This document shows positions 1 to 12,816 of a DNA stretch of 12,816 bases, piece by piece. Origin of the DNA: Promethearchaeota archaeon (lineage in GTDB: Archaea > Asgardarchaeota > Thorarchaeia > Thorarchaeales > Thorarchaeaceae). Below the pieces are notes generated by a model that searched no databases, was not told the origin of the DNA, and worked only from the letters and a program-made list of their open reading frames with translations. The stretch spans positions 1-12,816 of the forward strand of contig JALVPN010000120.1 in assembly GCA_027031765.1 (NCBI GenBank), in the 5' to 3' direction. The position numbers and the translations under genes are program-made. Positions within the stretch are counted from its first letter, which is position 1. The number at the start of each line of letters is the position of its first letter.

Positions 1-8
1 CGAGAGCA

Positions 9-1043
9 ATGGATTTCCGACCCCGACTGCGAGAACGGTACTCCCGGATGTTGGCCCTGCGCGACTTTTCCGAAGAGTACATGGAGCGCATAATGGCCAC
101 GACCGTGACGGTCGTTGGCGCAGGTGGGCTGGGCAGCCCTTCGCTGACGCTCCTGGCTGCCATCGGTTTCGGCAAGATCCGAATAATCGACCACGATGTG
201 GTGGAGCTCTCAAACATCCAGCGCCAGACCGTGTACAACACCGATGACATCGGACTGCCGAAAGCCGAGGCAGCTGCAGCAAACCTGGCACGGATGAACC
301 CCGAAGTGGAGTTTGAGCCTATTGCTGTCTCTCTAACACGTGAAAACGCACGACAGCTGTTGAGGGGATCCGATATCATCGTTGATGGGCTCGACTCGTT
401 TGGCGCACGCAGGGCAGTCAACACTGCGAGTGTGTCCCTTGGCATTCCATACGTATATGCGGGTGCAATCGAGTACTATGCCAACGTGTCGACGTTCGTC
501 CCTCATGAGACCCCATGTCTGGAGTGCCTGATTGGAGACGTGGAGGACGACCCTGCAAGGTCATGCGCAGCGGTCGGTATCATGCCGACGGTCCTCTCAG
601 TTGCAGCTGCAGTCCAGGTCAACGAAACGGTCCTGCTGGCCACTGGTAGACAGCCACAGCTGGCAGGCCGCCTGATGCACATCGACATGACCGACCTGTC
701 CCTTGAGACCTTCGATATCAGCCGGCTCCCTGACTGTCCCGTGTGCTCGTCGGGTCACCACCCCCTGCCGGGGCCGGGCATCCCCAGTGTACGTGTCAAT
801 ATGCTGTGCTCTGGCGACTTTGGCGTGTCCCCAGAACACCTGGTGGAACTCGACCTCGCCTCCATAGCCGAGAACACCAGCTCCGGGCACGTGACTAAGC
901 GCAAGGAGCGCTTCATCGTGGTCGAGCTCCCAGATGGGGCCCGCATCACACTGATGGCACACGGGAATGCAGTGATAAGCGGTGTCCGGTCCGCAGATGA
1001 GGCACTCCGTATCTACTACAGTCTTGTGAGGTGCAGCGACTAG
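9..1043 (+). CDS. E1-like ThiF/MoeB/UbaA-family adenylyltransferase with C-terminal extension (probable TBP-like domain)
   Basis: GAGGLG nucleotide-binding loop, DHDVVELSNIQRQ, DGLDSFGAR, two Zn CxxC motifs (CLEC, CPVC) and active-site-like Cys in SCAAVG. About 90 extra C-terminal aa. The thiF, moeB and ubaA roles cannot be distinguished from sequence. Confidence 0.92.
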   Translation: MDFRPRLRERYSRMLALRDFSEEYMERIMATTVTVVGAGGLGSPSLTLLAAIGFGKIRIIDHDVVELSNIQRQTVYNTDDIGLPKAEAAAANLARMNPEVEFEPIAVSLTRENARQLLRGSDIIVDGLDSFGARRAVNTASVSLGIPYVYAGAIEYYANVSTFVPHETPCLECLIGDVEDDPARSCAAVGIMPTVLSVAAAVQVNETVLLATGRQPQLAGRLMHIDMTDLSLETFDISRLPDCPVCSSGHHPLPGPGIPSVRVNMLCSGDFGVSPEHLVELDLASIAENTSSGHVTKRKERFIVVELPDGARITLMAHGNAVISGVRSADEALRIYYSLVRCSD

Positions 1044-1044
1044 G

Positions 1045-3057
1045 TCAGCGTGCCTTCTCGACGATGCGCAACGCCCTTTCCACAATCGCTTCTACGTTGA
1101 ACCCGAACTTTTCAAAGAGCACCGGGTATGGGGCTGATGCACCGAACCTGTCCATGGCAACAATATCGCCGTCGTCGCCGACCCACCGCTCCCAGCCCTG
1201 CGCGACCCCGGCTTCTATCGCAATGCGTGCTGCTATTGTGCTTGTGAGCACTGTTTCTCTGTACTCGCCCCCTTGGGCTTCGAAGAGCTCCCAGCTCGGA
1301 AACGAGACCACACGTGCGGCCACACCACACTGTAGTAGGGCCTCTGCAGCCCCGATGGCGAGCTGTACCTCCGACCCGGACGCCATCAGGATGATGTCTG
1401 GACTGTCCCCATAGTCCTTGAGGACATATGCGCCCCTGTGTAGCCCGCTGGCCGGAGCAAAGGTGTCCCGGTCGAGGACTGGGACCGTCTGGCGTGTGAG
1501 TGCGAGCAGTGTCGGCCCCTCCGTCCTCCTCATTGCTACCCGCCAGGCCTCCACCACCTCATTGGCATCAGCCGGTCTGATCACCACCAGTCCCGGGACT
1601 GCACGTAGCGACGCCAGGTGTTCTACGGGCTGGTGTGTCGGTCCGTCCTCCCCTAGCCCGATGCTGTCATGTGTGTATATCCAGATGCTTGGGTGTTTCG
1701 ACAACGCTGAGATCCGTAGCGCTGGTTTCATGTAGTCCGAGAAGACAAGGAATGTCCCCGCATATGGACGCATCCCCCCATGGGCTGCTATACCATTGAC
1801 AACCCCTCCCATTGCATGTTCACGGACGCCGAAGTAGATGTTGCGTCCTCCCGGGTTGTCTGACTGGAACGCGTCACTGCAGTCAATCCATGTCTTGTTG
1901 GAACCCGTGAGGTCAGCAGACCCCCCCATCAGTTCCGGTACTCTCTGCGCCAGTGCATTGATGGTCTTTCCAGAGGCTGTCCTTGTAGGCATGCCCTTCG
2001 CACTCGCCGCGAAGACGGGGAGTCCTGAGTCCCACCCCTCCGGTAGGTCTCCTGCCATCCTCCGCTCATACTCCCGGGCAAGGCCTGGGTATTCCTCGCT
2101 GTACTGCACAAATGTTTCGCGCCACTCCTGTTCCAGCCGCTCACCGCGTGGAACCGCTCCCCTGAAGTGCTGCAGTACATCCTCGGGGACGTAGAACTTC
2201 GGTTCGACTGGCCATCCTGCCCTCCGCTTCGCCTCTGCAAGTTCCTCCTCTCCCACTGGCGCGCCGTGGCACGCCTCCGAGTCCTGCTTTGTCGGGAGGC
2301 CATAGCCGATGTGAGTCCTACATATCACAATGGAAGGCCTCGGGTCGTCCTTGGCAAGCGCTATCGCCCTGTCAATGGCATCCACATCGTTCCCGTCCGT
2401 TACCCTCACAACATGCCAGCCCTGCGCAGTGAACCTGGCCTCGATGTCCTCGGTGAACGTCCTGTCGGTGGTGCCATCTATTGAAATCTTGTTGTCATCA
2501 TAGAGCAGTACCAGCTTGCCGAGTCGAAAGTGCCCAGCAAGCGATGCTGCCTCGTAAGATATCCCCTCCATCAGGTCTCCGTCCGTGACAATCGCATAGG
2601 TGTAGTGGTCAACCACCTTGTAGCCGTCCCGGTTGAATGTGTTGGCAAGGTGCGCCTCTGCGATGGCGAGCCCGACACTGTTTGCTAACCCCTGTCCGAG
2701 CGGCCCCGTTGTGACCTCTACCCCCGGTGTTGTGCCACGTTCCGGGTGACCCGGGGTCTTGCTCCCCCACTGTCTGAAAGCAACCAGGTCGGATAGGGCT
2801 ACATCATAGCCTGTCAGGTACAGCAGGGCATATTGCAACATCGAGCCGTGTCCTCCTGAGAGGACAAACCTGTCCCTGTCAGGCCAGTCCGGGTTCTTGG
2901 GGTTGAAACGTAGGTGCCGCATCCACAGTGCATATCCCATTGCCGCAGCGCCCATTGGCATACCGGGGTGTCCTGACTTGGCCTGCTGAACAGCGTCCGC
3001 CGCAAGAAACCGGATTGTATTGAGGGCACGCTCTACTATCGTGTCGGTCTTCCTCAT
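1045..3057 (-). CDS. tkt: Transketolase, single-chain bacterial-type, 670 aa
   Basis: [39 protein letters not shown] motif GDGDLMEG...[33 protein letters not shown]. Start set at ATG 3057 (MRKTD), which has AGGAGAG just upstream, rather than 3147. Confidence 0.97.
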
Positions 3058-3272
3058 CGGGTCTCTCCTGTCGTGTTGACTCGGTGAGTTCTGGGGGTCG
3101 CAGCCAATGTCCCTCTTTTGTTTGTTCCGTTCTGCCGCAGTCCACACTAGTGCTCAGCAAAGTGCCAGGTACTACAGTCACGGCCACTGTACTGGGAGAT
3201 GCCTGTGACATTGTGCTGTCTGGACAGGCACCTGACCGCCGGGATCCTCACAGCTCCGTCTACACTACCGTG

Positions 3273-4514
3273 TTACAAGTACAGGGAGACCGCTGCCCGC
3301 GGCCGTGTCCGGAGCATGCGCAGGGTCATCTTTCTCTTGACTTCCTTCTGACTCATCAGCCCACCGACGGCCGCAGCTATCAGGAACCTCGCATACTCGT
3401 CCTCATAGAAGAAGTTGGACAGTGTTTCCATGTTCTTCGAGCTACGGTAGAAGAGCTTTGCCATCGACTCCGCCACCGCGAGCTCCTTCATTATCACCCT
3501 CTTGCACCTGTCCGCATAGGTCGTCAGGCGTCGCGGGTCTGATGTCTCTACCGCTTCCGCTACGGCCTCTGCTGCAATGATCCCTGACTGGACTGCGTGC
3601 GGGATACCTTCCCCCGTGAAGGCATCGACTAGGCCTGCTGCATCACCTACAAGCACTGTGCGGCCCTGCACTATCTTGTCTGCCACCTTCACCGGGAACC
3701 TTGCCGCGCTCTCAGACAGCACCTGCGGCTCTATCCCGTACTCCTCACAGAACCTCTGGTACCACCCGTTGTAGGCTGTACGGAGCCCCTTTGCCCTGTC
3801 CTGGCGGCACCACGCACCAAGGCTCAGGACATCCCTCTTTGGGAAGCACCAGGTGTACCCGTGTGGTACGTCTCCGAAATAGAGGAAGAACACATCTGCA
3901 TCATACCCTGTTGGGTCACCACATATGTCCCGCACGGTCTTCTCGCCGACTCTGGCCTCCACCTCAATTGCAACACCGGCAGAGTCACCGTGCCACCCAT
4001 CATACAGCCCGAGTGACCTGGCGACCACCCCGTTTATCCCATCTGCTCCTACCAGATAGTCGGCACGGAGGGCCATGTCGTCCTGTGTGTACACGGTCAC
4101 TCCTGTTGCGTCATCCAGTACCCGTGTCACCTTGCAGCCCTCACGCACTTCCGCACCCGCCTCCCGGGCCTTCTTCAGTAGGAGGTGGTCGAACTCGTCG
4201 CGCATGACCGTATAGCCGGGCATGGAACGGTCTTCTGGTACGCAGTCTATTCTCTGGCCTGAGGGCGAGAACATTGTGAAGCCGCTTATCTTCCTGTGGA
4301 GCACTCCTGTCACATCAAAGTCAAGTAGACTGGTGACGGCATTCCGGATTGCCCCAGCACATGGCTTGTACCGTGGGAACTCTGACTTGTCAATGAGCAT
4401 GACACGTAGGCCCATGAGTGCTGCGCGTCGTGCAGCTGTGGAGCCCGCGGGCCCACCGCCGACAACTATCACATCATATTCCGAAGTTGTCAATGTTGGC
4501 ACCTCTGCATGCAC
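3273..4514 (-). CDS. Geranylgeranyl reductase family FAD-dependent oxidoreductase
   Basis: YDVIVVGGGPAG, KPCAGA, RDEFD, VGADG, GYTWCFP and LVGDAAG...GEGI motifs. Start is GTG 4514 or TTG 4493 (GAGGTG upstream). Substrate unknown. Confidence 0.9.
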   Translation of the reverse strand: MHAEVPTLTTSEYDVIVVGGGPAGSTAARRAALMGLRVMLIDKSEFPRYKPCAGAIRNAVTSLLDFDVTGVLHRKISGFTMFSPSGQRIDCVPEDRSMPGYTVMRDEFDHLLLKKAREAGAEVREGCKVTRVLDDATGVTVYTQDDMALRADYLVGADGINGVVARSLGLYDGWHGDSAGVAIEVEARVGEKTVRDICGDPTGYDADVFFLYFGDVPHGYTWCFPKRDVLSLGAWCRQDRAKGLRTAYNGWYQRFCEEYGIEPQVLSESAARFPVKVADKIVQGRTVLVGDAAGLVDAFTGEGIPHAVQSGIIAAEAVAEAVETSDPRRLTTYADRCKRVIMKELAVAESMAKLFYRSSKNMETLSNFFYEDEYARFLIAAAVGGLMSQKEVKRKMTLRMLRTRPRAAVSLYL

Positions 4515-4549
4515 TGGCTCTCCTCACAGTGGACGACTGAGGTCATATC

Positions 4550-5146
4550 TTAATCGGTCGGCGGCATCATTTCCCCGTCATGTGCTGCCGGACTGATACC
4601 GGGTGGGTATCTCTCCATGAACTCCTCTGCTGTGATGTCCATAGCTACTAGGTCATGGAACTGACCACCCACAAAGACTGCCTCTCTGAACCGTCCCACC
4701 ATCTTGAAACCCACCTTCTCATACACATGGATGGCCCTCGTATTGTTGGCCAGGGCATGGAGGTACACCGTGTGTAGGCCCAGTACGTGGAATGCGACCC
4801 ACAGACAGACCTCTGTGGCATCGGTGCCGTAGCCCCTGTTCTGGTCCTCGACACTGTGGACTGCAATACCGAACTCAGCCCTCCTGTTCGGACCGGTGAA
4901 CCCGTGCAGTGTGGTTGTCCCCACGAACCTACACGACCCTTTGTCCTCGATTGCAAGTACTAGGTATCCGACCTTGAGGGGGTCTTCTGTGACCACACGT
5001 TCGAGCCACTTGCGTTCGGCCTCTCGTGACATTGGGAGTGGTATCTGAATGTTCTGCCGCATCTCCAGTGTGTTCCAGTGCCGCATTATCGCATCAAGGT
5101 CGTCCATCTCCAGTGCCCTGAGCCTGACCCTTCGTCCACAGTACAT
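4550..5146 (-). CDS. GNAT N-acetyltransferase, RimJ/RimL/SpeG-like, 198 aa
   Basis: RVRLRALE, AEFGIAV...QNRGYGT acetyl-CoA loop, NTRAIHVYEKVGF and MDIT..EF. Homology starts at ATG 5146 (MYCGRR). The ORF-track extension to 5413 overlaps the opposite-strand gene. Confidence 0.88.
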   Translation of the reverse strand: MYCGRRVRLRALEMDDLDAIMRHWNTLEMRQNIQIPLPMSREAERKWLERVVTEDPLKVGYLVLAIEDKGSCRFVGTTTLHGFTGPNRRAEFGIAVHSVEDQNRGYGTDATEVCLWVAFHVLGLHTVYLHALANNTRAIHVYEKVGFKMVGRFREAVFVGGQFHDLVAMDITAEEFMERYPPGISPAAHDGEMMPPTD

Positions 5147-5279
5147 AGGCCCAGTATTGCTCCCAATAGCTAATGACTCTTGTCCTCCCTGTACCGCGGC
5201 CGATGGTCTCTCAGGTCGATAGACTAATCTGGAGTGACAGTCATCGGTCGGTCCAGAATACCATAGGTGCGATGGAATA

Positions 5280-5882
5280 GTGAGCCCACACAAGGAGGTC
5301 TTTGACGAACCTGTTGTCCGTGTACAGTTCGACAAGGTCAGGTTTCCGCAGGTGTGTCCGGTATGTGGTGCTAAGGCTACCGAGTCGACAAGGATAACAC
5401 TTGATACGCGCAAACGCTATCTCTCTCGCTCCTGGGATCCCATGGGGTCGCCGACTTGGCGCGCCCGGTTCGGTCACGGCTCCTACCCGACATACGATGT
5501 GGTGTCACTCAGGATACCGGTGTGTGAAGACCATGTGGTCAGTGATGAGAGCGACTGTCGTTCTAGGATACTCTGTGTCGTATATGATGGTCTTCTCCTC
5601 GGGGCCCTACTGGTGACGGTCATGGCTATCGGAAGCGACCTCTGGACTGGCCGGGGTGTTGCCCCATGGACCCTGGTTGTACTGTCTCTAGTCCTCGTGG
5701 CCGGCATCATCAGCATAGTCGTGTTCCGTCCTCGCCCCCTTGAGAAGGCGGTCCGGATTGTTGGTTTTGACCACGGTGTCCACTTCATCTGGCTTGCCTT
5801 TAGTGACCCTGCGTACCGTGACCTGTTCCTCAAAGAGAACGAGATGCATGCCCAGCTGGTTGGCTGGGTCCTGCGTGCATGA
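5280..5882 (+). CDS. Hypothetical membrane protein with CPVC...CEDH putative Zn site and two TM helices
   Basis: 200-aa ORF with GTG start and AGGTG upstream. C26/C29/C82/H85. Two hydrophobic stretches at about aa 97-119 and 127-148. Confidence 0.7.
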   Translation: MSPHKEVFDEPVVRVQFDKVRFPQVCPVCGAKATESTRITLDTRKRYLSRSWDPMGSPTWRARFGHGSYPTYDVVSLRIPVCEDHVVSDESDCRSRILCVVYDGLLLGALLVTVMAIGSDLWTGRGVAPWTLVVLSLVLVAGIISIVVFRPRPLEKAVRIVGFDHGVHFIWLAFSDPAYRDLFLKENEMHAQLVGWVLRA

Positions 5883-5969
5883 TGCCCTCTCCCATTGTCT
5901 CATCGCGTATTGGAGTCCACTGGTACTGCGACAGCCCATGAGTCGCAGCCCAGTGTTCCCGCTGCAGTC

Positions 5970-6350
5970 CTAGAGAGTAAGCTCCTTTTCGCTCTTCCAG
6001 AGTCCGTGGATGTTGCAGTATGCTGTGGCCATAACGGTGCCTGGCTTGTTGGTCTTGAAGACGAACAGCGCGCATGGTTCAGAGTACACCGTGCTTGTAT
6101 CTGCACCCTGTGGCGACTCACCGTGGTGGTCAAAGGTGCAGTAGCCTATCTCGACCGGGAACTTCTCGCCCTCAGGCCAGAAGAACAGGTCAATCCACTT
6201 GATGTGGTGTGCTGTGGTGTTCGGGTGCGCAATCTCCTTGCCCACTGTGACTAGGACGTGGAACAGGTTCTCGCCCTTCTTCTCAATCTCTATCACGGGC
6301 ACGTGTTTCTCACTCTTCCAGTCAGCAGTCTGGATCCACTTCTTTGACAT
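5970..6350 (-). CDS. sor: Superoxide reductase (1Fe-SOR / neelaredoxin), 126 aa
   Basis: DWKSEKHVPVIE, HPNTTAHHI, HGES, YCNIHGLW closely follow the Pyrococcus furiosus SOR pattern, giving the His4-Cys iron ligand set. ATG 6350 has GAGGT 8 nt upstream. TTG 6359 is an alternative start. Confidence 0.95.
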   Translation of the reverse strand: MSKKWIQTADWKSEKHVPVIEIEKKGENLFHVLVTVGKEIAHPNTTAHHIKWIDLFFWPEGEKFPVEIGYCTFDHHGESPQGADTSTVYSEPCALFVFKTNKPGTVMATAYCNIHGLWKSEKELTL

Positions 6351-6403
6351 CTTGTCCAACCTCTCGGTGTACTAGGACTGTAGTGGGACTTATCCACGCT
6401 GAG

Positions 6404-6420
6404 TGTTAAAACTCTTCTTC
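6404..6420 (-). promoter_or_regulatory. Probable BRE + TATA promoter of sor
   Basis: Minus strand reads GAAGAAGAG-TTTTAACA about 55 nt upstream of the sor ATG. It is the only AT-rich block in the gap. Confidence 0.55.
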
Positions 6421-6432
6421 TTGAGGGTCCCT

Positions 6433-7932
6433 TCAGTGTCCCCTCCCATCCACCCCGAGGTGCGTGATGACCCACAGTCCCTGCTCTGTCAACACGTATA
6501 TGGTGCGTGGTCGTCCTCTAAGGGGGCGCCCGGGCCGTGCCTCAGCAATCAGACCAATGCTCCGTAGCTCCGAGAGGTGCTGGTATACGCTGGGAATGCT
6601 GATGCTGACACCATACTCGCTCCTGAGGCGCTTCCATATCTCATAGCCATACGACTCCCCATGCTCCAGTATCCTGAGGATATGGAGTTTCGTAGTCCCC
6701 AGTTTACTTGTGTACTTCCTGTCCTCGACCTGACTGAGTAGGTGTTCCAGCTTTGTGCGCCCGCGTACTAGTGTCCTTGTCATTTCAGGGTACTTGAGTC
6801 CCATACCCGTGATCACACACACCACGCGGTCCGACCTGTCAATCACCCCTTCCCCGCGCAGATGGCCAAGGGCTGCTATGGTGGTCGCTGATGCTGGTTC
6901 TGCAAACACCCCCTCCTGCTTTGCCAGCATGCTCGCACCGTCAAGTATCTCACGGTCGCTCACTGCAACTGCAATGCCGTCCGACTCGCGGAGGGCCCGC
7001 AGTGCCAGCGCCCCACATGCTGGTCTCCGGACGCCAATGTCCATGGCAATCGTGTTTCCTCGCGGTGCCTCCTCTACCTCAGCTGCCCCCGTATGGAATG
7101 CTCTGACAATGGGTGCACAGCCCTTTGCCTGGACGCCCACGATTCGTGTGTCCACCTCTCCGACAAGACCAACCTCCATGAACTCGTTGAGTGCACGCCA
7201 CATCATCGACAGGAGTCCCCCGTTGCCCATTGGGACGACCAACCAGTCCGGGGCCGACCACTGCAGCTGCTCACATACTTCATATGCAGTGGTTTTTATC
7301 CCCTCAAGAAAGTAGGGGTCGTACGGTGTGACTGCACGGTTGCCGGGTCCCAGACTGCTCGCCCTCCTCATTGCCGTGTCCGGGTCTGGGGCTACATCCA
7401 CCCTCGCACTATGTGCTAGGATCTGATAGAGTTTTCCCACATCGATGTTCCGGTGCACCGCTATGAACACACTACACTGGAGGCTGCCCCTTGCAGCATA
7501 TGCGACCAGCGAGGCTGCAAGGTTGCCCGTTGTCCCACAACTAACACTCCTGTATCCGAGTTCCTTGGCCATAGAAACGGCTACAGCAGTCCCCCTGTCT
7601 ATGAACGACCCTGTGGGGTTTGTTGTTTCGGTCTTCAGGAACAGGTCAGTGATATCAAGTCCCCTTGAGAGCTCAGAGCACCGCTGTAGAAACGTCCCAC
7701 CCTCGCCAAGAGATGTCACGTCCTGTCTGTTCCTCAGCGGCAGTAGCTCCCAGTACTTCCATACGCCGGGCGTCCTGCGTTCAAGAACCCGCCGCGATAT
7801 TGTTTCACGCACATCATCAAGTCTGTAGACTACCTCAAGGACACCACCACAGTCCGTACACCGGGCTGAGGGCATACCACTTTCGTACATGGCGCCGCAA
7901 CGTGTACAGCGCAGCCCATACATCGGCGACAT
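6433..7932 (-). CDS. Threonine-synthase-fold (PLP fold II) protein lacking the catalytic Lys, fused to a C-terminal PadR-like winged HTH; putative transcription regulator
   Basis: N-terminal CxxC...CxxC, GEGGT, NPTGSFIDRG (Lys replaced by Ile), TGN, EGIKT, VPMGNGG, EPASA, TGMGLK. Then ILRIL...YGYEIWKRL...SVYQHLSELRSIGLI...RTIYVLTEQG at about 6450-6700. Start is ATG 7932 or 7923. Confidence 0.88.
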   Translation of the reverse strand: MSPMYGLRCTRCGAMYESGMPSARCTDCGGVLEVVYRLDDVRETISRRVLERRTPGVWKYWELLPLRNRQDVTSLGEGGTFLQRCSELSRGLDITDLFLKTETTNPTGSFIDRGTAVAVSMAKELGYRSVSCGTTGNLAASLVAYAARGSLQCSVFIAVHRNIDVGKLYQILAHSARVDVAPDPDTAMRRASSLGPGNRAVTPYDPYFLEGIKTTAYEVCEQLQWSAPDWLVVPMGNGGLLSMMWRALNEFMEVGLVGEVDTRIVGVQAKGCAPIVRAFHTGAAEVEEAPRGNTIAMDIGVRRPACGALALRALRESDGIAVAVSDREILDGASMLAKQEGVFAEPASATTIAALGHLRGEGVIDRSDRVVCVITGMGLKYPEMTRTLVRGRTKLEHLLSQVEDRKYTSKLGTTKLHILRILEHGESYGYEIWKRLRSEYGVSISIPSVYQHLSELRSIGLIAEARPGRPLRGRPRTIYVLTEQGLWVITHLGVDGRGH

Positions 7933-7943
7933 TGTGGCGCGCC

Positions 7944-7970
7944 CCTATATATAGGCACACGCTTATATAT
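7944..7970. promoter_or_regulatory. Divergent promoter: two TATA-like boxes, the first a perfect 12-bp palindrome
   Basis: CCTATATATAGG (7944-7955) is centred about 26 nt from ATG 7923, which fits a leaderless thrC-like mRNA. TTATATAT (7963-7970) is placed to serve the + strand S-component gene. Confidence 0.65.
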
Positions 7971-8028
7971 TCTGGGTATCCCGGCACCATGTCAACACAG
8001 TCGGTAAACTCAGCTGGTGGTGTTGAGG

Positions 8029-8619
8029 ATGAGCGGTGAAGACTCTGCAACCGTGTCTGGGCTGACGCTTTCCGGGCCCGCTGCAACGTCGTGTTGGTGG
8101 CGACCCCCGTACTTGGGACAGGTCGAGTTCCTGTCCATGACGACAATAATGGCCGCGCTGACTGTGGTGTCGACCATGGTGTTCCGGATCCCGTTTGTGG
8201 TGACATCCGGCTACTTCAACCTCGGGGATGCCATGGTGATGACTAGCGGCCTGCTCCTAGGACCAGTGGGCGGCCTCGTTGCAGGTGGCGTTGGTTCTGC
8301 CATCGCAGATGTGGTCGGTGGGTATGCCCATTATGCGCCCATCACACTGGTCGTAAAGGGTGGTGAAGGCCTTGTTGTGGGGCTGTTCGCGTACATTGCT
8401 GGATATGGCAGGCGGCTCTCGTATGTGGAGGTCGTGGGGCTTGTGCTGGGTGCTGTGGTAATGCTCTACGGGTACCTTGTTGCTGAGACGTTCCTCTACG
8501 GGTTTGAGGCTGCGCTCCTTGAGGCTGTGTTCGTGAACTCAATACAGGTGGTGGCCGGTGGGGCTGTCGCAGCAGTGGTGACCCCTCCAGTGAGGCGCTA
8601 CACCATGACGCTGGGCTGA
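8029..8619 (+). CDS. ECF transporter substrate-binding S component, solitary
   Basis: MAALTVVSTMVFRIP...GYFNLGDAMV...GP..G..AGGVGSAIAD..GGY..YAP.TLVVKG.EG is the typical S-component pattern, with about 6 hydrophobic segments. ATG 8029 has GGTGGTG upstream (ORF track starts at GTG 8017). Confidence 0.88.
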   Translation: MSGEDSATVSGLTLSGPAATSCWWRPPYLGQVEFLSMTTIMAALTVVSTMVFRIPFVVTSGYFNLGDAMVMTSGLLLGPVGGLVAGGVGSAIADVVGGYAHYAPITLVVKGGEGLVVGLFAYIAGYGRRLSYVEVVGLVLGAVVMLYGYLVAETFLYGFEAALLEAVFVNSIQVVAGGAVAAVVTPPVRRYTMTLG

Positions 8620-8637
8620 CCATCCCCGGCCACTCAG

Positions 8638-8644
8638 TTTTCTT
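8638..8644 (+). terminator. Possible oligo-T terminator after the S-component gene
   Basis: TTTTCTT 18 nt after the stop codon. Weak. Confidence 0.3.
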
Positions 8645-8654
8645 GCAGCCAATC

Positions 8655-8664
8655 CTTATATAAG
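8655..8664 (+). promoter_or_regulatory. Probable TATA box of the 431-aa gene (palindromic CTTATATAAG)
   Basis: TTATATAA in a GC-rich background about 90 nt before the ORF. Confidence 0.55.
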
Positions 8665-8749
8665 CCCGATTGGCGCAATGGGCTGCCAGTGAGGGATGCC
8701 TATGTTGCTGGCAACAGACCTGCCACAGCATGCCTCCGACTACTGCTAA

Positions 8750-10045
8750 ATGGATGTTCGCAAGATGACTGACCGGCAAAGGCTTAGGATTGATGCTGGG
8801 CTCGTAGATGCCATCAACAACTTTCTCATCCGCGAGGACAACCCTCTTGTCAACGGGCTCCTTGAGATAATCGAGAGATATGGTGGTGTAGATGAGATCA
8901 ACCGCAGGGCCCGTGAGGCCCGCCAACTTGATAGTCTGATGGCACGTCTTGAGGAGAAAAAGTCGTCCTATGTACAGGACATCGAGTGGCTGCTGAAACA
9001 GAGGGATGTAGATGCATTCATCAGCATTCCTGAGTACCGGCGTCGTGTCCTCGGTGACCGGGCTGACTCCATGACCTTCGACGACTCCTTTGCAGTCACG
9101 CTTGAGATAAGTGCATGCCAGTACTTCCCATGGCTGATTGAGGAGGCCCGTCATGCGATTGAGCACCAGGACTTGATGCCGGGCCGGTTCATCCGGGTGC
9201 GGAACATGCGGGAACAGACTGAGGACGACGACGTCGTTGCATTTGCAGCTGCGATGCAGGTTGTCGGGTCCTCCTATGTGGAGACCCTTGATACGAGGGG
9301 GACTATGCCTGGCCCGGACGGTGCCCCCGTGAATGTTCACCTCGGTGGTCCCGAAACAATTACCGGTTACTTCGGTGGTGTTGGGATGCCAAATGAGCTC
9401 CCACTGAAGTGGGTTGACGAGTACCTGCACTACTACACGGAGTACGGTGTTACGCAAGTGCTGAACGTCAACCCGGGAACGGTCCTCCTAGGGTATATGA
9501 TGTACAAGCTCGGGATTGACATGGAGTTCAAGATCTCGGTCTACATGGGCAATGACAACCCGTATGCCTGTCTATGGACTCTGATGACCGCGTTCCTGTT
9601 CAGCCGCGAGGATGGCACGACCCCGCTCATTGGCTTCAACCTGTCCAACAGTGCCAACAACTACACAATCGAGCTCGCGGCCCTTGTCCGACGGGAGTTC
9701 GGCTTTGAGGACATTGTACGTATCGAACACCACATCACCGAAACGCAGAAGAGCATTGTCCGTCAGCCGTACGACCGGCTCCAAGAGCTCTTGGAGATTG
9801 CGGATCATGTGAAGAACATCAGCGCAAAGCATGAGGGCGGCATCCCGGAGATTGATGCTGCACGCGAACACCCAAGTGATATCCTCGACTACTTCCGTAC
9901 CAAAGCTGATATTGTTGAGGCCGGGCACATGCCCCTGCTACTCCAGAACTACCTTGACAAACATCAGGCCCTCAACAGGACGGCTGAAGAACTGACGAAA
10001 CGCGGCCTGACATTTATTGCCGCCCCCAAGCTCCACCGGACATAG
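8750..10045 (+). CDS. Hypothetical soluble protein, 431 aa, enzyme-like, function unassigned
   Basis: Long ORF with natural globular composition and alternating beta/alpha-like pattern. No motif I can assign. Start is ATG 8750 or 8765. Confidence 0.85.
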   Translation: MDVRKMTDRQRLRIDAGLVDAINNFLIREDNPLVNGLLEIIERYGGVDEINRRAREARQLDSLMARLEEKKSSYVQDIEWLLKQRDVDAFISIPEYRRRVLGDRADSMTFDDSFAVTLEISACQYFPWLIEEARHAIEHQDLMPGRFIRVRNMREQTEDDDVVAFAAAMQVVGSSYVETLDTRGTMPGPDGAPVNVHLGGPETITGYFGGVGMPNELPLKWVDEYLHYYTEYGVTQVLNVNPGTVLLGYMMYKLGIDMEFKISVYMGNDNPYACLWTLMTAFLFSREDGTTPLIGFNLSNSANNYTIELAALVRREFGFEDIVRIEHHITETQKSIVRQPYDRLQELLEIADHVKNISAKHEGGIPEIDAAREHPSDILDYFRTKADIVEAGHMPLLLQNYLDKHQALNRTAEELTKRGLTFIAAPKLHRT

Positions 10046-10082
10046 GCCTCGGGACACACCTCTCCACACATGCTGTACAACG

Positions 10083-10196
10083 GTTGGGGCTGGATTCGGT
10101 GCAGGGCCGGTGCCGTCCGGTCTAGGGGCCAGCCCCAGCACAACAGTGCTCGGTGGGAGCAAGACAGAAGTACCTCGATGACACTAGCACTGTTGT
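10083..10196. repeat. Two abutting inverted-repeat hairpins in an intergenic region
   Basis: Arms 10083-10093/10129-10139 (11 pairs, one G-U) and 10140-10150/10186-10196 (11 perfect pairs). Each encloses 35 nt. Confidence 0.6.
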
Positions 10197-10236
10197 TGAT
10201 GAAGGTCACCAAGTCATTCAACGGATGTGAGTCGAG

Positions 10237-10668
10237 ATGCGGCTATGGAGTGACGACTTTGAGAATGGTGGTCCAATACCTGACAGGTGTGCGTACCGTC
10301 GGGACAACCTGAGCCCGCACCTTGCATGGGACGATGTACCCACCGGCACCGCAAGCTTTGCGCTCATCTGCAACGACCCGGATGCCCCTGTGGGCGACTG
10401 GATCCACTGGCTCGTCCATGCAATCCCCGCTGATGTGAGGGAGTTGCAGGCCGGCAAGAAACCTCCAGGTGTGGAGTTCAAGAACGACTTTGGCTCGGTG
10501 GGCTGGGGCGGCCCTGCCCCGCCATCTGGCACGCACCGCTACTTCTTCACAATCTATGCGCTGGATGTCGGGCGTCTTGATGGTGTCACAAAGAAGAACT
10601 TCAGGTCTCTTTGTGAGCAGCATAAACTTGACTCTGCACAGGTCATGGGCACGTACTCCAAGAAGTAG
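10237..10668 (+). CDS. YbhB/YbcL family (PEBP / Raf kinase inhibitor-like) protein
   Basis: SPHLAW, ALICNDPDAP, WIHWLV, NDFG..GWGGPAPPSG.HRYFFTIYALD. Confidence 0.93.
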   Translation: MRLWSDDFENGGPIPDRCAYRRDNLSPHLAWDDVPTGTASFALICNDPDAPVGDWIHWLVHAIPADVRELQAGKKPPGVEFKNDFGSVGWGGPAPPSGTHRYFFTIYALDVGRLDGVTKKNFRSLCEQHKLDSAQVMGTYSKK

Positions 10669-10722
10669 ATGGGCCGTGGTGTGCTCCAGCCTGCTGAGGT
10701 CATGTGCACCAATCGTGGTCAC

Positions 10723-10730
10723 TTATATTG
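10723..10730 (+). promoter_or_regulatory. Possible TATA box of the sufCB operon
   Basis: TTATATTG about 120 nt upstream of sufC. A GGAGG RBS sits at 10833-10837. Confidence 0.35.
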
Positions 10731-10846
10731 AATGAGGACTATCTTGGCCCTGTTGGTTCCATGTTGGAGGCCCACGCCCAAGGCAGCTCGGCAGTCAGAC
10801 CTGCCCTGCCGGGTCGTGCCCCCAACCCCCACGGAGGCGACCAGTT

Positions 10847-11620
10847 ATGTCACAAGATGCTCTGCTCGAAGTACGTGACCTGCGGGTTGAGGTCAGTGGC
10901 GTCCCAATCCTAGCTGGAGTTGACCTGCTCTTCGAGCGTGGCAAGGTATATGCTGTCCTTGGTCCAAACGCTTCGGGCAAGTCGACCTTGGCCAAGACTA
11001 TAATGGGACTCCCTGAGTATCGCATTGTTGGTGGTGACATCCTGTTCGAGGGCCAGTCCATCGTATCGAATACGATAACTGAGAGGGCACGGATGGGCAT
11101 CGCATACGCCTTTCAGACACCACCGACAATCCCCGGAGTGAAACTGGAGGACTTCATCTGTCGGATTTGTCCTGACTACCTGTGCAAGACTGACAGTGAA
11201 GAGTTCATGGGCGACAACTGTTACTGTAAACAGGAGCTCTATGACGACTTTGAGAGGCTCGGTATATCCAACCTCGCCAAGCGAGACCTCAATGACGGTT
11301 TCTCTGGCGGCGAGTCGAAGCGGAGCGAACTGTTCCAAGTACTTTCCATGCGTCCCAAGATAATGTTCTTGGACGAGCCCGATAGTGGCCTTGATTATGA
11401 CTCGCTGAAGATTGTGGGCCGTGAGCTCCGGGCAATCCGGGAGCGCGGTGACACGACCATGGTCATAATCAGTCATCACAGGTACATCCTTGAGTTCCTC
11501 GAGGTCGACCGGGTGTTCATCCTACGCAGGGGTCGCCTGGTGTTTACGGGGGACATGAGCATCATCCCCGCCCTCGAAGAGAAGGGCTACGAGCGGTTCC
11601 TTGCCGAAGTGGTCGCATGA
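10847..11620 (+). CDS. sufC: Fe-S assembly ABC ATPase SufC (archaeal SmsC-like)
   Basis: Walker A GPNASGKST, Q-loop YAFQ, signature FSGGE, Walker B LDEPDSGLD, H-loop ISHH. Directly upstream of a SufB/D-family gene. Confidence 0.93.
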   Translation: MSQDALLEVRDLRVEVSGVPILAGVDLLFERGKVYAVLGPNASGKSTLAKTIMGLPEYRIVGGDILFEGQSIVSNTITERARMGIAYAFQTPPTIPGVKLEDFICRICPDYLCKTDSEEFMGDNCYCKQELYDDFERLGISNLAKRDLNDGFSGGESKRSELFQVLSMRPKIMFLDEPDSGLDYDSLKIVGRELRAIRERGDTTMVIISHHRYILEFLEVDRVFILRRGRLVFTGDMSIIPALEEKGYERFLAEVVA

Positions 11621-11633
11621 GGTGGTGGTCACA

Positions 11634-12816
11634 TTGGTGCCTGACGACGAGACCCGACGACGTGCTGCCGCAGCCAAGGACAAACCTGCAGCGTATGGGC
11701 CAGACATCGACCTCAACGAGTACTCCTTAGAGGCCGATAGGGCTAGCCGCCTTGAGTCGGTAGACGATGTGCCGGCCCGTGACCGTTCACTCATCGCCCA
11801 GGTCGGTTTTGACCCTGACGAGGAATCGGTGGCTGGGTCTTTCATCCAGTTCGACAATGAGAGTGTCCTTGCGGATGTGATTTTCATGCAGGAGGGCCTG
11901 GACCTCCTGCCAACGGCTGAGGCCCTTGAGAAATATGACTGGCTTGCCGACTACCTCTGGCGTGCCGTGCCTGTCGATGCAGACAAGTATACTGCTAGGA
12001 GTGAGCTGGCACCATACAACGGCTACTTCATCCGGGCAAGGGCCGGTGTAAAGCTCCAGATGCCCGTACAGAGCTGTCTGGTGATCAAGAAGAGCCGCGC
12101 AATACAGAATGTGCACAACATAATCATTGCTGAGGAGGGCTCCGAACTGCACATAATCACCGGATGTGCCGCCCCCTCCTCCGTGGAGCGTTCCCTCCAC
12201 CTTGGTGTGTCTGAGTTCTATGTCAAGAAGGGTGCCAAGCTCACCTTCACCATGGTACACAAGTGGAGCGAACAGACCGATGTCCGTCCTAGGTCTGCAG
12301 CAATGGTGGAGCAGGGCGGCACGTTCATATCGAGCTATGCCATCCTGAGCCCCCTCAAGTCCCTACAGTCGTTCCCGAAGGTCAGGCTCACCGGCCGCGA
12401 CGCAAGAGCGAACCTCTACTCAGTAGTGCATGGCAGCGGTCCCTCTGAGTACGACATTGGTGGCATGCTCAGCCTTGAGCACGAAAAGACCGGCGGGAAA
12501 GTTGTGTCTCGGACAATTGCCCGCGACAGTTCTAGGATTATTGCACGTGGTGACCTGGTCGGACTTGCAGGTAATACCCGTGCACGTCTCGAGTGTGATG
12601 GCCTGTTGCTCAGTGACGAGGCGGTAATCCGTGCAGTGCCAATGCTGCAGGCCCAGGCTGAGGGCACTGAGCTCAGCCACGAGGCCACTGTGGGGAAGGT
12701 CGGTGCTGAGCAGCTCAACTATCTGATGAGCCGGGGGCTCGACGAGGACGAAGCGACATCCCTGATTGTGAATGGCTTCATGCACGTTAAGGTGCCGGGT
12801 CTACCGCCCGCACTAC
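11634..12816 (+). CDS. sufB: SufB/SufD-family Fe-S scaffold (archaeal SmsB-like), 3'-truncated by the window edge
   Basis: Manually translated open frame from TTG 11634 (or GTG 11637) to the window end, absent from the ORF track. Motifs: AAYGPDIDL, QNVHNIIIAEEGSELHIITGC, HLGVSEFYVKKGAKLTFTMVH, LECDGLLL, ELSHEATVGK, YLMSRGLDEDEA. Confidence 0.93.
   Translation, partial: MVPDDETRRRAAAAKDKPAAYGPDIDLNEYSLEADRASRLESVDDVPARDRSLIAQVGFDPDEESVAGSFIQFDNESVLADVIFMQEGLDLLPTAEALEKYDWLADYLWRAVPVDADKYTARSELAPYNGYFIRARAGVKLQMPVQSCLVIKKSRAIQNVHNIIIAEEGSELHIITGCAAPSSVERSLHLGVSEFYVKKGAKLTFTMVHKWSEQTDVRPRSAAMVEQGGTFISSYAILSPLKSLQSFPKVRLTGRDARANLYSVVHGSGPSEYDIGGMLSLEHEKTGGKVVSRTIARDSSRIIARGDLVGLAGNTRARLECDGLLLSDEAVIRAVPMLQAQAEGTELSHEATVGKVGAEQLNYLMSRGLDEDEATSLIVNGFMHVKVPGLPPAL

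Follow-up and report, generated by a model that had tools for sequence, protein, structure and literature searches.

What does a protein do that has the fold of threonine synthase (ThrC), lacks the catalytic lysine of that enzyme and ends in a DNA-binding domain? This question is raised by P0001, a protein encoded in a 12,816-nt stretch of DNA (contig JALVPN010000120.1, hereafter the window) from a Promethearchaeota archaeon of the family Thorarchaeaceae. A preliminary description of the window, made from its letters alone, had proposed that one uninterrupted frame joins a ThrC-like domain to a PadR-type winged helix-turn-helix (wHTH). Pfam finds both the PALP and the PadR domains, and the frame is intact. 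The gene is divided as follows.

6433..7932, minus strand: whole gene P0001, a single unbroken open reading frame of 499 aa, in which a ThrC-like domain without the Lys is joined to a PadR wHTH
7825..7920, minus strand: N-terminal four-Cys zinc ribbon (C9, C12, C25, C28), assigned from Cys conservation and the strands of the model
6805..7713, minus strand: fold-type II PLP (ThrC-like) domain, residues 74-376, the proposed sensor (Pfam PALP, E 2.8e-62)
7600..7602, minus strand: codon ATA, Ile111 at the position of the Schiff-base Lys, inside NPTGSFIDRG
6697..6780, minus strand: linker, residues about 385-412, modelled with low confidence
6457..6696, minus strand: PadR-type wHTH, residues about 413-492, assigned from Pfam PF03551 and model topology

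Structure modelling, which had been suggested as a check, left the ThrC fold in place: the AF2 model of P0001 (mean pLDDT 86.5) has the threonine synthases 2c2b, 6cgq and 2zsj as its best structural matches in Foldseek. The zinc ribbon is modelled with two strands (residues 4-9 and 31-36), and its four Cys are kept in both subclades of fused proteins as well as in NF006050-type ThrC without the fusion. Confidence is low at residues 380-410 in the linker region (pLDDT 45-56). The PadR match (PF03551, residues 418-485, E 1.2e-10, 41.6 bits against a cut-off of 27) coincides with a modelled wHTH made of helices 413-423, 429-440 and 446-458, two wing strands and a last helix at 483-492 (pLDDT 67-93). 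P0001 was also predicted to form a homodimer with an ipSAE of 0.83 (best control 0.00). Among proteins with solved structures, 20 of 30 pairs and one of 23 single chains attain that mark. The homodimer runs share at least 63% of contacts, with a partner pLDDT of at least 82. The predicted interface sits in the ThrC domain and is similar to those of solved ThrC dimers, so that the positive result may stem from this likeness.

Automatic annotation had been expected to mislabel such a gene as thrC. P0001 passes the cut-offs of two NCBIfam threonine synthase equivalogs (NF006050, 315.8 against 303; TIGR00260, 187.3 against 167.1), and NCBI and JGI records list homologues under the name 'threonine synthase'; the mislabelling is thus real.

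In the phylogeny, the fused ThrC-PadR proteins form one clade, separate from the unfused Lys-bearing ThrC (SH-aLRT 95). P0001 belongs to a subclade with a hydrophobic residue (Ile, Leu, Met or Val) at the Schiff-base position (support 99), and a second fused subclade has Arg or Lys there. The notion of a Lys-less fusion family, for which a tabulation of homologues had been proposed, is therefore correct for the subclade of P0001 and incorrect for the other fused members: Lys loss is a trait of one subclade and not of the whole family. At least 585 loci of the family are present among species-representative genomes, in Asgard, Bathyarchaeia, Nitrososphaerota, Thermoplasmata and other archaea. 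Mean column identity is 55-62% and many columns are invariant; the family is clearly under purifying selection. A full-text literature search found no description of a regulator combining a ThrC-like domain with a PadR or wHTH domain, and a survey of archaeal fusions mentions only a cysH-thrC fusion (PMC11237513).

Two genes on the opposite strand bear on the function of P0001.

8017..8619, plus strand: divergent ECF S-component of PF07155 (PdxU/PdxU2 family), the proposed target gene, identified by Pfam and a PDB match
8750..10045, plus strand: conserved protein of 426-431 aa, possibly co-regulated, identified by locus comparison

The first product matches PF07155 with 118 bits (cut-off 26.7), and its only PDB match is HmpT/PdxU2 (4hzu_S, E 1.6e-15) over the full length. 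Judging from its homologues, which begin at a residue aligned with position 8137, its true start is probably the ATG at that position. PF07155 is the family of the sole known ECF transporters of vitamin B6 (PMC9997740). HmpT (COG4720) binds pyridoxamine, with Glu41 and His84 as reported binding residues (PMC4860826). These residues align with Asp and Lys in the S-component, both of which are kept in four Asgard orthologues; its substrate is thus not proven, and the archaeal proteins of the family are uncharacterised. In Thor-like genomes, the gene for the 426-431-aa protein invariably accompanies that of the S-component. For the 431-aa neighbour, no usable match was obtained in Pfam, NCBIfam, a PDB profile search or ESM Atlas, and its AF2 model is poor (pLDDT 55).

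The same neighbourhood recurs across the family. Of 80 loci, drawn from Asgard, Bathyarchaeia, Nitrososphaerota and other archaea, 57 have the S-component next to the regulator gene, as do five of seven additional Asgard loci. In seven loci of the family, from several phyla, the adjoining genes are pdxS-pdxT ( L110, L039, L042, L043, L045, L076 and L085; their identity in L110 was confirmed with Pfam). The source genome has two matches to CbiQ/EcfT, the ECF T component that a solitary S-component needs to be energised, on contigs C41 and C89. This genome, which is 95% complete, yielded neither PdxS nor PdxJ, and PdxS was found in none of 24 other genomes of the same family. For PdxK, the only match was a borderline one to PF08543, with 26.8 bits, in a frame of 521 aa on contig C47. 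In a set of 41 Asgard genomes, 33 of the 35 without PdxS have the S-component versus one of the six with PdxS, and the two distributions are nearly complementary. The earlier suggestion that P0001 senses a B6 vitamer gains independent support from gene context; the identity of the ligand, its non-covalent binding and the binding of DNA are still inferences.

The region between the divergent genes contains two further elements.

7944..7955, no strand assigned: perfect 12-bp palindrome CCTATATATAGG, a candidate operator without binding data, 12-23 nt upstream of the regulator ATG
7962..7972, no strand assigned: second TATA-like box CTTATATATTC (ATATATAAG on the strand of the regulator), 7 nt away from the palindrome; TATA-box function is an inference

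With up to two mismatches, CCTATATATAGG was found at 32 of 40 loci of the hydrophobic subclade versus none of 39 loci of the subclade with Arg or Lys; the shuffle expectation is 0.005 per locus. Given that the sister subclade has Lys or Arg and no palindrome, the mechanism may vary inside the family. The palindrome and the second box are conserved together upstream in aligned Asgard, Bathyarchaeia and Nitrososphaerota loci. Two one-mismatch sites in the source genome, one inside an RFC gene and one upstream of an unannotated 156-aa ORF, were considered as further regulon members and rejected, since neither is linked to B6. No known RNA element was found in the window with Rfam. The stretch itself was found only in its probable source run, a hydrothermal vent metagenome stored as contigs, and no RNA dataset is among the listed holders.

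The palindrome is itself TATA-like, with the core TATATATA, and its spacing from the start codons is that usually seen for promoter elements; it could therefore be conserved as part of the promoter instead of as an operator. It would then be only a strong TATA box, with the true operator elsewhere or with no sequence-specific DNA binding at all. This explanation would fit the genome-wide near-matches to the motif, which are not enriched and, in the AT-rich genomes G031, G033 and G035, are at or below the reversed-pattern control. However, the flanking CC and GG, which complete the perfect palindrome, are kept from Asgard to Nitrososphaerota solely ahead of this gene family, and the exact 12-mer occurs nowhere else in the 2.95-Mb genome. 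Moreover, nine of 25 same-family genomes lack both the regulator and the palindrome but retain the S-component, at the same position, together with its partner gene. These genomes also indicate that the regulator is dispensable. Finally, family members linked to pdxST have palindromes that are related to this one but whose core is not a TATA sequence, for example CCTATGCATAGG. A mere TATA box is thus possible, but we consider it unlikely, and the palindrome is retained here as the candidate operator.

In residue-by-residue alignments with the solved ThrC structures 6cgq and 2zsj, Ile111 lies opposite the Lys of NPTGSFKDRG, so that codon and alignments agree with the loss first noticed in the DNA. 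The same alignments reproduce the other changes listed at that time: STGNT to TTGNL (Thr to L138), NSVNPYR to TPYDPYF (T202, P203 and F208 at the Asn, Ser and Arg positions of NSxNPxR) and GNAGN to GNGGL (Asn to L240). The cofactor motifs said to remain are also in place, namely N137 of TGN, G236, G238 and G239 of the Gly-rich loop, E345-P346 of EPASA and T375-G376. Among 43 members of the hydrophobic subclade, position 111 is occupied by Ile (19), Leu (19), Met (4) or Val (1), the Thr of STGNT has become Leu (37) or Phe (5), and the Arg of NPYR Phe (30), Leu (7) or Ile (4). N137, G236, G238, E345, P346 and T375 are unchanged in all 43 and G376 in 42, and the pocket has acquired two conserved acidic residues, D164 and D298. 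We take the Thr of STGNT, the Asn, Ser and Arg of NSxNPxR and the Asn of GNAGN to be the residues binding the phosphate of O-phosphohomoserine, as in the Thermus thermophilus structures; our literature search found no open paper stating the roles of ThrC active-site residues. On this assumption, the aligned sequences have the substrate-phosphate residues swapped in concert and the cofactor-contact motifs retained across the subclade.

P0001 might also be a regulator whose pocket accepts a ligand other than a free B6 vitamer, for instance an amino acid, a PLP-amino-acid adduct, O-phosphohomoserine, threonine or another cofactor, in which case the S-component would import that compound. The more hydrophobic lining (L138, F208, L240) with the new D164 and D298 would be compatible with this proposal, as would the S-component residues that are not identical to the pyridoxamine contacts of HmpT and the Pfam name of PF07155, which mentions riboflavin. 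The adjacency to pdxS-pdxT in seven loci of different phyla nevertheless speaks for B6 in particular, and the complementary distribution of S-component and PdxS also speaks against another compound. Within the pocket, the cofactor contacts are the part that has been retained, and the loss of the substrate-phosphate residues counts against O-phosphohomoserine. A ligand other than a free B6 vitamer is therefore improbable in our judgement.

There is very little room for the proposal that P0001 has kept an enzymatic activity, be it that of threonine synthase or another one, PLP-dependent or PLP-independent, and that its wHTH makes it bifunctional like the archaeal RbkR. Its scores above the threonine synthase cut-offs and the Lys retained in some fused family members would agree with it, but the Schiff-base Lys, which is essential in fold-type II PLP enzymes, has been replaced by Ile in P0001 along with the substrate phosphate site. 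In addition, a search for a separate Lys-containing thrC, proposed beforehand, found two further ThrC-family genes with the Lys in the source genome (contigs C110 and C211), and these paralogues are available for the enzymatic work. An artefact of sequencing or assembly, conceivable with ATA one base from AAA, or a decaying pseudogene is refuted by the homologue table (Ile in 106 and Leu in 14 of the best 120 homologues), which with the recurrence of the changes in the 43-member subclade upholds the original argument against a single sequencing error. The intact frame and the selection on the family also speak against it, as does the independent Logan assembly, which is letter-identical over 7300-8200 at a depth of 11.7, in a run that is probably the window's own source.

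We thus consider it likely that P0001 senses a ligand and regulates transcription in vitamin B6 homeostasis, and that it was built from a catalytically dead ThrC fold and a PadR wHTH, with ligand and DNA binding inferred; since the family adjoins genes of B6 uptake or synthesis, it is most likely the archaeal vitamin B6 regulator. There are no ligand, DNA-binding or expression data for P0001. In the proposed mechanism, the protein would dimerise through its ThrC-like interface and bind a phosphorylated B6 vitamer, most likely PLP, non-covalently. The ligand-bound form would occupy CCTATATATAGG, which overlaps core promoter elements of both divergent genes, and would in this way, under ample B6 supply, repress both the regulator gene and the gene for B6 uptake. 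No known route of de novo PLP synthesis is seen in this organism, so that the module would serve to adjust B6 scavenging. A broader reading can be put forward only tentatively, and we would not expect all of it to hold. It makes ThrC-PadR the general B6 (PLP) regulator of TACK and Asgard archaea, derived independently of PdxR from a disabled fold-type II PLP enzyme, with the hydrophobic subclade reading free PLP non-covalently through the conserved CCTATATATAGG operator. In Thor-type Asgard archaea, where no PdxST is seen, it would govern a scavenging module, and the conserved 426-aa protein would be a missing B6 salvage enzyme.

As is proposed for ThrC-PadR, the bacterial PdxR/MocR-GabR proteins reuse the fold of a PLP enzyme as the sensor of a winged-helix regulator, and the pdxR gene is likewise divergent from its target. 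The regulons of bacterial PdxR include pdxST, pdxK and pdxU, and MocR regulators have been reported to be absent from Archaea (PMC5320631). Of these genes, pdxST and pdxU resemble the neighbours of ThrC-PadR; the likeness is one of function and not of homology, and regulation of the archaeal genes is inferred. In MocR proteins, a GntR wHTH at the N-terminus precedes a fold-type I aminotransferase domain that still has its Lys; in P0001, a fold-type II ThrC domain without Lys is followed by a C-terminal wHTH of the PadR type. In our reading, ThrC-PadR is an archaeal analogue of the MocR-type PdxR, an independent invention and not a member of that family.

With ThrC of the zinc-ribbon type (NF006050/PRK08197; 6cgq, 2zsj, 1v7c, 2c2b), P0001 has in common a homologous fold (35-37% identity, TM-score to target 0.81-0.87), the zinc ribbon, the cofactor-contact motifs and, by prediction, the dimer interface; unlike ThrC, it has the Schiff-base Lys and substrate phosphate-binding residues replaced and a C-terminal DNA-binding domain added. 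As in the PadR-family regulators (PF03551; PadR, LmrR), a short wHTH is followed by one C-terminal helix. Characterised PadR proteins are dimeric, have palindromic operators, and are small proteins that bind the ligand in or near the dimerisation region, whereas in P0001 an enzyme-derived domain of 400 residues is the presumed sensor and dimer interface. In the archaeal regulators ThiR (ThiN domain) and RbkR (riboflavin kinase), an enzyme fold is combined with a DNA-binding domain and controls genes for synthesis or uptake of the respective vitamin. P0001 shares with them neither the vitamin nor the enzyme fold nor the DNA-binding family, and its presumed sensor comes from a cofactor-using enzyme, while theirs come from enzymes of the vitamin's own pathway.

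No vitamin B6 regulator of Archaea has been described in the literature searched, and regulation of the PdxST pathway has been termed poorly characterised (2025 preprint). Because the family passes NCBI's equivalog models under the name 'threonine synthase', thrC is over-counted and a probable regulator missed when the metabolism of uncultured archaea is reconstructed. The family would provide a clear case of an enzyme turned sensor, in which convergent evolution has reached the same solution as PdxR through a different fold. Thor-type Asgard archaea are apparently without de novo PLP synthesis and reliant on a PdxU-like importer, and this apparent dependence on B6 is useful for the design of media for these hard-to-culture relatives of eukaryotes.

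The open reading frame 6433-7932(-) (P0001) encodes 499 residues without interruption and joins a threonine synthase (ThrC)-like domain to a PadR-type winged helix. The features of the window are as follows.

1-5413 and 10847-12815: genes for a ThiF/MoeB-type adenylyltransferase, a transketolase, a geranylgeranyl reductase family protein, a GNAT acetyltransferase, SufC-like and SufB/D proteins
5970-6359, minus strand: desulfoferrodoxin/superoxide reductase gene, directly downstream of the regulator
Residues 74-376 of P0001, minus strand: PALP domain (Pfam, E 2.8e-62)
Residues 418-485 of P0001, minus strand: PadR domain (Pfam, 41.6 bits, cut-off 27)
7600-7602, minus strand: codon ATA of Ile111, opposite the Lys of NPTGSFKDRG in the 6cgq and 2zsj alignments
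7944-7955, intergenic: perfect 12-bp palindrome CCTATATATAGG, ending 11 nt upstream of the regulator ATG
8017-8619, plus strand: ECF S-component (PF07155, 118 bits), divergent from the regulator
8750-10045, plus strand: soluble protein of 426-431 aa, after the S-component

The fold proposed in the preliminary description was recovered in a confident AlphaFold2 model based on 61 family members (mean pLDDT 86.5), which comprises a four-Cys zinc ribbon, a ThrC fold and a winged helix with one C-terminal helix; the linker (residues ~385-410) is ill-defined. Threonine synthases were the top-ranked Foldseek matches. In residue-by-residue alignments to solved ThrC structures (6cgq, 2zsj), the Schiff-base Lys is replaced by Ile111, and the motif changes read earlier from the DNA were all found (STGNT to TTGNL, NSVNPYR to TPYDPYF, GNAGN to GNGGL), as were the retained EPASA motif and the Thr of the TG motif. 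By analogy with the T. thermophilus structures, the lost residues are taken to be the substrate phosphate site of ThrC. By its defining catalytic features, P0001 is no threonine synthase. As anticipated, it is prone to mislabelling as thrC: it scores above NCBIfam equivalog cut-offs, and its homologues are called "threonine synthase" in public records. The genome carries two separate ThrC-family genes, on contigs C110 (L009:1405-2697:-, motif NPSGSFKDR) and C211 (L010:1324-2487:+, motif NPTASFKDRG), both with a Zn-ribbon and the Lys and above the NF006050 cut-off, one of which may be the true ThrC.

A sequencing error at Ile111 is excluded by the 120 best homologues of P0001, which all contain both domains and carry Ile (106) or Leu (14), never Lys, at this position. 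They derive from Thor-, Loki-, Hod-, Odin- and Sif-type Asgard archaea, plus one Bathyarchaeia sequence. Logan's independent assembly is letter-identical over 7300-8200; it comes from the only run containing this DNA, the probable origin of the window.

Scanning one genome per GTDB species revealed at least 585 related loci, from which the best 80 were analyzed together with seven further Asgard loci. A maximum-likelihood tree (quick search) places the fused proteins in a single clade separate from unfused Lys-bearing ThrC (SH-aLRT 95), with two subclades. The hydrophobic subclade (43 rows, support 99), which contains P0001, has Ile, Leu, Met or Val at the Lys position, and the other, R/K subclade has Arg (29), Lys (12) or Ser (1) (support 100). 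Lys is absent from this position throughout the hydrophobic subclade and present in 12 R/K-subclade rows; the mechanism of the R/K subclade may differ. The concerted loss of catalytic residues is conserved across the hydrophobic subclade, with the Thr of STGNT replaced by Leu or Phe in 42 of the 43 rows, the Arg of NPYR by Phe, Leu or Ile in 41, and the final Asn of GNAGN mostly by His. N137, G236, G238, E345, P346 and T375 are invariant there (G376 in 42/43), and positions 164 and 298 are newly conserved acidic residues. At three Bathyarchaeia loci (L078, L080, L082), an unfused Lys-bearing ThrC gene lies directly beside an Arg-variant fused gene and an S-component, placing enzyme and derived regulator side by side.

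The S-component directly adjoins the fusion gene in 57 of the best 80 loci (using a profile from four S-components) and in five of the seven further Asgard loci. In the hydrophobic subclade it lies upstream in divergent orientation; R/K-subclade loci mostly have it downstream, on the strand of the fusion gene. Where it is not adjacent, the neighbour is often pdxS-pdxT. At one locus from another Asgard family (L110), the regulator is followed after a 43-nt gap by Pfam-confirmed pdxS and pdxT; this pair is divergent from the regulator in a Thermoplasmata, a Methanobacteriota, two Bathyarchaeia and a Nitrososphaerales MAG, and downstream of it in one further MAG.

The sole solved relative of the S-component is L. 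brevis HmpT/PdxU2 (4hzu chain S, E 1.6e-15, full length). Among prokaryotic B6 transporters, only PdxU and PdxU2/HmpT, both PF07155, and P5PA have been characterised (PMC9997740). HmpT takes pyridoxamine (PMC4860826), and its substrate residues are not the same in the window's S-component, which is the genome's only strong PF07155 match. Two EcfT genes in the genome could serve this solitary S-component. Its reading frame stays open for a further 40 codons upstream, as far as GTG 8017, but orthologues begin at the residue aligned with ATG 8137. Judged from sequence, ATG 8137 is likely the true start and 8017-8136(+) probably a 5' leader, which would give an intergenic region of ~204 nt.

PdxS and PdxJ were not found in the window's 95%-complete genome. 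PdxS also went undetected in all 24 genomes of the same family that were searched, but was detected in 6 of the 16 from other Asgard families. The S-component is present in 33/35 genomes without PdxS (the two lacking it are 88% and 77% complete) and in one of the six with PdxS, there as a partial match only. Since the genomes are related, this complementary distribution counts as a pattern rather than a statistical test.

The 426-431-aa protein (~75-78% identity across Thor, Sif and Loki archaea) remains paired with the S-component also where the regulator is lost. It has at least 8000 related proteins, every named one among the matches listed being "hypothetical", and no match in Pfam, NCBIfam or PDB. 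Because the genome has no clear PdxK, it may, speculatively, be a missing B6 salvage enzyme. The desulfoferrodoxin gene likewise lies directly 3' of the regulator in Thor (L019) and Loki (L022) loci. The genes at 1-5413 and 10847-12815 have no evident link to the module.

The palindrome, with a second TATA-like box 7 nt away, recurs in aligned upstream regions of Thor, Loki, Hod, Bathyarchaeia and Nitrososphaerota loci as ATATATAAG, a 6-8-nt spacer and CCTAYATATAGG; some pdxST-linked members have related palindromes, such as CCTATGCATAGG or CCCATATATGG. When two mismatches at most are allowed, 32 of 40 hydrophobic-subclade loci have the palindrome within 100 nt upstream (15 of them exactly) and none of 39 R/K-subclade loci do, against a shuffle expectation of 0.005 per locus. 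In the 2.95-Mb genome the 12-mer has a single exact copy. Its TATA-like character means that a promoter element cannot be excluded, but the conservation of its outer bases and its presence alongside the regulator favour an operator overlapping the core promoters, for which there are no binding data.

Among 25 genomes of the same family, nine yielded no regulator gene. Regulator and palindrome were both absent at the S-component loci fetched from five of these nine (L120-L124; G005, G020, G003, G011, G014), the upstream region being read in L121 only. There, the place that the regulator takes in the window, immediately 5' of the S-component, is filled by an ORF of 126 aa, equal in size to the window's desulfoferrodoxin gene. 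Together with these absences, this suggests that the regulator was cleanly lost within the lineage.

P0001 is predicted to dimerise via a ThrC-like interface, with an ipSAE of 0.83 (best control 0.00). Of proteins solved as pairs, 20 of 30 reach that mark; of those solved as single chains, 1 of 23 does. Runs share at least 63% of their contacts, partner pLDDT is at least 82, and the predicted interface takes in residues 103-108, beside the former Lys loop. This pass may reflect likeness, because solved ThrC dimers exist. Architecture, conserved catalytic-residue loss and gene context are observed; dimerisation, ligand binding, DNA engagement and repression are inferred, without bench data. A phosphorylated B6 vitamer, most likely PLP, would be held non-covalently in the retained cofactor pocket and would alter engagement of the palindrome by the two winged helices. 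Occupancy of the palindrome would repress both divergent promoters, the direction of control being the weakest step.

We found no description of a ThrC-PadR family in the literature. MocR-type PdxR regulons comprise pdxST, pdxK and pdxU, and Archaea are reported to lack MocR regulators (PMC5320631). P0001 is not a member of the MocR/PdxR family: it has a different PLP fold without the Lys, and a different DNA-binding domain at the opposite end of the protein. Functionally, the P0001 family would mirror the bacterial MocR-type PdxR.

Follow-up and report, generated by a model that had tools for sequence, protein, structure and literature searches.

A likely two-gene module for vitamin B6 homeostasis, with a lysine-less threonine-synthase-like regulator, in a Thorarchaeota-like Asgard archaeon

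The bacterial PdxR proteins, MocR members of the GntR regulators, fuse a sensor with the fold of a PLP enzyme to a winged helix. PdxR adjoins and controls genes for vitamin B6 synthesis (pdxST) and/or for salvage and uptake (pdxK, pdxU) (PMC5320631; PdxR-PdxKU locus, PMC11619246). MocR regulators are reported to be absent from Archaea (PMC5320631), where no B6 regulator has been described, and the literature that we searched held nothing relevant on an archaeal B6 regulator or on a ThrC-PadR family. Archaea do possess ThiR (thiamine) and RbkR (riboflavin), in which a vitamin-pathway-enzyme domain is joined to a DNA-binding domain and which control synthesis and transporter genes of the vitamin concerned. 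On the uptake side, few vitamin transporters are as poorly characterised as those for B6 (PMC9997740). PdxU and PdxU2 both belong to PF07155/COG4720 (PMC9997740), and the Lactobacillus brevis protein PdxU2/HmpT (4HZU chain S) was found loaded with pyridoxamine (PMC4860826).

Here we describe a gene pair of a Thorarchaeota-like Asgard archaeon, located in a window of 12,816 nt, that is, the whole stretch of DNA analysed (Table 1). A first-pass annotation had placed a regulator gene head-to-head with a solitary ECF S-component gene across about 100 bp, had seen no ECF ATPase or T genes in the window, and had read the pair as a possible B6 sensing and uptake module. The divergent pair was confirmed, with a gap of 84 bp (7933-8016), or 96 bp if the S-component starts at ATG 8029. 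This start is uncertain, with GTG 8017, ATG 8029 and TTG 8113 all in frame; the database protein P0003 (168 aa) corresponds to the reading from TTG 8113. The statement on ECF genes held as well when the window was searched with Pfam. EcfT is not encoded there, and PF02361 matches in the genome are confined to contigs C41 and C89. The window has a single ABC ATPase (10847-11620), which is followed by a SufB/D-core gene and was read as SufC.

Table 1. Features of the regulator/S-component locus (positions within the window)
Feature	Position	Strand	Remarks
Regulator gene (P0001)	6433-7932	-	499 aa; Zn-ribbon, Lys-less threonine-synthase-fold domain (presumed sensor) and C-terminal PadR winged helix
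PadR-type winged helix-turn-helix, aa 418-485	6478-6681	-	PF03551, 41.6 bits vs cut-off 27
Fold-type II PLP-fold (PALP) domain, aa 74-376	6805-7713	-	PF00291, 211 bits
Ile111 codon, at the PLP Schiff-base lysine position	7600-7602	-	SFIDRG replaces SFKDRG
N-terminal Cys4 zinc-ribbon (C9-x2-C12 ... C25-x2-C28)	7849-7908	-	from translation
Candidate operator, inverted repeat TATATAGG-CACACG-CTTATATA	7948-7969	.	overlaps TATA-like elements of both divergent genes
Solitary ECF S-component gene, PdxU2/HmpT-like group	8017-8619	+	200 aa from GTG; PF07155

The regulator contains a fold-type II PLP-dependent enzyme domain, as shown by PF00291 and by the alignment of residues 53-385 with the PDB ThrC structures 6CGQ, 2ZSJ, 2D1F and 1UIM. 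It shares this fold with the Zn-ribbon-bearing archaeal ThrC (EC 4.2.3.1), and its own zinc-ribbon cysteines are at least 90% conserved in our regulator alignment (A3). Databases label it 'threonine synthase'; NCBIfam threonine-synthase models span residues 3-393, and the cut-offs of both NF006050 (315.8 vs 303) and TIGR00260 are exceeded. Unlike ThrC, however, the regulator reads NPTGSF-I-DRG, so that the Schiff-base lysine criterion is not met. The site is Ile or Leu in 118 of the 120 closest database relatives. In 65 Asgard fusion proteins it is never Lys, but Ile in 32, Arg in 17, Leu in 13, and T, N and V in one each. Where ThrC has NSxNPxR, the regulator reads TPYDPYF. The Arg of this motif, which we take to be the substrate-phosphate contact of ThrC, is aligned with F208, a position where 39 of 48 clade members have Phe and 8 have Tyr. 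Near-invariant in these 48 members are G136-N137, G236-x-G238-G239, E345-P346 and T375-G-x-G-L-K380, which we take, by reference to ThrC structures, to be contacts to the PLP ring and phosphate. Within the PadR domain, the YQHL-x2-L stretch (Y450, Q451, H452, L456) does not vary between phyla; we interpret it as the recognition helix. With Lys changed to Ile, the NSxNPxR Arg changed to Phe and a PadR domain added, the regulator does not qualify as a ThrC-family enzyme.

It could still be argued that the ThrC-like domain remains an enzyme, either threonine synthase or a new PLP enzyme, and that its adjacency to a transporter gene is plain synteny. The database name and the two exceeded cut-offs speak for this reading. 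Against it stand the missing Schiff-base Lys in 65 of 65 Asgard fusions, the fused PadR domain, and the Lys-bearing ThrC paralogues kept in the same genome on contigs C110 and C211 (about 40% identity between the regulator and the C110 protein). The linkage described below also survives three gene orders and several phyla, and the operator is unique in the genome. We consider the enzyme reading very unlikely. No biochemical data are at hand, and the regulator is in our view most probably a threonine-synthase-derived pseudoenzyme that has lost its Schiff-base lysine.

The resemblance to PdxR does not extend to homology. PdxR consists of an N-terminal GntR wHTH and a fold-type I aminotransferase-like domain, whereas the regulator combines a fold-type II ThrC-like domain with a C-terminal PadR wHTH; no GntR or aminotransferase family was found among its Pfam matches, and the MocR/PdxR criterion of architecture is not met. 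The criterion of linkage is met, with a PdxU2-like gene here and pdxS-pdxT in relatives, as a functional analogy only. ThiR and RbkR differ in their sensor folds and vitamins, and the sensor of our regulator derives from a cofactor-using enzyme, not from the pathway of the vitamin itself.

In order to assess whether the pairing is conserved across genomes, as the first-pass annotation had suggested checking, we compared the neighbourhoods of related regulators. The divergent pair was present in 30 of the 30 closest relatives. More distant Asgard loci had an S-component gene in 25 of 38 cases, either divergent, directly downstream in an operonic arrangement, or convergent. We further compared 80 loci from Asgard, Bathyarchaeia, Nitrososphaerota/Aigarchaeota, Thermoplasmata, Methanobacteriota and Hadarchaeota; 63 had an S-component, 7 had pdxS-pdxT, 10 had neither and none had both. 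On these three counts, the adjacency is far beyond chance. Where the S-component was missing, regulators of the same clade often adjoined pdxS-pdxT in its place (9 loci), and the two were never found together. The identity of the pdxS-pdxT genes was verified by Pfam at L034 and L041. In a quick IQ-TREE phylogeny with SH-aLRT support only, the pdxST-linked L034 was sister to the S-component-linked L037 with support of 100. Unrelated neighbours (GINS/MCM, MOFRL) are frequent in the sister clade, whose members have Arg at the Lys site. Thus conservation of the pair held, with operonic and convergent orders occurring too.

The first-pass annotation had also called for a look at co-occurrence with pdxST and pdxK. 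PdxS, PdxT, PdxJ and PdxA were unmatched in the draft genome, which is 95% complete. PdxS was present in none of 59 genomes of the family and in 38 of 251 of the phylum; the absence of B6 biosynthesis genes rests on draft genomes and has to be read with this caveat. The two Asgard genomes with pdxST-linked regulators (G007, G041) were PdxS-positive, and no PdxS match was obtained in the searched genomes that have the importer arrangement. For pdxK, no PdxK/ThiD-type kinase (PF08543) was matched in the genome or in any of 61 family genomes. One weak PF08543 match, on contig C47, was rejected as PdxK, being the Nnr repair enzyme (YjeF_N + Carb_kinase). The missing kinase leaves the fate of an imported unphosphorylated vitamer unexplained by a simple picture of uptake and phosphorylation.

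The candidate operator includes most of a perfect palindrome, CCTATATATAGG (7944-7955). Its consensus, TATATA[A/G]G-N6-CCTATATA with a strict 6-nt spacer, was found 3-30 nt upstream of most Ile/Leu-clade regulators, 15 nt from the start codon in most loci, and in other phyla too. Of the 46 Ile/Leu-clade regulators scored, most had an upstream match at no fewer than 13 of the 16 positions. The operator precedes these regulators in both contexts, S-component-linked and pdxST-linked, and four pdxST-linked loci share it at 14-15 of 16 positions (L034 and L041, and L109 and L149 with 14/16 each). Upstream regions of the Arg clade lack it, scoring no higher than 11/16. A matrix built from 30 sites gave a single match in the 2.95-Mb genome, the site of Table 1, at 44 bits; the scan revealed no second copy down to its reporting threshold of 12 bits. 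In G007 and G041, the genomes with pdxST-linked regulators, the S-component homologues had no operator. A palindromic operator at the own or a neighbouring promoter meets the criterion of the PadR family, the site being putative without binding data. Given its TATA-like make-up, part of the conservation may reflect promoter function.

The position of the repeat bears on the sign of regulation. In an alternative view the module does concern B6 and works with opposite logic, the ligand-free regulator activating the importer or pdxST genes as bacterial PdxR does with pdxST. In favour of this, PdxR-type regulators are activators whose activity is lowered by PLP, according to titles and abstracts in the literature searched, and the sign cannot be read from a sequence. 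Against it, the inverted repeat sits directly on the TATA-like elements, mostly at the fixed distance from the regulator start given above; this overlap with archaeal TATA boxes is a further difference from PdxR. An operator over the TATA box is typical of archaeal repressors, and archaeal activators usually bind upstream of BRE/TATA. We regard activation as unlikely and prefer repression, which is an inference.

The S-component matched PF07155 over residues 39-188 (118.2 bits vs cut-off 26.7). Its only relative by sequence among solved structures was 4HZU_S, i.e. PdxU2/HmpT (E 1.6e-15 with the single protein, 1.3e-20 with a family profile). An AF2 model (pLDDT 88) had 4hzu_S as the top Foldseek match (TMt 0.84, rmsd 2.6 A, 30% identity), followed by TmRibU (TMt 0.73, 18% identity) and, lower, BioY, FolT, ThiT and PanT. 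By the criterion of fold, the S-component is therefore closest to PdxU2 among solved S-components. No NCBIfam S-component subfamily exceeded its cut-off (TIGR04002, 48 bits vs 120), and an ESM Atlas search returned only generic 'ECF S component' clusters. The first-pass annotation had held the subfamily to be unassignable by eye and had proposed placing it among known families; PF07155 and 4HZU_S both point to the PdxU2/HmpT-like group, which favours B6, and NCBIfam is silent. Apart from its archaeal host, the protein differs from the L. brevis one in the pocket, where Y120, N140 and Q143 of PdxU2 are kept as Y153, N174 and Q177, and D71, K114 and E117 take the place of E41, H84 and Q87. All six positions of the archaeal pocket are invariant in 30 Asgard relatives. 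With three of six residues changed (E to D, H to K and Q to E), the substrate is possibly not pyridoxamine.

These differences bring up a further alternative, namely that the regulator and importer form a real module with a ligand and substrate other than B6, such as a related heterocycle, for example the thiamine pyrimidine HMP, from which the older name 'HmpT' comes, or else a metabolite that is amino-acid-like or phosphorylated and reflects the ThrC ancestry. Points for it are the name 'Thiamine precursor transporter HmpT' that a database gives to one relative of the S-component, the three altered pocket residues, the failure to find PdxK, and the lack of a specific NCBIfam subfamily above cut-off. 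However, regulators of the same clade adjoin pdxS-pdxT, in four cases with the shared operator; ThiD, which HMP salvage requires, was likewise not found (0/61); the regulator has lost the Arg aligned with the substrate-phosphate contact of ThrC and kept the motifs that we assigned to cofactor contact; and PdxU2/HmpT itself carries pyridoxamine. We judge a non-B6 ligand unlikely and keep to the B6 reading. B6 transport by the S-component is inferred and rests on genomic association only, that is, on the pdxST alternative, the lack of a PdxS match and a regulator of B6 type.

A solitary S-component had been expected to use a shared EcfAA'T module. Contig C89 carries EcfA, truncated by the contig end, together with EcfT and without an adjacent S-component; no second ATPase was seen, as the contig ends there. 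The EcfT on C41 was rejected as the shared module, being part of a CbiMNQO cluster. A complex prediction of the C89 EcfT with the S-component scored 0.75, as against 0.02 for the best of three controls, and passed a mark attained by 58 of 80 complexes with solved structures and by 2 of 110 mismatched pairs. Runs shared at least 87% of contacts, with partner pLDDT of at least 81. ECF complexes have already been solved, and likeness to them may explain the pass. We propose that the S-component uses a shared EcfA-EcfT module encoded elsewhere, on C89.

Collectively, our results support the reading of the locus as a B6 sensing and uptake module, and a two-gene B6 homeostasis module of regulator and importer is the likely explanation, though there are no binding, expression or transport data. 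A search of sequencing runs for the locus gave no RNA data set, its sole hit being a hydrothermal vent metagenome, the probable source. Which vitamer is sensed and which is transported are inferences, as is the sign of regulation. In this model, a B6 vitamer (most likely PLP) would act as a signal that binds the lysine-less domain reversibly, unlike a cofactor that is held covalently; the loss of the Schiff-base lysine and of the substrate-phosphate-aligned Arg makes this possible. Once bound to the vitamer, the dimer would contact the inverted repeat through its pair of PadR winged helices. Since the repeat overlies the TATA-like elements of both divergent promoters, its occupancy would be expected to block access of TBP/TFB at both. 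Plentiful B6 would then repress the S-component gene and the regulator's own gene, and scarce B6 would release both. The PdxU2/HmpT-type S-component would import a B6 vitamer via the shared EcfA-EcfT module, and the organism could not do without this import if both PLP synthesis routes are truly missing, as our searches suggest.

If true, this would be an undescribed B6 switch and a clear example of how an enzyme fold, on losing its catalytic lysine, can be put to new use as a cofactor sensor. The regulator family would supply a B6 regulator and a transporter for many archaeal phyla, together with a predicted operator, and a widespread 'threonine synthase' misannotation would be corrected. Thorarchaeota-like Asgard archaea would probably be auxotrophic for B6 and dependent on their community. 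A bolder and less likely reading is also possible, in which the regulator plays the part of PdxR throughout the Archaea, sensing free PLP with its lysine-less fold-type II domain, and the S-component imports a phosphorylated vitamer (PLP, PMP or PNP), perhaps served by the invariant pocket Lys114. Such import would explain a lineage without PLP synthase and PdxK-type kinase, and would make the importer the first ECF S-component known to take up B6 in phosphorylated form. The regulator would then be the first one for B6 to be described from Archaea.

Downstream of the S-component gene, a gene at 8750-10045 encodes 431 aa with a generic TIM-barrel fold and no specific match. We considered it as a third member of the module, for example the missing kinase, and rejected this. 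The gene is present in 139 of 251 genomes of Asgard archaea, and in G041 it lies on a different contig from the regulator; given this distribution and its generic fold, we treat it as a syntenic neighbour.

The window corresponds to contig C120 of a MAG of 2.95 Mb that is 95% complete. A database search showed that close protein relatives of its genes bear the names of Candidatus Thorarchaeota or other Asgard archaea, and a hydrothermal vent metagenome was the sole sequencing run containing the stretch. The first-pass annotation had observed a regulator head-to-head with an ECF S-component, without ECF ATPase or T genes in the window. This observation held, because the divergent pair is present (84 bp apart, on opposite strands), no EcfT gene was detected in the window by family search, and the lone ABC ATPase is read as SufC. 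The start of the S-component remains ambiguous (GTG 8017, ATG 8029 or TTG 8113); the 168-aa database protein P0003 matches the TTG start, and the model is of low confidence over residues 1–33 of the long form (pLDDT below 65).

Coordinates of the divergent gene pair, its domains and intergenic site, and the lone ABC ATPase
Feature	Position	Strand	Remarks
Regulator gene	6433-7932	-	499 aa; Cys4 zinc ribbon, PALP, PadR
PALP domain of regulator	aa 74-376		PF00291, 211 bits
PadR winged helix of regulator	aa 418-485		PF03551, 41.6 bits
Ile111 codon of regulator	7600-7602	-	PLP motif NPTGSF-I-DRG
Candidate operator	7948-7969		TATATAGG-CACACG-CTTATATA; overlaps palindrome CCTATATATAGG and TATA-like sequences of both genes
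ECF S-component gene	8017-8619	+	PF07155, 118 bits
ABC ATPase, read as SufC	10847-11620		a SufB/D-core gene comes next

The S-component was divergently adjacent to the regulator in all 30 of the closest loci (49–57% identity, 30 genomes). It lay within 5 kb in 25 of 38 more distant Asgard loci (33–49% identity), where the orders were divergent, same-strand directly downstream (6) or convergent (3). At two loci of the Ile/Leu clade, named for the residue at the PLP Schiff-base lysine position, pdxS-pdxT takes the place of the S-component, divergently at L034 and directly downstream at L041 (Pfam SOR_SNZ and SNO matches, E 1e-50 to 1e-101); L034 is sister in the tree to L037, an S-component locus, with a support of 100. 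A wider scan, restricted to a single genome from each species, added 80 loci, drawn from Asgard, Bathyarchaeia, Nitrososphaerota/Aigarchaeota, Thermoplasmata, Methanobacteriota, Methanomethylicota and Hadarchaeota. The S-component was found within 4 kb at 63 of these, pdxS-pdxT at 7, both at 0 and neither at 10; several of the last ten sit at the edge of a contig, and one proved to be an ordinary ThrC with the Lys. These results demonstrate that linkage of the regulator to a PdxU2-like importer or, alternatively, to pdxST is conserved.

The sole solved sequence relative of the S-component was 4HZU_S (E 1.6e-15 with the single protein, 1.3e-20 with a profile of 30 relatives), and RibU, FolT, ThiT, BioY and PanT were not detected by sequence search even at E up to 10. 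Its AF2 model (pLDDT 88) also matched 4hzu_S best (TMt 0.84, rmsd 2.6 Å, 30% identity), followed by RibU (TMt 0.73, 18% identity). 4HZU_S is 'HmpT', now called PdxU2, a protein that was found to carry pyridoxamine (PMC4860826). The PF07155/COG4720 group includes both PdxU and PdxU2 (PMC9997740). The six PdxU2 pocket residues correspond to D71, K114, E117, Y153, N174 and Q177; the Asgard family shows no variation at any of these positions, and three of them match PdxU2. From sequence, we infer a ligand related to that of PdxU2, although the same vitamer is not proven. Another PF07155 S-component, with a weaker match (28.6 bits), is found on contig C130 of this genome (locus L085, 3211-4495, minus strand). 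The gene directly downstream of it encodes a DUF4443/PH0730-like_N protein with a weak, sub-threshold CggR_N DNA-binding match. These genes could be another regulator/vitamin-importer pair, with an unidentified ligand.

PALP and PadR are both present in all 120 closest database relatives of the regulator, many of which are annotated as 'threonine synthase'; the lysine position is Ile or Leu in 118 of the 120. Among 65 fusion genes in Asgard genomes this residue was I in 32, L in 13, R in 17 and T, N or V in one each, and never K. In a quick maximum-likelihood tree of the 65, 48 rows form the Ile/Leu clade (SH-aLRT 95), separate from an Arg clade of 17. When aligned to the solved threonine synthases 6CGQ, 2ZSJ and 2D1F, the Ile/Leu clade retains G136-N137, G236-x-G238-G239, E345-P346 and T375-G-x-G-L-K380 about invariant; by analogy with ThrC, we take these motifs to contact the ring and phosphate of PLP. 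Phe or Tyr replaces the NSxNPxR Arg, taken to be a substrate-phosphate contact in ThrC. Lysine loss and fusion to PadR mark the regulator, as inferred from sequence, as a conserved pseudoenzyme. ThrC paralogues that retain the Lys are encoded on contigs C110 (NPSGSFKDRP) and C211 (PTASFKDRG) of the genome, and threonine synthesis is therefore independent of the regulator gene. Members of the Arg sister clade in other genomes (L050-L070, L129-L166) read PTNSFRDRA at the lysine site, usually with an S-component as the next gene downstream on the same strand; one member, L164, lies ahead of pdxS-pdxT. Lys is retained in a few relatives, such as L134 (NPTNSFKDRA), which has an S-component downstream.

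An inverted repeat, TATATA[A/G]G-N6-CCTATATA, was found upstream of Ile/Leu-clade regulators, always with a 6-nt spacer and usually ending 15 nt ahead of the regulator start codon. Most of 46 scored loci match at least 13 of 16 positions. The repeat is present at the pdxST-linked L034 and L041, and at L109 and L149 (14/16); the pdx-linked L105, L108 and L111 match 12/16. Members from Bathyarchaeia, Aigarchaeota and Nitrososphaerota have it too, and Arg-clade loci lack a TATATAGG-N6-CCTATATA operator (no score above 11 of 16). With a matrix built from 30 sites, a whole-genome scan gave 44 bits for the site in the window and nothing else above 12 bits, so that the predicted regulon in this genome is this one bidirectional promoter. 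Alignment showed PadR residues Y450, Q451, H452 and L456, which we take to be in the recognition helix, to be invariant across phyla, fitting the conserved operator. A single palindromic site lies over the divergent core promoters; that the regulator binds it is inferred.

No match to PdxS, PdxT, PdxJ or PdxA was found in this genome, and the organism is likely to depend on imported B6. PdxS was found in none of the 59 genomes from the same family and in 38 of 251 across the phylum; G007 and G041, the Asgard genomes whose regulators adjoin pdxST, are PdxS-positive. From this distribution, the importer arrangement occurs where synthesis genes were not found, and the pdxST arrangement where synthesis exists. 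A PdxK/ThiD-type kinase (PF08543) was likewise found neither in this genome nor in 61 genomes of the family, which speaks against salvage of HMP, as 'HmpT' was formerly interpreted. The missing kinase may mean an unrecognised kinase or import of a phosphorylated vitamer. The one weak PF08543 match in the genome is Nnr.

We propose that a B6 vitamer, most likely PLP, would bind reversibly in the cofactor pocket of the regulator. The liganded dimer would occupy the operator and block TBP/TFB, repressing both the importer gene and the regulator's own gene, and low B6 would lift this repression. Activation by the unliganded regulator, as in PdxR, is not excluded. We found no description of the regulator family in the literature searched, and the analogous bacterial MocR/PdxR family is reportedly not present in Archaea (PMC5320631). 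MocR/PdxR proteins are PLP-fold sensor-regulators of B6 genes; the family here, which is not homologous to them, would be a new one of this kind, its B6 sensing being inferred.

Besides a CbiMNQO cluster on contig C41, the genome encodes on contig C89 (locus L084, 3869-5222, minus strand) an ABC ATPase followed by EcfT, without an S-component beside them. The ATPase is cut by the contig end, and its start and a second ATPase are missing from the assembly. This pair is a possible shared ECF module. Complex prediction of this EcfT with the S-component scored 0.75, a mark that 58 of 80 solved complexes attained, as did 2 of 110 mismatched pairs; the highest-scoring of three controls gave 0.02. 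Runs agreed in at least 87% of contacts, with partner pLDDT at least 81. Because ECF complexes are solved, the score speaks for likeness, not binding.

Elsewhere in the window, 5970-6359 (minus strand) encodes a neelaredoxin/desulfoferrodoxin-type superoxide reductase domain (TIGR00332, 108 bits), beside which 5280-5970 holds only overlapping ORFs without a family match. Immediately 3' of the S-component gene, 8750-10045 (plus strand) encodes a 431-aa protein without a Pfam or NCBIfam match. About 90 nt upstream of it, the palindromic TATA-like element CTTATATAAG (8655-8664) resembles one operator half-site, lacking the second half and unscored by the matrix scan. The AF2 model of the protein (pLDDT 90) shows a helical N-domain and a generic TIM barrel, without a specific structural match. 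Its gene is usually near the S-component in the window's family and lies on a separate contig from the regulator in G041; the protein is strongly conserved (61–78% identity), apparently single-copy, in 139 of 251 Asgard genomes.
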